A stretch of 64,000 bases of DNA from an uncultured Chitinophagaceae bacterium (GTDB lineage: Bacteria; Bacteroidota; Bacteroidia; Chitinophagales; CAIOSU01). How positions within the stretch are numbered: the stretch's first letter is position 1; every line of letters starts with the position of its first letter. A model generated the notes under the pieces. That model was not told where the DNA came from and did no database searches. It saw only the letters and a program-made list of their open reading frames with translations. The stretch spans positions 37,480 to 101,479 of the forward strand of contig CAZCXH010000001.1 in NCBI GenBank assembly GCA_964502525.1. Direction: 5' to 3'. The translations under genes and the position numbers were made by a program. Of this stretch, positions 1 to 64,000 are shown one piece after another.

Positions 1-1
1 A

Positions 2-499
2 TGTCTTTCACTAATGCAATCAGGAAGCCTGGTAGGGAATTGCGGACTTTCAAGCTCCCTGCTCGCTAAATTGTATGTTCATGCTGGATATGCCGCATAC
101 ATCTACAATTGCGGCTTTGAAAATTCAAGGTTTACGCATCAATTCAACCTTCTCAAAATTGAAGACAATCTCATCGTGCAGGACGCCCATTACAACATGA
201 CCATAAGGGCGCCCGATGGCGGTCCGAAGGATTTTATTCAAATTCTGTCCGAGATAAAAGCCAATGATTTCAGCAAAATGGTTATTGATGAAGATGAGTT
301 GCTCAAGGGTGGCAAAAAAACAAATTTCAGCATCATTGCCCGGGAAAGGCTTGAATGGATGGCGCCATTAGTTGAAGCGCACAATCTTCCGGCAAACTTC
401 TTGTCAATTTACCTGAAACCCCTTTCTGTCATGGATGCCCGAAGCGGCAGCAATGCCGTTGAATTGGAAGAAAAACTCCTGCCCACATGCCGGAATTAA
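2..499 (+). CDS. hypothetical protein, N-terminus probably outside the window
   Basis: The frame is open from base 2 to TAA 497-499; the ORF track starts it at the first Met, base 14. I recognise no motif. Confidence 0.4.
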   Translation, partial: CLSLMQSGSLVGNCGLSSSLLAKLYVHAGYAAYIYNCGFENSRFTHQFNLLKIEDNLIVQDAHYNMTIRAPDGGPKDFIQILSEIKANDFSKMVIDEDELLKGGKKTNFSIIARERLEWMAPLVEAHNLPANFLSIYLKPLSVMDARSGSNAVELEEKLLPTCRN

Positions 500-540
500 G
501 GATCACTATTTTTCTTGAATGGTCCGGTAGTTTTTTTACG

Positions 541-638
541 TCAGGGCTAAAGCCCTTTGTTGACGGAGCATCCATTAACTCCGCCTTTAAAGACGGGATT
601 AATGGAGAACTGAATGTTTACAACGGCTTTAGCCCTGA
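541..638. repeat. long stem-loop with 14-bp perfect inverted arms, tcagggctaaagcc (541-554) and ggctttagccctga (625-638)
   Basis: Arms read directly. It lies about 40 nt after the stop of the 2..499 ORF. ORF-track entry 487..690 is only its translation. Confidence 0.5.
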
Positions 639-797
639 CCTTATAAAAAATAACAAAATAACGGACTATTGTTTCTTAGGGACTGTTTAAAATTATAAAC
701 AGAACGCAGATGACGCAGAAAAACAGGATGGCCGCAGATAAAACAATCAGCGGTTATCTGCACAATCTGCGTCATCAGCGTTCCATTATCATTCTGT

Positions 798-924
798 TAT
801 CCCGAAGCAAATGTAAAAAACGAACTGTGATCGGTCCGAAGGACTCCGGACTCCTTCGGAGGATACACCATCGGGGGGCTACTCAGCAAAAGTTCGAATA
901 CCTGATTACCGATGGTATATTATG
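798..924 (+). repeat. dispersed ~125-bp repeat, copy 1 (central hairpin 835-860)
   Basis: Aligns by eye with 46522-46650 (+) and 55832-55930 (-). The hairpin is tccgaagga-N8-tccttcgga. Confidence 0.7.
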
Positions 925-949
925 ATTTAATGTAAAATTAAACCGTCTC

Positions 950-2008
950 TCAGAACGGGCTGAAAAACCCCGAATTACTGGTAAACTTGGAATCCGACAA
1001 TGCTTTGAGAAAAGCCACGAGGTCGGCTTTGTCCTGGTCCGTCAGGTCAGCCCTGCCATTCACTTTGGTCATCAGGGGGTCAATTGTCGGTGAAATCGTG
1101 ACACCGGAAGTATAAAATTCAACCACCTCCTCCAAAGTCTGGAAGCGCCCGTCATGCATGTAAGGTGCGGTGAATTCAACATTGCGCAAGGTGGGGGTTT
1201 TGAATTTGCCGTTATCATTGGGGTTCCCCGTGATTTTTCCAAGACCAATATCTGAGAATACAGAATCAAGTCCGTTATTATGAAACCGGTCATCTGTAAA
1301 AAGCATCCCGCTGGGAGGATGACAGTGGAAGCAATCGCCCTTCTCCGTTATAAAAAGAATTTCCCCCCTGCGCGCGGCAGCCGACATGTTTCCCTCTCCG
1401 CGTTCGCGCAAGTCAAATGGCGAGTCGGATGAGATGAATGTCCTTTCAAACTGGGCGATGGCTTTCACCACGAGCATCGAATCAATCTGATCGGTGCCGA
1501 AAGCCTGAAAGAACCTTTTCGGATAGTCGGGATGAGCCTGCAATTGCGCCACGGCATTTGTCCACGTATTATGCATTTCTATCGGATTAACAACCGGACC
1601 CAACGCCTGTTCCTCCAAAGATCCGGCCCGCCCATCCCAGAAAAATGATGACGACCAGCCCAGGTTGATTATCGCCATCGCGTTTCGATCTCCGGACAAG
1701 CCATCAATGCCAACGCTGAAACGAAGGTTTTTATCGGTGAATGCAAAATCCTGCGCATGACAGCTTGCGCATGACTGGGAACCGTCAGCGGAAAGAATCG
1801 GGTCATGAAACAACATTCTTCCCAATTCCACTCCTTTTACCGTAAGCGGATTATCCCCGGGAATATCCATCGGTGGAAATCCATCCGGGACGGTTAGCGC
1901 ATAGGGCTTGGGATCATACCCGTTTTCGTCAATGGCATCATCGTCATCGCATGAGCCGATTGCGATGAACAAAACCATCAGTGCCGGAATCCAATACCTC
2001 GAACTCAT
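950..2008 (-). CDS. di-haem cytochrome c peroxidase (CCP/MauG family), lipoprotein
   Basis: Two CxxCH haem motifs (CASCH, CFHCH). It has the PYMHDGRF...LEEVVEFY block typical of bacterial CCP and an N-terminal signal ending in Cys (IAIGSC). Confidence 0.9.
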   Translation of the reverse strand: MSSRYWIPALMVLFIAIGSCDDDDAIDENGYDPKPYALTVPDGFPPMDIPGDNPLTVKGVELGRMLFHDPILSADGSQSCASCHAQDFAFTDKNLRFSVGIDGLSGDRNAMAIINLGWSSSFFWDGRAGSLEEQALGPVVNPIEMHNTWTNAVAQLQAHPDYPKRFFQAFGTDQIDSMLVVKAIAQFERTFISSDSPFDLRERGEGNMSAAARRGEILFITEKGDCFHCHPPSGMLFTDDRFHNNGLDSVFSDIGLGKITGNPNDNGKFKTPTLRNVEFTAPYMHDGRFQTLEEVVEFYTSGVTISPTIDPLMTKVNGRADLTDQDKADLVAFLKALSDSKFTSNSGFFSPF

Positions 2009-2147
2009 GACTGCAATTTAAGAATTTGTTCCGTTATGGCTGAAATACCGGGGGGTACATTACAGTTTATATGTTTACGGTTTACAGTCACTGTAAACGG
2101 CTCAATGGCGCAATTTATTCCGTTCAAAGTATAAATTCAAAATGATA

Positions 2148-3626
2148 TTACTTCAGCCTTTCCAACCCCGCCTTTGCTTTCTGCGCGAGGCTGTATTTAT
2201 ATTCATGATTATCCATCTTCAGGCTTTCGATGAAGTATTGTCTGGCAAGCTGATAGTTTCCCTTTGCCTCATAGATCAGTCCGAGGTTCAGCGCTGCACT
2301 GGCGGCAAAGTAGCAGGGCTCCTCCTTCCCCTGGTTTATTGTTACCATATAACGTTCAATAGCGCGAACAGTATCACCCGTTTCATCAAAAATGCGCCCT
2401 TGCCGGTAGGCAAGCTCCAATTGATATTGCTTTTGAGCCAATGAATCATGCGGAATGTTCTCAAGGATTTGCAGCGCCCTTTTAAAATACCCCCCGTCAA
2501 ACAGCAGGCGCGATTTGAGCAATTCAGGATGGGGAGGAAGCGGGTTTTCACCTTCCCGCATCGCCTGCCTGTCAGCATCAGCCTGAGCGATGCCGTTGCT
2601 TCTCATGAGGTTCATAAGCCTGTAATAACCTTCCGTTTTGCCGTTTATCAGATAAGCCCATGCTATTTTGTGATAGGCGCTTTTAACCATGCTCGCTTCT
2701 TTGTTCGTTGAAAGGAACTCCCGAAAGGCGGCTATTGCCATTGTGTCTAAGTTTTGCAAGAGGGCAAGCCCGATGTAATAATTCAATATGGGAATTTGCG
2801 CGTATTCATTTCCCGATGGAATGTTATCAATCATTTGGAGCGCCTCATCATTATGATGGCTATAAACCGCGATTTTCAGAGCGGCATAATATGAGAACAG
2901 ATTTCCATGTTCAGGAAATTTTTCGCTGACCTCTTCCCATGCTTCATTCCTTTTTCCTTCAAGATGCAGCAGCAGCAAAGCATGCGTGAGCACCGCTTCC
3001 CCGCGCAGAAAATTGGCATCGCCCCAATCATCCTTTGATAATTTTTCTAATCCCGTCATGCCTGCTTCAAGATTTCCGCTCAATCCGATTATTCTCAATC
3101 CCCAATTATATTTTTCAGGAATTGCCCCCAGCAGCGATTGGATGACGTAATATTTCTCCATTCCCGGCTTAAAACCAGGAAATTTCCTTTCATTCTCTTC
3201 CAGCAGCATGGATGCTTTCCTCATTTCCAGCAGACCTGTGAGATATTCCCTGAACAGGATGGACGCCAGCGCATATTGCAGATGTACCTCAGCCTGCGCG
3301 CACAGCAGCCAGGGCGAGCCGGCATCTCCCTTTTTCAATTCATCAATGCGGCTGCTTTTGTCTGCCTTGAATGAGGCAAGCTGGCTTTCATCTTCCGTGA
3401 TGACGATGTTCAGCAAATCAATATAGTTCCCAAGGAGAAGCGGGATGAGGTTATCAGGGCGCAGCTTCTTTTCCTCCGCGATCAGCGACTCTCCTTTCTC
3501 CAGCCGGAGGCTAAAAATCTCCCGGTAGGCAGCTTTGCATTTTTCGTTAAAATCGAATTGCTGCGGGAACGAATGCAGCGGGAATAGTAAAATCCAAATT
3601 CCAAAATAGCCGATTCGAAGCGTCAT
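2148..3626 (-). CDS. secreted TPR-repeat protein
   Basis: Repeated TPR-like A/Y/L helices, for example LNLGLIYEAKGNYQLARQYFIESLK. The Met at 3626 precedes the signal-like MTLRIGYFGIWILLFPLHSF. The longer 5' extension in the track runs through a GC-rich hairpin repeat. Confidence 0.7.
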   Translation of the reverse strand: MTLRIGYFGIWILLFPLHSFPQQFDFNEKCKAAYREIFSLRLEKGESLIAEEKKLRPDNLIPLLLGNYIDLLNIVITEDESQLASFKADKSSRIDELKKGDAGSPWLLCAQAEVHLQYALASILFREYLTGLLEMRKASMLLEENERKFPGFKPGMEKYYVIQSLLGAIPEKYNWGLRIIGLSGNLEAGMTGLEKLSKDDWGDANFLRGEAVLTHALLLLHLEGKRNEAWEEVSEKFPEHGNLFSYYAALKIAVYSHHNDEALQMIDNIPSGNEYAQIPILNYYIGLALLQNLDTMAIAAFREFLSTNKEASMVKSAYHKIAWAYLINGKTEGYYRLMNLMRSNGIAQADADRQAMREGENPLPPHPELLKSRLLFDGGYFKRALQILENIPHDSLAQKQYQLELAYRQGRIFDETGDTVRAIERYMVTINQGKEEPCYFAASAALNLGLIYEAKGNYQLARQYFIESLKMDNHEYKYSLAQKAKAGLERLK

Positions 3627-3715
3627 TGTGAGCGAAGCGCCTGCCCGCATGACGCAGGCCGGACGGAAAAATTCTCTCTCTCCTGACAACTGACAACTGT
3701 CAAACTGCCAACCGA

Positions 3716-4492
3716 TTACTCCTTCCCCTTTGCCTGCTCCTTCTCAATTTCCGCATCCACAAGTATCCTTCCGCAGTGTTCGCAGATGATGATTTTCTTG
3801 CGCTGGGCTATTTCGGCTTGCCGCTGCGGAGGAATAAGGTTGAAACAACCCCCGCATGAGTTGCGCTCGATTTTCACCACCGCAAGTCCGTTCTGGTAAT
3901 TCTTGCGGATGCGCTGGTAAGCCGTCAGGAGGCGCTCATCAAAACTTTTGATTTCCTTCTGCGCCTTGTCAGACTGCTTGCGGTGCTTCTCCTCGTCCTT
4001 GTCGGTTTCCGTGATGATCTTTTCCAACTCCACCTTTTTGTTTTCCAGGTCCTTTTTCTTCCCCTTGATGTGGTCTTTCGCATCCTTCATGAAATCCTTC
4101 TGCACCTTGATCTGGTCGTTGATGTCACCGGTTTTCTTTTCTGCAAGCTGGATTTCAAGCTTCTGCAGCTCTATTTCTTTCGTCAGCGCGTCATACTCGC
4201 GGTTGTTCTTCACGTTGTTTTGCTGCTTCTGGTATTTTTTGATGAGCGCCTCCGATTCCTTGATGGTGTTTTTCTTTTTGGCGACTTCCTCCTCGAGGTG
4301 AGCCATCTCATCGTCAATCTTGTGGGTGCGCGTTTCAAGCCCCGCGATTTCATCCTCCAGGTCGCTCACTTCCATAGGAAGTTCGCCCTTCAGCCGCACA
4401 ATCTGGTCGAGTTCAGAATCAATGGTTTGGAGGTGGAAAAGCGATTTCAGCTTCTCCTCAACGGTCAGTTCCTTTGCTGTTGCTGTTGCCAT
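3716..4492 (-). CDS. coiled-coil protein with C-terminal C4 zinc ribbon (COG1579-type)
   Basis: Long K/E-rich heptad region followed by CGGC...CEHCGR. It sits immediately downstream of Nif3, which is the usual conserved pairing. Confidence 0.75.
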   Translation of the reverse strand: MATATAKELTVEEKLKSLFHLQTIDSELDQIVRLKGELPMEVSDLEDEIAGLETRTHKIDDEMAHLEEEVAKKKNTIKESEALIKKYQKQQNNVKNNREYDALTKEIELQKLEIQLAEKKTGDINDQIKVQKDFMKDAKDHIKGKKKDLENKKVELEKIITETDKDEEKHRKQSDKAQKEIKSFDERLLTAYQRIRKNYQNGLAVVKIERNSCGGCFNLIPPQRQAEIAQRKKIIICEHCGRILVDAEIEKEQAKGKE

Positions 4493-5587
4493 TTACAGAT
4501 AGTTTACGGGATTAGTGTTTGTTTCCGAAAAAAGAAGTGCGAAATTATTAAATTTTCTGTTCAAAACCTCATGGAAAAGCTCGGTCGTGAACTGTTCGCT
4601 CTCATAGTGCCCGATGTCGGCAATCACGATTTTGCCCTCCGCATCGAAGAAATCATGGTATTTGAAGTCTCCGGTGATGAAAATATCGGCATTGGCGCGG
4701 ATGGCATCCTGAAGCAGGAAGCTGCCTGATCCGCCACATACCGCCACTCTTTTGATCTTCCTGCCGAGGAGGTTAGTGTGCCTGACGCAACCCGCTTTGA
4801 AAGTCTTCTTCAGGGTTTGAAGAAAAGCCTTTTCATCAACGGGTTTCGCCAATTCCCCAATCATGCCGGAACCAACCCTCGGATGGTAATTGTCCAATGG
4901 AACAAGGTCATAAGCCACTTCCTCGTAGGGATGCGCTTCAAGAAGGGCTTGAACCAAGTTGTGCTCGATATACCCAGGATATATTGTTTCAATCTTAATT
5001 TCCGGCTCATGATGTCTTTTGCCTTTTTCTCCAACGTGAGGGTTGGTGGACTCGCTGCCCTTGAAGGTGCCGAACCCCTCGGTGTTGTAGCTCGTTTCGC
5101 TGTAGTCGCCAATCACACCGGCACCCGCTGCGAACAGCGCATCGCGCACTTTTTCCGCATCCTTCAGCGGGCAAAATGTAATAAGCTTTTTGAGGATTTG
5201 CCTTTTCGGGGAAAGAATCTCCGTATTCACCAATCCCAGCTTCTCGCAGATCTTTTTATTAACCCCGACATGCACATTATCAAGATTGGTGTGCATGCAA
5301 TAAATGGCGATGTCATTTTTCACTGCCAGCATCACCGCCCGCTCCACGTAATTCTTGCCGGTCAGCTTTTTCAATCCCTTGAAAACAATAGGATGATGAG
5401 CGATGATAAGGTTGCATTTCTTTTTGACAGCCTCTTTCACCACTTCGTCCGTTGAATCAATGCAGAGTAAAGCCTTTTTGACCTCCGCATCGGGGTTGCC
5501 GACAATCAAACCGGCATTGTCATAGCTTTCCTGGTACGCAGGGGGGGCGAGTGCTTCAAGGTGGGAGGTTAATTCTTTAAGTTTCAA
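4493..5587 (-). CDS. Nif3-like dinuclear metal-centre protein
   Basis: Length and blocks match the Nif3/YbgI/YqfO family: IIAHHP, MHTNLD, DIFITGDFKYHDF, IADIGHYESE. Confidence 0.9.
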   Translation of the reverse strand: MKLKELTSHLEALAPPAYQESYDNAGLIVGNPDAEVKKALLCIDSTDEVVKEAVKKKCNLIIAHHPIVFKGLKKLTGKNYVERAVMLAVKNDIAIYCMHTNLDNVHVGVNKKICEKLGLVNTEILSPKRQILKKLITFCPLKDAEKVRDALFAAGAGVIGDYSETSYNTEGFGTFKGSESTNPHVGEKGKRHHEPEIKIETIYPGYIEHNLVQALLEAHPYEEVAYDLVPLDNYHPRVGSGMIGELAKPVDEKAFLQTLKKTFKAGCVRHTNLLGRKIKRVAVCGGSGSFLLQDAIRANADIFITGDFKYHDFFDAEGKIVIADIGHYESEQFTTELFHEVLNRKFNNFALLFSETNTNPVNYL

Positions 5588-5728
5588 TAGAGTTCCGTCT
5601 TTTTATTTCAACCCTTCGGGTTTGCATCAACCAATCCCGATGTAATGATTATAGAAATAAATTTAAATGATTATATTCAACCCCGAAAGGGTGAAAAATT
5701 CTTATAGTAAAGATAAAAATTCCTGCGC

Positions 5729-7562
5729 CTAATACTTCACCACCTTCACCACGCGTTTTCCCGCTTCGGTAACGATGCCGAGGAAAAAGATATTTCCGGG
5801 AAGTTCTTTCAGGTCGAGTGAAATATCTTCTTGCAGCGAATTGTCAATCGTTTGATTCAACAATTGCCTGCCAAGGGCATCATAAAGTTTGATGGAAAGG
5901 AATTCCATTCCGGCAAAGGATGAAATCCCTGCTTTTATCGCCACTATCCCGTTGGTGGGATTAGGAAAGAGGGAAAGGTCCTGAAATGATCTTTCAACAA
6001 TACCCGTTGGACCTTCTTTAATAGTGATTGAAGTAGTGGTGGTGCAGCCCCACGCATCAGTAACAGTCACAGCATGAGTTCCGGCAGGAAAGCCTGTAGG
6101 CAAATCAGTTGTTTGACCATCGCTCCAAAGAAAACTATAAGGAGCCACACCACCTGATGCAATCACCTTGGCTGCACCATCACTCGCGCCATAGTAGGTG
6201 ACCTGTGAGGTAAAACTTGATATGGTGACAAGAAGTCTGCAAAAGCAATACTTCGTAATTATATAATCATGAACCCCGCCCAACAATGCCGAACCATTAT
6301 CCGTCACTATGACATAACAGGTATCTCTGGTTTGAATAGCATTTCCCATTTCATCATGAACCCCGTTAAAAATGGTTTTATCCCATTGTATATTTCCAAG
6401 TGAATCAGTTTTTACTATCCAAGGTTGTTCCTCCCCAGAATTGTTTTCTGTCTTATCTCCGCTTGTGGTGGAATATGAAGTTCCCGAAAGAAGGTATCCT
6501 CCATCAAATGTTTGAACTACTCTACCAAAGTCGTCTTCACTCTTTATTCCTCCATAATTTTTATCCCACTCTTTGTTTCCATTTGAATCAATTTTTACAA
6601 TCCAATAGTCCAACTCTCCACGCGATTGTTGTGTTCTGTCACCGTTAACCATACTGTCCACTAAACCTCCCAAAATATATCCCCTATCAACCGTTTGAGT
6701 TAAAGAGTTTAAATAGTCTCTCTCTGTAGTCCCGAACCTTTTGTCCCATTCCTTATTTCCTAACGAATCAATTTTTACTACCCAAAAATCCCAATCTCCA
6801 CGGGATATTTGCGTTTTGTTCCCGCTACTGTCAGAATTGGAATATCCTCCCAGGATATATCCTTTGTCATGGGTTTGTTTCAATTCAGTTAGTTGTTCAG
6901 TGCCAATTCCGCCAAACCGCTTATCCCATTGTTTATTACCCAGTGCATCTGTTTTTACAACCCAATAATCTTCTAAAAATCCCCAAGAGTCTTCAGTCTT
7001 ATCTCCACTGCTGTCTGAAACTGAACGGCCACCTAAAATATATCCCCCATCAACTGTTTGCTGCAAAGAATAAAGAGCATCATAATATGTTCCACCAAAC
7101 CGTTTATCCCATTGCTTATTGCCCAACGAATCAATCTTTACAATCCAATAGTCATCATCTGATCCTCCACCCCAGGAAGGTTGTGTTTTATCACCACCGA
7201 TTTCTGAACGAGAAGCTCCTCCTAAAATATATCCGCCACCAGAAGTCTGTTGTAATGAATAAAGCACATCGCTTTCAATACCCCCGAATCGTTTATCCCA
7301 TTGCTTATTGCCCAATGAATCAATCTTTACAATCCAGTAATCGGCATGCCCCCATGAAGGCTGGGTTTTATCACCACTGATATCTGAAAATGAATATCCT
7401 CCGATAATATATCCTCCATCAGCCGTTTGTTGAAATGACTTAGGCGTGTCTCCATCCACCCCCCCCAAACCTCTTATCCCACATCTTCACCAAAGGCGCC
7501 TGGGCGAAGGCGGTCTGAACTATGATCAGAAGGATTGATATGATTTGAATGTTCGGTTTCAT
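5729..7562 (-). pseudogene. T9SS-sorted repeat protein with seven ~60-aa units, an SprB-type repeat and a Por tail; split by a +1 frameshift in a G8 tract
   Basis: ORF 7440..7622 supplies a signal peptide (MKPNIQIISILLIIVQTAFAQA) and the first WDKRFGG unit. The main ORF 5729..7468 continues the same repeat in another frame. The junction is C8 at 7459-7466 (G8 on the coding strand). Removing one G gives WDKRFGGVDGDTPKSFQQT, which matches the later units. A sequencing error is an equally valid explanation. Confidence 0.7.
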
Positions 7563-7661
7563 TTGAAGTTCCATGTTCACCATCGCTCGGACAGTTGATG
7601 AAAGATAGTGATTCAAACGCAAAATTTATCATTGTAACTTTATCATTCTAAATTGATAAGC

Positions 7662-7844
7662 ATGTTAACTAAGCAAAAAGTAAGGAACTCTTTAAGGAAA
7701 TTACCTGAAAGCTTTACCATTGATGACCTTATTGATCATCTCATTTTCATTCAAAAAGTGGACGAAGGACTTGCTCAATCCAATGCGCGCAAGGTTAACA
7801 CCAAAGAACAATCGAAGAAAAAGCTCGGCAAATGGCTGAAGTGA
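7662..7844 (+). CDS. putative antitoxin of the RelE/ParE pair
   Basis: Small ORF that overlaps the toxin start by 13 nt. I recognise no family motif. The ATG at 7662 is preferred over the TTG at 7653. Confidence 0.55.
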   Translation: MLTKQKVRNSLRKLPESFTIDDLIDHLIFIQKVDEGLAQSNARKVNTKEQSKKKLGKWLK

Positions 7845-8131
7845 AATGGACTGACCGGGCGCTTAACGATCTGAACGAAATTGCCGAGTACATTTCAAAA
7901 GATTCCATCAGGTATGCGGAAATTACTGCCGAAAAGCTATTCGCACGACCGGATGTGTTGTCGCAGCATCCATTGATTGGCACTGTTGTGCCGGAATTTA
8001 ACAACAGAACCATCAGGCAACTGCTGGAAGGCAGTTACAGAATTATCTACCGGATCGTCAGCGAAGATGAAATTCACGTGATCGCTGTGCATCATTCCAA
8101 AAGAAGACTCACACGCAAAATAATCCCGTAA
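7832..8131 (+). CDS. type II toxin, RelE/ParE family (intact)
   Basis: 99 aa. Contains WTDRALNDLNEIAEYI...YRIIYRI...IHVIAVHHSKR, typical of the ParE/RelE plasmid-stabilisation fold. Confidence 0.85.
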   Translation: MAEVKWTDRALNDLNEIAEYISKDSIRYAEITAEKLFARPDVLSQHPLIGTVVPEFNNRTIRQLLEGSYRIIYRIVSEDEIHVIAVHHSKRRLTRKIIP

Positions 8132-8143
8132 GCCTTTTGGTTT

Positions 8144-9226
8144 ATGCCTTCCAATCTCTTTCTGCGCATCTTCCTTTTCCCATTCTCCCTCCTCTATGGC
8201 GCGGGCATATCGTTCCGCAACTGGTTGTATGAAGCCGGGTATCTGAAAACCGTTGAATTTGACTTTCCGGTCATCTGTGTCGGCAACCTCTCGATGGGCG
8301 GCACGGGCAAAACACCGCATGTGGAATACCTCATCCGATTGCTTTCAGAAAAGTTCAGGGTTGCCATCCTCAGCCGCGGCTATCGCAGGAAGACCAGCGG
8401 CTACGTGCGCATTGAAACCTCCTCTGCTGCGGATGATGCAGGTGATGAACCTGTCATGATGAAGAAAAAACATCCGCATGCAGCGGTTGCTGTTTGCGAA
8501 GACAGGGCGCTCGGTGTGCCGCAACTGCTTTCATCATTCCCGCAAACCGATGTGGTGATACTGGATGACGCCTTCCAGCACCGTGCCGTCAGGGCTGGGC
8601 TGAGCATCCTGCTGACCAGCTATGGCAATCTTTTCACGCGTGATTACCTGCTGCCTGCCGGCAGTTTGCGTGAATTCAAAAGCGCAAAGAACAGGGCTGA
8701 GTTTATTGTCGTCACCAAATGCCCGGTCAATCTGGCTAACGATGAAAAAGAAAAAGTCCGGAGTGAAATCGCTCCCGACAAAAATCAGTTGGTTTTCTTT
8801 TCTTTCCTGAAATACAGTCAACCTTACCTTTTTACCGATGGCAGCGTCAGGCTCACTTTCGACCGGAGCTATGACGTAATGATCATCACCGGGATTGCGT
8901 CAAGCGAAAGCCTGAAGGAGTACATCCGTCCGCTGGTGAAAAATCTTTACCCCTTTGACTTCAGCGACCATCATCCCTTTACGCGCAATGACATGGAGCG
9001 GATCACGGAAGCCTTCGGCAACATCGAATCGGAACATAAACTATTGCTCACCACTGAAAAGGATGCCGTAAGATTACTTCCATTTCAGGCTTGGATAGTT
9101 GAAAAAAATCTCCCCATTTTTGTGCAGCCCGTGAGCGTTGAGTTTTTTGAGGAAGATAAAAAAATGTTCGATGAGGAGATCACGGGATGGCTGGAAAAAT
9201 TACAGGGTCTAAAATCTAAAGTCTAA
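8144..9226 (+). CDS. lpxK: tetraacyldisaccharide 4'-kinase
   Basis: GNLSMGGTGKTPHVEYL P-loop, ILSRGY, VILDDAFQHR; length about 360 aa. Confidence 0.9.
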   Translation: MPSNLFLRIFLFPFSLLYGAGISFRNWLYEAGYLKTVEFDFPVICVGNLSMGGTGKTPHVEYLIRLLSEKFRVAILSRGYRRKTSGYVRIETSSAADDAGDEPVMMKKKHPHAAVAVCEDRALGVPQLLSSFPQTDVVILDDAFQHRAVRAGLSILLTSYGNLFTRDYLLPAGSLREFKSAKNRAEFIVVTKCPVNLANDEKEKVRSEIAPDKNQLVFFSFLKYSQPYLFTDGSVRLTFDRSYDVMIITGIASSESLKEYIRPLVKNLYPFDFSDHHPFTRNDMERITEAFGNIESEHKLLLTTEKDAVRLLPFQAWIVEKNLPIFVQPVSVEFFEEDKKMFDEEITGWLEKLQGLKSKV

Positions 9227-9234
9227 AGTCTGTC

Positions 9235-10059
9235 ATGACCGATTATCTCGAAAAAATCGAACAAACCCGGAAGTACATTTCCGAAGAAACGAAGTTCAAA
9301 CCGCAATACGGCATCATCCTCGGAACGGGGCTGGGTGGCCTGGTCGGGGAAATCAAAAAGGAATATGAACTGAATTATGATGACATTCCGAACTTTCCGG
9401 TTTCTACCGTTGAAAGCCATCGCGGAAAATTGATATTCGGGGAATTGAGCGGCAAATGGATTATGGCGATGCAGGGGCGCTTCCATTATTATGAAGGATA
9501 CAGCATGAAAGAGCTGACGTTTCCCGTGCGCGTGATGAAAGCGCTTGGCATTGACACGCTGTTCATCTCCAATGCGGCTGGCGGAACGAGTGAAAAAATC
9601 AAAACAGGCGACCTGATGATCCTGCGCGACCACATCAACCTGCTGCCGGAGCATCCCTTGCGCGGAAGAAATTATGATGCGCTGGGTCCGCGTTTTCCCG
9701 ACATGCTCCACACTTACGATAAAAAGCTGATTGAAAAAGCGCTGGAGATTGCGAGGAAAAGTAACATCACCTGCCACACCGGAGTTTATGCTGCGCTGTC
9801 AGGTCCCTGTCTCGAAACTCCTGCAGAATACAATTACATGCACACTATCGGTGCCGATGCCGTTGGCATGTCCACCGTTCCTGAAGTGATTGTTGCGCGC
9901 CACATGAACATGCGCGTGTTCGCCATCTCAGCGATTACCGATGCCGGCTATCCTCTGGAGGCGATTAAGGAGACCTCATTGGAAGATGTGATAAAGGTTG
10001 CCAAAACTGCGGAGCCTAAGATGACTAAAATTATCAAGGAGTTGATTGCTTCGCTGTGA
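9235..10059 (+). CDS. purine nucleoside phosphorylase (trimeric PNP family)
   Basis: 274 aa. Contains GRFHYYEGY, NAAGG, GPRFPDM and VGMSTVPEV blocks. Confidence 0.9.
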   Translation: MTDYLEKIEQTRKYISEETKFKPQYGIILGTGLGGLVGEIKKEYELNYDDIPNFPVSTVESHRGKLIFGELSGKWIMAMQGRFHYYEGYSMKELTFPVRVMKALGIDTLFISNAAGGTSEKIKTGDLMILRDHINLLPEHPLRGRNYDALGPRFPDMLHTYDKKLIEKALEIARKSNITCHTGVYAALSGPCLETPAEYNYMHTIGADAVGMSTVPEVIVARHMNMRVFAISAITDAGYPLEAIKETSLEDVIKVAKTAEPKMTKIIKELIASL

Positions 10060-10124
10060 ATGGAACCGGCAAAGCCAAAGAGTAAAGGGAGTTTCGTAAT
10101 TTCGATTATTACTAATTTATTCAG

Positions 10125-10355
10125 ATGGAGTTGAAATTTATTACGGACGAAAAGGGGAATCCGGTTGAAGTGATAGTCCCTATCAGGGAATGGAAGAACA
10201 TCGAAAAGAAGATAAGTTCGGTGAAAAAAAAGAAGGGGTTGTCAAAGAAGCAGGAAATTCTGAACGGATTAAAGCGCTCCATTGAAGCGGTTCGCCTTCA
10301 CCGTCAGGGAAAACTTAAACTCAAAACAGCGGAAGACTTATTGAATGAGCTATAG
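10125..10355 (+). CDS. putative antitoxin
   Basis: 76-aa ORF that overlaps the start of the following toxin-like ORF by 11 nt. Confidence 0.55.
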   Translation: MELKFITDEKGNPVEVIVPIREWKNIEKKISSVKKKKGLSKKQEILNGLKRSIEAVRLHRQGKLKLKTAEDLLNEL

Positions 10356-10673
10356 CATTCTTCCCACTCCTGATTTTGAAAAAGTTCTCAGGCGATTGGT
10401 GAAGAAATATCCTTCTTTAAAGAAAGAGTATGGCGAGTTGGTGATATCGCTGAAAGAGAATCCGATTCAGGGTGATCCGCTCGGAAAGAATTGCTACAAG
10501 ATAAGGATAGCGATTAAATCAAAAGGAAAGGGAAAAAGTGAGGCGCCAGGGTTATAACTTTCGTTGCAGTGGTGCATGAAGTGGTTTACCTGTTGTCTAT
10601 TTACGACAAATCTGAGAAAGAAAACATCTCAGATATGGAATTGAAAATCCTGCTTGAGCAAATTCCTGAATAG
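10345..10673 (+). pseudogene. RelE/HigB-like toxin, frameshifted
   Basis: The ORF stops at 10557 (...GKGKSEAPGL*). The +2 frame continues GARVITFVAVVHEVVYLLSIYDKSEKENISDMELKILLEQIPE* to 10673. Adding one G between 10540 and 10541 would restore the family motif KSGGARVI. Confidence 0.75.
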
Positions 10674-10714
10674 TTTTTATTTTTTCATTTGTAAATTTCA
10701 TAATTTTATCCATA

Positions 10715-11206
10715 ATGCAGGCTGTCGTAACAGATAACCTTTCAGCCGTTCACGGTGTTTTTTCAAACTACCTTGAAAAACACAAGCTGCGAAAAACACA
10801 GGAGCGCTTCATCATCCTCGATGAGATTTACCAGCGCACCGATCATTTCGATGCGGAAACACTGTTTGTAGATTTAAAAAAGAAAAATCACAACGTCAGC
10901 AGGGCAACAGTTTACAATACGCTTGATTTGCTAGTTGCCTGCGACCTTGTGAAAAAGCACCAGTTCGGCAACCAGCAAACGCAGTACGAAAAGGCTTACC
11001 ACTACCGCCAGCACGACCACCTCATCTGCGATGATTGCAACGAGGTGATGGAATTCTGCGATCCGCGTATCGGGCAGATACAAACTAAGATCGGTGAGCT
11101 GCTTCACTTCAAAATCAACAGCCATTCGCTAATTTTACACGGCAGTTGCAAACGGGAAAATTGTCCCAACTTAGCGTCTGTAAGAAAAGAAACCTGGCAG
11201 GTTTAA
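10715..11206 (+). CDS. Fur-family metal-responsive transcriptional repressor
   Basis: Winged-helix N-terminus (SRATVYNTLDLL), HDHLICDDC and a C-terminal Cys pair. Confidence 0.85.
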   Translation: MQAVVTDNLSAVHGVFSNYLEKHKLRKTQERFIILDEIYQRTDHFDAETLFVDLKKKNHNVSRATVYNTLDLLVACDLVKKHQFGNQQTQYEKAYHYRQHDHLICDDCNEVMEFCDPRIGQIQTKIGELLHFKINSHSLILHGSCKRENCPNLASVRKETWQV

Positions 11207-11237
11207 TAAACCTGTGAGGTTTGAAAAAAGTTACAAC

Positions 11238-11579
11238 ATGGATTTCACCATCAACCAAAACGGCAACTCCGCCATCATCGTGCTGAAAGGCAGTTTGCTC
11301 GCTGACATTCAGACACGCGAAATTCTTGACAAGGTGAGCGAGCTTGTGCAGGAAGGAAAAGTCAACTTCGTGGTGGACATGGCGCAGTTGAAGTTCATCA
11401 ACAGTTCGGGTTTAGGAATGCTGCTCACGTGCCTGCTGAAGGCGCGCAAGAACCGGGGCGACCTCATTCTTGCCAACGTTCCCGAACAGGTCAGCAACCT
11501 GCTGAACATCACCAAGCTCAATTCCGTTTTCACGATAGCGGAATCCGTGAATGAAGCGAAGGAGAAATTCAAAGTGTGA
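11238..11579 (+). CDS. STAS-domain anti-sigma-factor antagonist
   Basis: About 113 aa. Contains FINSSGLGML, the phospho-Ser loop of SpoIIAA-like proteins. The ATG at 11238 is preferred over the GTG at 11214. Confidence 0.8.
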   Translation: MDFTINQNGNSAIIVLKGSLLADIQTREILDKVSELVQEGKVNFVVDMAQLKFINSSGLGMLLTCLLKARKNRGDLILANVPEQVSNLLNITKLNSVFTIAESVNEAKEKFKV

Positions 11580-11635
11580 CCGCTGCAACTTTCCAGCTAA
11601 TTTTAAACCTTAAACTTTAGTCTTTAAACTAAGAT

Positions 11636-12919
11636 ATGAACGCAGATATTTTATTGGGTTTGCAATGGGGCGATGAAGGGAAAGGGAAGATTGTGGATTA
11701 CCTTGCGAAAAATTATAACATCATCGCGCGTTTTCAGGGAGGTCCCAACGCAGGTCATACGCTGAAGGTGAACGGTGAAAGTTTTGTGCTTCACACCATC
11801 CCTTCCGGAATTTTTAATGAGGGTGTGCTGAATGTGATCGGCAATGGCGTGGTGATTGACCCGATTACATTGAAAAAAGAAATTGACAGGCTGAAGCTGC
11901 TCGGAGTGGATGTTGCAAAAAGGCTGGTGGTATCCAACCGCGCCCAACTCATCCTGCCCACGCACAAGCAATTGGATGCGGCATCTGAAGCCAAAAAGGG
12001 TGAAGAGAAAATCGGCTCCACGCTTCGCGGCATCACACCGGCATACATGGACAAAACCGGCAGAAACGGATTGCGTGTTGGCGATATTGTTTTCAGTGAT
12101 TTCAGGAAGAGGTATGAATACTTGAAAGAAAAACATCTTTCATTGTTGAAGATGTATGACTTCGGGTTTGACATTGCCGATATGGAAAAACAGTGGTTTG
12201 AAGGAATCGGGGCGCTGCGCGAGTTGAAGCTGATCAATGCGGAATATTTGCTGAATGATGAATTAAAGAATGGAAAGAGGATTTTGGCGGAAGGCGCGCA
12301 GGGAACCATGCTCGATGTTGACTTCGGAACCTATCCTTACGTTACTTCATCGAACACCATTGCAGCCTCAGCATGCAAGGGACTTGGAATTCCACCGACA
12401 AGCATTAAAGATGTTATTGGAATTTCAAAAGCATACTGCACCCGCGTGGGTGGCGGACCGTTTCCAACGGAACTGAAAGACGAAACCGGAGACCGCATCC
12501 GCAAAATTGGCGGTGAATTCGGAGCAACCACCGGACGCCCCAGGCGCTGCGGCTGGATTGACCTGCCGGCACTGAAATACGCCTGCCTGCTGAATGGCGT
12601 CACGCAAATCATCATCACGAAAGCCGATGTGCTGAATGATTTTGACGAAATAAAAGTTTGCACGCACTATCAAATCGGGAATGAAACAACCACCGAATTG
12701 CCTTATGATTTGTGTGTAACGGAGGCAAAGCCCATTTACAGGACCATGCCCGGCTGGCGGAAATCCATTGACAAGTTCCAGTCGTTTGACGAGTTGCCCG
12801 GTGAAATGCAGGGCTATGTCGAATACCTGGAAGAATATCTCGCCACTCCGGTTACAATGATTTCAAGCGGACCTCAGCGCAATCAGCTTATCATGAAATT
12901 GAGCGATACCATCGCATAA
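11636..12919 (+). CDS. purA: adenylosuccinate synthase
   Basis: QWGDEGKGK, GPNAGHT, GTTGRGIGP-like and TTGRPRRCGW blocks; 427 aa. Confidence 0.95.
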   Translation: MNADILLGLQWGDEGKGKIVDYLAKNYNIIARFQGGPNAGHTLKVNGESFVLHTIPSGIFNEGVLNVIGNGVVIDPITLKKEIDRLKLLGVDVAKRLVVSNRAQLILPTHKQLDAASEAKKGEEKIGSTLRGITPAYMDKTGRNGLRVGDIVFSDFRKRYEYLKEKHLSLLKMYDFGFDIADMEKQWFEGIGALRELKLINAEYLLNDELKNGKRILAEGAQGTMLDVDFGTYPYVTSSNTIAASACKGLGIPPTSIKDVIGISKAYCTRVGGGPFPTELKDETGDRIRKIGGEFGATTGRPRRCGWIDLPALKYACLLNGVTQIIITKADVLNDFDEIKVCTHYQIGNETTTELPYDLCVTEAKPIYRTMPGWRKSIDKFQSFDELPGEMQGYVEYLEEYLATPVTMISSGPQRNQLIMKLSDTIA

Positions 12920-12951
12920 AGCCGGCATCGCTTGCTTTGCTATATAATAAC

Positions 12952-14271
12952 ATGCTTCGCCACACGACTCATATCATCATTGATGATCCGGACAACTTCA
13001 AGCGGCAAGCGCTGAGTTGGGCGGATGAAAATTTTGACACGGCCTGCTATTTCGACAATAATCATTACAAGAATTATTCACATCATTCTTATGAGGGACT
13101 CATTGCAGCAGGCGTAAAGAACATGCTGCTGCTGAATTGCGCAAACGCATTTGACAGCCTTAAGAATTTTTATGAAAACAGGAAAGACTGGCTCTTCGGC
13201 TTTCTCGGATATGACTTGAAAAACGAAGTCGAAAAACTTCAATCAGAAAATCATGACGGCCTGAATTTCCCCGATTTGTTTTTCTTCCAGCCGGAAGTGG
13301 TGATTGAGATTTTTGAGAAGCATGCGGTGGCGCATGCTTGCAGCGGTGCTTTCCCGCTCGCAATGCTCCGGAAGGCGCAAAACTCAATTCCGTCCGCATC
13401 ATCAGGGGAGATTCAACTCTGCAGCCGTGTTTCGAAAAGGGAGTACCTTGATACAGTTCAGAAAATCCGCAAGCACATATCGCGGGGCGATATCTATGAG
13501 ATGAATTATTGCCATGAATTTTTTGCCGAAAATGCCGGGATCAATCCGCTCAGCGCTTTTCTGCTACTGAACGAAGCCTCAAAAGCTCCCTTTTCATGTT
13601 ACTTAAAATTTGAAGGCAAGTATCTTTTATCGGCAAGTCCGGAGAGGTTTATGAAGAAGGAAGGAAGTAAACTTATTTCAATGCCTGTTAAAGGCACGGC
13701 CCGCAGGGGAAAAAGCCAGGATGAAGATGAGTCGTTGCGGAAAAAACTTTTTACAGATCCGAAAGAGCGCTCCGAAAATGTGATGATTGTGGACCTGGTG
13801 AGAAATGATTTGTCGCGCGGTTGCCTGGAGGGAACGGTGAAAGTGGAAGAGTTATTCGGCATCAAAACATTCCGGCAGGTGCATCAGATGGTTTCGGCAA
13901 TTTCAGGAACGATGAGAGATGATGCGCATTTCATTGATGCAATTAAAAACGCTTTCCCGATGGGATCCATGACGGGCGCTCCAAAAGTTCGCGCGATGGA
14001 ATTGATCGAGCAGTACGAAAAAACAAAGCGCGGCTTATATTCCGGTGCTGTTGGATACATTGCGCCTGATGGAGATTTTGATTTCAACGTGGTGATCCGT
14101 TCGCTGCTCTACAATTCAGTCAATCAATATCTCTCGTTCCATGTCGGCAGTGCGATTGTTGCGGATTCAGTTCCGGAAAAGGAATATGAGGAGTGTTTGC
14201 TGAAAGCGAAGGCGCTGAGGGAAGTGATACAGTCGGCTATGATTAACAGCGATTCGCCCACAATGGCTTAA
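12952..14271 (+). CDS. pabB: aminodeoxychorismate/anthranilate synthase component I family (PabB-like)
   Basis: Chorismate-binding C-terminus: SPERF, KGT..RG, ENVMIVDL.RND, FP.GSMTGAPK, RG.Y.GA.GY. Starts at the first ATG. Confidence 0.8.
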   Translation: MLRHTTHIIIDDPDNFKRQALSWADENFDTACYFDNNHYKNYSHHSYEGLIAAGVKNMLLLNCANAFDSLKNFYENRKDWLFGFLGYDLKNEVEKLQSENHDGLNFPDLFFFQPEVVIEIFEKHAVAHACSGAFPLAMLRKAQNSIPSASSGEIQLCSRVSKREYLDTVQKIRKHISRGDIYEMNYCHEFFAENAGINPLSAFLLLNEASKAPFSCYLKFEGKYLLSASPERFMKKEGSKLISMPVKGTARRGKSQDEDESLRKKLFTDPKERSENVMIVDLVRNDLSRGCLEGTVKVEELFGIKTFRQVHQMVSAISGTMRDDAHFIDAIKNAFPMGSMTGAPKVRAMELIEQYEKTKRGLYSGAVGYIAPDGDFDFNVVIRSLLYNSVNQYLSFHVGSAIVADSVPEKEYEECLLKAKALREVIQSAMINSDSPTMA

Positions 14272-14450
14272 AGCTTTGGCACATTTTTAAAATTTGTCAA
14301 AACAATCCGACTAAATATTTCATCTCACCATGACACCCTTTGGCTGAGTCTCATCCTAACATTGCCTGAAATGATCTTCGCATGCAGGGCAACGATGATT
14401 TCGACATTCACGCAGTTCTTGAGCATCTCAATTAACTCTGGTCGGAACAT

Positions 14451-14819
14451 TTGGACGACCAGGAGGATCCCTCGATCGTGGATGACATCATCGAAACGAT
14501 AAAATCCCTTGTTATCAATGGATATGACTTTTTGCTGCTCAACCAATTGAGATTTGATGATATTGCTCCGGTTGCCGGGCAGCATTTAAAGGAATTAGCT
14601 GACATCGCCTCAAAGAAGAATGTGGTAATAAAAAACCAACACTACGACACGGCAGCATGGCTGAGAGACCGCGAGAAAACAATCATTGGCAATATCCTTT
14701 CTGAAAAATTTGGGAAGAAATATTTCATGTTGCTGGACGAAGCGGAAAAGAAAATTATTTTCAGGTATTCGAATAGGGATATAGATAGGCTGGTGCCGGA
14801 CAATAGAAAAAGGTTTTAG
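14451..14819 (+). CDS. small hypothetical protein with a UVR-like motif
   Basis: HYDTAAWLRDREK resembles the UvrB/UvrC/McsA UVR motif (Y/F-E-x-A-A-x-L-R-D). There is no in-frame ATG, so the track uses a TTG start. An in-frame ATG at 14382 is separated from the ORF by TAA 14433-14435. It competes with the antisense ORF 14325..14585. Confidence 0.35.
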   Translation: MDDQEDPSIVDDIIETIKSLVINGYDFLLLNQLRFDDIAPVAGQHLKELADIASKKNVVIKNQHYDTAAWLRDREKTIIGNILSEKFGKKYFMLLDEAEKKIIFRYSNRDIDRLVPDNRKRF

Positions 14820-14827
14820 AGAATTAT

Positions 14828-14835
14828 TACTTTTG
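14828..14835 (+). promoter_or_regulatory. candidate Bacteroidota -7 box (tacttttg = TAnnTTTG)
   Basis: Exact match to the TAnnTTTG consensus, 47 nt upstream of the ATG at 14882. No convincing -33 TTG element. Confidence 0.3.
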
Positions 14836-14881
14836 GAAATCTGATCGAAGATAATATCGTAACTTAAAAATACTTCTTAAC

Positions 14882-15898
14882 ATGACTATTTGGGCGCTTA
14901 AAGGACCTTCTTCTGAAGATTATAGTATTAAAGAATTGCAAGAAGCTCAGCAATTTCTGACAGATTCATTTAAAAATGGAACATCCCGATTTGGGTGGAG
15001 TTACATTGATGGAGCAAATCTCAATAACCTGCAATCAAAGCAATGGCAAGAAATGACAGATGATGAACGGAACTGTTGGTCAAAAGCAAATTTTCTGCTT
15101 GAGATCGAAAAAGATGACTGGGTTGTGCATATTAATTTACCCTACTGGGGTGCCTGTCTTGCAGGGCAGGTTACAGAAACATACGCCTTTGAGGAAGAAA
15201 ATGATTTTGGTGATTATCGGCATACTCTGAAGATTGATATAGACAGTATTGTTGAGTTTGAAAGGAATGATGATGAGGTGTTGCCGGTTATAGGTAGTAG
15301 ATTAAAGCTACAAGGCAGATTCTGGCGTATCCAATACGTTGAAGAGTTCCTACAGTCAATTCAAAATTTAAAATCTAAGTCATTAAAAAAAAGTGACAAT
15401 GAGAGTGTCGGGATTTACTATCTTAAAAAAGACTTATCCCCTTTGCTTAAAAATATAACCAATAAAATTCAAAAGACTCATCCTTCCGGGAAACTGGAAA
15501 ACTTAATTGCTGAAGTGTTTCGCAAAATACCCAACGTGGTTGACGTTAATGAGCACGGAAGGAATAAGGGTTGGGGAACCGACCATGGTGCGGATTTAAT
15601 TGTTACTTACAAATCCGGGCTCACAATCAGCAACCTTGAAAAAGAAGAAAAGCTTGTTGTTCAGGTAAAGTCATATACAGGCCAGCATTGGGAAACCACT
15701 GCCGTCCAGCAAATTGAAAACGCCATATCCGAGTTTACAGCGGATGCTGGTTTAATTATTACAACAGCTGAAAGCACAAAAAATCTGGAGGAAGCAATTG
15801 AAACGTTAAGTAACAAAACAGAGAAGCCGATTGGCTTGATTGCTGGAGAAGATGTTGCGAAGTTTGTGTTGAAATATGGTAGAGAATTAATCCTCTGA
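14882..15898 (+). CDS. Mrr-type PD-(D/E)xK restriction endonuclease domain protein with an unassigned ~200-aa N-terminal domain
   Basis: C-terminus WGTDHGADLIV-(17 aa)-VVQVKSY fits the Mrr_cat D...(D/E)xK core. The N-terminal half (FGWSY, DDWVVHINLPYWGACLAGQV, GDYRH, GRFWRI) is unassigned. AT-rich: one 60-nt line counted by hand gives 21/60 GC. Confidence 0.75.
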   Translation: MTIWALKGPSSEDYSIKELQEAQQFLTDSFKNGTSRFGWSYIDGANLNNLQSKQWQEMTDDERNCWSKANFLLEIEKDDWVVHINLPYWGACLAGQVTETYAFEEENDFGDYRHTLKIDIDSIVEFERNDDEVLPVIGSRLKLQGRFWRIQYVEEFLQSIQNLKSKSLKKSDNESVGIYYLKKDLSPLLKNITNKIQKTHPSGKLENLIAEVFRKIPNVVDVNEHGRNKGWGTDHGADLIVTYKSGLTISNLEKEEKLVVQVKSYTGQHWETTAVQQIENAISEFTADAGLIITTAESTKNLEEAIETLSNKTEKPIGLIAGEDVAKFVLKYGRELIL

Positions 15899-15921
15899 AC
15901 TTCGGACAATTTTTTGTTTAA

Positions 15922-16439
15922 ATGACTTCCTTTACTGCCCGCGATTTTGAAACTGCCCAAGGCTACCGTTGGATCATCTGCCAGGTTGGATTGGTGAGAG
16001 TGGTGAATGGACAAATCACTAACAAGCTTGAGCTACTTGTACAACCTCCCGATAATCATTATTGGTGCCGCTTCACCGAAATTCACGGCATCACATCTGA
16101 GATGACTGAAAATGCTCTCACATTTGATAAAGTGTGGCATCTGATTGAGCTATCTATCCGAAATCAAAACGTAGTAGCGCACAATGGTCATGCTTTTGAT
16201 TTTCCCTGCTTGCAGCAAACACTGGATTATTACGGAATCGAAATGCCGGAATTCTATCCTCATTGTACCTACCGGTTGTTTGGTGATGGACTCGCTCGCT
16301 ATGTAAGGAATATCAGATCGAACTGAATCATCACAACGCACTCTCTGACGCACGGGCTTGTGCATGCGAGGCTATTTTTGATTCATCCGGAGCAACAGGA
16401 GGTAAGTTTATTACAGCAATAATCAAAGAATCGAAATGA
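15922..16439 (+). pseudogene. DEDDh (DnaQ/epsilon-like) 3'-5' exonuclease, frameshifted
   Basis: ExoI is ARDFETA and ExoII is HNGHAFDF, both in frame 1, which stops at 16326. ExoIII (HHNALSDARACA) is in the +2 frame, which is open from 16287 to TGA 16437-16439. A 1-nt deletion in the ctcgctcgct run (about 16291-16300) would explain the shift. Confidence 0.75.
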
Positions 16440-16933
16440 AACTAGAATTTGAAATAGTATCAATAGATTGGAGTGACTCTGCAATTAAAATACAAGATGT
16501 CTTTAAAAAAGAGACGACTACAGCCGAATTACGCAATTTCAAGGATAAGACTGACTGTCTCTATCAGGTTTATGGAGACAGCATAATTTATGGTCGTGAT
16601 AAACTTCTTTATATCGGGCTGACATCAAACCTTTCGCGTAGAACCAACAGCCATCTTGAAACGGATTTTAGCAGGATAACAAATTTTTCCTTGCTGCTTG
16701 GAGAAATAAGATGGAATACCCTTTCTAATGAAAAGTTCAAGGAAGCTGGAAATCGTGGTGAATCCTTAAAAATTTTAGAAAGCATCTTAATCACTTATGC
16801 AAAACCTTCATACAACTCGGACAACATAAAAGATATTTATCCTAAATCTCGCAATTACAACATTCTGATTCAGAATCATGGAAATAGGAGAGACTTGCCC
16901 TTGGAATGCTCCAACTCTTGGTGGAAAGAATAG
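16436..16933 (+). CDS. GIY-YIG nuclease-domain protein (UvrC/Cho N-terminal type)
   Basis: LYQVYG...LLYIGLTSNLSRRTNSH...ESILITYAKPSYN matches GIY / YIG / R / E..LI...P.YN. The ATG at 16436 overlaps the restored exonuclease stop (ATGA). Very AT-rich: 17/60 GC in one counted line. Confidence 0.65.
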   Translation: MKLEFEIVSIDWSDSAIKIQDVFKKETTTAELRNFKDKTDCLYQVYGDSIIYGRDKLLYIGLTSNLSRRTNSHLETDFSRITNFSLLLGEIRWNTLSNEKFKEAGNRGESLKILESILITYAKPSYNSDNIKDIYPKSRNYNILIQNHGNRRDLPLECSNSWWKE

Positions 16934-17010
16934 ATTCTGACATTTTTACTTTTCACTGAATGTTATAATAATAGTTTCAGCCCGCGACATGATTTGGCGC
17001 AGTAGTCACA

Positions 17011-17018
17011 TAGATTTG
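17011..17018 (+). promoter_or_regulatory. candidate Bacteroidota -7 box (tagatttg = TAnnTTTG)
   Basis: Exact consensus match, 27 nt upstream of the ATG at 17045, inside the 111-bp gap after the GIY-YIG gene. Confidence 0.3.
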
Positions 17019-17044
17019 CCTCCCCGTTTTAAAAATTACCATCT

Positions 17045-18163
17045 ATGATTGCTACGCAGAAAATTCAATCAACCGAGAGGAACATTGAGGTCAGGGAAAA
17101 CCTTGAAATCCGTAAAAGCGAATTGGCGATATTCGATGACCGAACAAGCTATGTCAGTTGCTCCAGGGTTTATTACGCCTACTTTGAAAAGATTCCCAGT
17201 TTGATAAGATTTGGCAGAATTAATTACAGACGCGTTATCAACTGGATAGAAAATGAGATGGCTGACCGTATTTTGAAAAAACATTCCAGGAGAGAATATG
17301 AAGATAGAAATAAATTTAGCAGTGAGACAATGGTGTATGTTCTTAAAAATAATTTGCTGATATGCCTTGGTCAGGATGGCAGCGGCTTGATTCTATATGA
17401 ACAAAACGGCAATGAGGCAGCGGAGCTTATCTTTCAAAGAGTGATTGGTTTCAGAAGGAGGAAAAGAAAAACAACTGATTTCAGCGTCATTACACGGGGA
17501 ATGGAAGGTTTCAGGCTCGTGGACATCAATAACCGGAAACCGGATCTGCAGTTGCAAAGAAACTATAATGACGACCTGATCCCATTGCATCAAAATATTT
17601 TAAAAAAGTTAAGAAGCGAAAAAACCAGTGGACTGATTTTGTTTCATGGCGCTCCTGGCACGGGCAAGACCACCTATATCCGATATCTGATTCATTGCCT
17701 GAATAAGAGGGTCATCTTTCTTTCTCCCAAACTGGCGGGAAATCTGGATTCACCTGACCTTATTAAGTTGCTGCTTGAAAACCCTGATTCAGTCTTGCTG
17801 ATTGAGGATGCGGAGGATTTGATTGCTTCAAGGGATTCGGACAAAAACTCCGGTATTTCAATGCTGCTGAATCTGTCAGATGGCATTCTTGGTGAAAGCC
17901 TTGGCATACAGGTGATTTGCACTTTCAATACAAGTATCGCAAATATTGATCGAGCGCTGTTAAGAAAAGGAAGATTGATTGGTGCGTATGAGTTCAAGCC
18001 ACTATGTGTTGCAAAATCAAAAGTGCTGTTGCATAATTTAGGAGTCACCACCTGTATCCCTCATCAGCCTATGACGCTTGCGGAAATTTATCATGTTGAG
18101 GCGAACCACTTTGAATTTAAAGCCGGGAGGAATGCGATAGGATTTGTGGCTGCTGCTGCGTAG
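17045..18163 (+). CDS. classical AAA ATPase (Bcs1-like layout) with an unassigned ~190-aa N-terminal domain
   Basis: Walker A is FHGAPGTGKTT, Walker B is VLLIEDAEDL, and the second region of homology / Arg finger is IDRALLRKGRL. The N-terminal half has no motif I recognise. Confidence 0.85.
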   Translation: MIATQKIQSTERNIEVRENLEIRKSELAIFDDRTSYVSCSRVYYAYFEKIPSLIRFGRINYRRVINWIENEMADRILKKHSRREYEDRNKFSSETMVYVLKNNLLICLGQDGSGLILYEQNGNEAAELIFQRVIGFRRRKRKTTDFSVITRGMEGFRLVDINNRKPDLQLQRNYNDDLIPLHQNILKKLRSEKTSGLILFHGAPGTGKTTYIRYLIHCLNKRVIFLSPKLAGNLDSPDLIKLLLENPDSVLLIEDAEDLIASRDSDKNSGISMLLNLSDGILGESLGIQVICTFNTSIANIDRALLRKGRLIGAYEFKPLCVAKSKVLLHNLGVTTCIPHQPMTLAEIYHVEANHFEFKAGRNAIGFVAAAA

Positions 18164-18181
18164 CTTCAAATAATATTTACC

Positions 18182-19087
18182 ATGTCCAAGCGCGAATACC
18201 TCACCCGCTACCTGCTCATCATCAAAAGATTAAGGAGAACCCCCGCTACCTTCCGGGAGATCAGCGACTACCTGCAACGGGAATCGGAATTGCAGGAGTT
18301 CAACTTCACCATTTCCAAACGCACCATGCAGCGCGACATCCGGGAGATACTGTCCATCTTCGGCATTCAGATCGAATATGATTTCTCACGGAAGGTTTAT
18401 TTCATCGCAGATGATGCTCATAATGATGTGAACAACCGGATGCTCGAAGCCTACGAGCTGTTCGATGCGCTGCGCCTTAATGACAAGATTTCTTCGAGCG
18501 TTTATTTTGACAACCGCAAAGCGCAGGGTGCGGAGCACCTGCACGGTATGCTCTATGCTATCAAAAATCGCAGGATCATCCGGTTTGACTACCAGAAGTT
18601 TTGGGAAGACGAAAAGACATCCCGCGCAGGCGAGCCTTATGCGCTGAAAGAATTCAGGAATCGCTGGTACGTGCTGATGCGCGATCTCAAGGATAAAACG
18701 GTCAAGAGTTTCGGCTTAGACAGGATTTCCGAGTTGGAGATAACGAAAACAGTTTTCAAGGATTCGCTTGAATTCAACATCAAGGAGCATTTCCGCAACT
18801 GCTTTGGCATCATCAGTCCGCATGACGGGGAGCCGCAGGAAATCATCTTGTCATTCGATTCGGTGCAGAGTAAATATTTGAAATCTCAGCCTTTGCACGA
18901 AACGCAGGAAATTTTGATGGAAACGGAAAATGAAACCCGTATTCGTCTGAATGTTTTCACCACCCATGATTTGATCATGGAGTTGCTCTCATTTGGAGAT
19001 AACGTAAAAGTGCTAATGCCCGAAAGCCTGGCAACTCAAATTCGTGACATTCTGAAAAGGACGTTGGCTAATTACGCTAAACTTTAA
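18182..19087 (+). CDS. HTH-WYL-WCX transcriptional regulator
   Basis: N-terminal wHTH (ATFREISDYL...ISKRTMQRDI). The WYL core is PYALKEFRNRWYVLMRD...FGLDRI. The C-terminal extension is typical of BrxR/CapW/PafBC-like regulators. It starts 18 nt after the AAA gene. Confidence 0.85.
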   Translation: MSKREYLTRYLLIIKRLRRTPATFREISDYLQRESELQEFNFTISKRTMQRDIREILSIFGIQIEYDFSRKVYFIADDAHNDVNNRMLEAYELFDALRLNDKISSSVYFDNRKAQGAEHLHGMLYAIKNRRIIRFDYQKFWEDEKTSRAGEPYALKEFRNRWYVLMRDLKDKTVKSFGLDRISELEITKTVFKDSLEFNIKEHFRNCFGIISPHDGEPQEIILSFDSVQSKYLKSQPLHETQEILMETENETRIRLNVFTTHDLIMELLSFGDNVKVLMPESLATQIRDILKRTLANYAKL

Positions 19088-19106
19088 ACTCTAAATTTCA
19101 AACTGA

Positions 19107-20384
19107 TTACTCCGCCACCACCAAATAATAATTCTTCTTCCCTTTCTGCACGAGCAGGTACTTGTTGTTGAGCAAATCCTTTGAGGTGAGTTTCATATTT
19201 TCATCAGCAACTTTTTCTTTATTGATGCTCAGTCCGCCTTCCTTCAAAGTTCTTTTTAATTCGCCCTTTGATGGAAACACCGCTGCTGATGCAGTCAGTC
19301 CATCGAGCAGCGATACTCCGTTTTCAAATATTGATTTCGATGCCTGAAAAACCGGCACTCCTTCAAACACGCTCAGGAAATCTTTCTCCGAAATGGAGAG
19401 GAGCGTTTCCTTTGTTGCCTTGCCGAATAAAATTTCAGATGCATTCAAAGCGGTCCGGTAATCATCTTCCGAATGAACCATCACCGTTACTTCCCTGGCA
19501 AGGCGTTTTTGCAGGTTCCTTAAATGAGCAGCCTGCCTGTGTTCCGCAACCAGCCCGTCAATTTCCTCCTTTGTAAGAAAAGTAAATATTTTGATATACT
19601 TTTCGGCTTCTTCATCTGAAACATTCAGCCAGAACTGGTAGAATTTGTAGGACGATGTCATCTCCGCATCAAGGTAAATATTCCCCTCTTCGGTTTTTCC
19701 GAATTTTCCGCCATCCGGTTTGGTAATCAGCGGGCTGGTGACGGCATAGGACTCACCTCCGCCCATTCTCCGGATGAGTTCTACCCCGGCAGTGATGTTG
19801 CCCCACTGGTCGCTGCCGCCCATCTGCACGGTGACGCCATGATGTTTGTTCATCCAGTAAAAATCATACGCCTGAATCAGTTGGTAAGAAAACTCGGTGT
19901 AGGATATTCCTGTCTCCATGCGTGACTTCACCGAATCCTTGGCAATCATATAATTAACAGTCAGATGTTTTCCAGCGTCACGCAGGAAGTCCAGCAACGT
20001 CATTTCCTTAAACCAATCGTAATTGTCAAGCATCAGCGGAGCTTTGGAGCTTTTTCCGAAATCAAAATATTTTGAAAGTTGCGTTTTCACGCGTTCTTTA
20101 TTGTGCAGCAGTTGTTCCTTGGAGAGAAGGTTGCGTTCCGCTGATTTTCCGGACGGGTCGCCAATCATCCCCGTGGCGCCACCGAGCAATGCAACGGGAC
20201 GGTGGCCGCAGCTTTGAAAAAAACGCAGTATCATAATCTGCACAAGATTGCCGATGCCGAGCGATGAGCTGGTGGGGTCAAAGCCGATGTAACCGGATGC
20301 CGCATGATTTTGCAGGAATTTGTCCGTTCCGGGAATCATGTCGAAAAACAATCCGCGCCACTTGAGTTCAGCTATAAAATCCAT
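19107..20384 (-). CDS. tyrS: tyrosine--tRNA ligase
   Basis: HIGH-type GFDPT..SLGIGNL, KFGKT (KMSKS variant) and a C-terminal S4 domain. Starts at MDFIAELKWRG; the upstream extension in the track is unlikely. Confidence 0.95.
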   Translation of the reverse strand: MDFIAELKWRGLFFDMIPGTDKFLQNHAASGYIGFDPTSSSLGIGNLVQIMILRFFQSCGHRPVALLGGATGMIGDPSGKSAERNLLSKEQLLHNKERVKTQLSKYFDFGKSSKAPLMLDNYDWFKEMTLLDFLRDAGKHLTVNYMIAKDSVKSRMETGISYTEFSYQLIQAYDFYWMNKHHGVTVQMGGSDQWGNITAGVELIRRMGGGESYAVTSPLITKPDGGKFGKTEEGNIYLDAEMTSSYKFYQFWLNVSDEEAEKYIKIFTFLTKEEIDGLVAEHRQAAHLRNLQKRLAREVTVMVHSEDDYRTALNASEILFGKATKETLLSISEKDFLSVFEGVPVFQASKSIFENGVSLLDGLTASAAVFPSKGELKRTLKEGGLSINKEKVADENMKLTSKDLLNNKYLLVQKGKKNYYLVVAE

Positions 20385-20742
20385 ATTAGGTTTTGCGCAA
20401 AGATAAATGATTGGATTAAGCGCCTTTCCCGGAATCGGCTGATGCAAGCGGTTTAAATTTATATCTAGGGTTCATTGCAAAAATCCGTACCTGAAACATT
20501 GAAGCATCAATACCCTTTCAGTTTATCACCCTATCATCTTTCATTCAACCTTAGCAACTGCGCCCTCCCGACCCGACCCAACCCGACCTTATTCACCATA
20601 TGAAGGCTGCCATAGCTTTTGGCAAGGTAAATAGAATAATTGGCGAAATTTATTGCCCACCTTGACTGAAAAGTGTGACAACGCAATCCTCTCTTGCCGG
20701 AACCTGTCAGGTTTATAGGTTTTTTGCAACTTTAGCCTCAAC

Positions 20743-21768
20743 TTGTCCATACCCAAAGTAACCCTCCTGATGCCCGTCTATAACGCGGGGAAATACCTCG
20801 CGGAAGCGATGGACAGCGTTCTGAATCAAACTTTCCGCGATTTCGAACTGCTCATTATCAATGACGGCTCCACCGATAACAGCGTTCAGATAATAAAATC
20901 TTATCGTGATGATAGGATAAGGTTGGTCGAAAATGAAAGCAACATCCGGCTTATTGCAACTCTGAACAAGGGCATTGAACTTGCCAAAGGCGAATACATT
21001 GCACGATTGGATGCTGATGACGTGTGCCTGCCGCAGCGATTGGAAAAGCAAGTGGCGTTTATGGATGCGCACCCTGAGGTTGGGTTGTGCGGCAGCTATT
21101 TAAGGACGCTCGGTTTGAAAAAAGATTATGAGGTTCATTTTGAAACTGAACACGACAAGATAAAATTCAAACTGTTTTTCGACACGCATTTCCCCCACCC
21201 TGCAGCGATGTTGCGCAAATCGGTGTTGCTGCGCCACAACCTCCGGTTTGAAAAGGAATACATCCATGCCGAGGATTTCGAAATGTGGAACAGGATGGCG
21301 GAAGCATGCCGGCTCGCCATCGTCCCGGAAGTGCTGGTACTGAAGCGCTCGCATGATGAGCAGATATCCGCCATGCACTCAGGAACACAGGAAAAGATTT
21401 CCAGAAAAATCCGGAAAGAACTGATTGAAAAACTCGGAGTTAGTCCCTCAAATGAAGAGATGGACGTCTATGAGGATTTCCTTAAAAATAAGCTGCCGGC
21501 AGAAAAACACGCGCTCGAGTTGCTGCTCGATTGCTTTGAGAAACTCGTTGCCGGAAATAATGCAAGGAAGATTTACAACGCAGGACTGTTCAACCGTTTT
21601 TTCGCGGAAAAATACTGGCAGCTTTGCACGCGTTCAACACACCTGGGGCCTTTCATTTACAGAAAATACAGGAATTCAATATTTTATAAAAACAGCATCT
21701 ACCCGGGCAAGGGGCAATTCAGGTTTCTTCTTAAATCGCTGATGCGCTACAGATACGCTACTGCTTGA
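20743..21768 (+). CDS. glycosyltransferase family 2
   Basis: LLMPVYNAGKYL, INDGSTD and ARLDADD (DxD) motifs. The TTG start keeps the N-terminal beta-strand. Confidence 0.85.
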   Translation: MSIPKVTLLMPVYNAGKYLAEAMDSVLNQTFRDFELLIINDGSTDNSVQIIKSYRDDRIRLVENESNIRLIATLNKGIELAKGEYIARLDADDVCLPQRLEKQVAFMDAHPEVGLCGSYLRTLGLKKDYEVHFETEHDKIKFKLFFDTHFPHPAAMLRKSVLLRHNLRFEKEYIHAEDFEMWNRMAEACRLAIVPEVLVLKRSHDEQISAMHSGTQEKISRKIRKELIEKLGVSPSNEEMDVYEDFLKNKLPAEKHALELLLDCFEKLVAGNNARKIYNAGLFNRFFAEKYWQLCTRSTHLGPFIYRKYRNSIFYKNSIYPGKGQFRFLLKSLMRYRYATA

Positions 21769-23242
21769 TGAGCCTCACAATGTCGTTCACTATCTCCTGC
21801 CCGGAGCTGGGTCGCTTTGCGTTCGGGTCGGCAACGGTGCCGTCTTTGCCGATCAGCATGTAGCGGGGAATGGAAGAAATACCATAGTGCGACACCACGG
21901 TCGAACTCCATCCGCCCGGTGACCATGTGTTGAACCCCTCAATGCCATTTTTCTCAATGGCTTTCTTCCACGCCTCCTCGTTGCTGTCAATTGATATATA
22001 TAGAAACACCACTTGCTTCAAATGTTCAGCGCTGAGCATTTTGTGCAACTCCTTGGCGTAAGGAAACTGCTGGCGGCATGGTCCGCACCAGCTTGCCCAG
22101 AAGTCAACATAAAGCACTTTTCCCTTAAAATCTTCAAGGTAAACATTGTTGCCCTTCAGGTCGATCAGCGTGAACGGTTGGTTCTTTTTCGCGCCATCAC
22201 CCGACTTTGATTTCTTGTTCTTTGTTTCGGGCACTACTTCCGGTTTTTTCTTCTCCACTTTGGCGATGATTTCCGCCTCGCATTTCAGGGAAACGGGCTT
22301 TGAATAGTTGCCGCTGACATCCGACTGCGTCAATGCTTTGTTCAGCTTCTGAACGGTTTCTGGAGACGCCTTGTCGCAATAGTCAAACAGCTCATTGGAA
22401 AGCCAGAAGCTGAAAGGCTCGCCCGTCAGGTAGCGAAGCGCATAGTTATATTCGCGCTCCATCATGTCGGCATAATCGATGAATTTCACAAAGCTGTTCA
22501 GTGACGCAGTTTCATACCTTATGTAGTCTCTCAGGAAATTCCTGTAAGCAGGGCTGTTCATGTCGCGCTCGTCCATCAACTGAAGGTTTTTCATCTCTGT
22601 GAGCATGATATCCGGCAGGCGCGTGGCGGTAAGCCCGGTAGGGTCTCCGCTTTTCTCCAGCGAGTATTGCAGCAACTGCGAGAAGTAATGATATGAAATT
22701 TGATTATTTAAGAAATCGCTGCAAGCCTGCGGCACATCCTTCCTGTCGGGATACTCCTTCACGAAGCGCATCTGCTTCATCCGCTGGTCAAATATTGAGG
22801 ACTCGAACATATCCACCGAGATGGCAGAGGTTACGGCTGCGCTGACCTTTGAATGATCGAAATCTTCGGAAAATTTTTTGTAGAACTCATACAACATCCT
22901 GTTTCCGGCAGCCGCCTTGCCGTAAAATTCGGGTATGGGCGGGTTTGCAGAGGCATCCATGTTTAATGCAAGGTCATCGCCCGGCTCAAGAAATAATCGC
23001 AGCGCCCCGCTGTCAATGGTTGCAGTGACCAGCGTTCCCCTTTCCAAATCCGGCTTGAACTCAAAGTTTTGATTAAGAGGAAAGGTCTGCGTATCAGGGC
23101 TCTGGACAGGGTAGGGCTTGTCAACCTGAAACGCCATGCTCTTGTCGGAAACGCCTGTCACTTTAACGCTGATAGTTGCCGGCTGTCCTGCGTAGGACAG
23201 CAATGGAAAAATGGGCGCCATTGACAGAAATCGCATCAGCAT
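21758..23242 (-). CDS. TlpA-family thiol:disulfide oxidoreductase with a long N-terminal domain
   Basis: C-terminal thioredoxin fold with WASWCGPC. Signal-like MLMRFLSMAPIFPLLSYAG at 23242. Confidence 0.8.
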   Translation of the reverse strand: MLMRFLSMAPIFPLLSYAGQPATISVKVTGVSDKSMAFQVDKPYPVQSPDTQTFPLNQNFEFKPDLERGTLVTATIDSGALRLFLEPGDDLALNMDASANPPIPEFYGKAAAGNRMLYEFYKKFSEDFDHSKVSAAVTSAISVDMFESSIFDQRMKQMRFVKEYPDRKDVPQACSDFLNNQISYHYFSQLLQYSLEKSGDPTGLTATRLPDIMLTEMKNLQLMDERDMNSPAYRNFLRDYIRYETASLNSFVKFIDYADMMEREYNYALRYLTGEPFSFWLSNELFDYCDKASPETVQKLNKALTQSDVSGNYSKPVSLKCEAEIIAKVEKKKPEVVPETKNKKSKSGDGAKKNQPFTLIDLKGNNVYLEDFKGKVLYVDFWASWCGPCRQQFPYAKELHKMLSAEHLKQVVFLYISIDSNEEAWKKAIEKNGIEGFNTWSPGGWSSTVVSHYGISSIPRYMLIGKDGTVADPNAKRPSSGQEIVNDIVRLIKQ

Positions 23243-23348
23243 TGGGTTTCTGATTGCTAAGGAATCGCCAAAATTAGGCAAATAGGTTGAAGGATATAAC
23301 GGGAGGAAACGGGAGGAATGCAGGAAACTTATTTCTGCAGGTGAGTTA

Positions 23349-23537
23349 TCAGGTTGATTTCTTATTGAAAACCGAAAAATCGAAGCCTTCAATATCCTGG
23401 AAGGTAAGACCGAGATCTTTTCTCGTCTGCTCCGGTGAGCGCCCTTTCTTCACTAACTCATAGTATGACCTGATCGCTTCAAGCTTTTTTAAATACTCCT
23501 TATTCTTATCTATTTTGGTGTTTAACGCGGTGCTCAT
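23349..23537 (-). CDS. small hypothetical protein (62 aa)
   Basis: ATG-initiated ORF upstream of, and on the same strand as, the TlpA gene. No motif. Confidence 0.3.
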   Translation of the reverse strand: MSTALNTKIDKNKEYLKKLEAIRSYYELVKKGRSPEQTRKDLGLTFQDIEGFDFSVFNKKST

Positions 23538-24082
23538 TGCCTCAGAAAAAAAATTGGTAGCATAAATTTAATGCTCTGCCTGCTTGCCGCAATTTTTTTT
23601 ACTCACATTTAATCAACATTTCAACAAAGCATCATGGATGTTGAACTAAATGGGATTCACTTCCCAAACTCAGGCAGCGCAATAGTTCCACCAAATGCCG
23701 TTCCTCCACCGGATTAACCGGTTTTCCCGGGTGTTGGTGAAAATTGCGCTTCAAAGGAAATATAATTATGGCAGAATTCCAACACACTTGCGCGCCAGAG
23801 TGTGCAAAACATCGCTTGCATATTTGGCTGTTCTCCATTTATTTTTACTCCAAAACGCCCAGGTTATGAAAAACATTTCCTTCAAGAAAATTATTTTCTC
23901 GCTGTTCAGCATCACTGAAACTACCGACAGGGGAAAGAAATGGAAGCGTATTGCTGCGGAAAAGGATGCCCGCTGGCTGAAGATCGTAAAGATGTCGGAA
24001 TACAGGGTGGAGGTTGCGTGAAAGGTTTCCGTAATCTTCGTTTCTTTCCATTTGTTTGTTTACGGGCAGCGCTAAGGGTAAC

Positions 24083-25033
24083 TTACTCTATCCTCTCCGC
24101 CACCTCATAATGGTTCCTGTCAGGCGAGGAACGCGCAACCAGTTCTGCGAGAAATCCCGCAAGGAAAAGCTGAACGCCAACGACAACAGCAAGCAGCGCA
24201 AGGTAAAACAACGGCTGGTCCACGACATCGCGCACGTGCATGTTATGATATATGTGATATTGCTTCTGCGCGATGATCCAGACGGTGATGATGAAACCGA
24301 TGAAAAAAGAGAGGGTGCCGATGGTGCCGAACAGGTGCATGGGGCGCTTGCCGAAGCGGGTGACAAAAAGTATGGAGAGCAGGTCGAGAAATCCGTTGAT
24401 GAAGCGGTCCAATCCGAATTTCGTCTTCCCGTATTTGCGCTCCTGGTGAGTGACGGCTTTTTCCCCGATTTTTTCGAAGCCCGCTTTCTTCACCATTACA
24501 GGGATGAAGCGGTGCATCTCGCCATAGATCTCCACTGATTGCGCTGCTTCCCTGCGGTAGGCTTTCAGCCCGCAATTGAAATCATGCAGCCTGATGCCGG
24601 TGACGGTCCCCGTCACTCCGTTGAAAAATTTTGACGGAACGGTTTTGCTGATGGGGTCATGCCTTTTTTTCTTCCATCCCGAAACGAGATCATAACCTTG
24701 CTCCATAATCATTTTATGGAACTCCGGAATTTCTTCCGGGCTGTCCTGCAGGTCGGCATCCATGGTGATGACCACGTCTCCCTTCACTGCTTTGAAGCCT
24801 TCGTTAAGCGCGGCAGATTTTCCATAATTCCGCCTGAAGCGGATGCCCTTCACGCGCTGGCTTTTTTGCGAAAGTGCGCTGATGATTTCCCACGAGTTGT
24901 CGCGGCTGCCGTCATCCACAAAAATCACCTCATATTTCAAAGAAGTTTTATCAAGCGTTTGCCTGATCCAGTCGAAAAGCGGGGCAAGCGACTCCTCTTC
25001 ATTATATAGCGGTATGACAACGGAGATGTCCAT
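24083..25033 (-). CDS. polyprenol-phosphate glycosyltransferase (GT2, DPM1/ArnC-like) with C-terminal TM helices
   Basis: VVIPLYNEE, VDDGSRD, MDADLQD, then two hydrophobic helices. Confidence 0.9.
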   Translation of the reverse strand: MDISVVIPLYNEEESLAPLFDWIRQTLDKTSLKYEVIFVDDGSRDNSWEIISALSQKSQRVKGIRFRRNYGKSAALNEGFKAVKGDVVITMDADLQDSPEEIPEFHKMIMEQGYDLVSGWKKKRHDPISKTVPSKFFNGVTGTVTGIRLHDFNCGLKAYRREAAQSVEIYGEMHRFIPVMVKKAGFEKIGEKAVTHQERKYGKTKFGLDRFINGFLDLLSILFVTRFGKRPMHLFGTIGTLSFFIGFIITVWIIAQKQYHIYHNMHVRDVVDQPLFYLALLAVVVGVQLFLAGFLAELVARSSPDRNHYEVAERIE

Positions 25034-25587
25034 CAGTTGTTCAATTCAGGCGCTGCGATGTTCCTGCCGATGAGCCTGGTGATGGCGGCAAAAACCAGCG
25101 CGTAAAAAAATCCGATGAAAAGCGTGACGGGATACAGAGCGAAAAATTCCCCTGCGCCAAGATGAAACAGTTTAACCCTTTCGGCCGCTGCATCCAGTTG
25201 TTCTTTGGTGATTTTTCCCTCTTCAAATGCTTTCACCGCGCTGTCGTGAATGTTCTTTTTGATTTGTTCCGTGAGCGATGGGTCAATGTAGTTGAACAAC
25301 AAATAAAAGAAAAAAATTACCATCGCCAGCGCGATAACGGACACCATGAAAACCGACTGAAGCGCATCTTTAAATTCAACGCTTCCCCTTCGGCTTTTCC
25401 AGAAATAATATGCCGCAACTATTTTGAATATCACCACCGGCACAAATCCGAACAAAACCAGAGGACTGATCAAATATGCCGGGCTGATCGAGTAAAGGGC
25501 TATCAGGAAAACGAGGCAGGCGATGCCGGCATAAAGCCCCATGCGCGCGCCCAGGGCAGCGGGTTTCTCAGCCGTTTGCGCATTCAT
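25033..25587 (-). CDS. DUF4199-like small membrane protein
   Basis: Four predicted TM helices. It has the conserved Bacteroidota position between dihydroorotase and the GT2 gene. The Met at 25587 abuts the pyrC-like stop. Confidence 0.6.
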   Translation of the reverse strand: MNAQTAEKPAALGARMGLYAGIACLVFLIALYSISPAYLISPLVLFGFVPVVIFKIVAAYYFWKSRRGSVEFKDALQSVFMVSVIALAMVIFFFYLLFNYIDPSLTEQIKKNIHDSAVKAFEEGKITKEQLDAAAERVKLFHLGAGEFFALYPVTLFIGFFYALVFAAITRLIGRNIAAPELNN

Positions 25588-25589
25588 GT

Positions 25590-26858
25590 TCAATTGAGAT
25601 GAATCTGGTTGTTGTTCACCGTTCCGATAACTTTTCCCGTGAAACGCATTCCTATGAATGGCGAATTTTTTGATTTCGACCGAATGTTCCTTTCTGCGAA
25701 AATCCATTCGGCACCGTTGTCAAACAGGGTGAGGCAGGCAGCCGCATCTTTTTCGATGGAAGGAACGGGCAGGTTCAGGATTTTTCTCGGGGCAACCGCC
25801 AGTTTCTCCATGATTTTTTCATCGCCCAGCTTTTTCCCGACAGAGGTGTTCACCACTGCGTAAGCAGTTTCCAGACCAAGCATCCCGAACTCAGCGTAAT
25901 CAAACTCCACCTTCTTGGATTCCACATCCTGTGGAATGTGCATGGATGCGATCGCGTCAATCGTGTCGTCCTGCATTGCTTTCAACAGCGCCTTGATTTC
26001 ATTTTTCGTCTTCAGCGGTGGCAGCACCTTGTAATTGGTGTCGAAACCGGCAACGGCTTCATCTTCAAGCAGCAAGTTGTAGGGGCTTACCGAGCAGGTA
26101 ACTTTCAATCCCCTCGCTTTTGCCTTGCGGATTTGCTCCAGCGCGGTTGGCGATGAGACGAAAGCGAAGTGCACCCGCGAGTTGGTGTATTCAGCGAGAT
26201 AGAGGTCGCGCATCACTACAAGGTCTTCAGAAATGGCGGGAATGCCCGAAACGCCCATCATCGTGCTGGTGACGCCTTCGTTCACCAGCCCGCCATTGCG
26301 GATGCTGTGCTCATCGGGATGGCTGATGATAAGCCCGTCAAACGGCTTGACATATAATAAGCTGCGCAGCATCAGCCCCGCGCTGAGCGATGAGTTGATG
26401 CCGTCAGAAAAGGCGGCAGCTCCTGCCTTGTGCATGTCGTAAATCTCGGTGATGTCGCTTCCTTCGCAGTTGCGGCTCACGGCACCGATGGGCTTCACGT
26501 CAACAATTGCGTTTCTCGACTTGTTGACGACATATTCAATTTCCGATTTGGAATGAAGCGCGGGCTTGGTATTGGGCATCACGCAAACAGCGGTGAAGCC
26601 GCCCGCTGCCGCTGCCTTGATTCCGCTTGAAATATCTTCCTTGTGCTCATAGCCGGGATCGGCAAAGTAGGAAAACAAATCCACCCAGCCGGGAGAGACG
26701 CAGAGGTTGGTTGCCGCTGCTTCTTTATATCCATTGTCGTTTTTGAGCTTTGCTCCGATTTGAGTGATGATGCCGCGCTCAATTACAATATCACGGATTT
26801 GTAAATGATGTTTTGAACTGGGATCAATGATTCGGGCAGACCGGATGAAAAGATTCAT
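25590..26858 (-). CDS. pyrC: dihydroorotase-type amidohydrolase
   Basis: 422 aa. Contains PGWVD, a KPA..S block and D..ASMH.P, typical of class I dihydroorotase-like amidohydrolases. Confidence 0.8.
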   Translation of the reverse strand: MNLFIRSARIIDPSSKHHLQIRDIVIERGIITQIGAKLKNDNGYKEAAATNLCVSPGWVDLFSYFADPGYEHKEDISSGIKAAAAGGFTAVCVMPNTKPALHSKSEIEYVVNKSRNAIVDVKPIGAVSRNCEGSDITEIYDMHKAGAAAFSDGINSSLSAGLMLRSLLYVKPFDGLIISHPDEHSIRNGGLVNEGVTSTMMGVSGIPAISEDLVVMRDLYLAEYTNSRVHFAFVSSPTALEQIRKAKARGLKVTCSVSPYNLLLEDEAVAGFDTNYKVLPPLKTKNEIKALLKAMQDDTIDAIASMHIPQDVESKKVEFDYAEFGMLGLETAYAVVNTSVGKKLGDEKIMEKLAVAPRKILNLPVPSIEKDAAACLTLFDNGAEWIFAERNIRSKSKNSPFIGMRFTGKVIGTVNNNQIHLN

Positions 26859-27031
26859 TCAGGGATTCGTTAGCAGACGCCTGACACGTTAAAAGCGTCT
26901 GACACCTTTCAGCGCGGGGATAAAAATACGCAAAGTTTTCAGAGGGTACTCATTGGTGATCGCGGGGTTACCATTAGTAGTAGATAGTACAGCACATTCC
27001 TCAGATTGCAAACCTGTTTGAAAAGAACAAA

Positions 27032-27247
27032 GTGAAGCATGCTTACGCTTTTGGCTCGGTCTGCACTCCCGGGTTTGGAAAAGAAAGCGATATGGACCTG
27101 CTGATTTCATTTCAGGAAGGGCTTGACCCGCTGCAACGCGGTGAGAACTGGAGGAACCTGTTTTATGAACTCAGAAAATTGCTGATCCGGAAGGTGGACC
27201 TGCTGGTGGAAACCGATTTGCAGAATCCATACCTGATGGAAGAATGA
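27032..27247 (+). CDS. minimal nucleotidyltransferase (MNT-type) protein, apparently N-terminally short
   Basis: FGS...G....SDMDLLI is the Pol-beta NTase signature. The frame is open only from 26984, after three in-frame TAG codons at 26975-26983. It has no ATG, and the first usual start is the GTG at 27032. Confidence 0.65.
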   Translation: MKHAYAFGSVCTPGFGKESDMDLLISFQEGLDPLQRGENWRNLFYELRKLLIRKVDLLVETDLQNPYLMEE

Positions 27248-27562
27248 GCTATGAGGTTGTATTTGTCGCGGCAGCTCATGAAGATTTGCAACTTGCTTTT
27301 GAATGGTATGAAAACCAACGGACAGGTTTGGGCTGGAAGTTCCGGTACGAAGTTGCCGCTTGCGTTGAAATAATAACCAATGACCTCGTGAGCTACCAAG
27401 GTTTTCACGGGAGAAACGAGAAAGGTTCCATTATCCAGATTCCCCTTCATCATCTACTTTATCTACTTTATTAAGGATGAAATAAAAAAACTGGTGGTAG
27501 TTGGCGCGGTTCTGCATGAGCGAATAAATCCGGAGGAAATCAAAAAGCGGCTTTCATCATAA
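27244..27562 (+). pseudogene. ParE/RelE-family toxin, frameshifted
   Basis: The N-terminus MSYEVVFVAAAHEDLQLAFEWYENQRTGLG is ParE-like. After about 27400 the family C-terminus (RKVPLSRFPFIIYF...VVVGAVLHERINPEE) continues in another frame to TAA 27560-27562. An extra G at gg 27400-27401 would explain the shift. Its ATG overlaps the MNT stop (ATGA). Confidence 0.7.
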
Positions 27563-27868
27563 TTTCCCTATTATTCAGTTTCACTGAAACCTGTCTTGAA
27601 TTGGATGAAGTAAACTGAGAAATGAGCAGGCATGTGAACAAACTTTCCTGCGATAACTTATGGAAGATTCAAACGCTGAAATAATCAAGGAATACGAACT
27701 GAGCGGGATCATCTATTCCTTTTAAAGCAGGCACCGGTGAATCACTTGATAATCCCCTGGTGTTTGACTCTGCCAAATCAGAGTCCGTTCTTCACACTCG
27801 CTTCTCCGGATTGCAAAATCCGGATTAAATTCATTCTTTGTAACTTACCTAAACCTAAATGACAAAGC

Positions 27869-28348
27869 ATGAAAAATATCTGCATCCTTTTATTTGTTGT
27901 CATCTTCGGATTTACATCACGATCTGAAAACGGATTGAACGACTGCGGGAAGGTGCAAACGCTGCTAACCATCATCGAGGAGTTCAGGGGAAGCCGGATC
28001 AACGGAAGCGCTTACGAGTGCAAGACTGATTACATTCTCGATGGCTTTGAGGCTGCGCGGGTCACCGTTCCCGGCAATGACGCAAAATACTGGACGGTCA
28101 ATATGGTTACCGAACCCATGCAGCAAGTGGAGGCAGAGGCTAAATACTTAACGCTCATCAAGGATCTGATGAAGTGCGATTACCTTAATAGCTGGAAAGC
28201 CGGTGAAACCGCCATCGAAGAGAATCTCTACCATTTCAATTTAAAACAAACCATCAGCACCACCGGATACTATAAAAATATCCTTATCTCATACTACAAA
28301 CTCAATAATTCTGACTTCTATAAGGTAGAAATCACCTTTAACAATTAG
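27869..28348 (+). CDS. secreted hypothetical protein
   Basis: Signal peptide MKNICILLFVVIFGFTS. No recognised domain. Confidence 0.5.
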   Translation: MKNICILLFVVIFGFTSRSENGLNDCGKVQTLLTIIEEFRGSRINGSAYECKTDYILDGFEAARVTVPGNDAKYWTVNMVTEPMQQVEAEAKYLTLIKDLMKCDYLNSWKAGETAIEENLYHFNLKQTISTTGYYKNILISYYKLNNSDFYKVEITFNN

Positions 28349-28359
28349 GTGTCAAGCAA

Positions 28360-29058
28360 TCAAACCTGGCTTTTCGCCACAAGGTTTAACGTCAATTCCA
28401 CCTCATTCCTGATCAGTTTGTCCCCGAGATTTGGGAAAAACGTCTCCGAAGCGTATTTCACTTCCCACTGCGAGCGGTCAATGGTAAAAACAGAGGATGC
28501 CTTCAGGTCGCCTCCGGTGATTTCCACTTTTGCGGGGAAAGTGATTGACTTGGTTATTCCCTTGATGGTCATGTTCCCGGTCACCTCATGGGTGTATTCA
28601 GGATTGCCTTCCAGAGGCTTCACTGAGGTAATGGTGAATGATGAGGTGGGATATTTTTCCACCTCAAAGAATTCGGCTGATTTCAGGTGGCCGATCAGGT
28701 TGCCGACTTTTGCAAGCCCATCGGTATATTCATCTCCCGCTGAGTGGATGCTGTTCATATCGGCAGTGAAGCTGCCACCGCTGATTTGATTTGTGGTAAT
28801 GGTGAAACTTCCATCCGTTAAGTTGATGGTTCCTTCATGCCTTTTGGGAGTGAATTTGTTCGACCCCATCCATTTAATGGTGCTCTGGTCATTCTGGACA
28901 ACAAAATTCCCACTCGCGGCATCTGCGCTTGTCGCTTCGGTTGCCGGAACCTCAGCAGCGGGTTCAGTCGCCTCCACCTTGTTTTCGGTTTGCGGTCCGC
29001 TGCATGAAACGAAATAGAATAGTGGAATTGAGAAAAGAAGTGTTTTGATGGTTTTCAT
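28360..29058 (-). CDS. YceI-family lipoprotein
   Basis: Lipobox FVSCSG. YceI-like blocks: STIKWMG, HEGTINL, HLKSAEFF-VEKYPTSSF, VTGNMTIKGITK. Confidence 0.85.
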   Translation of the reverse strand: MKTIKTLLFSIPLFYFVSCSGPQTENKVEATEPAAEVPATEATSADAASGNFVVQNDQSTIKWMGSNKFTPKRHEGTINLTDGSFTITTNQISGGSFTADMNSIHSAGDEYTDGLAKVGNLIGHLKSAEFFEVEKYPTSSFTITSVKPLEGNPEYTHEVTGNMTIKGITKSITFPAKVEITGGDLKASSVFTIDRSQWEVKYASETFFPNLGDKLIRNEVELTLNLVAKSQV

Positions 29059-29223
29059 TTTTTTAGTTTTTAAAAAATTAACGGTTCTTCGTCATGCTGA
29101 GCGCAACCAAGCATCTCCTCAGTAAGGGAGAGATGCTTCGTTCATTTCATGACCTCAGAATGACGTTGCTAACAGGCAATGAGTTTTTAGCAAAGCGAAA
29201 TTAGAATATTTCCGTTTCAACTT

Positions 29224-30888
29224 TCAACCTGCTAATTTCCTATGCCCCACCCACACAAACCTTTTATTAATATACTCCGGGTTGGTGAAACTCGCGTTGC
29301 CGGCAGGATTGCCGCCCGTCACGTGGAAATCGGAAAAAGCAGCGTGTTGATTCACCCAAATGAAACCATGCAGGTTGAGCGAAACGGGGGCAAAAACCGA
29401 TTCCATTTCTTCCTCTATTTTCTTCGCAGTTTTTTCATCGGTAGTATATGCCGCGCATGTGATGGCTCCGTGACGGGCTGCCATTTCTTTGGCTAATTGG
29501 ATGGACTCGTTCGTGTCTTTGGTTTTAATCACCACCACTATCGGGCCAAACAATTCTTTTTCGTAGGTGGCTTTATCCTTCGCGTCCACTTCAATGATAG
29601 CCGGTGAAGTAAGCCTCGCCTTGGTGAATTCCGGATTCTGTACCTGCTCGGGTTGCAGCAGAACCTTACCCATGGATGTCGCTGATTTCACTCTGTTCCA
29701 CGTGGCATCACTTTGTACAGCGCCCAATGTTCCCGGTCCCATTTTCGGATTGGTGGCAAATCCTTTCACCGCGTTTTTCAGCTTCTCCACCACTTCCGCG
29801 TAAGGAACAACCGTGTCTCCCGACTTCACGCCCGTTGATGGGATGAAGAAATTCTGTGGAGCCGTGCACATCTGGCCTGAGTAAAGCGAAACAGCGAATG
29901 ACAGATTTTGGAAGGTAGCATCCAGATTTGGAGTTGAATCAAGTATCACCGAGTTCACCCCTGCCTTCTCTGTGAAAACCGTTTTTCCCTTTGAGGTTAA
30001 TGATTCGATATAATCTCCAAACGTGCTGCTGCCCGTATAGTCAATCAATTTAATGGATGGATGTTCCGCAAGCTGCTTGGTGATAAGCTGATCGGATGAA
30101 TCAGCGGCAAGCTGAACGGTGTTGGGATCATAGCCCGCCTCCTTCAGCGCCTTCTGGATTTCAGCAACCACAATGGCTATGGGTAGCACCGATTTCGGAT
30201 GTGGCTTCACGATTACGGGATTGCCCGTGATAAGGCTCGCGTAAACTCCAGGCACCGTGTTCCAAACCGGAAACGTGGAGCAGCCGATGGCAAGGCCGAT
30301 GCCCTTCGGCACCGCCTTGAAAACCTTGTCGAGCTTCACGCTCGAATCTTTTCCCATCGGTTTTTCCCATAATATCTCATGTGGAAACCGTTTCAGCTCT
30401 TCATAGCCGAGCGCCAGCGCTTCCAGAGCCCTGTCGTTGGAATGCGGGCCCGATGCCTGGAACGACATGATGAACGACTGCCCCGTGGTGTGCTGCGTGG
30501 CATACGCGATGGTAAAAAATTTTTGCTTCACGCGTTCCAGCGAATCCACCAGCACGTTGGCGCGGTCATCGGGCGACACTTTCTTCCACGATTCAAAAGC
30601 TCTGCCGGCTTTGGTCACCAAATCGTCAACGGTAAATAGCGGGTATTTGATATTCAGCGGCTCCATCGTGTAGGGAGAAACCTCCTCACCGGCATAGCCC
30701 GAATTTTTATCCTGCAACAGCCCCATGAAATTTTCCCCGAGAAAACTTTGATACTCTTCCAGCCCCTTTTTGGGAGCCTCCTCCCCGTAGGCTTTCGGAT
30801 GTTCGGGATATGCCGCATAGAAGGTTCGTGCGTGAATCGCCTTCACGGCATTGTCAATGATTGATTTGTAAGTGTCGGTAAGCGCCAT
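29224..30888 (-). CDS. aldehyde dehydrogenase family protein (PaaN-like, ~550 aa)
   Basis: ALDH catalytic blocks FTEKAGVNS and YSGQMCTAP (Cys nucleophile). The long N-terminal extension resembles PaaN-type enzymes. Confidence 0.75.
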   Translation of the reverse strand: MALTDTYKSIIDNAVKAIHARTFYAAYPEHPKAYGEEAPKKGLEEYQSFLGENFMGLLQDKNSGYAGEEVSPYTMEPLNIKYPLFTVDDLVTKAGRAFESWKKVSPDDRANVLVDSLERVKQKFFTIAYATQHTTGQSFIMSFQASGPHSNDRALEALALGYEELKRFPHEILWEKPMGKDSSVKLDKVFKAVPKGIGLAIGCSTFPVWNTVPGVYASLITGNPVIVKPHPKSVLPIAIVVAEIQKALKEAGYDPNTVQLAADSSDQLITKQLAEHPSIKLIDYTGSSTFGDYIESLTSKGKTVFTEKAGVNSVILDSTPNLDATFQNLSFAVSLYSGQMCTAPQNFFIPSTGVKSGDTVVPYAEVVEKLKNAVKGFATNPKMGPGTLGAVQSDATWNRVKSATSMGKVLLQPEQVQNPEFTKARLTSPAIIEVDAKDKATYEKELFGPIVVVIKTKDTNESIQLAKEMAARHGAITCAAYTTDEKTAKKIEEEMESVFAPVSLNLHGFIWVNQHAAFSDFHVTGGNPAGNASFTNPEYINKRFVWVGHRKLAG

Positions 30889-31105
30889 GACTCGAAGGGT
30901 TTTTGTTAGGGGCGGTAAAAATAATAAAGTTTAGAGTTCAGAGTTTGCAGTTGGATGCTCCAAATATAGTGCAAACCATAAACCGTAAACTGACAAGAAT
31001 TTTCCTCAAAAAAGTAATTGCATAGTGCTTTGTTTTAATGCTACTTTTAGGTTCAAAGAAACACTGCCTTGACATTCCTCACTACTTGGAAGGAGGTGAG
31101 TGAGG

Positions 31106-32404
31106 TTACTCCTCTTTCTTCAGTTCCTCTACCTTCTTCACCCTGTCCCCATCTTTCAGTGTACGCGAGATAGCGCGGTAGGGACCAGTAACTACTTCCT
31201 GACCTTCGGTGAGCCCTTCGGTGATTTCGATGTATTTATCATCCTGGATGCCTGTTTTCACCTTCACCAATTTCACCTTTTCATTTTCGTACACAAAAAC
31301 AATTTCATCTTTCGATGCACTTTCATCTTTCTTTGGTTTTTCATCTTCCTCCTCTTCTCTGATAGTCACGCACTGGATGGGCACCGATAGCGCGTTCGCC
31401 CGCAAATCGGTCTTGATTTCAGCGGTGGCGGACATGCCGGGCTTGAAAGGGAATGGGTTTTCGGCAGAAACAAGCGCCTTGTAGGATTCAGGCAGGATGC
31501 TGATTTTGACGGTGAAGTTGGTGACCTGCTCGGTCGTTAAAACAGCCGTTGCGTTTGCAGAGTTGGCGACATATCTCACGATCCCCTTGAATTTCCTGTC
31601 AATGAAAGCATCCACTTCGAGTTCTGCCGTGTCGCCTGCGCTCACGCGGGTGATGTCGTTTTCGCTCACGTCAACCTGCACTTCCATTTTGCTGAGGTCC
31701 GCAATCGTCAAAATCTCAGTTCCCGTGAATTGCATCGTGCCCACCACGCGCTCGCCCTTTTTCACGTTCAGCTTGGAGAGCGTGCCGCTCATGGGCGCGT
31801 AGATATTGGTTTTGGTGAGATTGTCCTTTGCTTCCTTCAGGGCAGCCTCTGCGCTTTTCACGCTGAACTCAGCGCCCTTCACAGTTTCGTTTGCCGCGTT
31901 CATCTCGCCTTCAGATGATTTGAATGCCGCCACAGCATTGTCGTAATCGGCTTGCGACAACACCTTTTGCTCATACAATTTCACATTTCGGTCATACGAA
32001 AACTTTGCGTTTTGAAACTGCGCCTGCATTTGCGCTTGCCTTGCCTTTGCGTTGGCGACAGCCGCTTTCGATTGATTCAGCGCTGCCTGCGCCTGCTCAA
32101 CGATGGATTGGTAAATATCCGGACGGATGGTGAGCAATAAATCACCGTTTTTCACGGAGTCGCCTTCTTCGAAATAAATATCAATTATTTCACCTGAAAC
32201 ATCGGGGCTGATTTTCACTTCGGTTTCCGGAAAAATCTTTCCGCTGGCTGAAACGGTTTCCTCAATCGTGTGCCTCCCCACCTTCTCAACGGTAACTTCA
32301 GTCGCATCACCGCTGCCAATCCATCCTTTCTTTTTCCCAACAACAGCAACGGCAATCAGCACAACTACGGCAGCAATCAAAGCAATAAGCAAATTCCTGT
32401 TCAT
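31106..32404 (-). CDS. efflux periplasmic adaptor (HlyD/MFP family, MacA-like)
   Basis: N-terminal TM helix, lipoyl/hairpin coiled coil (AQAALNQSKAAVANAKARQAQMQAQ) and a beta-barrel C-terminus. Confidence 0.85.
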   Translation of the reverse strand: MNRNLLIALIAAVVVLIAVAVVGKKKGWIGSGDATEVTVEKVGRHTIEETVSASGKIFPETEVKISPDVSGEIIDIYFEEGDSVKNGDLLLTIRPDIYQSIVEQAQAALNQSKAAVANAKARQAQMQAQFQNAKFSYDRNVKLYEQKVLSQADYDNAVAAFKSSEGEMNAANETVKGAEFSVKSAEAALKEAKDNLTKTNIYAPMSGTLSKLNVKKGERVVGTMQFTGTEILTIADLSKMEVQVDVSENDITRVSAGDTAELEVDAFIDRKFKGIVRYVANSANATAVLTTEQVTNFTVKISILPESYKALVSAENPFPFKPGMSATAEIKTDLRANALSVPIQCVTIREEEEDEKPKKDESASKDEIVFVYENEKVKLVKVKTGIQDDKYIEITEGLTEGQEVVTGPYRAISRTLKDGDRVKKVEELKKEE

Positions 32405-33834
32405 CAGTCGAGGGTAATCGGGTTTCCAAGATAGTAGTCCAGCACCTTCAGCTTGAAGATGTAATCGTATTTCGATTGAATCAATTCGCTCTGCGCAGCA
32501 AGCAGGTTGTTGCTTGACGTGGAGTATTCCAAAGTGGTCGCTGCGCCAAGATTGAATTTTTTCGTTACGTATTCAAATGACTTCCCCAATGCCGACACGC
32601 TGTTTTGCGCGGCAAGGTATTTCTGATAAGCGGCTCTTGCGTCCGCATAGGCAACATACACATCGCTCTTAAGCTCATCCTGCACCGCCTTGTAAGCATA
32701 TTGGGTTTTCAGCATTTGCAATTGCATATTCTGCACAGCCATCCTTGTCTTCAGCCCGTTGAATATCGGAACGGTGAGACCAAAACCCAAGGTGTGATTG
32801 AGGTTATCATTGTATTGCCCCAGGAATGGCGCATCTTCATAAACGGGTTCGCCTATTACCGTGCGAACTATTTGCAAAGGAGAAGAACCGTCAACATATC
32901 CGATTATTAAGTTTTGCGAGTCCACATCCGCTGTTAATCTTTTTGAAATGCTCGAGTGATTCGTGCGCAGGTTATAATAAAATGAAAAATTTGGATAATA
33001 CATTCCGCGGGTCGCCTGCAACCGCTTTTCCGAACTCAGCAGCGAGTAGTTGGCGCTTTTGACGGAAGCCTGGTTGCCAAGCGCTATCCCATAAACATTG
33101 GCGGCACTTTTCTCCCTCAAAATAGCTGGAGCGCTCACTGTGATTTCCGGAATTGCAATGTCAAACGATTCCGGTTCTTCCAACTGAAGCAGGATGGCGA
33201 GGGTAAGTTTTGAAAGTTCCACCCCATTTTTCGCCACTACGTAAGTGAAGCTGTCCGTTGCCTGCTGGGCGAGCACATCCAGCAGGTTTCCTTCGGGTAA
33301 TGCCCCGGCATCCACCAATTTTTTAGTATGATCCACCTGCTCATTGCTGAGGTTCAGCCGCTCACCGGCTGTTTTCATTGCTTCCGTGTTCAGCAGAATT
33401 TGCAGGAATCCCGAGGTGACGTTAAGAGCGATATTATTGGCAATGTCCTCGGATGAGTATTGGTTGGCAAGCACATCCAGCTTGCTTTGCTTCAGCGTGT
33501 TCACTTTATTCAGACCGCTGAAAAGAGTCAAGCCGCTGGAGGCAGACAGCGAACTGGTTTGAATCTGCTGGTCAACATATTCGTAGGTGGTTGGGTCAAT
33601 GGAGCGCCCGAAGTTGACTCCATATTGCAGGTCGGCATTCAGCGTTGGAAAAAAATCGGCTTTAGCCTGCATAAGCTGGTTTCTTGCAATATCCTCGTTG
33701 GCTTTCGACTGTTTCAATTGCAGGTTATTCTCCTGCGCGTGGCGGATGCACCGCTCCAAATCCCACTTTTCCTGTGCGCTGGAAACAGACACTGCAAAAA
33801 AACAAAACGATAACGCTGCAAGTCTTGTCATCAT
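32404..33834 (-). CDS. TolC-family outer-membrane efflux protein
   Basis: Signal MMTRLAALSFCFFAVSVSSAQE. Two OEP repeats (LDLERCI..A...N..L, coiled helices). Confidence 0.85.
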   Translation of the reverse strand: MMTRLAALSFCFFAVSVSSAQEKWDLERCIRHAQENNLQLKQSKANEDIARNQLMQAKADFFPTLNADLQYGVNFGRSIDPTTYEYVDQQIQTSSLSASSGLTLFSGLNKVNTLKQSKLDVLANQYSSEDIANNIALNVTSGFLQILLNTEAMKTAGERLNLSNEQVDHTKKLVDAGALPEGNLLDVLAQQATDSFTYVVAKNGVELSKLTLAILLQLEEPESFDIAIPEITVSAPAILREKSAANVYGIALGNQASVKSANYSLLSSEKRLQATRGMYYPNFSFYYNLRTNHSSISKRLTADVDSQNLIIGYVDGSSPLQIVRTVIGEPVYEDAPFLGQYNDNLNHTLGFGLTVPIFNGLKTRMAVQNMQLQMLKTQYAYKAVQDELKSDVYVAYADARAAYQKYLAAQNSVSALGKSFEYVTKKFNLGAATTLEYSTSSNNLLAAQSELIQSKYDYIFKLKVLDYYLGNPITLD

Positions 33835-34199
33835 TGAAAAAGGAGGTTCATCGCAAAAATGCACACCTGATTTTTATTTCGCTGTTCCGGAAATTGATAT
33901 GACACTCCTTTGGAGTTAAAAAAAAGATTTACAATAATATTTTCCAAAATCATTTCATCCATTCGGGATTTAAACCCTGAAAGGGTGGCATTATTATAGG
34001 AGGGAGAATCTGAATAGCCAATTGAACCCCGCAGGGGTGCCATAGAATACCGCATCATTGAATGTATAGGTACGGATTTTTGAGATGGACCAAAAAGGAG
34101 AGCAAAAGTAATGAATTTGCCTTAGGGGAAGATTAAGAATAGATCGGCAGGAAGGGTTTTCGGGCGAATGATTTGAAAGAGATTTTCGATATTTCGGAA

Positions 34200-34664
34200 A
34201 TGAAACAAACCGACCGCAACGCGCATTTCATGCAGGAAGCGCTGAAGGAAGCCCAGCGAGCTTTTAGCGAAGATGAAATCCCCATTGGGGCAGTGGTTGT
34301 TTTGAACGACCGCATCATCGGGCGGGGGCACAATCAGGTAGAGAAACTGAATGACGCCACGGCCCATGCCGAGATGATTGCCATTACATCCGCGTCAAAT
34401 CATCTCGGAAGCAAATATCTGGAAGAGTGCGCGTTGTATGTCACCGTTGAGCCGTGCCTGATGTGCGCCAGCGCTTTATTCTGGAGCAGAATCGGGAGCA
34501 TCTATTATGGCGCATCGGATAACAGGTTTGGCTATACCCGTCTTGACAAAAATATTTTCGGAGAAAAGGTCAAAATAAATCGCGGCATCCTGAAAGACGA
34601 ATGCGCCAGCTTGATTTTGGATTTTTTTAAGAAGAAAAGGGACCTGGATGATTTGCTGAAATAG
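34200..34664 (+). CDS. tadA: tRNA adenosine(34) deaminase
   Basis: HAEMIAI and PCLMCASAL zinc motifs. Size is about 155 aa from the ATG at 34200. Confidence 0.85.
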   Translation: MKQTDRNAHFMQEALKEAQRAFSEDEIPIGAVVVLNDRIIGRGHNQVEKLNDATAHAEMIAITSASNHLGSKYLEECALYVTVEPCLMCASALFWSRIGSIYYGASDNRFGYTRLDKNIFGEKVKINRGILKDECASLILDFFKKKRDLDDLLK

Positions 34665-34671
34665 TAACTTT

Positions 34672-35919
34672 CTATCGCAGCACTGCCAGCCTATCGGCAT
34701 CCAGTTTTAACAGAATGAAAAGCAGGATGGTGAAGGCAAGGATGGATGAACCGCCATAGCTGAAAAACGGCAGCGGAATTCCAATCACCGGAGCAAGCCC
34801 GATGGTCATGCCAATATTAATGGTGATATGAAAAAACAAAATACTGGCTACGCCATAGCCGTAAATGCGGCTGAATTTGGAGCGCTGCCGTTCGGAAATG
34901 AAAACGATTCGGTATAAAAGCCCGAACAGTAAAGCAAGTACGACAAGGCTGCCCAGAAACCCGTGCTCTTCGCCAATGGTGCAAAAAATGAAATCAGTGG
35001 AGAGTTCAGGAACAAAGTCATACTTGGTTTGAGTGCCGTTCAGAAACCCCTTGCCGCCCCATCCTCCTGAGCCAATAGCGATTTTCGATTGGTTTACGTT
35101 CCAGTCATTCCCTGATTTTCCGAGCAGCACGTTGATGCGGTCGCGGTGGCGCTCCTGCAGGAAATGATTAAAAACATAGTCCACGGCAAAGACATACGCA
35201 GAAGATACAACCATTAGTCCGATGAGTGAAGGAACAAATCCTTTGCTTTTTCGGAAAAGATATATCAGCAAAAATCCGATGAGAAGAATACTGCCAATCA
35301 GGTAGGTGAAGTTGAAAAGCAGGGCGAGTATGGAAAGAAGCGCGATCAACAGCACCATGATTAAATAGATCGGGTTCAATCCTTCGCGGAACAGCACGAG
35401 CAAAAACACTCCAAACACCAAAGCGGAGCCAAAATCTCCCTGCAGAAAAATAAGTCCCATTGGAACAGCCAGCAACCCGAAGCAGATCAACTGTGATTTG
35501 TATTTTCTCAGATCCACATTCAGCGTACTGAGGTATTTGGCGGTGGCGAGGCTCACCGCGATCTTGGCGAATTCGGCAGGCTGAATGCTGAAACTCCCGA
35601 ACTGTATCCATGATTTATTGCCCTTGACTTCAGTTCCGAATCCAAGCACCCCCAGCAACAACAGCATAATAAAAAAGTATATGACATAGGCGAAGGTGGT
35701 GTAAAATTTGCTGTCAATGATCAGCGCAACAAATGCGAACGCCAATGACACCAGTATCCAGGTCATTTGTTTTCCATGGTTGGAGGTCATGTCGAACGCT
35801 TTCGTTCTCACGCCCTCATACTCCGCAGCGTAGATGGAAAACCAACCCATCGCCACCAGCAGCAGATAGATGAGGATGGACAGCCAGTCAACGTTCGCCA
35901 GCAAACTCTTCCGCCTCAT
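34672..35919 (-). CDS. rodA: rod shape-determining protein RodA (SEDS family)
   Basis: Polytopic SEDS protein with QPAEFAK, TDFIF and PFFSYGGSS. It lies downstream of mrdA. Confidence 0.9.
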   Translation of the reverse strand: MRRKSLLANVDWLSILIYLLLVAMGWFSIYAAEYEGVRTKAFDMTSNHGKQMTWILVSLAFAFVALIIDSKFYTTFAYVIYFFIMLLLLGVLGFGTEVKGNKSWIQFGSFSIQPAEFAKIAVSLATAKYLSTLNVDLRKYKSQLICFGLLAVPMGLIFLQGDFGSALVFGVFLLVLFREGLNPIYLIMVLLIALLSILALLFNFTYLIGSILLIGFLLIYLFRKSKGFVPSLIGLMVVSSAYVFAVDYVFNHFLQERHRDRINVLLGKSGNDWNVNQSKIAIGSGGWGGKGFLNGTQTKYDFVPELSTDFIFCTIGEEHGFLGSLVVLALLFGLLYRIVFISERQRSKFSRIYGYGVASILFFHITINIGMTIGLAPVIGIPLPFFSYGGSSILAFTILLFILLKLDADRLAVLR

Positions 35920-37753
35920 TGGGTTTGGGATTTATGAAGTCTGTTTCAATCATTTTCTTTTCAAGCGCAAGACGCGCGGTGGATATTGTGTCGTTAATAT
36001 ATTTTTCTATTATGAGGCTTGCTATTGGCGCTGCAAACGTTGAACCGTGCCCCGCATTCTCAACCACCACCGAAATGGCAATCTTGGGATTGTCCTTGGG
36101 GGCAAAAGCGATATACAGCGAATTATCTTCACCCGTTGGATTCTGCGCGGTTCCTGTTTTGCCGCATGCCTCAATGCCGGGAATCCGCGAGCCTCTTGCC
36201 GTTCCCCTTTCAACCGTTTCAAGCATGGCCCCGATAACAGGCTCGAATTTCGATTTGTCAACCATAGTTTTTCGCTTCTCTTTGAAATCATTGAGCAGCG
36301 GTGAGATGCTGTCAGCAATGGCGGTGGCAAAATGAGGCGTATAATAAAATCCGCGGTTGGCGATGGCAGCCGCCATGTTCGCCATTTGCAAAGGCGTTAC
36401 GCCAAGTTCGCCTTGCCCTATCCCAAGCGACACCACCGTCAATGACTTCCAGCTTTGGTTTTTATAGACCTTGTTGTAATACTCAGGCGCAGGAACCAAT
36501 CCTTCAAATTCATTGGGAACATCAATTCCGAGCTTGCGGCCCAGTCCAAAGCTTACCACATAATCATGCCATGCTGCGAGGCTTTCCTGTGTGTTCCTGA
36601 ATTTCGGCTGGTCGAGCATGTTTCTGAACACATTGCAGAAATATGCGTTGCATGAATACTGAAGCCCCATCGAGAGGTTTGTTACCACAGGATGCGGCCT
36701 GCACCCCACCGAAAACGAGCCGACATAATATCCCGGCCTGCAACTGTAATGGCTGCCTGGGCTTAATGTTCCTTCCTGCAAGCCGGCAAGCGCCATCAGC
36801 GGCTTGAACGTGCTGCCCGGAGGATAGAAGCCCATAATTGGCCGGTTGTAAAGCGGCTTAAGCGTGTCCATGCTCAATATCCGGAAATTTTCTCCGCGCA
36901 TTCTGCCGCTCAAAAGATTAGGGTCGTAGGTCGGGCTGCTCACCATCATCAGCACTTCGCCCGTTGCCGGGTCAATGGCAATAATGCTGCCTTTTTTATT
37001 TTGCATCAGCAGTTCGCCATACATCTGCAGGCCGATGTCAATGGACAGGCGCAAATCTTTTCCGTTAATGGCAAACGTATCCAGCTCGCCATTGCGGAAC
37101 GAGCCTTTCTCACGATTATGAACGTCAACCAAAATGTATTTGCTGCCGCGGGTTCCCCGCAGTTCTTCTTCATAAACTTTTTCAACTCCGCTGATGCCAA
37201 TAAAATCACCTGATTTATAGTATCCCGATTTGTCAACAATGCTTTGGTCCACTTCCCCTACATAGCCCAAAATATGAGTGGCGGATTTGTACGGATACCT
37301 GCGGATGGTTCGGAGTTCAGTGTAAAATCCCGGGAACTGATACATGTACTCCTGGAAACGGGCGAACTCTTCCATCGTCATCTGTTTCAGAAAAGGCTGG
37401 GGGCGCTTTTTCTGCCTGATCTGCTGCCTCACCTTCTGCATCTGCGAGATGAACGTTCCGCGGTCAATATTCAGCATCTCGCAGAACTTCACCGTATCCA
37501 TATTCTTGTCCACCTGCCGCAGCACTACGTAAAGGTCATACACCGCATCATTGGTTACAATGATTCTGCCGTTCCGGTCGTAGATCAAGCCGCGGTCCGG
37601 ATGCAGCTGCACCCTGCGCACCACATTCTGGCTCGCCAGATCCTTGTATGTTTCAGCAACAATCTGCAGATGAAAAAGTTTGACAAGGAAAGCGGAAAGC
37701 ACCAGTCCAAACAGCGCTTGTATAATCAGCATCCTGCCTTTGAAGAAATCCAT
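35888..37753 (-). CDS. mrdA: penicillin-binding protein 2
   Basis: Transpeptidase motifs STFK, SCN (SxN) and KTGT. Lies in the mre context. Confidence 0.9.
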   Translation of the reverse strand: MDFFKGRMLIIQALFGLVLSAFLVKLFHLQIVAETYKDLASQNVVRRVQLHPDRGLIYDRNGRIIVTNDAVYDLYVVLRQVDKNMDTVKFCEMLNIDRGTFISQMQKVRQQIRQKKRPQPFLKQMTMEEFARFQEYMYQFPGFYTELRTIRRYPYKSATHILGYVGEVDQSIVDKSGYYKSGDFIGISGVEKVYEEELRGTRGSKYILVDVHNREKGSFRNGELDTFAINGKDLRLSIDIGLQMYGELLMQNKKGSIIAIDPATGEVLMMVSSPTYDPNLLSGRMRGENFRILSMDTLKPLYNRPIMGFYPPGSTFKPLMALAGLQEGTLSPGSHYSCRPGYYVGSFSVGCRPHPVVTNLSMGLQYSCNAYFCNVFRNMLDQPKFRNTQESLAAWHDYVVSFGLGRKLGIDVPNEFEGLVPAPEYYNKVYKNQSWKSLTVVSLGIGQGELGVTPLQMANMAAAIANRGFYYTPHFATAIADSISPLLNDFKEKRKTMVDKSKFEPVIGAMLETVERGTARGSRIPGIEACGKTGTAQNPTGEDNSLYIAFAPKDNPKIAISVVVENAGHGSTFAAPIASLIIEKYINDTISTARLALEKKMIETDFINPKPNEAEEFAGER

Positions 37754-37755
37754 GT

Positions 37756-38274
37756 TTAAAGGCTTTTCTTGCCCGGTGAAAAAATCATCACCAACAGTAA
37801 AATCAATAATGTGGAAACGAGGGTGCTTAAAAAAACTTTTCCAAGCGTCAGGAAAAAATTGTCGAAGCTGAACACCTCAAGATAAAAGTAAACCAGGTGG
37901 TGGAGGAATGTCAAAATGCCGGTGTAAGCAATGAACCAGGCATACCCCAGCCCCTGCAGTTTAGGCTGATCAACGCTTTCATAGCTGCCTTTCGGTGTTA
38001 AAAAAGCGAGGACGGCAGGTCTTGCAAACGCCATGAATGTGCAGGCGGCTGCGTGCATTCCCATTGAGTTGGAAAACGCGTCAGCAAAAATTCCCGTAAG
38101 GAAGGCGATTGCAATCAGCAGCCATGCCTGGATGGAGAAAGGGATCGTCATGATGAAAAGAGGGAAGATATACGGATTTACGTAGTAACCGAGATTAAAG
38201 TTGTTGACGACCAGAGCCTGAATCAATATCAGCGCTATGAGCCGGATCGCATAAGAGAGAATTACATTAATCAT
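37756..38274 (-). CDS. mreD: rod shape-determining protein MreD
   Basis: Small polytopic membrane protein positioned between mreC and mrdA. Confidence 0.75.
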   Translation of the reverse strand: MINVILSYAIRLIALILIQALVVNNFNLGYYVNPYIFPLFIMTIPFSIQAWLLIAIAFLTGIFADAFSNSMGMHAAACTFMAFARPAVLAFLTPKGSYESVDQPKLQGLGYAWFIAYTGILTFLHHLVYFYLEVFSFDNFFLTLGKVFLSTLVSTLLILLLVMIFSPGKKSL

Positions 38275-39088
38275 TATTCGTTTCCTCCAGCGCGCGTTGC
38301 TCCTTTTGAAGCAGGTTGTTCACAACGAAGGCATATTGAAGCGATTCGAGATTCGCTGACAGCCTAACCGTTACCTCGTAAAAGCTGCTTCCTCGCGGAA
38401 TGTTGAATTCGGATATTACTCCCACCGGCAGCCTTTCCGGAAAAATTGCCGAGAAACCGCTGGTGACCACGGAATCCCCAACGGCTATCGGCAGGTGCAT
38501 GGGTATGCCGATTATCTCCGCCTCTTGCGGATCGCCTCCATTCCATTGGAGAGTGCCCGGATAATTGAACCGCTTCAATTTAATGCTGATGCGGCTGTCT
38601 TTATGGAGCACTGACATGGCGGTGGAAAAATTATCAGAGACACGGTTCACAATACCCACCACCCCGCTGCCTGCTGTCACCCCCATATCTTTCTCAATTC
38701 CGGCTTTTCTTCCCTTATTGAGCGTGATGTAATTATTGGATTTGTTGGTGGTGAAATTAATGACCTTCACCGGAATGAAATGATAAATCACATTCGAAGA
38801 ATCATCGCAGACGTCAATGGTGTAAGATGTATCAGTGGTAATACTGTTCAGCATCCTCAGGCGGGAGTTTTCCTCCATGAGATGCTCATTTAAGACCCCA
38901 AGGCTAAGGTACTCGCTCAACTCATGGTAGGAGTTGTAAATGTTACCGGTAACCACCCCTGCCGAATTAAGAAACCCCGTTTGCTGGTAAGCGTGGTTCC
39001 TGATGACAAATATCATCGCGATGATTTCAAAAATGAGAAATGCGAAGATGTAGTTGAACCGGATTAGAAAAAGGAGAAGATTGCGCAT
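38267..39088 (-). CDS. mreC: rod shape-determining protein MreC
   Basis: N-terminal TM helix plus coiled coil and a beta-rich C-terminus (VVTSGFSAIFP..LPVG). Confidence 0.85.
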   Translation of the reverse strand: MRNLLLFLIRFNYIFAFLIFEIIAMIFVIRNHAYQQTGFLNSAGVVTGNIYNSYHELSEYLSLGVLNEHLMEENSRLRMLNSITTDTSYTIDVCDDSSNVIYHFIPVKVINFTTNKSNNYITLNKGRKAGIEKDMGVTAGSGVVGIVNRVSDNFSTAMSVLHKDSRISIKLKRFNYPGTLQWNGGDPQEAEIIGIPMHLPIAVGDSVVTSGFSAIFPERLPVGVISEFNIPRGSSFYEVTVRLSANLESLQYAFVVNNLLQKEQRALEETNND

Positions 39089-39197
39089 TCCGCCACTATG
39101 AGTTTAAAGTTTAAGGCTTGAAGTTTAAAGCTGACTTGCCCGAAACTTTAAACCTGTCTGCCGACAGGCAGGCATTAGGCTTTAAACATTAAACTAA

Positions 39198-40220
39198 TCA
39201 AGTCATTAAGAAAGAATACCGTCCGATGTTTTTCAAAGCCACGCCTGTGCCGCGCACCACAGCCCTGAGCGGGTCTTCCGCCACATGAACCGGCAGTTTT
39301 GTTTTTTGCGAGAGGCGCTTATCCAAACCTCTTATCAACGCACCGCCACCGGTGAGATAAACACCGGTTTTATAAATATCGGCTGCCAGTTCAGGGGGAG
39401 TTATTTCCAGTCCGCGCAACACCGCTTCCTCGATTTTGGAAATTGATTTGTCCATCGCATGGGCCACTTCTGAATAGGATACCATTATTTGCTTCGGAAT
39501 TCCTGTCATCAAGTCTTTTCCATTAACGGCATAATCTGCCGGAGGATCATCCAATTCGGTAAGCGCTGAACCCACGCTGATCTTTATTTTCTCCGCAGTG
39601 CGCTCGCCAATCATCATGTTGTGCTGCCTGCGCATGAAGTCTATAATATCATTGGTGAACGCATCGCCCGCCACGCGGATGGATTGGTCGCAAACGATTC
39701 CCGAAAGTGAAATCACCGCAATTTCCGTAGTTCCACCGCCAATGTCAATCACCATATTGCCACGCGGCTCTTCAACATCAATGCCGATGCCGATAGCGGC
39801 TGCCATCGGCTCAAAGATGAGCCACACCTCCCGCGCTCCCGCATGTTCTGCGGAATCCTTCACCGCCCGTTTTTCAACTTCCGTAATTCCCGAAGGAATG
39901 CATATCACCATGGTGTAGGATGGGGGGAAAAGAGGCGGCTTCTTGTAAATCATCTTTATCAGCTCGCGAATCATATCCTCAGCAGCACCGAAGTCGGCAA
40001 TCACGCCATCTTTCAACGGGCGAATGGTTTCGATGGTAGGATTCGTTTTCTCGTGCATCTGCACTGCCCTGTGCCCCACAGCGATTACCTTGTTTGACTT
40101 TTTGTCTTTGGCGACAATAGAAGGTTCATCCACCACCACCTTGCCATCATGGATGATGAGCGTGTTGGCGGTGCCCAAATCAATCGCAATCTCCTGGTTG
40201 AGAAAATTAAACAGCTTCAT
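39198..40220 (-). CDS. mreB: rod shape-determining protein MreB
   Basis: Actin-fold blocks IDLGTANT, DIGGGTTE and LTGGGALIRGLD. Confidence 0.95.
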   Translation of the reverse strand: MKLFNFLNQEIAIDLGTANTLIIHDGKVVVDEPSIVAKDKKSNKVIAVGHRAVQMHEKTNPTIETIRPLKDGVIADFGAAEDMIRELIKMIYKKPPLFPPSYTMVICIPSGITEVEKRAVKDSAEHAGAREVWLIFEPMAAAIGIGIDVEEPRGNMVIDIGGGTTEIAVISLSGIVCDQSIRVAGDAFTNDIIDFMRRQHNMMIGERTAEKIKISVGSALTELDDPPADYAVNGKDLMTGIPKQIMVSYSEVAHAMDKSISKIEEAVLRGLEITPPELAADIYKTGVYLTGGGALIRGLDKRLSQKTKLPVHVAEDPLRAVVRGTGVALKNIGRYSFLMT

Positions 40221-40280
40221 ATGTTATAAGGTGCGGAATAATAGGCAAATTGCAGAAATCGTACAATGAAGTTTTCCCCA

Positions 40281-41822
40281 TCAGTGCCTGAAGTGTCTGA
40301 ATCCGGTAAGAACCATCGCCAAATTATGCTTGTCGCAGTATTCAATTGATTCATTATCTCTTATGGAACCTCCGGGTTGTATAACGGCTTTTATGCCGGC
40401 TTTGCCGGCAATCTCAACGCAGTCGGGGAAGGGGAAGAAAGCATCGGAAGCCATCACCGCTCCTTCGAGGGTGAAGTTGAAAGACTGCGCTTTCGTTATC
40501 GCCTGCTTCAGGGCGTCCACGCGCGATGTCTGCCCGCATCCCATCCCGATGAGCTGCCTGTCTTTCACTAATACGATGGTGTTTGATTTTAGGTGCTTCA
40601 CAATCCGGTTGGCAAACAGCAGGTCATCTACCTCTTTGGCGGAAGGATGCTTTTGGGTTGCAGGTTTTAAGTCAGATTTCGCTTCTGACCTGTCATCCGC
40701 GGTTTGTGCTACTATCCCGTTGAGGATGCTTTTGTATTGCCACCCGGAGAAACCAAGTCCCTTCGTTTGAAGGATGATTCTGTTTTTCTTTGATTTCAAT
40801 ATTGCAACCGCATCCGCATCATAGGCGGGAGCGAGCAGTATTTCAAAGAAAATCTCGTTCACCGCTTTTGCCGTTCCGGCATCCACTTTCGTGTTGGTGA
40901 TGATGACTCCGCCAAAGGCAGAAACCGGGTCCCCGGCAAGGGCGGCTTCCCATGCTGCCAATCCCGTTTTCCGCGAAGCAACGCCACAGGCGTTGGTATG
41001 CTTGATGACCACGAATGTGGGATCAGCGAATTCTTTAATCAACCTGATAGCCGCATCAACGTCAACAAGGTTGTTGTACGAAAGATCCTTGCCGTTGAGG
41101 AATTCAAAGACCTCATCAAGATTGCCATAATAAATCCCTTTCTGATGCGGGTTTTCTCCGTAGCGCAGAATTTTCCCGGATAGATAGCTTTCCTTGAATG
41201 AATCCACCGCATTGCCTGAGTTGAAATATTTGAAGATTTGCGTGTCATAATCCGAAGTGATGTTGAACGCTTTGGCAGCGAACATCTTGCGGTCGCTGAC
41301 ATCCGTGCTGCCGCTCTTCTCTTTCAGCAGTGCGAGCAACTCGCCATATTGCTCGCGGGAGGCAACCACGAGCACGTCATTGAAATTCTTTGCCGCTGCA
41401 CGGATAAGGGAGATTCCGCCAATATCAATCTTTTCAATTATCTCGCTTTCGTCATCCGTGGAGGCAACCGTTTCTCCGAAAGGGTAGAGATCAACGATCA
41501 CAAGGTCAATCTCCGGCACTTCATATTGCGTCATTTCCTGCGTGTCACTCTTGTTATTCCTTCGCGCGAGGATGCCTCCGAAGATTTTTGGATGAAGCGT
41601 CTTCACCCTCCCTCCGAAAATTGACGGATAGGAGGTGATTTCCTCCACCGCCACCACCTTGGCGCCCTCGCCTTCGAGGTACGTTTTTGTTCCACCGGTG
41701 GAATACAATTTCACTCCAAGTGATTTCAACTCTTTCACTATCGGGGCAAGGTTGTCCTTGCTGTAAACGGAGATAAGCGCTGATTTTATTTTTTTCACGG
41801 GTGTGTTATTATTTGTATTCAT
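40281..41822 (-). CDS. purH: bifunctional AICAR transformylase / IMP cyclohydrolase
   Basis: ALISVYSK, STGGT, GRVKTLHP and LTGFRHFRH at the C-terminus. Starts at MNTNNN, downstream of the purN stop. Confidence 0.95.
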   Translation of the reverse strand: MNTNNNTPVKKIKSALISVYSKDNLAPIVKELKSLGVKLYSTGGTKTYLEGEGAKVVAVEEITSYPSIFGGRVKTLHPKIFGGILARRNNKSDTQEMTQYEVPEIDLVIVDLYPFGETVASTDDESEIIEKIDIGGISLIRAAAKNFNDVLVVASREQYGELLALLKEKSGSTDVSDRKMFAAKAFNITSDYDTQIFKYFNSGNAVDSFKESYLSGKILRYGENPHQKGIYYGNLDEVFEFLNGKDLSYNNLVDVDAAIRLIKEFADPTFVVIKHTNACGVASRKTGLAAWEAALAGDPVSAFGGVIITNTKVDAGTAKAVNEIFFEILLAPAYDADAVAILKSKKNRIILQTKGLGFSGWQYKSILNGIVAQTADDRSEAKSDLKPATQKHPSAKEVDDLLFANRIVKHLKSNTIVLVKDRQLIGMGCGQTSRVDALKQAITKAQSFNFTLEGAVMASDAFFPFPDCVEIAGKAGIKAVIQPGGSIRDNESIEYCDKHNLAMVLTGFRHFRH

Positions 41823-41866
41823 CCGCTGGACTGCAGTTTTCGGACGACTTTCCGTTACAGCTTCTA

Positions 41867-42451
41867 TCATGTGGATACAGTTTCTTTTATTTTAATTAAT
41901 TGCTCGATTACTTTCGGATAATGCAGATGCTCCAGTTGCTGCACCTTTGCCTGCAGCGCTGCAACGTCATCCCCAGGCTCCACGGCACATTTAGCCTGAA
42001 AGATAACCTCGCCCTCATCAAAGCGCTCGTTCACATGGTGAATGGTGATGCCCGTTTCCTTATCACCAGCGCGCAACACCGCTTCATGCACCCGTTCGCC
42101 ATACATGCCCTTGCCGCCATGCCGGGGCAGCAGCGCGGGATGGATGTTCACCACCTTGCCGGGAAAAGCCTCCAGCACGGATGGCGGCACCAGCCGCATG
42201 AACCCAGCCAGCGCGATAAAATCAACCCCGTAGCGCCTCAGCAATTCGGGCAGTTTGGATGAAGAATACAAATCGTGCTGCGTGACCAACTCTGCCGGAA
42301 TGCCAAATTTCTTCGCCACCTCCAGCACGCCTGCGCGGGGATTATTGGACACAATAAGGGCTGTCGAAATTTCCCCGTTTTTCGCAAAATATGTGATTAT
42401 TGCCTCAGCGTTGGTTCCTCTTCCGGAAGCGAAAATCGCCAGTTTGATCAT
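41867..42451 (-). CDS. purN: phosphoribosylglycinamide formyltransferase
   Basis: FASGRGTN, NIHPALLP and HHV.E..D.G blocks. Confidence 0.9.
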   Translation of the reverse strand: MIKLAIFASGRGTNAEAIITYFAKNGEISTALIVSNNPRAGVLEVAKKFGIPAELVTQHDLYSSSKLPELLRRYGVDFIALAGFMRLVPPSVLEAFPGKVVNIHPALLPRHGGKGMYGERVHEAVLRAGDKETGITIHHVNERFDEGEVIFQAKCAVEPGDDVAALQAKVQQLEHLHYPKVIEQLIKIKETVST

Positions 42452-42736
42452 TGATGATGCAAAGTTAATTGGTTAATCGGTTAATCAGTTGATGGTTTAT
42501 CGGCTGATTTGGTTTGCCGGTAGTAGGTAGTAGTTCTATTTCCAACCAATTGATCAATTAATCTTACTTGCCGCCTGCTTGCCTCGAACGTGCAGAGGCT
42601 CTGTTTAGTGGCGTTGCACGGAAAGAAGGGTGCAGTTATTTATTGGTACAGATCCGGCATTTAACGCGGACATCCGCCCGTGCACCAAATCCGGTGTGGG
42701 CTGCCTTACAGTTATCATTCTGCCAATGAGAACGGC

Positions 42737-43255
42737 TTATGGCATACCGGAGAAAACAGCGCCTCGCCTTCCCAACTCCACCACTTCCAGATTGTTAAGC
42801 ACTCCGCCATCAATGGAAAACCGGAGCAGCGTTTTCATTTTGTGGAAGCCTTCATTTCCCGCAGCTCCGGGATTCATGTACATCATGTTGAACGCAGGAT
42901 CGCGCATCACTTTCAGGATATGCGAATGACCGCAGATGAGCAGCGCGGGCTTTCTTTCCAAAAGGAGTTTTCGTACGCGGGGATTGTATTTCCCGGGTGA
43001 ACCGGCAATGTGCGTCATGAAGATGTGAATGCCTTCGATTTCCATCCACAAATCCTCCGGGAACTTGGCGCGGATGTTCGCGCCATCGATATTTCCGTGA
43101 ACGCCCCTCAGCGGTTTGCAAGCTCGTAGCTTATCTGCCACTTCCATCGTCCCAAAATCACCGCCATGCCAAATCTCATCGCGGTCGTCAAAATATTTGA
43201 AAATGGAATCATCAAGATGACCGTGCGTATCGGAGAGAAGGGCGATTTTGAGCAC
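42737..43255 (-). CDS. metallophosphoesterase (YfcE/MJ0936 family)
   Basis: SDTHG, GD, GNID and GHSH motifs in the canonical order. Confidence 0.85.
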   Translation of the reverse strand: MLKIALLSDTHGHLDDSIFKYFDDRDEIWHGGDFGTMEVADKLRACKPLRGVHGNIDGANIRAKFPEDLWMEIEGIHIFMTHIAGSPGKYNPRVRKLLLERKPALLICGHSHILKVMRDPAFNMMYMNPGAAGNEGFHKMKTLLRFSIDGGVLNNLEVVELGRRGAVFSGMP

Positions 43256-43348
43256 TTAGCAACGGTTTACAAGTTTACCAGTTATGCTTGGTTGATTTAC
43301 TTACTAACCATAACCGATTACTGACTACTGATTACTGATTACCCGATT

Positions 43349-44443
43349 CTACTCCACCCACTCCGCCAGAAACACATTCGTGTCGCGTGTGCCGCCATTG
43401 TTGCGGTTGGAGCAGAACACCAGGTATTTCCCATCAGGCGAAAACATCGGGAACGAGTCGAAAGCCGGATCGAAGGTGATTTGCTCCAATCCAGTGCCGT
43501 CAACATTAATCATGTAAAGATGAAACGGGAAGCCGCGTTCCGATTTATGATTGGAACAAAAAATGATTTTATTCCCTGATGGATGAAAGAAAGGAGCCCA
43601 GTTGGCTTTGCCAAGACTGGTGATTTGCTTCATATCCGAACCATCCACATTGCAGACAAATACTTCCATGTTGGTAGGCGCCACCAATCCTTTGGCGAGC
43701 AGATCTTTGTAATTCTTTTGCTCCTCTTCGGTTTTCGGTCGTGATGCGCGGAACACCAATTTGCTTCCGTCAGGCGAGAAAAAAGCACCGCCATCATAGC
43801 CAAGATCATTGGTAATTTGCTTCACATCGCTGCCATCGAGATTCATGGTGTAAAGTTCGAGATCACCGCTGCGGTTGCTGGTGAAAACGATTCTGTCGCC
43901 CTTGGGCGAAACTGTCGCCTCTGCATCATAGAATTTGTTTTGCGTGAGTTGCCTTCTGATTATGCCCTTCAAATCTGCAACAAAAATTTCATAGCTGTCA
44001 AACAGCGGCCATACATACGCACGGGCATCTTTCATATTCGGATTTTGCGGACAGGTGTCTGCAGCAAGATGCGTGGATGCATAAAGAATAAGCGTATCTC
44101 CCGGAAGAAAATAGGAACAGGTGGTACGACCCTTGCCGGTGCTAACCATAGCGGCTGCCTCCGGTGCAGCGGTGTTCATCTGAAATATCTGGTCGCAGGA
44201 AAGGCCGTATTGCTTTCCCATTCTCTGAAACGAAAGTTTGTCTCCGGCAAAGCTGAAATACGCTTCTGCATTATCTCCTCCGAAAGTAAGCTGACGGATG
44301 TTGAGCAGATGTTTTTCTTCGGGATAACGGAGAGAATCGGCTGCTGCTGCCTGTTCCTTTTGTGACGATGGCGGTTGTTGCGGCCCGCTTCCGCACGAGG
44401 ATAGCGCTAACGCAATAAAAAAGGCAATTAAAATTTTTTGCAT
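43349..44443 (-). CDS. PD40/TolB-like beta-propeller lipoprotein
   Basis: Lipobox LSSCGS. Repeated FSPDG..L.F blades. Confidence 0.75.
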   Translation of the reverse strand: MQKILIAFFIALALSSCGSGPQQPPSSQKEQAAAADSLRYPEEKHLLNIRQLTFGGDNAEAYFSFAGDKLSFQRMGKQYGLSCDQIFQMNTAAPEAAAMVSTGKGRTTCSYFLPGDTLILYASTHLAADTCPQNPNMKDARAYVWPLFDSYEIFVADLKGIIRRQLTQNKFYDAEATVSPKGDRIVFTSNRSGDLELYTMNLDGSDVKQITNDLGYDGGAFFSPDGSKLVFRASRPKTEEEQKNYKDLLAKGLVAPTNMEVFVCNVDGSDMKQITSLGKANWAPFFHPSGNKIIFCSNHKSERGFPFHLYMINVDGTGLEQITFDPAFDSFPMFSPDGKYLVFCSNRNNGGTRDTNVFLAEWVE

Positions 44444-44514
44444 GATTAAAATTTTGGGCGAAGTTAAGGAAGGCTCCTGTCACAGGGCGATAAATTCCAT
44501 CTGACAGTGTTTTC

Positions 44515-45162
44515 TCAGGCAGTCTTGATGATGATGGTTTCAATCACGTTGGCAACGTCTTCCGCTTTGTCGGTTGCCAGTTCGAGCGATGAAAGCGTTT
44601 CACGCAGGCGGATAATCTGGATAGGGTCTTTTTCCTTTTTGAACAATTCCGTGATGGCATCAATGTAAATTCCATCAGCAACATTCTCCAACTCATTAAG
44701 CTGCATGCACACCTCGCGCACCTTTGCCGCATTGCCGGGCTGTTTCAAAAGCCGGGTTGCTTCATAGATCAGTTTGGCGGAATCAACAATAACGTCACAG
44801 AGTTTTTTGTAGGCTTCGGGAATCTCCTTCAGGTCATAAGTATTCACGCTGTATGCCGACAGGTTGATGAAGTCCACCACATCATCCATGGCGCTGGCGA
44901 GGTAATGAATGTCTTCGCGATCTATCGGTGTGATGAATGTCGAGTTCAGCTCTGTGATAATCTTATGCGTGATTTTGTCGCCCACATGCTCAAGATGATC
45001 AATCTGCCTGATCTGCTCCGACCGGTTATCGCTGGGAGAGCTCTTTGAAAATTCTTTCAATTTGCCGGCAATTTCCTGCATGTTTTTGCCCGCCTCTTCG
45101 AAAAGGATGAAGAATTTGTCTTCCTTCGGAAGAAACCACTTCAGGATGGAATTTATCGTCAT
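44515..45162 (-). CDS. DUF47 (PhoU-like) phosphate-transport regulator
   Basis: About 215-aa helical protein directly downstream of a PiT transporter, the standard pairing. Contains an E..GD.I motif. Confidence 0.8.
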   Translation of the reverse strand: MTINSILKWFLPKEDKFFILFEEAGKNMQEIAGKLKEFSKSSPSDNRSEQIRQIDHLEHVGDKITHKIITELNSTFITPIDREDIHYLASAMDDVVDFINLSAYSVNTYDLKEIPEAYKKLCDVIVDSAKLIYEATRLLKQPGNAAKVREVCMQLNELENVADGIYIDAITELFKKEKDPIQIIRLRETLSSLELATDKAEDVANVIETIIIKTA

Positions 45163-45300
45163 AATTAACGGCCCGGATTTCGACCGCTAAACTAAGGATT
45201 AATAAGGCACGATAAAATTTAAAAACAGAAGGGAACAAGAGGCGCCACTCTTTGCGCGGCACTTGAGCGCTTCACCCGTTGCATGCGCCCGTCACCACCT

Positions 45301-46296
45301 TCAAAATACGGTATGGATGAGGAGGCAGGAGATGGCGCCCATCAATGCTGAAGCAGGAATGGTTAAAATCCATGCAATCAGGATATTTCCGGCTACGCCC
45401 CATCTGACTGCCGAAAGGCGCCTGGTCATGCCGGTGCCTATGATGCATCCCGCGATGGTATGGGTGGTACTCACCGGCACGTGTAAATTCGTGACACCAA
45501 ACAGCGTGACCGCTCCTGCCGTTTCTGCGCAAAAGCCCTCGAATGGATGCAGTTTCACGATTTTCTGCCCCATGGTTTTCACTATCCGCCAGCCTCCGAA
45601 CAATGTGCCCAATCCCATGGCGGTATAGCACAAAAGGGGAACCCATGCAGGCAAGTCGCTTCCTTTGGTGACCTGTCCCGACAAGACAAGAGCCGCCCAT
45701 ATTATCCCCATTGTTTTCTGCGCGTCATTGCCGCCATGCCCGATGGAAAAAAGCGCGCTTGACACCAACTGCAGGCGTCTGAAATATTTGTCCACCCGGT
45801 AATTAGGCTGATTTTTGAACAGATGCAGCACCACAACAGAAATAAAAAAGGACACCGCCATTCCAATCACCGGGGCGAGGGGAATGAAGATAATGGCTGT
45901 GTAAACCTTGCCGGCATTGATGGCGCCCATTCCTGCCTTGGCAAAAGCCGCGCCTGTAAACCCTCCCAGCAACGCGTGGGATGAGCTGGAAGGCAACCCT
46001 CCCCACCATGTTAAAATATTCCAGGCAATAGCGCCTATCAGTCCGCCCGCCAGCACGGGGTATGTGATGGCGTCTTCATGAACCATTTTCTTCACGGTAT
46101 CAGCTACACCATGTTCGGTGAAGATGAAGTAGGCGAGGAAATTGAAAAAAGCAGCCCATATCACCGCATGGAATGGCGAGAGGACCTGGGTGGAAACGAT
46201 GGTGGCGATGGAATTGGCGGAATCATGAAATCCATTGATGAAATCAAACAACAGGGCAATGAAGATGATGGCTATTAGGACGACTTCCGGATGCAT
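45301..46296 (-). CDS. inorganic phosphate transporter, PiT family
   Basis: Duplicated GFHDSANSIAT / GGNDAQK signature. Starts at the Met preceding the first TM helix. Confidence 0.9.
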   Translation of the reverse strand: MHPEVVLIAIIFIALLFDFINGFHDSANSIATIVSTQVLSPFHAVIWAAFFNFLAYFIFTEHGVADTVKKMVHEDAITYPVLAGGLIGAIAWNILTWWGGLPSSSSHALLGGFTGAAFAKAGMGAINAGKVYTAIIFIPLAPVIGMAVSFFISVVVLHLFKNQPNYRVDKYFRRLQLVSSALFSIGHGGNDAQKTMGIIWAALVLSGQVTKGSDLPAWVPLLCYTAMGLGTLFGGWRIVKTMGQKIVKLHPFEGFCAETAGAVTLFGVTNLHVPVSTTHTIAGCIIGTGMTRRLSAVRWGVAGNILIAWILTIPASALMGAISCLLIHTVF

Positions 46297-46521
46297 GGGG
46301 CTGGCTGAAACCGGGAGCGAAGGTAAGGAAGATTGACAAGAAATATCTTTGGGCGATGTCATCAGCAATGGCAGGAAATCAAAGGCAGGCTATTTCAGGT
46401 TTCCGCGTTGCAGTTTACGGTTCAACAGGTTATCCGTGGTCGGTGAAATGGTAATCGGTGCCAATGGACAAACTGATTACTGCTCCCCGATTACCTTCCA
46501 TGGAATAATTAATTCCGGTTG

Positions 46522-46650
46522 TATCCCGAAACAAGTGTAAAAAACGAACTGTGATCGATCCGAAGGACTTCGGACTCCTTCGGAGGATATACCATCGGGT
46601 GCTATTTGGAAAAAGTTCGGAAACCTGTTTACCGATGTATAGTATAAAAA
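46522..46650 (+). repeat. dispersed ~125-bp repeat, copy 2 (hairpin 46559-46584)
   Basis: Near-colinear with 798-924. Lies between the PiT gene start and the stop of the T9SS gene. Confidence 0.7.
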
Positions 46651-46652
46651 CT

Positions 46653-48632
46653 TTACCGCTGGATGAAAAATCTTCGGACCAGAACAGCTTCTGGCGATTC
46701 CACCCGGATGAAATAATTTCCTGCGGGATAACTGCTGATGTTGAACACTATTCTCTCCATATCTCCCCTAGCATCCATCGCTGCCAGCATCCGTCCGATT
46801 GCGCTGCATATGCTGATCCGCGATGAAGGATGGCGCTTCAGGTACACGATGATTTGTTCAGATGCCGGGTTGGGGTAAATATAAACAAGTTCGTCCCCAG
46901 GGGAGCCAATTGAGGTTGTGTCATCCGGCAGGCAGTTCTTCAAAAAACCATATACAAAACCGTCAACAAATTCCTGCTGCGGAAACAGCAACGTGTCTCC
47001 CTCGAAGTGGAAATACAAGGGAGGAGAACCGACAATACCGATGCTGTCGAAAATCGGGCACGACAGCAGATAGAAAGGCAATGCAGTTGTATCGTCAATG
47101 CTGCATCTTCCGCTGAATTGCAGAACCGAATCTTCGTATGAGTTGCAAGAGACAGTATGGTTGGTTGAATCCTGCCCATCCCGGCTGAATTCGATTTTCA
47201 CGTCACCCGAGGCTGGAGTTACCGGCAAACCGGCAAAGCCGCCAAAATAATGGTCCCATTTCCAGCAGCCATCGAGGATTTCAATGATGGAATCAATGGT
47301 TTCATAATTGGCGGAGTCAGGAGGGCTGACGGTTGTATCTCTCAGGCATGAATCCATTGTGAACGCATACACATATCCGTCCACGAATTGCTGCTGAGGG
47401 AACAAAAGCGTGTCGCCTTCAAATTCGAAATACAATGGAGGCGAGCCTACTATGCCGATGCTGTCGAAAATGGGACATGACAACAAATAAAATGGAAACG
47501 CAGTAGTGTCGTCAATGCTGCATCTGCCGCTGAATTGCAAGACAGAATCTTCGTAAGAAGAGCAAGAGATGGTGTGGTTAGTCGAATCCTGCGCATCCTG
47601 GCTGAAATGTATCCGGACATCCTTCCCCGCGGGTGTTGGCGGTATTCCGGGAAAGCCGCCAAAGTAATAATCCCATTTCCAGCAGCCCTCCAAAACATCA
47701 ATGATGGAATCAACCTTTTCATAATCAGAAGTATCAGGCGGGGTTTCGTTCAGGCATGAATCTTTAACAAAATATAAATAAGGCGCGTCCACAAGGATCC
47801 CCAGATCCCAAATCTTGAGCGTATCGTTGAAATAATAAAAATCAGTCGGGTATTGATCCCGAATGGTTCCGCCTATGGCTCCAATCACCGCGCCACGCAC
47901 ATCCTCAACAAAAGAACCGTCATAATCCTGAATGCCGGCTGTGTCCGGAGTGATTGATGTCCGGTCGGTTTTGATCAGGGTAGAATCGAGATAGCAGTGA
48001 TATGTTACAGTATGGTTTGATGAATCCTGCGCATCCTGGCTGAACCTCAAATAAACAGTAGTATCGGCAGGATGCATCTGTCCCCACGATTCATAGGCAT
48101 GAAACAGCCAGCAGCCGGTGAGCAAACCGATGAGGGAGTCAATCGCTGCATATTGCGTGGTATCAGGAGGAACAGAAACGGTGTCGGCAAGGCACGAATC
48201 CCGCGCAAAGACGTAATAGAAATCGTCAGCTATATTAAAATGCGTGAATTCAATCGAGTCGTTGTAGAATCTAACATTGATTGGAGGATATGCTCCTGCC
48301 AATGCGCCCAAAACATCCGGAGAGAGCGTAAACCAAGAAGCATAGTTGGTGTCAATGCCCATGGCTGCCCGTCCGGAATCCGCAAGCAGCGAATCAACAT
48401 AAGTCCGGTAGGAAACGGTTTGATTGGCTGAATCCAGCGCATCACGGTTAAACCTGAGCATCACATTGTCCCATGGCGTTTGCGGTGGAAGCCAGGCAAA
48501 GCCTCCATAATAATGATCCCAGCGCCAGCAGCCGGTGATGAGATTGCCGATTGAATCCAACTGATTGGCGGGCGCCCGCCCGAAACTGAGTTGACTGGCA
48601 AATAAGATGAGTATATGGAAAAACCTTTTCAC
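46653..48632 (-). CDS. T9SS-sorted protein built from four ~140-aa tandem repeats
   Basis: Signal peptide. Repeats begin at residues 25, 164, 307 and 446 (DS.I..L.GCW.W). The last two are nearly identical. C-terminal IYPNPASE...Por tail. Confidence 0.75.
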   Translation of the reverse strand: MKRFFHILILFASQLSFGRAPANQLDSIGNLITGCWRWDHYYGGFAWLPPQTPWDNVMLRFNRDALDSANQTVSYRTYVDSLLADSGRAAMGIDTNYASWFTLSPDVLGALAGAYPPINVRFYNDSIEFTHFNIADDFYYVFARDSCLADTVSVPPDTTQYAAIDSLIGLLTGCWLFHAYESWGQMHPADTTVYLRFSQDAQDSSNHTVTYHCYLDSTLIKTDRTSITPDTAGIQDYDGSFVEDVRGAVIGAIGGTIRDQYPTDFYYFNDTLKIWDLGILVDAPYLYFVKDSCLNETPPDTSDYEKVDSIIDVLEGCWKWDYYFGGFPGIPPTPAGKDVRIHFSQDAQDSTNHTISCSSYEDSVLQFSGRCSIDDTTAFPFYLLSCPIFDSIGIVGSPPLYFEFEGDTLLFPQQQFVDGYVYAFTMDSCLRDTTVSPPDSANYETIDSIIEILDGCWKWDHYFGGFAGLPVTPASGDVKIEFSRDGQDSTNHTVSCNSYEDSVLQFSGRCSIDDTTALPFYLLSCPIFDSIGIVGSPPLYFHFEGDTLLFPQQEFVDGFVYGFLKNCLPDDTTSIGSPGDELVYIYPNPASEQIIVYLKRHPSSRISICSAIGRMLAAMDARGDMERIVFNISSYPAGNYFIRVESPEAVLVRRFFIQR

Positions 48633-48738
48633 TTGATTCGAGATTGAAACTTAAGAAAAATATGGTTTAAATGATTACGCCTTAAAACCTAAAGTCGTTG
48701 CCTGCATTTATTTGTATCCGGTAAATTTGCTTCATTTA

Positions 48739-49776
48739 ATGCTTAAAACAAAAACTGTTGTTTTCCTTTTCCTGCTGGCGATAGCTTCCTGTTTTCTGAT
48801 AGCAAGCTGCAGGGAAAAAGATAAGGAAGAAAAACAGGAAAAGCAATCGCCCCCTTCCGAATTCGACCAGATTCCGCTCATCCAAAATCTGACTGCTAAA
48901 ATTTCTGAAGAGCCCAATGACCCGGAATTGCACTTCGCCCGTGGAAAAGCCTACATGGAATTAGGCAATCACATCAACGCCATGAAAGACATCCATGAAG
49001 CCATCCGGCTGGATTCCACTGAAGGCAAATATTATATCATGCTCAGCGGGATCTATTTTTCAAAACAGGAATATACCCGCGCCATCACTGCGCTGGAGGC
49101 AGGGCGCAAAAATGCCCCGGATAACATTGACCTCATGCTTGAGCTTGCGAGATATCAATTGTATGTCGGTGAACGGGAGAAAAGCATCCAACTGCTCGAT
49201 GATGTTTTGCGGAAAAATGTTTCTAATGCCGAGGCATATTTTTTAAAAGGCATGATCTTCAAGGAAATCGGTGACACTGCAAAAGCCATCTCGAATTTTC
49301 AGACCTCAGTGGAGCAAAATCCGAAATATTATAAATCATACATGCAGTTGGGTTTGCTGCTCACGAAAAAGAAAAACAAGCTTGCGCTTGACTATCTGAA
49401 CAACGCGCTGAGAATTGACCCTTCGGGCTATGAGGCGAGATACGCCATCGCCATGTATCACCAGGAAATGAAAGAGAATGAGAAAGCAATTGAGCTCTAT
49501 AACCAGATGATTGTGGATTTCCCGCAGGAGAAGGATGCCTACTACAACATCGGCTATATTCATTTTCAAATGGACTCCATTGACCGTGCCTCCCGGGATT
49601 TTAACAGGGCCATCGCAGTTGCCCCCGATTATGCCGATGCCTACTACATGATCGGGTTGTGCGCGGAAGTGAAAAAGGACTTCAGCAATGCCAGGCGCTA
49701 CTACCACCAGGCGTTAAAGCTGAATCCGAAGCATGCGCTTGCTTCAGCCGGGGTGCAAAGAACGGAAGCGGAATAA
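48739..49776 (+). CDS. TPR-repeat lipoprotein
   Basis: Lipobox LIASC. At least 7 TPR units (A..Y...G......A...F..A....P). Confidence 0.75.
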   Translation: MLKTKTVVFLFLLAIASCFLIASCREKDKEEKQEKQSPPSEFDQIPLIQNLTAKISEEPNDPELHFARGKAYMELGNHINAMKDIHEAIRLDSTEGKYYIMLSGIYFSKQEYTRAITALEAGRKNAPDNIDLMLELARYQLYVGEREKSIQLLDDVLRKNVSNAEAYFLKGMIFKEIGDTAKAISNFQTSVEQNPKYYKSYMQLGLLLTKKKNKLALDYLNNALRIDPSGYEARYAIAMYHQEMKENEKAIELYNQMIVDFPQEKDAYYNIGYIHFQMDSIDRASRDFNRAIAVAPDYADAYYMIGLCAEVKKDFSNARRYYHQALKLNPKHALASAGVQRTEAE

Positions 49777-49867
49777 GCAGCCTTGCAACCATGAACTTGT
49801 TAATAAGTATCGCTCAAATTCTATTTCCTTTCAATGGAAACTTTCATAAGTTCGATAATTTAATTTG

Positions 49868-49957
49868 GAACAGTTCTAAAAATTCCACCATTTAGTTCCT
49901 CTCCGGAAGGAGAGGCAAGGGGTGAGGCGATAAAAAGAGCAATTTTTTAAACTGTCC
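49868..49957. repeat. ~90-bp foldback element related to the outer arms of the 52.3-53.0 kb inverted repeat
   Basis: cagttctaaaaatt...aattttttaaactg termini with an inner perfect hairpin cctctcc-ggaa-ggagagg. The string aaggggtgaggc(g/a)ataaaaagagcaatttt matches the reverse complement of 52344-52376. Confidence 0.6.
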
Positions 49958-49981
49958 TTCACAAATCCGGCAAACCTCGGC

Positions 49982-51607
49982 ATGAATGATGTAGCTTTTT
50001 CAAAAAAGAAACGCATCGTTATTATATCACTTCTATTAATAACGGGAATTCTCGGCCTGGTAGCTTCAGGATTTTTTTTAACCAAAAATGATGAAGCCCT
50101 CCCTTCCGGGCGCTTCAACATTATTGTCATCCTGGTTGACGATTTGGAGACAGCATTGACGGAAAGACTGTTGGTAAACGGATATTTGCCTAATCTGAAA
50201 AAATATATTGCAGGCACCGGAGTCACCTTCAGAAACTCTTTTGTCACCACGTCATTATGCTGCCCCTCCAGAGCCACTTTATTAACCGGGCAATATTCGC
50301 ACAATCACAAGGTGCTGAGCAATGAGCTTCCCGAAGGCAGCATTGTGCGCTTAAAAGATTCCAATACGCTTGTAACGTGGCTGCATGATGCCGGTTATTG
50401 GACGGGATTCGTTGGCAAGTATTTGAGCAAATACGGCTCCGCTCCGGATTCTCCCGCCACCAATCCGCTGAACCCGAAATACATCCCACCGGGGTGGGAT
50501 GATTGGAATGCATTAACGAAAAAAACAAAAATGTATAATTATTCCATCAACTCAAACGGTGTTATAAGAGACTACAACGATGAACCGGCAGCTTACCAAA
50601 CTGATGAATTGGCAAGAATATCGGCACAGGCGGTTGCGAAAACCGAGGCAAACGATCTTCAGCCTTTTTTTCTGTGGATATGCACCCATGCGCCTCACAT
50701 TGAATCGAGTTATAAGAATCAGAGGCCAGGCTGTGATCAAACCTATTGGAGCGCTTCAATTCCTCCGGCTCCCCGTCACAAGGGATTGCTTTCCTCATGG
50801 AAACTTCCTCAGCCGCCCTCCTTCAATGAGCAAGACATAAGCGACAAGCCTCCCTCTATTTCCAATCAGCCGATGATGACCGAAGCGGAGATTTCCTGTG
50901 CTGAGCAGCAATATATTGACCGCGCTGAATCCATGCTGGCTGTGGATGATTTAATCGGCACCCTGATCAACGCTTTGGCAAAAAACGGAGAATTGGAAAA
51001 TACCGTCCTCATTTTCACGTCAGATAACGGATATTACAACGGAGAACACCGCCTTTTCGGCAAAGTAACGCATTACGAAGAAAGCATAAGGGTTCCGCTG
51101 TATATGCGAATTCCGGGAATTGCAGAACCGCAAATCATTGAACGCCTGGCAATCAATAATGACCTGGCGCCAACGATCACCGAACTGGCAAATGCCCCGG
51201 CTCAATTGGCTGTTGACGGCAGATCGCTGATGCCAATCGTTGGAAATCAAAAAGCCGCGCGATGGAGAAAAAGATTCCTGGTGGAATTTGACGGCTCTGT
51301 TCCGGCTAAATATGCTGATATGCCGTTTTTCACCGGAACCAAAAATTTGCTCTTTGGCCCAAAAACCACAGGCGTTTCATTTCATGGCGTAAGAACCGAT
51401 TCAAGTGACACGGCTGCTCCGAATCAGTTCTTTAACATGTACAAGGATGGAAGTGAAGAACATTATGATCTTTCATCTGATCCTTATCAGTTGGAAAACA
51501 AGCTGTATGATTCTCCTCCCGGGATTCAAAGCGCCACGCTCAGGCAGCATCTGCTAAAACTGAAAGATTGCTGCTGCGGAAACTGTCAGACCTTCGAGGA
51601 CGAATAG
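49982..51607 (+). CDS. sulfatase (formylglycine-dependent) with an N-terminal TM anchor
   Basis: VDD, the CCPSRATLLTG (C-x-P-x-R) active-site motif, and later GKY and SDNG blocks. Confidence 0.85.
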   Translation: MNDVAFSKKKRIVIISLLLITGILGLVASGFFLTKNDEALPSGRFNIIVILVDDLETALTERLLVNGYLPNLKKYIAGTGVTFRNSFVTTSLCCPSRATLLTGQYSHNHKVLSNELPEGSIVRLKDSNTLVTWLHDAGYWTGFVGKYLSKYGSAPDSPATNPLNPKYIPPGWDDWNALTKKTKMYNYSINSNGVIRDYNDEPAAYQTDELARISAQAVAKTEANDLQPFFLWICTHAPHIESSYKNQRPGCDQTYWSASIPPAPRHKGLLSSWKLPQPPSFNEQDISDKPPSISNQPMMTEAEISCAEQQYIDRAESMLAVDDLIGTLINALAKNGELENTVLIFTSDNGYYNGEHRLFGKVTHYEESIRVPLYMRIPGIAEPQIIERLAINNDLAPTITELANAPAQLAVDGRSLMPIVGNQKAARWRKRFLVEFDGSVPAKYADMPFFTGTKNLLFGPKTTGVSFHGVRTDSSDTAAPNQFFNMYKDGSEEHYDLSSDPYQLENKLYDSPPGIQSATLRQHLLKLKDCCCGNCQTFEDE

Positions 51608-51721
51608 CATCATCCCCGTGACGGTTATAACTTAGCGTATGGCAAGGGTTGTAAAAGGGTGCACGACAAATTCAAAGACCGCTGCCGCAGTAAAACAATG
51701 TCGCTAACTTTTTATTCAAAG

Positions 51722-51958
51722 CAATCAGTCCGGACTCCTCCGGTCTGACCGGAGGGCGCGGGTGAGGCTGGATAAAAGGCAGGTGTTATATAGATGGAAT
51801 TGCACTTACCCCCCTAGTCCCCCTCAAAGGGGGATGCCTTGCGCGGTAGCAACCTCCCTTGATAGCGAAGCATCCCGATTCTATCGGGAGGGAGGTTGGA
51901 GGGTGACAGATTCAAAGATGCAATTTGTCCTACACCCAAATTCAGGGGATGACCGATG
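51722..51958. repeat. cluster of GC-rich REP-like hairpins
   Basis: Three hairpins: tccgg-tctga-ccgga, ccccc-tcaaa-ggggg, and aacctccc...gggaggtt enclosing cgatag...ctatcg. The string gggtgaggctggataaaa recurs inverted at 52437-52470. ORF 51762..51959 is a translation artefact. Confidence 0.5.
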
Positions 51959-52085
51959 ACCGCAAGTATTTCGCTTTCTTTTTTTACATTTCTTTAACAA
52001 TCATTAACAGCCAGAACACAACTTTTTGGCATGGTGGTTGTTTATATGGTTGCAGATGATTTGATAACAACTAAAACCAACAACC

Positions 52086-52262
52086 ATGTTACAGCTAATG
52101 AAAATCCACCGCCTCAACAGCCTCAGAGAGCAATATAAAAAAGTAAAAAGCGAAGCAATGAAGTTTATGACGAAGGGCGACCTTAAGAATTATCTCAGAA
52201 GGCTGACGAAAGCAAACAAGATTCAAAACGAATACATTGAAACATTGAATATGCAGGTTTAG
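52086..52262 (+). CDS. 58-aa basic helical hypothetical protein (below the ORF-track cutoff)
   Basis: ATG 52086, TAG 52260-52262. Sequence MLQLMKIHRLNSLREQYKKVKSEAMKFMTKGDLKNYLRRLTKANKIQNEYIETLNMQV. A strong intrinsic terminator follows 23 nt later. Confidence 0.4.
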   Translation: MLQLMKIHRLNSLREQYKKVKSEAMKFMTKGDLKNYLRRLTKANKIQNEYIETLNMQV

Positions 52263-52284
52263 AAAGAATCCTTTTCATGACCGG

Positions 52285-52324
52285 AAGCCGTCTCTTTTAT
52301 GGGTGGGAGACGGCTTTTTTTTTT
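52285..52324 (+). terminator. rho-independent terminator
   Basis: 10-bp perfect stem aagccgtctc / gagacggctt with a 12-nt loop, running directly into a long T tract (52315-52324, whose first two T belong to the stem). Confidence 0.65.
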
Positions 52325-52335
52325 GTGGGATAATT

Positions 52336-53020
52336 AAGGGCTGTTCTAAAATTGCTCTTTTTATTGCCTCACCCCTTCTCTCTCCAGAAGGCTTACCTAT
52401 GCACACATCTTTTTAGAAATATCAGAGGGCAAGGGTTTTATCCAGCCTTCGTCTCAGCCTCACCCCTCCGAAGGAGTCCGGAGTCCTTCGGACCGCTCCC
52501 CGAATAAGAGCAGAGCTGTTTCATTCTCCTTGAAAGAAAATGTGCCGTAGGCACAACAGGTTGTTAGAAAAAGAATTATCCGCCACAACCTGAGTGCCGT
52601 CAGGCACATAACGTTATCCGGATCATTGAGCATCATGAATGTTACAGCTTAAAAAACCAAGGATAACCTGTCGTGCCTGACGGCACTTGGTTTTCACATT
52701 CGCTATCTTTTCTAACAACTTTTCGTGCCTATGGCACTTTGTTGACCATCAGATTGAAAACGAGAATGAAACAGCCCTGCGAATGAGAGAGGGTGTCCGG
52801 GCCATCTGGCGCTGAGCAGGAATCAGCAATTTTTTTTGCGGGATAAGGAAATCAGTCCGGACACCTTCTCCCTGCCCGTCCGGCAGGCGGGCTTTGGAGA
52901 AGGGCGGGATGAGGCTTGCCCGGCAAGGATGAGGGCTATTATTACACCAAAATTAAATGTGTGCATAGACAAGCTCCAGAAGGAGAGGGAGTAAGTGGTA
53001 GAATTTTTAGAACTGCCCTT
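52336..53020. repeat. ~685-bp nested imperfect inverted repeat, made of two diverged copies of one ~300-380-bp element, tail to tail
   Basis: The left arm (52336-52640) aligns block by block with the reverse complement of the right arm (52641-53020). Shared blocks: aagggc.gttctaaaa, ctatgcacacat, gctgtttcattctc, gtgcc.taggcac..gttgttagaaaa, agtgccgtcaggcac, gttatcc. There are four GTGCC-N3/4-GGCAC mini-hairpins at 52541-55, 52594-607, 52673-86 and 52725-37. Confidence 0.75.
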
Positions 53021-53303
53021 CATTTGATTTCATGATCTTCAAACAATCATAGCCGTCTTTGACATCCATAAGCGCAGATCCTATCAAAACCTCCATAATA
53101 AGGTCGTGCCTTTGGAACTTTGATGCCATTAGGTTTTCATTATTGCGATGAACCGAAGAAGCAAATACTTCAAAGAATCCGTACACAATTTGCCCTCGAT
53201 GAAGTGTGCGAACATCGGGGATATATGCCCGGCTTCAAAGGCGTCAAATCAATCAGTAGATAATCCCCCAACATTTAATGCCCTAAAATCTTAATTTCAC
53301 GCC

Positions 53304-53822
53304 ATGTCCAACGAACAAGTCAACATCAACCAATCCGTAGCTATCCTCATTGACGGCAACAATATCGAGCGCAGCCTGCACACGCTGGTCGGCAAAACCA
53401 ACGTGATGCTGAACTTCGACACGGTCATTCCTCGCGTGTTAGTGAACAGAGGATTGAACCGTCTCATCTATTTCCGGGAAGGTCAAAATATTTCTTCAAA
53501 ACTTGCGGAACGCCTTCATGCCAATTATCATGGCTCGGTTTTTCCCTGCCATAAATCTGCTGATATTCCCTTGTCAATCCGGGCCACGCAAATCGCACAG
53601 AAGGTGGATACCATCATCATTTTTTCCGGTGACTCGGATTATGTCGAACTGGTGCGCCACCTGAAATCGGAGGGTGTGCGGGTGGAAATCGCAGCGGTGG
53701 AAGAGTCAACAGCAGCCATCCTGAAGGAAGAGGCCGATCACTTTTTTCCGATCACCAAGGAAGATTGTTTTATCTACACACCGCCTTCGCACAAAGGAGA
53801 GCAAAAGCGCAGGAACCGGTGA
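53304..53822 (+). CDS. NYN-domain (LabA-like) protein
   Basis: VAILIDGNN...FSGDSDY..LV..L...G..V is the NYN/LabA signature, followed by a basic C-terminal tail. Confidence 0.8.
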   Translation: MSNEQVNINQSVAILIDGNNIERSLHTLVGKTNVMLNFDTVIPRVLVNRGLNRLIYFREGQNISSKLAERLHANYHGSVFPCHKSADIPLSIRATQIAQKVDTIIIFSGDSDYVELVRHLKSEGVRVEIAAVEESTAAILKEEADHFFPITKEDCFIYTPPSHKGEQKRRNR

Positions 53823-53832
53823 GATAATGCTC

Positions 53833-55740
53833 TCATCTTGCAATCAAGACCTTTTCCCGGCTACTTGACCCGCCTGCCTTTACTTCAACGAAATAAAAAC
53901 CTTCGGCAACTTCACTGAGGTCAAAATTCATTGGGAGCGAAGCAAATTCATTCTTAATCAATTCCTTGCCGGCAATGTCGGTAATGGTTATGATCGCTCC
54001 CGGAATGATTCTGGCTGATTCAACGGTAATAAATCTATCGGCAGGGTTCGGATAAATCATGATGGATAAGCCGGCAACGCTGTTAATGCCTGTAACAGCT
54101 AATGTATCAACCGTCACCGAATCGCAGAATGTATCCGATCCCGCCTGATTGAATACGGTAAGACAGGCATAATATGTTCCGGGCGCTGCATAATCGTGAG
54201 TCACGGACGATCCACCCGCTGCATTGGAGCCATCCCCGAAATCCCAGTAGAGGCTGTCCACCTCTCCGGTGGATTCATCCAAAAAGTTGACCTGCAATTC
54301 ATTTTTGCCGGTGACGAAATTGGCCACCGGTGGAACCAGCTTGCCGAAAGAAATACCATCCAGCCAAAACCGGTAATCATCGGGGTCGCTGTAGCAATGA
54401 AACCCGATATGAAATGTTCCGGTGGCCGCTGCCGTGAAAATTATTTTATGTTCGGCCGGAACGGTTTCCCACAGTTCTCCCAAATCTTCAAGCAAAACGG
54501 TCATGCCGGCTGTATCAGGCTGCGAACCAAGTTTTATTTCCAGCTTCTCCGCATAAATAGTATCAGCCGCACCCACTTTGTAAAAAAATGACAATCGGTA
54601 CGTTTCTCCTGCAACTAAATCCATGCAGGTGGAATAGAGCCAATCATCGGCTGCGGTCACTCCGTCTTCATTCCATGAGTAAATGAACGACAAGGCGTTA
54701 GAAATGGGATTAAGCCCGGAAAGCACCCAGCTATATCCATCTGCATTCGCGTCTTCGACCGACCATCCGAGAACCTGATCAACGCTTTCAAAACCCGAGG
54801 TATAAGCGCTGTCAGCATCATGGGGCATCACATTGACAGTGCCGCTGGTCAGGGTATTGTTGCCGCTGATGCCATCGCCCGTTAATGTTGCAAATACCGT
54901 TATCACATAGCTGCTTCCGGAGGCAGAAAGATCCGCGCCCTGACTGAAAACATAAGCAAGCGTATCGCCCGGCTGAATCACTGATGATATATTTTCAGTT
55001 ACGGTATCGGAATTAATTCCGTCATTGACCACAAATGAAACAGTAAAGTTTGATATGGGCGTCCTCCCGAAATTTTCTATTTCAACCGAAATCTCTTCTG
55101 AAGTGGTAAGATTACAGGCGGAAAAAGGAACCCCGATTCCAATAATTGCCGCATCAGCAGGCGGGCGGCTGATCACCTCTATATCATCAACGATCAACGT
55201 CCATTTATCATCGGAATTATTGCGAAAAGCGATATATGCGTTCTGATTCGCATAGCCCAAAGCGGCAAGATCAGCCCTGCGCGATATTCTGACAACGTCT
55301 TCAGCCGTTATCGAAAACAAGGGGGCATTGGCAAGAAAACTGGAAGTATCAGTTCCCGTTGTGGAGATTCTCACTTCGTATCCGTCAGGGTATCTCGAGC
55401 TGAAAGCTTCGGCTTTCCATTGAAGCACGCAAAATGAGTCGAGCTGAATGAGTGGCGTGATCATCCAGTCATTTGCTTGTCCCACGGGTTCATAATAGGA
55501 AGTGCTGATGGCAATGGTATTGGTCGTATCCGCAAAGTCGGGCAGCGCAACCCATGCATCGGTGACGTAGCTCGTCTGCTGATTGGGAGTCCTGCCGTCT
55601 CCGTCAATGAGCGTGAAATTTAAGGGCATGCCGCTCTCAAAATCTTCCAAAAAGATAACCTGCGCCCTGGCGGACATGAGTTGCACCAGCAACAGCAACA
55701 GGACTGCTGATAATATTGTAAATGACTTGCGAAGCATCAT
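53833..55740 (-). CDS. T9SS-sorted surface protein (choice-of-anchor-J/cleaved-adhesin-like domains, PKD domain, Por tail)
   Basis: Signal peptide. FLEDFESG...DAW...NDWMITP motif appears twice. PKD block WDFGDGS...H.Y..PG.Y. C-terminal IYPNPA...Por tail. Confidence 0.8.
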   Translation of the reverse strand: MMLRKSFTILSAVLLLLLVQLMSARAQVIFLEDFESGMPLNFTLIDGDGRTPNQQTSYVTDAWVALPDFADTTNTIAISTSYYEPVGQANDWMITPLIQLDSFCVLQWKAEAFSSRYPDGYEVRISTTGTDTSSFLANAPLFSITAEDVVRISRRADLAALGYANQNAYIAFRNNSDDKWTLIVDDIEVISRPPADAAIIGIGVPFSACNLTTSEEISVEIENFGRTPISNFTVSFVVNDGINSDTVTENISSVIQPGDTLAYVFSQGADLSASGSSYVITVFATLTGDGISGNNTLTSGTVNVMPHDADSAYTSGFESVDQVLGWSVEDANADGYSWVLSGLNPISNALSFIYSWNEDGVTAADDWLYSTCMDLVAGETYRLSFFYKVGAADTIYAEKLEIKLGSQPDTAGMTVLLEDLGELWETVPAEHKIIFTAAATGTFHIGFHCYSDPDDYRFWLDGISFGKLVPPVANFVTGKNELQVNFLDESTGEVDSLYWDFGDGSNAAGGSSVTHDYAAPGTYYACLTVFNQAGSDTFCDSVTVDTLAVTGINSVAGLSIMIYPNPADRFITVESARIIPGAIITITDIAGKELIKNEFASLPMNFDLSEVAEGFYFVEVKAGGSSSREKVLIAR

Positions 55741-55831
55741 AAATTATTTAATTATTTTTGAAATCTAAAAGACGATTTGAACACAAGATAAGGAATTTCA
55801 TCCGGGATTCAGCAACCCTAAATATCGGGAT

Positions 55832-55930
55832 GATTTTTATACCTTCGGCAAACAGGTTCCCGAGACTGTACTGCATAGTACCCAATAGTATATCCGATCA
55901 TGTTTCGTTTTTCACACTTGTTTCGGGATA
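55832..55930 (-). repeat. dispersed repeat, copy 3 (hairpin-less variant)
   Basis: Its reverse complement matches both flanks of copies 1 and 2 but lacks the ~29-nt central hairpin. It lies in the 5' leader/promoter region of the 53833..55740 gene, on the same strand. Confidence 0.6.
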
Positions 55931-55979
55931 ATCAGCCTCACCGCTAGCATGGTCTTTGAATCTGGCATTTTCCCCTTTT

Positions 55980-56474
55980 TCACTTGTGATTTGACGGATA
56001 ATCAAACAGCGTCATCTTGCCGTTGCTGAATGAAACATCCTTCCAACTATCTGCCGCAAACGCAATCCCCACCACCCCGTTGGTCGGCACGTTGTCAATC
56101 GTCTTTTCGGAAAAGCGATTGGCAACTTCAGTGAAATCGGGATTGTGACCGAAGATGAACACAGTTTTTGACGCGTCATCTAATTGATTCACCACCTTCA
56201 GAATATTATTCACGCCCTCAAAATAAAGAAGGTCATCCACCGCTATCTTATTTTCATCGTAGCCCAACTTGCCCGCATAAATTTTTGCCGTTGACAGCGC
56301 CCTGTCAGCCGGGCTGGAAACAATATGCTCAGGAACAATATCCTGCCTCCGGAGAACCTTCGCCATCAGCTTCGCGTTTTTGATGCCCCGCCTTTTCAGC
56401 GGTCTTTCCTTGTCGGAAAGGTTGCCGTCATCCCAGCTTGATTTTCCATGACGGATAAGATATAACTGTTTCAT
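55980..56474 (-). CDS. histidine phosphatase family protein (SixA-like)
   Basis: LYLIRHGKS (RHG motif) and a later GHNP; 164 aa. Confidence 0.8.
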   Translation of the reverse strand: MKQLYLIRHGKSSWDDGNLSDKERPLKRRGIKNAKLMAKVLRRQDIVPEHIVSSPADRALSTAKIYAGKLGYDENKIAVDDLLYFEGVNNILKVVNQLDDASKTVFIFGHNPDFTEVANRFSEKTIDNVPTNGVVGIAFAADSWKDVSFSNGKMTLFDYPSNHK

Positions 56475-57139
56475 GTTATTTTCACCCCCTGAGGAGGAAG
56501 CAAAACCGGATTCTCAAAACAATAAGACAAAATAAATCCATTGGTGATTTCAAAAAAAACCGTTTGAATGATTTCTTTTTCGTTCTTTTTTATCCGTGAT
56601 TTAAAACTTCCAGCCTCCTGCGAGTGAGGAATTTCGAGATGGATGTCATCGCTGAACGACAACCCCATCCGGCCCGTCATTTTATATATGCTTTCTTTTG
56701 CCGACCAGCAAAGTGTTATTTTCCAAAGTTCCGGATTATTCCCAAGCAAGTCTTTTTCATGCGCGTTGATAAACTTATGCATCACCTTCTTCACCCTGCC
56801 GCTGATTTCTTCGATGTCAATTCCAACGGATCTGTTTTCACCCACCATTGCCGCCACCATTTCCTTGCTGTGTGAAAGCGAAATAGACGGACCGCCAGCA
56901 ACTGACAGGCTTCCGTTTTCGTTTACTGCAATTGCAGCGCTGTCGTCATTCAGCATTTCCCGCAGCAAAAAGCGCGAGGCAAGAAATTCCCGCTGACGGT
57001 TTTTGCTGAACCGCTCCCCGCTGAATCCGGTCATATATCCCGGAGGAAGCCGGCTCCTGAAAAAATCAATCTCCTCGCCAGCCTTCCAAATCCCGATTCT
57101 CACATTTTTTGATACTTCCTCTATCTTTATCAAAGCCAT
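56471..57139 (-). CDS. 4'-phosphopantetheinyl transferase
   Basis: GIDIEEI and WSAKES.YK motifs. The ATG at 57139 is preferred over the TTG at 57160. Confidence 0.8.
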   Translation of the reverse strand: MALIKIEEVSKNVRIGIWKAGEEIDFFRSRLPPGYMTGFSGERFSKNRQREFLASRFLLREMLNDDSAAIAVNENGSLSVAGGPSISLSHSKEMVAAMVGENRSVGIDIEEISGRVKKVMHKFINAHEKDLLGNNPELWKITLCWSAKESIYKMTGRMGLSFSDDIHLEIPHSQEAGSFKSRIKKNEKEIIQTVFFEITNGFILSYCFENPVLLPPQGVKIT

Positions 57140-57199
57140 AGTCAGTTTACGGTTTATCAAGAACAGAACTCCGGACTATGATCATCAGGCTTATAATCC

Positions 57200-58114
57200 A
57201 TGCCGCAAGTTAAGATTACTAAGGTTGCCTCAGTAAAAGCGCACACCGGAGCGATTTATACGCTTCTCCGCAATGACGTTGCGCAGGATTCCTTTTATTC
57301 GGCCGGGGGTGACGGCAATGTCATCAGGTGGGGATTAAACGATTTGACGGTTGCGGTAAAAGCAGCTCATGTTCCCGCAAGCATCTTCAGCATGATATTG
57401 CTGCCGGAAGAAAATCATTTGGTGATCGGGCAGATGCATGGAGGAATTCATGTCCTCGATTTGAATGACAAAAAAGAAATCAAACATCTCGCCTGTCACC
57501 TGCGTGGTGTTTTCGACCTGCAATATGATGACAGAAGCAAGCGCATGGTTGCCGGTGGAGGTGACGGAGTTCTTTCAATCTGGGACGATGAATTTTCATT
57601 AAAGAACACCATTCAGCTCTCGCAGAAAAGCATCCGCAGCCTTGCGTTCAATCCTTCAGGACAAATGCTGGCGGCAGGATGCAGCGATAACTCAGCTTAC
57701 ATTCTTCACTGCGCTGATTGGAATATTCTTCATCAATTGCAGGAACATCAGAACTCGGTCTTTGCCGTGTGCTTTTCTCCAGACGGAAAATACCTGCTCA
57801 CAGGATCGCGCGATGCGCACCTGAGAATTTGGGAAGCAGCGGATGATTTCCGCCTGGTGAAAGCGATTCCTGCGCATCTTTTCACTATCAATTGCATTGC
57901 TTATAATCCTAATGGAAAACATTTGGCCACCGCCAGCCGCGACAAAACGATAAAAATCTGGGGTGCAGACAGCCTTGAGTTGCTGAAGGTGATTGACAAA
58001 GAAAAACTGGACGGCCACACCAACTCCGTGAACAAACTTGTCTGGATGAGCGACAGAATTCTTGTCTCATGCAGTGATGACAGGAACATCATTGCATGGA
58101 GAGTCGAATACTGA
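57200..58114 (+). CDS. WD40-repeat protein (7 blades)
   Basis: Recurrent GH...V..L.F.PDG..L.TGS.D..I..W units. Confidence 0.85.
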   Translation: MPQVKITKVASVKAHTGAIYTLLRNDVAQDSFYSAGGDGNVIRWGLNDLTVAVKAAHVPASIFSMILLPEENHLVIGQMHGGIHVLDLNDKKEIKHLACHLRGVFDLQYDDRSKRMVAGGGDGVLSIWDDEFSLKNTIQLSQKSIRSLAFNPSGQMLAAGCSDNSAYILHCADWNILHQLQEHQNSVFAVCFSPDGKYLLTGSRDAHLRIWEAADDFRLVKAIPAHLFTINCIAYNPNGKHLATASRDKTIKIWGADSLELLKVIDKEKLDGHTNSVNKLVWMSDRILVSCSDDRNIIAWRVEY

Positions 58115-58171
58115 TTGATTTTTTTAATCAATCTCCACTTGTATCTTCGCACTCCCAATTCCATTTCAACC

Positions 58172-58708
58172 ATGATCCTCTCCGACAAAGAAATTCTTTT
58201 AGAAATTGAAAACGGCAACATCCTCATCGAGCCGTTTCGCCAGGACTGCCTTGGAAGCAATTCGTATGACGTGCACCTCGGCAGGTATCTGTCGGTGTAT
58301 AAGAACCACCAGCTCGACTCGCGGGCGCACAATGAGGTGTCGGAAATAATGATCCCAGATGAGGGCTTCGTTTTGCAGCCGGGCACGCTTTATCTGGGCG
58401 TGACAGAGGAATATACCGAGTCGCACAAGCATGTGCCGTTTCTGGAGGGGAAGTCGAGCCTCGGCAGGCTGGGCATCAGTATTCACGCCACTGCGGGCAA
58501 GGGTGACGTAGGCTTCTGCAACACGTGGACGCTGGAGATCTCGTGCATACATCCGGTGAGGGTCTATCCGGGAATGCCCATCGGTCAGTTGATTTACTTC
58601 ATGGTGAAAGGCGAGGTGGAAACGACTTATGACAAGAAGCGCAACGCCAAATACAACAAGCGCACGCTGAAGCCGGTGGAATCAATGATGTGGAAGAATA
58701 AGTTTTAA
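58172..58708 (+). CDS. dcd: dCTP deaminase
   Basis: MILSDKEI, NSYD..LG and EGKSSLGRLGI blocks. The ATG at 58172 gives about 178 aa. Confidence 0.9.
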   Translation: MILSDKEILLEIENGNILIEPFRQDCLGSNSYDVHLGRYLSVYKNHQLDSRAHNEVSEIMIPDEGFVLQPGTLYLGVTEEYTESHKHVPFLEGKSSLGRLGISIHATAGKGDVGFCNTWTLEISCIHPVRVYPGMPIGQLIYFMVKGEVETTYDKKRNAKYNKRTLKPVESMMWKNKF

Positions 58709-58721
58709 TTAGATGTTGGAT

Positions 58722-58777
58722 GTTAGACATTAGATGTTAGATTATTAGAATCTATAGTCTAACGTCTAATGTCTAAC
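58722..58777. terminator. imperfect 21-bp-stem hairpin between the convergent dcd and porT (possible bidirectional terminator)
   Basis: gttagacattagatgttagat pairs with gtctaacgtctaatgtctaac (2 mismatches) around a 13-nt loop. It is embedded in a tctaa(c/t) stutter tract. Confidence 0.4.
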
Positions 58778-58825
58778 CTCTAATGTCTAACCTCTAATAT
58801 CTAACTACCCTAATATCTAACTACC

Positions 58826-59548
58826 CTATCCTTCAAAATGGAGCGAGAATATGATCGCCCTCGAAAACAGCTTGTCAATCACCCTTGAATAAATAAGGGT
58901 TTCATTGCGCGAGTGAATATTAATGAAGCCGTTTGCCACCTTCAGTTCCGGAGAGAGAATGAACAGCGGGAAGAAAAACTGAACGCCAAACCCCAGTTCG
59001 TAGGCCAGATCATGCCGGCCCACCTTCACCTGGTCGTCCGCGCGCCTTGCCTTCGCGTTGGAAGCAAGGTCAACATTATATTTCAAGCCAGTGAGCACAT
59101 AGAGCCTTATGTCCTTAATCGGCTGCGATATAAACCTGATTTCAACCGGGAATTCAATGTTGATGGACTCAATGGACTTGTTGTCTATTCCCCCGTCATA
59201 CATCACATATTGCAAATCCTTTCCGGCAAAGGACAGCGTTGGAATGAAGCGCAGGTCAAAGTATTTGCTCAGCCGCAGGTTAGAAATAATGCCCAGGTTG
59301 AAACCGGGTCCCCTGCCCGAGCTTACCGATTGAACCGAATCGGTGTCCTGCCCGATGAACTCTTCAGAATGGGTTATTTTAAAATTGGATGAGTTGAAAC
59401 CCAGCATGATGCCGAAGTACAGCCTCTTGTTCAGATACTCAAGATAGTTGAGCTGCGCCTGCGAAGCGAGCGGGAACAACAGCAGGCAGGCGATTATGAT
59501 TTTATGCCGGTATAGATTGACGCTATTCCGAATGTTAAGTTTTTGCAT
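58826..59548 (-). CDS. porT: PorT-family outer-membrane beta-barrel protein
   Basis: Signal peptide ...PLASQAQ, alternating beta-strand pattern, C-terminal aromatic residue. It has the conserved position after ubiE, as in other Bacteroidota. Confidence 0.65.
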   Translation of the reverse strand: MQKLNIRNSVNLYRHKIIIACLLLFPLASQAQLNYLEYLNKRLYFGIMLGFNSSNFKITHSEEFIGQDTDSVQSVSSGRGPGFNLGIISNLRLSKYFDLRFIPTLSFAGKDLQYVMYDGGIDNKSIESINIEFPVEIRFISQPIKDIRLYVLTGLKYNVDLASNAKARRADDQVKVGRHDLAYELGFGVQFFFPLFILSPELKVANGFINIHSRNETLIYSRVIDKLFSRAIIFSLHFEG

Positions 59549-60225
59549 TGAACAGATTTGAATCCCGCTTCCTCCAATAGCCTGCAAAATCCCTGCCCGT
59601 CAGGAAAGGATTGCACCGACTCCGGCAGATAGCTGTAAGCCCGCTGGTCATTTGAAAAAATTTTCCCGATGACAGGCAACACATAGTGAAAGTAAAAATA
59701 GAAAATTTGCTTTACCGGAAACACGCGGGGCTTTGAAAATTCAAGCACAACGAGCATCCCGCCTGCTTTCAAAACTCTACACATTTCCAATATGCCTTTT
59801 TCAAGGTTTTCAAAATTGCGAACCCCGAAACCAACGGTTACCGCATCGAATCTATTGTCCGGGAAGGAAAGTTTTTCCGAATCAGCGCGTTCAAACCTGA
59901 TGCGCCCGGCCAGATTTTTTCTCTTTATTTTCCGCTTGCCGATTTCGAGCATCTTCTCCGAAATGTCAACTCCGATTATTTCAGAAGGAGAGAGGCGATG
60001 CAATTCAATGGCAAAATCTCCGGTGCCCGATGCAACATCAAGAATGGATTCCGGATGCAACGGTTTCAGCAAATTAACCGCCTTTCTTCTCCATAGCTTG
60101 TCAATATTCAGCGAAAGCAGATGGTTCAAAAAATCATACGTGGGGGCGATGTTGTCAAACATCTGCTCCACCTGTTGTTTTTTGCCGGCAGGTTGATTGT
60201 GGGGAGTTGCTTGGCGGGTTTCCAA
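59494..60225 (-). CDS. ubiE: demethylmenaquinone / ubiquinone C-methyltransferase
   Basis: YDFLN..LS......WR, the SAM motif LDVASGTGD, and a C-terminal GIA.IY.G.K. Confidence 0.9.
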   Translation of the reverse strand: METRQATPHNQPAGKKQQVEQMFDNIAPTYDFLNHLLSLNIDKLWRRKAVNLLKPLHPESILDVASGTGDFAIELHRLSPSEIIGVDISEKMLEIGKRKIKRKNLAGRIRFERADSEKLSFPDNRFDAVTVGFGVRNFENLEKGILEMCRVLKAGGMLVVLEFSKPRVFPVKQIFYFYFHYVLPVIGKIFSNDQRAYSYLPESVQSFPDGQGFCRLLEEAGFKSVQCKNLTFGIASIYTGIKS

Positions 60226-60295
60226 TGAAGAGGGAACTTTGAAGGCTGAAACCTGTCAGGTTTTGGAAAACTGACCGGTCTGCGAAATTAATCTA

Positions 60296-60874
60296 TTGAA
60301 AACACCTCAGTTCATCGGCAGTTTCACAGGCATCAGGCAGATGCAGGACAAGAGCCTGCCCGAGTTTGCCTTTGCGGGAAGGTCAAACGTGGGCAAATCA
60401 TCGCTCATCAATTATCTGGTGAATGTAAAAAACCTTGCCCGCGTTTCCCAGACTCCCGGAAAAACGCAGCTTATCAATTACTTCCGCGTGGATGACAAGT
60501 GGCATCTTGTTGACCTGCCCGGATTCGGGTTTGCGAAAGTATCGAAGGAAAAACGGATAACGTTTCAAGTCATGATAACCGATTATCTCACCAAAAGCGA
60601 AATGCTCAACTGTGTTTTCCTGCTGGTTGATTCGCGCATACCGCCTCAGCAAAACGACCTCGACTTTGCCAACTGGATGGGTGAAAATCAAATCCCCTTC
60701 GTGCTGGTGTTTACCAAAGCCGACAAATATCCTTCAGCGCAAGTCAAGTCAAATATTGAAGCGTTTAAAAAAGCCATGCTTGAAAGATGGGAAGAACTGC
60801 CTCAGATATTCATCACTTCCGCAAAGAAGAAGGCAGGACGGGAGGAACTGATGAAGTTCATTCAAAGATCGTAA
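60296..60874 (+). CDS. engB: ribosome-biogenesis GTPase YsxC/EngB
   Basis: G1 is GRSNVGKSS, G3 is DLPGFG and G4 is TKADK. Uses a TTG start. Confidence 0.9.
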   Translation: MKTPQFIGSFTGIRQMQDKSLPEFAFAGRSNVGKSSLINYLVNVKNLARVSQTPGKTQLINYFRVDDKWHLVDLPGFGFAKVSKEKRITFQVMITDYLTKSEMLNCVFLLVDSRIPPQQNDLDFANWMGENQIPFVLVFTKADKYPSAQVKSNIEAFKKAMLERWEELPQIFITSAKKKAGREELMKFIQRS

Positions 60875-61000
60875 ATGCGCTTATTGGCAAAGCCGAAACC
60901 CCGAGCTTTAGCCAGCAGGCTGAAACTTGATAACGGCAATCAAAGTGGAGGGAAAAAGTTGTAAATCCTGGCAAATGAAAACAAACGAATGGCAGTTTAT

Positions 61001-61392
61001 GAACCGGACTGAACATATTTGCTTTTCAATGATTCAATAAATGCGTTTTGCTGTTGTCGTTTTTGAACATCCTGAGGGTCGGCATTTGCTGCAGCAAGCT
61101 GTTTGAGTTTCCGATTCTCCTCATCAAAAATTTTCATCTGCTCCTCTGAAAATTCCAGCGGAAGCATCCCGTTATAGTTTTTAACATACCCAAGCTGAAC
61201 CGGACTGAACATATTTGCTTTTCAATGATTCAATAAATGCGTTTTGCTGTTGTCGTTTTTGAACATCCTGAGGGTCGGCATTTGCTGCAGCAAGCTGTTT
61301 GAGTTTCCGATTCTCCTCATCAAAAATTTTCATCTGCTCCTCTGAAAATTCCAGCGGAAGCATCCCGTTATAGTTTTTAACATACCCAAGCT
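61001..61392. repeat. exact 2 x 196-bp tandem duplication
   Basis: 61001-61196 and 61197-61392 are identical base for base on manual comparison. The duplication spans the 3' end of the sulfotransferase gene. Confidence 0.9.
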
Positions 61393-62224
61393 CTTCAAGC
61401 ACGTCACCCGCAACGGACTCGAATATTCTTAATTCTTCCCTGGTCATTTCTTTCAGATATTTTCCGGAGTTATCCCTAAGAATAGGTTTTGACACGTTCT
61501 CCCACATTTTTCCCGAGCTGGCAGTTTTCCGGGATTCATCTGACTGATAAAAGTTGAGCACTTCCGGGTTATACTTCACCCCTATCATCCCGCAAAGCTG
61601 CTCCATATATTTTTCCGGCTGGGCGATGAGATCCTCGTATTTGATGATCACAAACCTTCCCGCTGGCAAAGATCTGATATGCTTCAAGGCAAGCAGTTGA
61701 TCATTTCTCCACCGGTGGGCAAGATGATAGATGTGTTTTTCACCGATCATTATTTTTTCAAATGAAAGCGCAACATCCCTTCCGTCACGATAAATATAAA
61801 TAATGAACGGGGCGAATCCTTCCCTTTCATATTTGTCAAGATGGTATAATGACTCCAGGCTTTTGCAGCACCAGATGGATTTGTTTTTTTCAATACATTT
61901 CAGTTCGTTGATTTTAATGAACACCTCGAGCAGCGTTCTTCTTTGGCACATATTGAACACCCTGTCCCTGTCAAATTTGGCATCGTCCCACGGAACCGGG
62001 TTCAGTTCGATAAGAGTGCATACGTCACTGATAAGCGCTCTGAAATTTTCGTCCCTGCCCAAATCGCCATAGCTGGGAAGCAATGGATAAAATGTAACCA
62101 GCACATGGGGAGCATGAGGGCCGAAAATCTCCGGAAGCTGGTCGAGCATCAGCCGCAAAAGATTCGAGCCGGAACGTTGGGTTCCAATCATTTGCAAAGC
62201 CTTGAAGGAAGGAGATGCCGGCAT
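61181..62224 (-). CDS. PAPS-type sulfotransferase family protein (C-terminus altered by the duplication)
   Basis: The GTQRSGSNLL 5'-PSB loop near the N-terminus and the RDGRDV region. The ORF now ends ...YVQSGSAWVC* at the duplication junction. The undisturbed copy ends ...YVQSGS* at 60997. Confidence 0.8.
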   Translation of the reverse strand: MPASPSFKALQMIGTQRSGSNLLRLMLDQLPEIFGPHAPHVLVTFYPLLPSYGDLGRDENFRALISDVCTLIELNPVPWDDAKFDRDRVFNMCQRRTLLEVFIKINELKCIEKNKSIWCCKSLESLYHLDKYEREGFAPFIIYIYRDGRDVALSFEKIMIGEKHIYHLAHRWRNDQLLALKHIRSLPAGRFVIIKYEDLIAQPEKYMEQLCGMIGVKYNPEVLNFYQSDESRKTASSGKMWENVSKPILRDNSGKYLKEMTREELRIFESVAGDVLEELGYVKNYNGMLPLEFSEEQMKIFDEENRKLKQLAAANADPQDVQKRQQQNAFIESLKSKYVQSGSAWVC

Positions 62225-62310
62225 TGAAAGTCTTTATCGTAATGCAGTTTTACGCGATAGCGCGCCCGAAGTTAAATGGTTCATGCGTATTTTTACCGCG
62301 CAAATTGCAG

Positions 62311-62973
62311 ATGCGAACAGTATCAACTTTCTGGTGGGTTTCCCTTTTTGTCCTGCTGAACTCATCTTGTAAAAAAAATACAGGTATTGTACAGGATATT
62401 GATGGCAACAGCTATCCAACTGTTGCTATAGGCGGACAAATCTGGATGGCGGAGAACCTCAAGGTAAGCCGCTACAGGAACGGTGATTCAATACCACGGC
62501 TGAAAAGCGATAAGGAATGGAAAAACTCAAAAGAAGGCGGGTGGTGCTACTACGAAAACGACTCGGCCAATAACAACGCCTACGGGAAGCTGTATAACTG
62601 GAACGCCATGAATGACAGGCGTGGTTTGTGCCCTGAAGGATGGCATGTGCCTGCAAGGGATGAGTTTCAGAAACTTATAGACTATTCCGGGGGCAATGCG
62701 GTTGCGGGCGCTGCATTGAAAACTGCAGCGCTGTGGCAGATGCCCGGTGAAATAGAATCGCGCAACATCGGATTTAACGCAAAGCCGGGAGGAGCGCGGT
62801 ACTATTCTGGCGTTTTTTATTACCTGGGTTATTTTGCCGGATTCTGGACGTCAACGGAGGGTAACCGCGATTTTGGATGGTCATGTTACTTAGACATCAA
62901 TTCAAAGGCAGTCTTTCAGTTTTTTGGAAAAAATACCGGATTTTCGTGCCGTTGCATCAGGGATAGCAGCTGA
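62311..62973 (+). CDS. FISUMP-domain lipoprotein (Fibrobacter succinogenes major paralogous domain)
   Basis: Lipobox LNSSC. Contains DIDGNSYPTVAIGGQIWMAENL, YGKLYNW, CPEGWHVP and FSCRCI. Confidence 0.8.
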   Translation: MRTVSTFWWVSLFVLLNSSCKKNTGIVQDIDGNSYPTVAIGGQIWMAENLKVSRYRNGDSIPRLKSDKEWKNSKEGGWCYYENDSANNNAYGKLYNWNAMNDRRGLCPEGWHVPARDEFQKLIDYSGGNAVAGAALKTAALWQMPGEIESRNIGFNAKPGGARYYSGVFYYLGYFAGFWTSTEGNRDFGWSCYLDINSKAVFQFFGKNTGFSCRCIRDSS

Positions 62974-62998
62974 CATTCAGGCATCTCCCATCTATTAT

Positions 62999-64000
62999 AT
63001 GTTAATCAAAATCTATAAACTGCGTTTTCTGTCGTTGGTTTTAGCCGCAGGGCTGCCTTGTTCATTTGCAAATGCCCAGCTTGAACATATTCCTCATGTC
63101 CGCGCGGCAGTGCAGGACAGCCAATACCTGCAAGCCGGTGTGATATTGCTGACCACAAGGGACAACCACGTCAGATATAGCGCTCCCAATCACTTTACGT
63201 CTTCGATTCAAATCGTTGATCCGCTTCAACCATGGCCTCCCATTTTCTTTTCAAATATCAAGGTTAATAAGAATGATATCGGCAGCAACGGAATATTTCA
63301 GGATATCCGTTTTCAGGATGATGTCCGGCAGCTCACATTTTTTCAGGCAGCAAAAGATAAGGCAGACAAGGGCAGTAAAAGCATGTATTTAATCTGCGAT
63401 ACAAATTTTTCAGTGATTGATACTTTCCTGGGAACCACAGGCCATGTCACGGGGCACGGGTTTCAAATTAATTCGAATGGCGAGCGGCTTTACTTTGCGA
63501 ATACGGACACGGTTCTTGATCTTTCCGATTTCAGCGGAGACGACCGGGATACCGCTGTGCCGGTGGCGCTGCAGTTGATTCAGATTCAGGATAAAAACAA
63601 CAGGCTTCTGTTCTCATGGAACCCGCTCGATCACATACCCTTGTCCGACACATACTCAAAACTTCATGAATTTGGCGAGAGGGACCAGTTAATGAATGGT
63701 TGGAACTGGTCACGCGCCACTTCACTGAGGTTTACGCATGACGGGAATATAATTTATTCATTCCGGCACATCGGTGTAGGAAAAATTAACCGTGATACAG
63801 GCATGCTGATGTGGAAGCTGGGGGGCAAATCAACGACATTGATCATGCCTGAAAACGCGGAGTATTACCGCCAGCATGATTTCCAGGAAATCTCCCCTAA
63901 CACTTTCTCGCTTTTTTCAAACGGGGAAGAAGAAACGCCATGCAGGCTGATGATTTTTAAAGTTAATGAGGAGGAGTCAAAGGTGGAAATAGCAAAGGTT
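62999..64000 (+). CDS. arylsulfotransferase (ASST)-family secreted protein, 3' end outside the window
   Basis: ATG 62999, with the frame open to the window end (334 codons); it is absent from the ORF track because it has no stop. Signal peptide ...SFANAQ. Blocks H.F.....G, W.....H.NS, INRDTG...WKLGG and YRQHD resemble ASST beta-propellers. Confidence 0.7.
   Translation, partial: MLIKIYKLRFLSLVLAAGLPCSFANAQLEHIPHVRAAVQDSQYLQAGVILLTTRDNHVRYSAPNHFTSSIQIVDPLQPWPPIFFSNIKVNKNDIGSNGIFQDIRFQDDVRQLTFFQAAKDKADKGSKSMYLICDTNFSVIDTFLGTTGHVTGHGFQINSNGERLYFANTDTVLDLSDFSGDDRDTAVPVALQLIQIQDKNNRLLFSWNPLDHIPLSDTYSKLHEFGERDQLMNGWNWSRATSLRFTHDGNIIYSFRHIGVGKINRDTGMLMWKLGGKSTTLIMPENAEYYRQHDFQEISPNTFSLFSNGEEETPCRLMIFKVNEEESKVEIAKV

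What the first reader, a model, noticed from the sequence alone, without database searches (positions are those of the whole stretch)
14272..19106. Nuclease / AAA ATPase / WYL-regulator island between pabB and tyrS: candidate undescribed defence or DNA-damage module
Seen in the sequence: 4.8 kb sits between two housekeeping genes (pabB ends at 14271; the convergent tyrS ends at 19107).
- It encodes a small ORF with a UVR-like motif (YDTAAWLRD).
- It encodes a 338-aa protein with an Mrr-type PD-(D/E)xK core (GADLIV...VVQVK) behind an unassigned ~200-aa domain.
- It encodes a DEDDh exonuclease (DFET / HNGHAFD / HHNALSDA).
- It encodes a GIY-YIG nuclease (LYQVYG / LLYIG / R / E..LI...KPSYN).
- It encodes a classical AAA ATPase (GAPGTGKT, LLIEDAED, RKGRL) behind an unassigned ~190-aa domain.
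- It ends with an HTH-WYL-WCX regulator.

The spacing suggests two transcription units: Mrr, a 23-nt gap, the exonuclease, an ATGA overlap, then GIY-YIG; and AAA, an 18-nt gap, then WYL. Each unit is preceded by an exact TAnnTTTG box (14828, 17011).

The composition is mosaic. Hand counts of single 60-nt lines give GC of 21/60 (Mrr), 17/60 (GIY-YIG), 26/60 (AAA), 30/60 (exonuclease), 35/60 (WYL) and 27/60 (pabB).

Established knowledge: WYL regulators control defence systems (BrxR, CapW) and DNA-damage regulons (PafBC). Nucleases combined with an NTPase are the common design of anti-phage systems.

Inference: I cannot map this gene set onto any named system I know, including Septu, Gabija, PARIS, Lamassu, BREX, Shedu and Zorya. 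I found no integrase, tRNA or flanking direct repeat.
Basis: partly seen in the sequence, partly recalled or inferred. Interest (0 to 1): 0.8.

Follow-up and report, generated by a model that had tools for sequence, protein, structure and literature searches.

The report
WYL-controlled nuclease island with AAA partner
This 4.8-kb island is one copy of a widespread Bacteroidota gene module: a WYL-type DNA-damage/infection sensor and a Bcs1-like AAA ATPase that travel together, with swappable nuclease genes that often sit behind the same recognisable promoter-operator.

Summary
The exonuclease is frameshifted near 16290-16296.

Comparison with other genomes shows a linked module, not a chance neighbourhood.
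- The AAA protein belongs to a large Bacteroidota family (1712 representatives at E<=1e-30).
- In 38 of 43 loci with enough flank, a WYL regulator lies within 5 kb. Variable cargo often sits between or beside the pair: DEDDh exonuclease, GIY-YIG, Mrr-like, PDDEXK_4, DUF2779/Cas4-like, UDG-like, NT5C.

I found a shared promoter-operator: the palindrome CGNCA-N5-TGNCG placed exactly 11 bp upstream of the sigma-A -7 box TAnnTTTG.
- The window copy is at 16985-17018, before the AAA gene.
- A weaker variant lies at 14328-14367, before the cargo unit.
- The palindrome has the same half-sites and spacing as the operators published for the ssDNA-sensing WYL activators DdaA and DriD.
- The regulator family scores far closer to PafBC and DriD than to BrxR and CapW.

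The AAA model resembles Bcs1 and YjoB over its full length. The Mrr-type protein resembles the modification-dependent enzymes MspJI and AspBHI.

Verdict: a real, co-regulated module and a new variant of a known kind (a WYL regulon). Whether it serves phage defence or damage repair, and what the AAA does, remain unresolved.

The parts
14328..14367 (+). Variant (weak) operator-promoter for the cargo unit: TGACA-N5-TGGCT followed by the -7-like box TAACATTG
   Evidence: PWM score is 18.3. It is the only hit in the 64 kb besides the AAA promoter, against 0.05 hits >=18 expected in resampled sequence. The closest relatives L212 and L214 have an equivalent weaker site (24.1 and 18.3) before their cargo gene.
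14451..14819 (+). Small ORF (122 aa, TTG start) with a UVR-like motif
   Evidence: Pfam UVR E=0.012, below the cutoff. phmmer in a small local database gives 2.6e-4 to 5e-4 against small UVR-motif proteins that are operator-driven in L068 and L109.
14828..14835 (+). TACTTTTG -7 box, 46 nt before the Mrr-type gene; no operator beside it
   Evidence: The PWM scan found nothing >=8 here.
14882..15898 (+). 338-aa nuclease with an N-terminal reader-like domain, a linker helix and a C-terminal Mrr-type PD-(D/E)xK domain; probable modification-dependent (type IV) endonuclease
   Evidence: Pfam Mrr_cat 5.2e-10 and PADLOC PDC-S02 5e-13. AF2 model pLDDT 90.4. Foldseek top hits are MspJI 4f0p (1.8e-6) and AspBHI 4oc8 (5.2e-5), aligned over about the full length. 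The family has 724 homologues across several phyla.
15922..16439 (+). DEDDh 3'-5' exonuclease, disrupted by a frameshift near 16290-16296
   Evidence: RNase_T 2.4e-10 and NCBIfam PRK06195-like 3.8e-27. tblastn shows the frame switch. Intact homologues are 158-175 aa.
16436..16933 (+). GIY-YIG nuclease (165 aa), a rare family
   Evidence: Pfam GIY-YIG at 25.7 bits, above the cutoff. Only 4 homologues were found. The two examined (three loci) are stand-alone and have no operator.
16985..16999 (+). Operator palindrome CGACATGATTTGGCG (CGNCA-N5-TGNCG)
   Evidence: Exact pattern match, with 0.13 expected at <=2 mismatches. PWM score 37.5. The same site lies before the AAA gene in about 50 of 86 loci.
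17011..17018 (+). -7 box TAGATTTG, exactly 11 nt after the palindrome and 26 nt before the AAA start codon
   Evidence: Of 73 palindromes with a TAnnTTTG within 60 nt, 66 have it at exactly 11 nt. The -7 box spans -12 to -5 (PMC9723704).
17045..18163 (+). Bcs1/YjoB-like AAA ATPase (372 aa) with a beta-rich N-terminal domain and a classical AAA domain; no TM segment evident in the N-terminal sequence (read by eye, no predictor run)
   Evidence: Pfam AAA 6.2e-11. AF2 model pLDDT 80.6. Foldseek top hits are Bcs1 9gsn (3.5e-12) and YjoB 7w42 (1.9e-11), with about 390 aligned columns. The family has 1712 representatives at E<=1e-30.
18182..19087 (+). WYL regulator (301 aa): divergent N-terminal HTH, WYL and WCX; probably co-transcribed with the AAA gene across an 18-nt gap
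   Evidence: WYL 1.7e-14 and WCX 2.4e-10. The family profile against PDB gives PafBC 2.5e-21, DriD about 1e-14, and BrxR/CapW only 1e-4 to 2e-3.

Best explanation
The island is a local copy of a Bacteroidota-wide WYL regulon.

Shown:
- A WYL regulator and a Bcs1/YjoB-like AAA ATPase form a conserved pair.
- The AAA gene, the WYL gene and many neighbouring cargo genes are preceded by one promoter type. It is the 15-bp palindrome CGNCA-N5-TGNCG fixed 11 bp upstream of the sigma-A -7 box, so it covers about -38 to -24.
- The window has the consensus version before AAA-WYL. A weaker variant lies before the cargo unit: UVR-motif ORF, MspJI-like endonuclease, frameshifted DEDDh exonuclease, GIY-YIG nuclease.

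Inferred:
- The WYL protein binds the palindrome as a dimer.
- Like DdaA, DriD and PafBC, it is switched on by single-stranded DNA that appears after DNA damage or during entry or replication of foreign DNA.
- It then activates these promoters, which have no conserved TTG at the usual -33 distance. The result is induction of itself, the AAA ATPase and the nucleases.
- The nucleases attack or process abnormal or foreign DNA. Here that would be modified DNA for the MspJI-like enzyme.

Most speculative step: the AAA ring is the constant induced effector or resetting device. As a chambered protein remodeller acting on a constant target, it would work on the regulator itself or on protein-DNA complexes rather than on the variable cargo.

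Confidence by layer: about 0.8 that this is a co-regulated WYL regulon with this operator; about 0.5 that it is activator-driven and ssDNA-triggered; about 0.2 for the proposed AAA role. The single figure given is for the first two layers taken together.
For: Co-occurrence:
- WYL lies within 5 kb of the AAA gene in 38 of 43 loci with >=5 kb of flank.
- Gene orders are AAA-WYL, AAA-cargo-WYL, and divergent or convergent variants.

Operator:
- It lies before the AAA gene in about 50 of 86 loci.
- 113 PWM hits >=20 occur in 1.23 Mb, against 0.4 in resampled sequence. Of these, 62 lie before other genes, including WYL (9), DnaB_C-like, DUF2779, NT5C, a SLOG-like family and UVR-motif proteins.
- Spacing to the -7 box is exactly 11 nt in 66 of 73 cases.
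- A blind scan of metagenomes with the exact pattern gave 127 sites. The gene just downstream is WYL at 28 sites, the Bcs1-like AAA at 7 and a second AAA family at 7. Families recurring in those loci are WYL (41), the two AAA families (9 and 8) and this exonuclease family (7).

Same operator as characterised activators:
[quoted passage not shown] Regulator class:
- The profile is much closer to PafBC and DriD than to BrxR and CapW.
- R47 and R51 sit in a conserved SxRTxQRD helix.
- FGLDR replaces the R-x-x-R ssDNA-binding motif of PafB/C. The first Arg is lost, as reported for DdaA (PMC11804915, PMC12392091).

Window-specific support:
- Mrr homologues occur as AAA-Mrr-WYL (L208, operator 39.0) and operator-Exo-Mrr (L206, 35.0).
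- The closest AAA relatives have the same layout of weak site, cargo, strong site, AAA, WYL.
Against: - No binding, induction or phenotype data exist. Regulator-operator pairing rests on co-location, autoregulatory position and identity with published operators.
- The HTH is not detectable by Pfam in this protein, and it was not aligned to DriD or DdaA.
- The operator overlaps the core promoter, which is also the classic position of a repressor.
- None of the 127 blindly sampled sites precedes recA, uvrA or ssb, unlike DdaA and PafBC regulons.
- The left-hand site in the window is weak (18.3).
- The Mrr gene's own -7 box lacks an operator.
- The two GIY-YIG homologues examined are unlinked to the system.
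- The AAA role has no direct evidence. About 20 AAA loci show neither WYL nor operator; some are short contigs.
- The exonuclease is broken here, so the module may be decaying.
Confidence: 0.6

Rival explanations
1. BrxR/CapW-type logic. The WYL protein is a repressor that sits on the core promoter of a toxic defence island and releases it on infection. The module is a derepressible anti-phage island rather than an activator-driven regulon.
For: - The operator covers about -38 to -24, overlapping the RNA polymerase footprint (-7 box position from PMC9723704).
- The WYL gene is frequently autoregulated.
- Cargo includes PADLOC defence candidates: PDC-S02 (Mrr type) and PDC-S26 (PDDEXK_4, 4e-106). 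It also includes an IetA-like AAA, Sir2 and Cas4-like nucleases.
- Chromosomal positions vary, and IS elements lie nearby in some loci.
Against: - The family profile scores BrxR and CapW 9 or more orders of magnitude worse than DriD and PafBC.
- The operator equals that of two experimentally shown activators.
- No conserved TTG lies at the usual -33 distance, so the promoters look activator-dependent (the canonical spacing is from my own knowledge).
- No named defence system is detected next to it.
Confidence: 0.2
2. Chance neighbourhood. The six genes are independent single-gene functions (a type IV restriction enzyme, a decaying exonuclease, an orphan GIY-YIG, a chaperone-like AAA and a regulator) that happen to sit together in a low-GC insertion hotspot.
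For: - The two homologues of this GIY-YIG that were examined are stand-alone.
- One Mrr homologue sits in an unrelated Ter/vWA cluster.
- The Mrr gene's own -7 box has no operator.
- The exonuclease is frameshifted.
- Per-gene GC differs.
Against: - AAA-WYL co-occurs in 88% of adequately flanked loci.
- The same exonuclease and Mrr families recur inside other AAA-WYL islands and behind the same operator.
- There are 113 operator hits against 0.4 expected.
Confidence: 0.07
3. Remnant of a prophage or other mobile element. The operator would be the element's own lysis-lysogeny or induction switch, and the AAA a phage-type BCS1 assembly chaperone.
For: - The AAA domain is about 40% identical to 'BCS1' ATPases of jumbo phages (PMC7824862).
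- Some operator-driven genes are a phage lysozyme, a Peptidase_M15 and a DnaB_C-like protein.
- The island has low GC.
Against: - No integrase gene was noticed in the island and no flanking repeat was found; no tRNA lies in 8-26 kb.
- IMG/VR holds only 33 exact pattern matches, mostly with low PWM scores, and none has WYL or AAA homologues.
- In the closest relatives the island flanks are housekeeping genes.
Confidence: 0.05

Closest known systems
DdaA (Moraxellaceae) and DriD (Caulobacter): ssDNA-sensing WYL transcription activators
   Same: - Class-A architecture: WYL and WCX detected, HTH inferred.
- The operator has the same half-sites and spacing. DdaA uses CGWCA-N5-TGWCG, DriD uses CGAC-N7-GTCG, and here it is CGNCA-N5-TGNCG.
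- R47/R51-type recognition helix.
- The first Arg of the R-x-x-R ssDNA motif is lost, as in DdaA.
- Ancestral DdaA homologues are reported to regulate uncharacterised genes next to their own locus (PMC12392091).
   Different: - Phylum Bacteroidota.
- The operator is fused at a fixed 11 bp to the -7 box (centre about -31). [quoted passage not shown]
- No recA, uvrA or ssb among the sampled targets.
- A Bcs1-like AAA ATPase is a conserved partner.
- Sequence similarity to DriD is limited to WYL-WCX (E about 1e-14 with the family profile).
PafBC (Actinobacteria) and SiwR (Mycobacterium smegmatis)
   Same: - Best PDB match of the family profile (2.5e-21).
- The activator site lies immediately upstream of the -10-type element in promoters without a normal upstream hexamer (the -26 element, 'sigma adaptation').
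- SiwR uses an imperfect palindrome upstream of -10 to control adjacent genes (PMC11804915, PMC10693628).
   Different: - PafBC is a heterodimer with an asymmetric site and a large canonical repair regulon.
- Here the site is palindromic, implying a homodimer, and the cargo is variable and accessory.
BrxR / CapW: WYL repressors next to defence systems
   Same: - WYL regulator co-located with variable nuclease- and NTPase-rich islands.
- Autoregulatory palindrome at the promoter.
   Different: - Weak profile similarity (9e-5 to 2e-3).
- No BREX or CBASS nearby.
- The operator is of the DdaA/DriD type.
Bcs1 (mitochondrial) and YjoB (Bacillus subtilis) AAA ATPases
   Same: - Single classical AAA domain behind a beta-rich N-terminal domain.
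- Best full-length Foldseek matches (3.5e-12 and 1.9e-11).
- The region between Walker A and B lacks an aromatic pore loop, as I recall for Bcs1.
- YjoB is a stress-regulon chambered chaperone (PMC9565160).
   Different: - No membrane anchor.
- No Pfam BCS1_N hit.
- About 15% sequence identity.
- Genetically tied to a WYL regulator.
MspJI / AspBHI modification-dependent (type IV) restriction endonucleases; PADLOC candidate PDC-S02
   Same: - Two-domain layout with a C-terminal Mrr-type PD-(D/E)xK domain.
- Top Foldseek hits over about the full length.
- PDC-S02 HMM hit at 5e-13.
   Different: - 11-13% identity and low TM-scores (0.30-0.33), so the domain orientation is uncertain.
- Modified-base specificity is untested.
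- PDC-S02 is only a candidate family.

Membership tests
Class-A WYL transcription factors (HTH-WYL-WCX) | WYL domain | tested here: met
   Pfam PF13280 1.7e-14 in the window protein; present in 34 of 34 family members.
Class-A WYL transcription factors (HTH-WYL-WCX) | WCX C-terminal extension | tested here: met
   Pfam PF25583 2.4e-10; present in 34 of 34 family members.
Class-A WYL transcription factors (HTH-WYL-WCX) | N-terminal winged HTH | tested here: inconclusive
   There is no Pfam HTH hit in the window protein, and HTH_11 appears in only 2 of 34 relatives at 0.004. Conserved R47, T48, R51 and D52 form an SxRTxQRD helix.
DdaA/DriD-type ssDNA-sensing activators | Operator CGWCA-N5-TGWCG / CGAC-N7-GTCG at regulated promoters and at its own gene | tested here: met
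   The sequence pattern is present and highly enriched, and it most often precedes WYL genes. Physical binding was not tested.
DdaA/DriD-type ssDNA-sensing activators | ssDNA binding by the WYL domain (R-x-x-R and Tyr residues) and activation of transcription | not testable with these tools
   The family has F-G-L-D-R: the second Arg is invariant and the first is replaced by Gly. DdaA has Ala at the first Arg (PMC12392091).
DdaA/DriD-type ssDNA-sensing activators | Regulon contains canonical repair genes (recA, uvrA, ssb) | tested here: not met
   None were found among the genes downstream of 127 blindly sampled sites or 113 sites in AAA-centred loci. No complete genome was scanned.
BrxR/CapW defence repressors | Close sequence relationship and adjacency to BREX, CBASS or another named system | tested here: not met
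   The profile gives E 9e-5 to 2e-3, against 1e-14 to 1e-21 for DriD and PafBC. PADLOC finds no named system.
Bcs1/YjoB-like AAA ATPases | Classical AAA domain with Walker A and B, sensor 1 and Arg fingers | tested here: met
   GAPGTGKT, IEDAED, TFN and RKGR are invariant in the 28-sequence alignment. Pfam AAA 6.2e-11.
Bcs1/YjoB-like AAA ATPases | Bcs1-type N-terminal domain | tested here: inconclusive
Bcs1/YjoB-like AAA ATPases | N-terminal membrane anchor (Bcs1 proper) | tested here: not met
   Residues 1-38 are polar and low-confidence, and no hydrophobic segment is visible by eye; no TM predictor was run.
MspJI-family type IV restriction endonucleases | N-terminal modified-base reader plus C-terminal PD-(D/E)xK nuclease | tested here: inconclusive
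Mrr_cat is met. Foldseek gives MspJI 1.8e-6 and AspBHI 5.2e-5 over about 360 columns, but TM-scores are 0.30-0.33.
MspJI-family type IV restriction endonucleases | Cleavage depends on modified DNA | not testable with these tools
   Needs biochemistry.
DEDDh exonucleases | Exo I, II and III motifs in one intact reading frame | tested here: not met
   All three motifs are present (DFET, HNGHAFD, HHNALSDA), but Exo III lies in another frame after a shift near 16290-16296.
GIY-YIG nucleases | GIY-YIG catalytic domain | tested here: met
   Pfam 25.7 bits against a 22.6-bit cutoff.
Named anti-phage systems (Septu, Gabija, PARIS, Lamassu, BREX, Shedu, Zorya and others in PADLOC v2) | HMM match of the component proteins | tested here: not met
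   Only PDC-S02 (a candidate family), generic DEDDh and WYL models, and weak TRIP13/IetA P-loop hits.

The most novel reading that the evidence does not exclude
The WYL regulator plus Bcs1-like AAA ATPase is a distinct, phylum-wide 'sensor-motor' core of an inducible DNA-conflict system. It acts as a hub that recruits interchangeable nuclease or repair cargo simply by giving each gene a copy of one activator-dependent promoter. The AAA ring would be a new kind of effector or reset device, for example extracting proteins from DNA or dismantling the activated regulator. That would make this a new class of inducible anti-phage or foreign-DNA defence rather than another damage regulon.
Probability: 0.3. 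Interest if true: 0.8.

Novelty: new variant of a known kind. Interest (0 to 1): 0.66.

Why it matters
- WYL regulators link DNA-damage sensing and phage defence, but they have been worked out only in Actinobacteria, Caulobacter and Moraxellaceae.
- This finding gives Bacteroidota a concrete and easily testable regulon, with no study found in the papers I could search. It has a sharply defined operator-promoter, an autoregulated sensor, a conserved AAA partner of unknown role, and a catalogue of cargo.
- The cargo includes two PADLOC 'candidate' families (PDC-S02 and PDC-S26), whose regulation would now be explained.
- The fixed 11-bp fusion of the operator to the -7 box offers a test of whether PafBC-like promoter reprogramming exists with the unusual Bacteroidota sigma-A.
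- The operator can be used as a probe to discover further inducible nucleases.

Tried and rejected
- Exact-sequence look-ups of the window AAA protein found no contig, although the protein is in the collection. The source organism and pabB-tyrS synteny in relatives could therefore not be checked.
- NCBIfam and PHROGs gave no informative names beyond an epsilon-like exonuclease and unknown phage AAA families.
- The sigma-70 promoter and terminator scan was at chance level, as expected for Bacteroidota.
- Flanking repeat, tRNA and Rfam searches were all negative.
- The idea that the small proteins upstream of the AAA gene in other loci form a conserved two-gene system was dropped. Those genes vary from locus to locus.
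- Exonuclease plus GIY-YIG as a conserved pair (compare the DnaQ-Cho fusions suggested by the PRK07883 hit) was rejected. The GIY-YIG cargo family c15 and the exonuclease never co-occur in the sampled loci. The two GIY165 homologues examined are stand-alone.
- Phage or prophage origin was tested with a viral-contig scan and not supported.
- Literature searches for an AAA-WYL or Bacteroidota WYL regulon found nothing. The library covers open-access papers only.

Full report
**1. Observation**

Pfam confirms the following:
- Mrr_cat (5.2e-10) in the 338-aa protein.
- RNase_T (2.4e-10) in the 134-aa ORF.
- GIY-YIG (25.7 bits, above the cutoff) in the 165-aa ORF.
- AAA (6.2e-11) in the 372-aa protein.
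- WYL (1.7e-14) and WCX (2.4e-10) in the 301-aa protein.
- The UVR match of the 122-aa ORF is sub-threshold (E=0.012).

The exonuclease is frameshifted. Intact 164-aa homologues align in frame 3 up to about 16290. They then continue in frame 2 through HHNALSDA to the TGA that overlaps the GIY-YIG ATG.

Per-gene GC runs from .357 to .468, against .465 for the whole window. No tRNA (8-26 kb), no flanking repeat and no Rfam family was found.

TAnnTTTG occurs only 6 times on the + strand of the 64 kb. Three of these are in the island, at 14828, 16373 and 17011.

**2. The AAA-WYL pair is conserved and brackets variable cargo**

The AAA protein is a full-length-conserved family of about 357-375 aa. 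It has 1712 representatives at 50% identity with E<=1e-30.

A genome scan returned 80 loci, nearly all from Bacteroidota: Chitinophagales, Flavobacteriales, Cytophagales, Sphingobacteriales and Bacteroidales. I called ORFs and clustered them myself.
- A WYL homologue (29-57% identity) is in 61 of 86 loci.
- It is within 5 kb in 38 of the 43 loci that have >=5 kb on both sides.
- The orders are AAA-WYL adjacent (15), AAA-cargo-WYL (23), and upstream, divergent or convergent variants.

The cargo varies from locus to locus:
- The same DEDDh exonuclease family as in the window (14 loci, 36-71% identity).
- GIY-YIG.
- UDG-superfamily-like proteins.
- NT5C.
- PDDEXK_4, which matches PADLOC PDC-S26 at 4e-106.
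- DUF2779/Cas4-like nucleases.
- Metallophosphoesterases.
- Sir2.
- ATE_C.
- A second, IetA-like AAA of about 555 aa.

**3. A shared promoter-operator**

The 130 nt upstream of the AAA genes contain a striking conserved element:

CGNCA-N5-TGNCG, then 11 nt, then TAnnTTTG.

In the window it reads CGACATGATTTGGCG-CAGTAGTCACA-TAGATTTG at 16985-17018, and the ATG lies 26 nt further on.

I built a PWM from 41 distinct instances.
- It finds 113 sites scoring >=20 in 1.23 Mb of AAA-centred loci, against 0.4 in Markov resamples.
- 51 sites precede AAA genes.
- The other 62 precede WYL genes (9), DnaB_C-like, DUF2779, NT5C, a SLOG-like family, TM2-domain and UVR-motif small proteins, and others.

The bare palindrome is enriched 13-fold. 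Where a -7 box follows within 60 nt, it is at exactly 11 nt in 66 of 73 cases. The -7 box spans -12 to -5 (PMC9723704), so the palindrome covers about -38 to -24.

In the 64-kb window the PWM gives only two hits:
- 37.5 before the AAA gene.
- 18.3 at 14328-14367, just after pabB and before the small ORF.

The closest AAA relatives (58-62% identity; L212, L214) have the same layout. A weaker site (24.1 and 18.3) precedes a UDG-like cargo gene, and a strong site (34.7 and 32.6) precedes AAA-WYL. They sit at a different chromosomal position, between housekeeping genes.

**4. Blind test of the regulon**

I scanned metagenome contigs with the exact pattern. The scan hit its 120-locus limit and gave 127 sites, almost all with PWM scores above 25.

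The gene immediately downstream is:
- WYL at 28 sites.
- The Bcs1-like AAA at 7 sites.
- The 555-aa AAA at 7 sites.
- A double zinc-ribbon protein at 4 sites.
- Singletons including the exonuclease, a DnaB_C-like protein, a RecD-like helicase, DUF4268, a SprT-like protein, an ATPase with Peptidase_M41, a phage lysozyme, Peptidase_M15, and LRR and CAP proteins.

Families that recur in those loci are WYL (41), the two AAA families (9 and 8), this exonuclease (7), the zinc ribbon (5), a UVR-motif protein (3) and a GIY-YIG-like protein (3).

So the element is first of all the autoregulatory site of a WYL family. Five of the six gene classes in the window recur in its regulon. No recA, uvrA or ssb appeared.

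IMG/VR viral contigs hold only 33 pattern matches. Most have low scores, and none has WYL or AAA homologues.

**5. Window cargo**

*The Mrr-type protein*
- It is a multi-phylum family with 724 hits.
- It matches PADLOC candidate PDC-S02 at 5e-13.
- Its AF2 model has pLDDT 90.4. The best Foldseek matches, over about the full length, are the modification-dependent enzymes MspJI (1.8e-6) and AspBHI (5.2e-5).
- Homologues at 66-74% identity occur as AAA-Mrr-WYL behind an operator scoring 39.0 (L208), as operator(35.0)-exonuclease-Mrr (L206), and in the L023 island. One also lies in an unrelated Ter/vWA cluster (L207).

*The small ORF*
- It shows weak similarity to operator-driven UVR-motif proteins.

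*The GIY-YIG protein*
- It is rare, with only 4 homologues. The two whose contexts were examined (three loci) are stand-alone and lack an operator.
- Its membership therefore rests on position and on the recurrence of the GIY-YIG class.

**6. The two core proteins**

*AAA*
- The AF2 model has pLDDT 80.6.
- Foldseek ranks heptameric Bcs1 (3.5e-12) and B. subtilis YjoB (1.9e-11) first, with about 390 aligned columns, ahead of proteasomal and p97 ATPases.
- By sequence it belongs to the classical AAA clade, at only about 1e-7 to solved structures.
- The AAA domain is about 40% identical to jumbo-phage 'BCS1' ATPases (PMC7824862).
- I see no hydrophobic N-terminal segment. YjoB is a chambered, stress-regulon chaperone (PMC9565160).

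*WYL*
- The family profile hits PafBC at 2.5e-21 and DriD at 2e-14 to 1e-13. It hits BrxR and CapW only at 9e-5 to 2e-3.

**7. Comparison with the literature**
- DdaA of Moraxellaceae binds CGWCA-N5-TGWCG and DriD binds CGAC-N7-GTCG. Both are ssDNA-sensing activators (PMC12392091, PMC13010146). The Bacteroidota palindrome has the same half-sites and spacing.
- DdaA R47 and R51 are required for promoter binding. The present family has (nearly) invariant R47 and R51 in SxRTxQRD. This correspondence is by motif and position, not by alignment.
- PafB and PafC need R-x-x-R for ssDNA binding (PMC11804915). Here the motif is F-G-L-D-R, with the first Arg lost, as reported for DdaA.
- PafBC and SiwR act from sites directly upstream of the -10 element (PMC11804915, PMC10693628).
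- I found no paper describing a Bacteroidota WYL regulon or an AAA-WYL pair.

**8. Interpretation**

*Shown.* There is a conserved AAA-WYL pair, a shared operator-promoter and recurrent cargo, and the window island fits this pattern.

*Inferred.* The WYL dimer binds the palindrome, senses ssDNA and activates promoters. The PWM shows no conserved TTG at the usual -33 distance; the canonical spacing of about 19 bp is from my own knowledge. Activation induces the AAA ATPase, the regulator itself and the nucleases.

*Undecided.* The output could be anti-phage defence: the cargo includes type IV-like, PDC-S02, PDC-S26, Sir2 and Cas4-like proteins. It could instead be damage processing: the cargo also includes exonuclease, UDG-like, NT5C, SprT-like and RecD-like proteins. 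DdaA does both.

*Unknown.* The AAA role has no direct evidence. The cargo varies while the AAA is constant. I therefore favour a constant target, either the regulator or protein-DNA complexes, over cargo-specific chaperoning.

**9. Verdict**

The feature is real and is a coherent, co-regulated module. It is a new variant of a known kind, a DdaA/DriD/PafBC-type WYL regulon. Its distinctive points are the fixed promoter architecture and the conserved Bcs1-like AAA partner. Interest 0.66.

Noticed in passing
window 16373-16380: A third TAnnTTTG box (TATTTTTG) lies inside the 3' end of the frameshifted exonuclease, 55 nt before the GIY-YIG start. It may be an internal promoter. No operator lies beside it.
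   Followed up: partly
L056 7677-9215; L058 8411-9213: Three to five operator-promoters stand in tandem within about 1.5 kb, each before a small gene of unknown function (clusters c121 and c119).
   Followed up: no
L024 7913-9580 (-); metagenome loci such as L111, L116, L186, L196: A second AAA family (about 555 aa, PADLOC IetA 2.7e-25) is operator-driven as often as the Bcs1-like AAA in the blind sample. So the regulon carries two different AAA ATPases.
   Followed up: partly
metagenome loci L147, L189, L190, L162, L141: Operator-driven genes include Peptidase_M15_4/VanY, a phage lysozyme, a SprT-like protein, a RecD-like helicase and an ATPase fused to a Peptidase_M41 domain. Their functions go well beyond nucleases.
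   Followed up: partly
L207 7001-8020: A 66%-identical homologue of the Mrr-type protein sits inside a TerD/TerY/vWA/PP2C/protein-kinase stress cluster, with no operator.
   Followed up: no
phage records H1-H15 (e.g. PA5oct MK797984.1 259727-260368): The AAA domain (residues about 150-367) is 37-43% identical to ATPases of jumbo phages annotated as BCS1-like. The N-terminal domain is not shared.
   Followed up: no
L024 14208-14266: A single palindrome serves two divergent promoters: the WYL gene on one side and an unknown 266-aa gene on the other.
   Followed up: no
window 18182-19087 versus 14451-18163: The WYL gene has genome-level GC (.468), while the rest of the island is .357-.440. The regulator and the cargo may have different histories.
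   Followed up: no
window 14328-14367 and L212 5039-5078: The left-hand weak sites share the same deviations: TGACA instead of CGACA, and a TAAnATTG-type -7 box. This hints at a deliberately weaker promoter class for cargo.
   Followed up: partly
L001/L006 4136-6465; L003-L005 3708-5312; L032: IS21- and IS3-family transposase genes lie within a few kb of some AAA loci. The same AAA-WYL core sits at different chromosomal sites in related bacteria.
   Followed up: no

Follow-up and report, generated by a model that had tools for sequence, protein, structure and literature searches.

A phage-related, Bcs1-like AAA ATPase and a WYL regulator form a candidate operator-controlled mobile module in Bacteroidota

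The genome of an uncultured Chitinophagaceae bacterium holds, between two housekeeping genes, a small island in which a classical AAA ATPase gene is followed immediately by a gene for a WYL regulator. We asked what this pair may do, and whether it works with the nuclease genes that lie upstream of it. The analysis covers a window of 64 kb (that is, the whole stretch of DNA that was studied), in which the island stands out by a GC content of 0.411 compared to 0.466 and 0.474 in its flanks. The locus is laid out as follows:

12937-14271: pabB, the left flank of the island.
14272-19090 (strand not applicable): low-GC accessory island between pabB and tyrS.
14451-14819, plus strand: small ORF of 122 aa (UVR, E = 0.012, below cutoff); its membership in the module is uncertain.
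14882-15898, plus strand: Mrr-type PD-(D/E)xK nuclease of 338 aa (Mrr_cat, E = 5e-10), in the same island.
15922-16437, plus strand: DEDDh (DnaQ-like) 3'-5' exonuclease (RNase_T, E = 2e-10), cargo family c4.
16436-16933, plus strand: GIY-YIG nuclease of 165 aa (Pfam GIY-YIG, E = 1.4e-5).
17045-18163, plus strand: ATPase ORF of 372 aa, a soluble, Bcs1-like classical AAA protein of the phage-type family PHROG 14322.
18182-19087, plus strand: WYL regulator ORF of 301 aa, starting 18 nt past the ATPase stop.
19107-20447, minus strand: tyrS, the right flank of the island.

This confirms the gene pair described in an earlier note on this DNA, namely a 372-aa AAA ORF and, after 18 nt, a WYL ORF. Judged by the full-length homologues of the ATPase, which number in the hundreds (40-62% identity), and by the 642 representatives found with its N-domain (see below), these are real genes and not chance ORFs. 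In the nearest relatives the AAA-WYL unit is likewise adjacent but sits between other housekeeping genes, and the chromosomal insertion sites of the ATPase family vary among genomes. The earlier note does not have four features that are described below: the operator and its conservation, the descent of the ATPase from phages, its invariant IGF tail and the affinity of the regulator to the PafBC/DriD type.

The ATPase is a classical AAA protein (PF00004, residues 198-311, E = 6e-11) and falls in the Bcs1-like clade by its core motifs and nearest structures. The motifs GAPGTGKT, LLIEDAED and RKGRL occupy residues 202-209, 251-258 and 307-311, respectively. Among 34 aligned sequences, G202..K208, E254/D255, N295, R307 and R310 are invariant; they cover Walker A, Walker B, sensor-1 and the Arg-finger (second region of homology) and, by this measure, the enzyme is catalytically intact. 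The Bcs1-like module that had been proposed from the order of its motifs holds up: Walker B is of the 'ED' type (IEDAE), the aromatic pore-loop 1 is absent, with AGNLDSP standing where a K/Y-V-G loop is expected, and a Foldseek search with the whole protein places Bcs1 at ranks 1-8 and YjoB at rank 9 (E about 1e-12). Like mitochondrial Bcs1 and YjoB of Bacillus subtilis, the protein combines an N-domain of about 150 aa with a single AAA module. Unlike Bcs1, it has no transmembrane segment (the maximum 19-residue Kyte-Doolittle mean in the ATPase is 1.19, and the protein starts with a disordered, hydrophilic leader), its N-terminus has no BCS1_N match in Pfam, and the match of its N-domain model to Bcs1 is not significant (E = 0.26, TM 0.20). 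Small classical AAA proteins with an N-domain are also found in anti-phage systems such as IetAS (Gao_Iet), in which IetA is paired with a protease, and CBASS (Cap6/TRIP13). The locus studied here has neither an IetS nor a HORMA partner. Membership in these families was rejected because the matches are only partial or limited to the P-loop (TRIP13, E = 3.6e-4 over residues 249-353; IetA, E = 0.01, P-loop only).

The N-terminal half of the protein is organized as follows:

17045-17590, plus strand: N-terminal region (residues 1 to ~182), a disordered leader and then an alpha/beta domain at residues ~39-165.
17450-17476, plus strand: basic loop FRRRKRKTT (residues 136-144), within the N-domain.
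17561-17575, plus strand: NYNDD linker, following the alpha/beta N-domain.

The N-domain had been called novel. This stands insofar as residues 1-182 have no Pfam match even at E <= 10, a PDB sequence-profile search with the N-domain returned no matches and a Foldseek search against the PDB gave nothing significant (best E = 0.012). The claim has to be qualified, as phage homologues have the same domain (68 of 80 viral loci) and the folds found with the whole protein are those of Bcs1 and YjoB. An AF2 model of the N-terminal region has a pLDDT of 81. Its sole significant match in BFVD comes from a phage: a 'putative ATPase' of comparable length, which presumably belongs to the same ATPase family. 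Likenesses to TBP-like and spermine-synthase N-domains were weak (TM about 0.27-0.32) and were not accepted. Searching with a profile of the N-domain yielded 642 representatives (clusters at 50% identity, among 1.84 billion), all of one architecture.

The regulator carries a WYL domain (PF13280, E = 1.7e-14) followed by a WCX domain (PF25583, E = 2.4e-10). Its N-terminal domain is presumed to be a wHTH: the only Pfam match there is a sub-threshold FokI_D3 winged-helix (E = 0.008), and R9, T48 and R51 are invariant within the N-terminal 75 residues. With the HTH presumed, this set of domains is that of PafBC of the actinobacterial Pup-proteasome/Mpa locus, of SiwR and of DriD (Caulobacter). Comparing the WYL-family profile to solved regulators gave the best matches to PafBC (4e-21) and DriD (3e-13), followed by CapW (9e-5) and BrxR (2e-4), with BrxR/CapW matches overall ranging from about E = 1e-4 to 7e-3. 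By profile similarity, the regulator is thus far closer to PafBC and DriD than to BrxR or CapW. Its pairing with the ATPase, on which the earlier note rested, is not accidental: in 37 of the 43 genomes with adequate flanks, the ATPase has a WYL gene no more than 5 kb away. The WYL gene is downstream of the ATPase on the same strand in 43 cases. Up to seven variable genes, mostly encoding DNA- or nucleotide-acting enzymes, separate the two, while 21 loci have a bare AAA-WYL pair with no gene in between. In the window, the regulator is putatively co-transcribed with the ATPase across the 18-nt gap.

Two further elements precede the pair:

16985-16999, plus strand: palindromic operator CGACATGATTTGGCG of 15 bp, with the family pattern CGNCAYNNTTTGNCG; presumed WYL binding site.
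17011-17018, plus strand: -7 promoter box TAGATTTG (TAnnTTTG) of the Bacteroidota type, 11 nt past the operator and 26 nt before the ATG.

The operator was found by a gapped-palindrome count of upstream regions; plain k-mer counting of these regions gave only AT-rich background. The exact pattern is present in 44 of 79 loci, 9-63 nt (mostly 50-63) upstream of the called AAA ORF start. A TAnnTTTG box belonging to the pair had been noticed before. It is indeed there, although a single box alone is not significant (the 64-kb window has 16), and 44 other loci have it in the same place, in every case 11 nt past the palindrome. Alignment of 44 sites gives the consensus CGaCAT..TTTG.CGt........ttTA..TTTG. 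In a PWM scan of the window, the operator scores 22.8 and is the only strong match, the next best being 11.3. A degenerate form of the pattern, counted in the window alone, has two matches compared to 1.03 expected, which is not significant, and the second of these, at 39527, was dismissed for its low PWM score. Across loci, the PWM places the operator before the AAA gene 48 times, before the WYL gene 13 times and also before cargo genes; in the nearest relatives it stands in front of a UDG-like gene and of the AAA gene alike. The operator co-occurs with WYL (36/41 vs 3/10, p = 6e-4); outside the module it is scarce, with 5 sites in 380 kb. It differs from the LexA-like boxes of Bacteroidetes (PMC8565304), and a full-text literature search found no description of the AAA-WYL module or of the operator.

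Scanning metagenomes by the operator alone identified 99 downstream genes. WYL genes are the commonest (33), and 16 encode AAA proteins, 7 of this ATPase family and 9 of other PF00004 families. Among the remaining targets are UmuC-like, DnaB_C, RecD-like and RNase_T genes, so that DNA-repair-type genes occur behind the operator as they do in the PafBC regulon. Some other targets, such as lysozyme and LRR proteins, are unrelated.

Our best reading of these data is that the unit, whose promoter and operator recur in dozens of Bacteroidota genomes, is an inducible module that has not been described before and serves in stress or against phages. More specifically, we propose that a WYL switch of the ssDNA type drives an inducible protein-remodelling ATPase, with operator, promoter, AAA and WYL genes making up a self-contained regulatory unit of Bacteroidota that is mobile by horizontal transfer; to our judgement the arguments for and against this account are evenly balanced. 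The WYL protein, of the PafBC/DriD kind, would probably bind the palindrome as a dimer abutting the -7 box, with an operator half-site near -26 to -30, which is also where PafBC and SiwR act. Both of these are ssDNA sensors and activate transcription from the -26 region (PMC10693628; PMC6789036). By analogy, the WYL protein probably senses a nucleic-acid ligand such as single-stranded DNA, which would arise on DNA damage or in phage replication. Once bound to its ligand, it would switch, at the level of transcription, the ATPase gene, its own gene and any accessory genes with the same operator, which elsewhere comprise UDG-like, DEDDh exonuclease, PD-(D/E)xK, DUF2779, NT5C, DnaB_C, UmuC-like polymerase and other AAA genes. 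The most constant output of the module would be the 372-aa ATPase, a Bcs1-like, presumably ring-forming ATPase that Bacteroidota may have acquired once from phages and whose most likely task is to remodel a protein substrate, or to extract it, by way of its N-domain. Against this account stand the unrelated operator targets, the finding of only one canonical damage gene (UmuC-like) behind the operator and the occurrence of phage ATPase homologues without WYL.

The next question is whether the neighbouring nucleases belong to the same circuit. It had been suggested that the ATPase licenses the upstream nucleases or, equally, that the pair is an independent two-gene module. Licensing of these particular nucleases is not supported, since none of the three genes (Mrr-like, DEDDh and GIY-YIG) carries a copy of the operator and the DEDDh gene is frameshifted. 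In the PWM scan of the window no operator was found upstream of the genes starting at 14451, 14882, 15922 and 16436. A 1-nt deletion near 16297 disrupts the DEDDh gene, whose HHNALSD motif runs on in another frame to a stop overlapping the next ATG. Once the exonuclease is repaired, its stop overlaps the GIY-YIG start (ATGA), and together the two genes resemble the fused DEDD-GIY-YIG protein NF005906. The 122-aa ORF was also considered as a homologue of the operator-driven UVR family c35 and rejected, as only a 28-aa stretch matches.

The pair may accordingly be functionally independent of its neighbours, the window nucleases being separate single-gene systems gathered at the same island. We take this explanation seriously and place it only a little below an even balance. 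It would account for the missing operators and the frameshift, for the match of the Mrr-type nuclease to the stand-alone PADLOC candidate PDC-S02 (E = 5e-13), for the different neighbour, a UDG-like gene, in the nearest relatives and for the 21 loci with a bare pair. It fits less well with other genomes, where nuclease linkage is borne out: at 13 AAA loci a c4-type DEDDh exonuclease, homologous to that of the window, adjoins the AAA and WYL genes or stands between them, and GIY-YIG, PD-(D/E)xK, DUF2779 and UDG-like genes also recur around the pair. For GIY-YIG, this includes a Pfam match in one cargo gene of another locus and GIY-YIG-like motifs recognized by eye in three further cargo proteins (family c33 and one gene each in loci L029 and L070), one of which may equal the Pfam-matched gene. 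As similar cargo elsewhere carries its own operator copy, the nuclease association is a property of the module type, even if decayed here. The data thus lie nearer to an independent module, with operator-AAA-WYL as its conserved core, with the reservation that nuclease-type cargo recurs in other genomes.

A patchy, mobile, low-GC module with PDC-S26, PDC-S02 and Cas4-like cargo fits an anti-phage island equally well as a damage response. One explanation is a dedicated anti-phage system. In it, the WYL protein would act as a repressor of the BrxR/CapW kind and hold the island off until a phage infects, the ATPase would be a sensor or effector (for example, one that poisons a phage process using the homologous phage ATPase), and the variable nucleases and glycosylases would hit phage DNA. 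We consider this possible, if on the whole unlikely. In its favour, besides the patchy distribution, low GC and variable insertion sites, cargo and neighbouring genes match the PADLOC candidates PDC-S26 (E = 1e-85) and PDC-S02, other cargo types comprise Cas4-like DUF2779, SIR2 and Zeta toxin, and phage homologues of the ATPase invite a mimicry or interference mechanism. Enzymes of the UDG superfamily have been proven to act as antiviral effectors (PMC11078745), and many defence islands are headed by WYL repressors (PMC9122588). The operator embeds TTTG, which could be the -33 element; a dimer sitting there might thus repress just as well, in the manner of BrxR and CapW, which would fit occlusion. 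As with BrxR and CapW, the palindrome lies in the promoter of the WYL gene's own operon (putative autoregulation), and variable nuclease-type cargo is found in mobile islands. Here, however, an AAA ATPase stands in place of BREX or CBASS genes as the constant partner, and the sequence relationship of BrxR and CapW to the regulator is much weaker than that of PafBC. In addition, the ATPase matches no PADLOC 2.0 model beyond weak partial P-loop-level scores, the UmuC-like, DnaB_C and RecD-like operator targets are typical of damage regulons, the window nucleases are outside operator control, one of them being broken, and the pair is bare in the 21 loci above.

A further part of the account of a WYL-switched remodelling ATPase concerns the end of the protein, where the following element is found:

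18137-18145, plus strand: I-G-F tripeptide (residues 365-367), a candidate docking motif in a predicted disordered tail.

Among aligned members, G366 and F367 do not vary and I365 is at least 90% conserved, and [IVLM]GF occurs within the last 16 residues in 188 of 190 full-length ATPase members. Residues 355-372 have a pLDDT below 50. The motif is specific to this ATPase family in comparison to Bcs1 and YjoB and is kept in its phage homologues. Tails reading IGF or MGL are also seen in unrelated operator-driven AAA families and are absent in those fused to an M41 peptidase. By its letters, the C-terminal [IVLM]-G-F tail resembles ClpP-docking motifs, and the exposed [LIV]-G-[FL]-type tripeptide of ClpP-docking partners is predicted in it. 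As in the ClpP partners ClpX, ClpA and ClpC with their [LIV]-G-[FL] docking tripeptide, the [IVLM]-G-F of the ATPase family is strictly conserved and sits on a flexible stretch, in many cases in the form IGFG known from ClpX. Unlike these partners, the ATPase is of another AAA clade, has no usual pore loop and carries the motif on its C-terminal tail. Clp ATPases carry the docking tripeptide on an internal loop, which we count against a ClpP-docking reading, as we do its dependence on a three-residue motif and a complementary pattern in few proteins.

A parallel exists in the PafBC response. Mpa carries a short C-terminal docking motif, GQYL, for its peptidase. As with PafBC and Mpa, the regulator is tied genomically to a classical-clade AAA protein with a short C-terminal candidate docking motif, and, as with PafBC and SiwR, the operator abuts a -10-like element around -26. 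The differences are several. PafBC is a heterodimer with a non-palindromic box (PMC6789036), while the regulator described here is putatively a single-chain homodimer type with a palindromic operator. Pup, Dop and 20S genes, present at the PafBC locus, are absent, and, unlike Mpa, the ATPase is Bcs1-like and its module accessory and mobile rather than core. In our main reading, the invariant tail probably docks on a partner, plausibly the ClpP peptidase, which would add a proteolytic arm as Mpa-proteasome does for the PafBC response. A more far-reaching version would be a so far unrecognised PafBC/DriD-type WYL regulon of Bacteroidota, with CGNCAYNNTTTGNCG as its operator and AAA unfoldases as its principal outputs, in which the phage-born Bcs1-like ATPase of the window docks ClpP or another peptidase via its tail and specific proteins would be degraded upon ssDNA induction in DNA damage or infection. 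We hold this version to be unlikely.

The ATPase has true homologues in large phages. It matches the profile of PHROG 14322 (E = 6.5e-21), as does a protein of phage MIJ3 (E = 1.2e-26), and relatives include 190 sequences in IMG/VR as well as jumbo-phage proteins such as the 'AAA+ ATPase and BCS1 domain protein' of Pseudomonas phage PA5oct/MIJ3. PHROG 14322 is annotated as 'unknown function'. The phage homologues are 33-48% identical over the AAA module, share the NYNDD, IEDAE, ICTFN and RKGRL motifs and the IGF end, and align in tblastn as far as residue 367. In an NJ tree without support values, the host ATPases form a monophyletic clade nested within viral sequences. As judged from these sequences, the family is most diverse in large phages and the chromosomal clade is a single branch inside that diversity. 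Unlike the host copies, phage members lie in nucleotide-metabolism modules (neighbours are topoisomerase II, ThyA, dNMP kinase, metallophosphatase and Dam). A role in virion assembly has been proposed speculatively (PMC7824862).

This ancestry raises the explanation of a decaying prophage or satellite cassette, with the ATPase and DNA-metabolism genes as phage early genes under a phage-type repressor, repeated promoters and no host function. The surroundings of the phage ATPases speak for it, as do overlapping host cargo classes (metallophosphatase, NT5C, exonuclease, GIY-YIG and DnaB_C), the 5-6 operator and promoter copies in tandem at some loci and, in some contigs, an operator that is followed by lysozyme and M15 peptidase genes. 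We nevertheless regard it as improbable: 80 viral loci (1.19 Mb) contain neither a WYL gene near the ATPase nor a single operator site, the one clade of host ATPases has intact catalytic residues and a conserved length of 355-380 aa across orders of Bacteroidota, structural, integrase and replication genes are absent from most loci, and housekeeping genes flank the pair directly. That the ATPase is a broadly conserved housekeeping chaperone merely beside a regulator, which the earlier note gave as its refuting case, would suit a classical AAA module with intact motifs and is effectively refuted by the distribution data, as only 427 relatives were found in a set of 185,579 species genomes (with Bacteroidota supplying nearly all of the best 80), the 642 clusters above are few among 1.84 billion representatives, chromosomal positions vary, the pair of the window sits in a low-GC island, and the linkage to WYL and operator is strong.

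In Actinobacteria and Caulobacter, WYL regulators govern the response to DNA damage; in Proteobacteria, they govern defence islands. For Bacteroidota, we know only of a LexA-like system. The operator, regulator family and target set provide concrete, testable elements of a probable second, WYL-based circuit in this phylum and tie into it a still uncharacterised family of AAA proteins, whose members occur widely in large phages, Pseudomonas jumbo phages among them. If the IGF tail docks a peptidase, the ATPase would be a new type of ClpP partner common to large phages and hosts, and the role of the jumbo-phage 'BCS1-like' ATPases would be explained. The module is also present in cultured Flavobacterium strains, and experiments are therefore feasible.

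The AAA-WYL pair is best read as an operon for stress or defence under the control of a WYL regulator, its constant output being an uncharacterised ATPase of phage descent, and the conserved, functional core of the locus is 16985-19087. The two genes share a 4.8-kb low-G+C stretch (0.41 versus 0.47) bounded by pabB and tyrS. The relevant features of the window are:

16985-16999: operator, palindrome CGACATGATTTGGCG, position-weight score 22.8
17011-17018: -7 box TAGATTTG (TAnnTTTG)
17045-18163, + strand: ATPase, 372 aa, Pfam classical AAA domain at residues 198-311
18182-19087, + strand: WYL regulator, 301 aa, WYL and WCX domains, starting 18 nt after the ATPase
15922-16437: DEDDh exonuclease, in the low-G+C stretch
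same low-G+C stretch: Mrr-type nuclease, matching PADLOC candidate PDC-S02
same low-G+C stretch: GIY-YIG nuclease
14451-14819: 122-aa ORF with a TTG start and a sub-threshold UVR motif

Searching a single genome for each species gave 427 ATPase relatives, the best 80 of which come essentially all from Bacteroidota (Flavobacterium, Chitinophagales, Sphingobacteriales and Cytophagales). Among the carriers are the cultured strains Flavobacterium faecale WV33, F. omnivorum CGMCC 1.2747, F. micromati DSM 17659, F. aciduliphilum DSM 25663 and F. soyangense. ORFs were called and clustered around the loci of the best relatives. WYL genes of a single cluster lie within 5 kb of the ATPase in 37/43 loci flanked by 5 kb or more in each direction (58/82 overall), and are downstream on the same strand in 43 cases. 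They are directly adjacent in 21 cases and separated by 1-7 genes in 37; the earlier note had asked whether WYL is always adjacent. The genes between or around ATPase and WYL (cargo) vary and are mostly enzymes acting on DNA or nucleotides:

DEDDh exonuclease, same family as in the window: 13 loci
PDDEXK_4 nuclease, PADLOC candidate PDC-S26 (E 1e-85): 13 loci
DUF2779, Cas4-like: 20 loci
UDG-superfamily proteins: several families
GIY-YIG: recurrent
metallophosphoesterase and NT5C nucleotidase: recurrent
MBL/beta-CASP, HSDR_N and SIR2: occasional

Housekeeping genes flanking the unit differ from genome to genome, so the ATPase family is accessory and mobile and not the housekeeping chaperone that the earlier note had set against its own reading. 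In the two closest relatives (58-62% identity), the unit sits beside heme-biosynthesis genes (an ALAD/hemB gene and a class-III aminotransferase) and is preceded by a UDG-like gene.

Gapped palindromes upstream of ATPase genes were counted and compared with shuffled controls, which CGNCA-N5-TGNCG far exceeds. The exact palindrome occurs 9-63 nt (mostly 50-63 nt) ahead of the called ATPase ORF start in 44/79 loci, and the aligned sites read CGaCAT..TTTG.CG, then 11 nt, then TAnnTTTG. The window operator is the sole strong site in 64 kb (22.8 versus 11.3 for the next best); a degenerate palindrome at 39527-39541 (CGGCATAATCTGCCG; PWM 11.3) has no TTTG and is probably a chance match. When 21 kb per carrier genome were scanned with the PWM, the motif was found before the ATPase 48 times, before WYL 13 times, and ahead of cargo genes for NT5C, DUF2779, a UVR-motif protein, a DnaB_C-only protein, SLOG proteins and an unrelated second AAA ATPase; in the nearest relatives, the UDG-like gene carries one operator copy and the ATPase another. 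The operator-promoter-AAA-WYL unit is conserved across Bacteroidota, and the operator is common to WYL genes and variable cargo. It is present in 36/41 loci with WYL versus 3/10 without (Fisher p = 6e-4), is sparse beyond 6 kb of the module, where 380 kb of sequence contain 5 sites, was not found in 1.19 Mb of phage DNA encoding homologous ATPases and is unrelated to the LexA-like boxes of Bacteroidetes (PMC8565304). Given this co-occurrence, rarity and distinctness, we infer that the WYL regulator binds the operator. Two collected loci (L059:7600-9800 and L061:8400-9300) show a tandem array of five or six operator-promoter copies, each ahead of a short gene, in a layout resembling a phage early region; these genes encode a SpoU-type methylase and uncharacterised proteins, among others.

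A profile of 28 WYL regulators of this family, scored against solved structures, matched PafBC (E 4e-21), DriD (E 3e-13), CapW (E 9e-5) and BrxR (E 2e-4 to 7e-4). Both DriD and PafBC respond to ssDNA. PafBC, DriD and SiwR work as activators in responses of the DNA-damage type, the WYL domain of SiwR binds ssDNA as well, and PafBC and SiwR act at the promoter -26 region (PMC10693628, PMC6789036). The right half-site of the operator ends 11 nt ahead of the -7 box, at about -26 to -30, a position that would fit the PafBC/SiwR geometry. Alternatively, the TTTG embedded in the operator could be a -33 element occluded by a repressor, so regulation may be of either sign.

The upstream nucleases of the window are of cargo classes that recur beside the pair elsewhere, and the earlier note had proposed that the pair licenses them. 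This proposal is unsupported: the PWM scan of the 64-kb window found no operator at these genes, the PADLOC match of the Mrr-like gene is a stand-alone candidate, and a 1-nt deletion near 16297 breaks the DEDDh exonuclease gene in two, which marks a pseudogene or else reflects an error in the assembly. The catalytic HHNALSD of the exonuclease continues in another frame up to a stop (16435-16437) overlapping the start of the GIY-YIG gene (ATGA); if repaired, the exonuclease would be translationally coupled with the GIY-YIG gene, like fused DEDD-GIY-YIG proteins (NF005906). An operator-driven family of UVR-motif proteins (c35), found behind WYL at L060, L063 and L071, aligns over just 28 residues with the 122-aa ORF. 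Elsewhere in the window, 10125-10557 holds overlapping short ORFs of 76 and 70 aa in an antitoxin-toxin-like arrangement, the second resembling, by eye, an early-ending RelE/ParE-type toxin.

Metagenome contigs were then searched with the operator-plus-box pattern alone, giving at least 120 matching stretches. Among the matches listed, 99 sites are followed by an ORF, at a median distance of 25 nt; behind them lie 33 WYL regulators and 7 ATPases of the window's families, 9 other PF00004 AAA proteins ('second AAA'-type proteins of 555-577 aa, AAA-M41 peptidase fusions that are soluble, and a double-AAA protein of 773 aa), and further genes such as a UmuC-like Y-family polymerase, DnaB_C, a RecD-like helicase, an RNase_T exonuclease, DUF4268, a phage lysozyme and an M15 peptidase. 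AAA ATPases are, among the matches listed, the commonest non-regulator targets. From the genes behind these sites, the operator defines a wider Bacteroidota WYL regulon, of which the window's pair is one instance. Representative targets at the collected loci are:

L026:7913-9604 and L031:7969-9636, - strand: second, unrelated AAA family, 550-577 aa, same operator; also L050:1174-2826
L196, L245, L252 and L265: further loci of the second AAA family
L219:1424-3469 and L275:139-2223: soluble AAA-Peptidase_M41 fusions, FtsH-like, HExGH, directly behind the operator
L207:626-1885, - strand: UmuC-like Y-family polymerase (IMS, IMS_C, DUF4113), WYL-type operator and -7 box ahead

The L207 polymerase gives a hint that some canonical damage-response genes may be under this operator. 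Proteins of 76-154 aa made of repeated Cys-rich units (..YC.(W/Y)CG(S/T)K.SS(I/V)S.LT...CS..P..) also recur behind the operator (metagenome loci L197, L201, L208 and L214; L074:4852-5082).

The 372-aa AAA protein described in the earlier note is borne out in full, with GAPGTGKT at residues 202-209, LLIEDAED at 251-258, RKGRL at 307-311, the basic patch FRRRKRKTT at 136-144 and the WYL gene 18 nt behind. Walker A, a Bcs1-style 'ED' Walker B (IEDAE), sensor-1 N295 and the ALLRKGRL arginines are invariant in an alignment of 34 sequences, and the catalytic machinery is, judged by these residues, intact. As in Bcs1, pore-loop 1 has no aromatic residue, AGNLDSP occupying that position. The AlphaFold model (mean pLDDT 80.5) matches Bcs1 best, then Bacillus YjoB (E ~1e-12 over 330-380 columns), and a sequence scan found no hydrophobic segment. 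The N-domain was rightly called unassigned: Pfam gives no assignment for residues 1 to about 180, its sequence profile has zero matches in the PDB, and the domain modelled alone (pLDDT 81, alpha/beta) has no significant match among solved structures (best E 0.012; Bcs1 0.26), within an overall layout like that of Bcs1/YjoB. A phage 'putative ATPase' of 403 aa gives its sole significant viral fold match and presumably belongs to this family too. Among 1.84 billion proteins, the N-domain profile found 642 cluster representatives, all no longer than about 450 aa, and the domain therefore occurs in one architecture only. In the predicted-disordered C-terminal tail lies I365-G366-F367; G366 and F367 are invariant and I365 at least 90% conserved in the 34-sequence alignment, and [IVLM]-G-F falls within the last 16 residues of 188/190 full-length family members. 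The tail motif is under constraint.

Clp ATPases bind ClpP by an [LIV]-G-[FL] tripeptide, a pattern that this tail matches. The co-regulated AAA proteins have either such a tail or a fused peptidase: the second AAA family (canonical MWFGES pore loop, 27% identity with the window ATPase over the core) ends in ...K/S-IGF, 4/5 of the c80-like proteins among the unrelated AAA families with no fused peptidase end in ...IGF.., and the double-AAA protein ends in ...MGL, while the M41-fused proteins have no membrane anchor and no IGF-type tail. On these grounds, a ClpP-coupled, inducible proteolytic arm is the most attractive specific mechanism, if a doubtful one, and would parallel the Mpa-proteasome arm accompanying PafBC. 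A WYL dimer would bind the palindrome, respond to ssDNA-like ligands from DNA damage or phage replication and turn the unit on; the ATPase would form a Bcs1-like ring, remodel a protein via its N-domain and dock to a partner via the IGF tail. We regard the regulatory architecture as very probably correct but have little confidence in this molecular role of the ATPase. A dedicated anti-phage role is a strong rival, favoured by defence candidates in the cargo, the mobility of the module and the precedent of an antiviral glycosylase (PMC11078745); it is compatible with a ClpP-coupled arm. PADLOC holds no model for the ATPase, and a literature search found no description of the AAA-WYL pairing, the operator or the tail.

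IMG/VR contains 190 ATPase relatives. All 80 loci fetched encode homologues of 342-452 aa, nearly all ending in IGF, and 68/80 match the N-domain profile; these 80 loci have no WYL neighbour and no operator. GenBank phage homologues (38-43% identity through residue 367) occur in the Pseudomonas jumbo phages PA5oct and MIJ3, annotated as 'AAA+ ATPase and BCS1 domain protein', in Xanthomonas Xoo-sp13 and XacN1, Stenotrophomonas CM1, Myxococcus Mx1 and several 'huge' phages. The MIJ3 protein shares the NYNDD, IEDAE, ICTFN and RKGRL motifs and ends in KIGFGN. The family is PHROG 14322, listed as of unknown function, and a review speculatively proposes that phage BCS1 orthologues act in membrane-proximal virion assembly (PMC7824862). 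In a crude neighbour-joining tree without support values, the 34 chromosomal sequences group together as a single clade inside the viral diversity, which suggests that the chromosomal ATPases may stem from a single capture of a phage gene. In phages, the gene has neighbours from nucleotide and DNA metabolism: topoisomerase II, thymidylate synthase, dNMP kinase, metallophosphatase, Dam, NAPRT and NAD synthase. In a group of closely related viral contigs of 90-150 kb from one IMG/VR sample (3300045988; L130-L153), the ATPase homologue lies just downstream of NAPRT and NAD-synthase genes, a NAD-salvage pair that may counter NAD-depleting defences.
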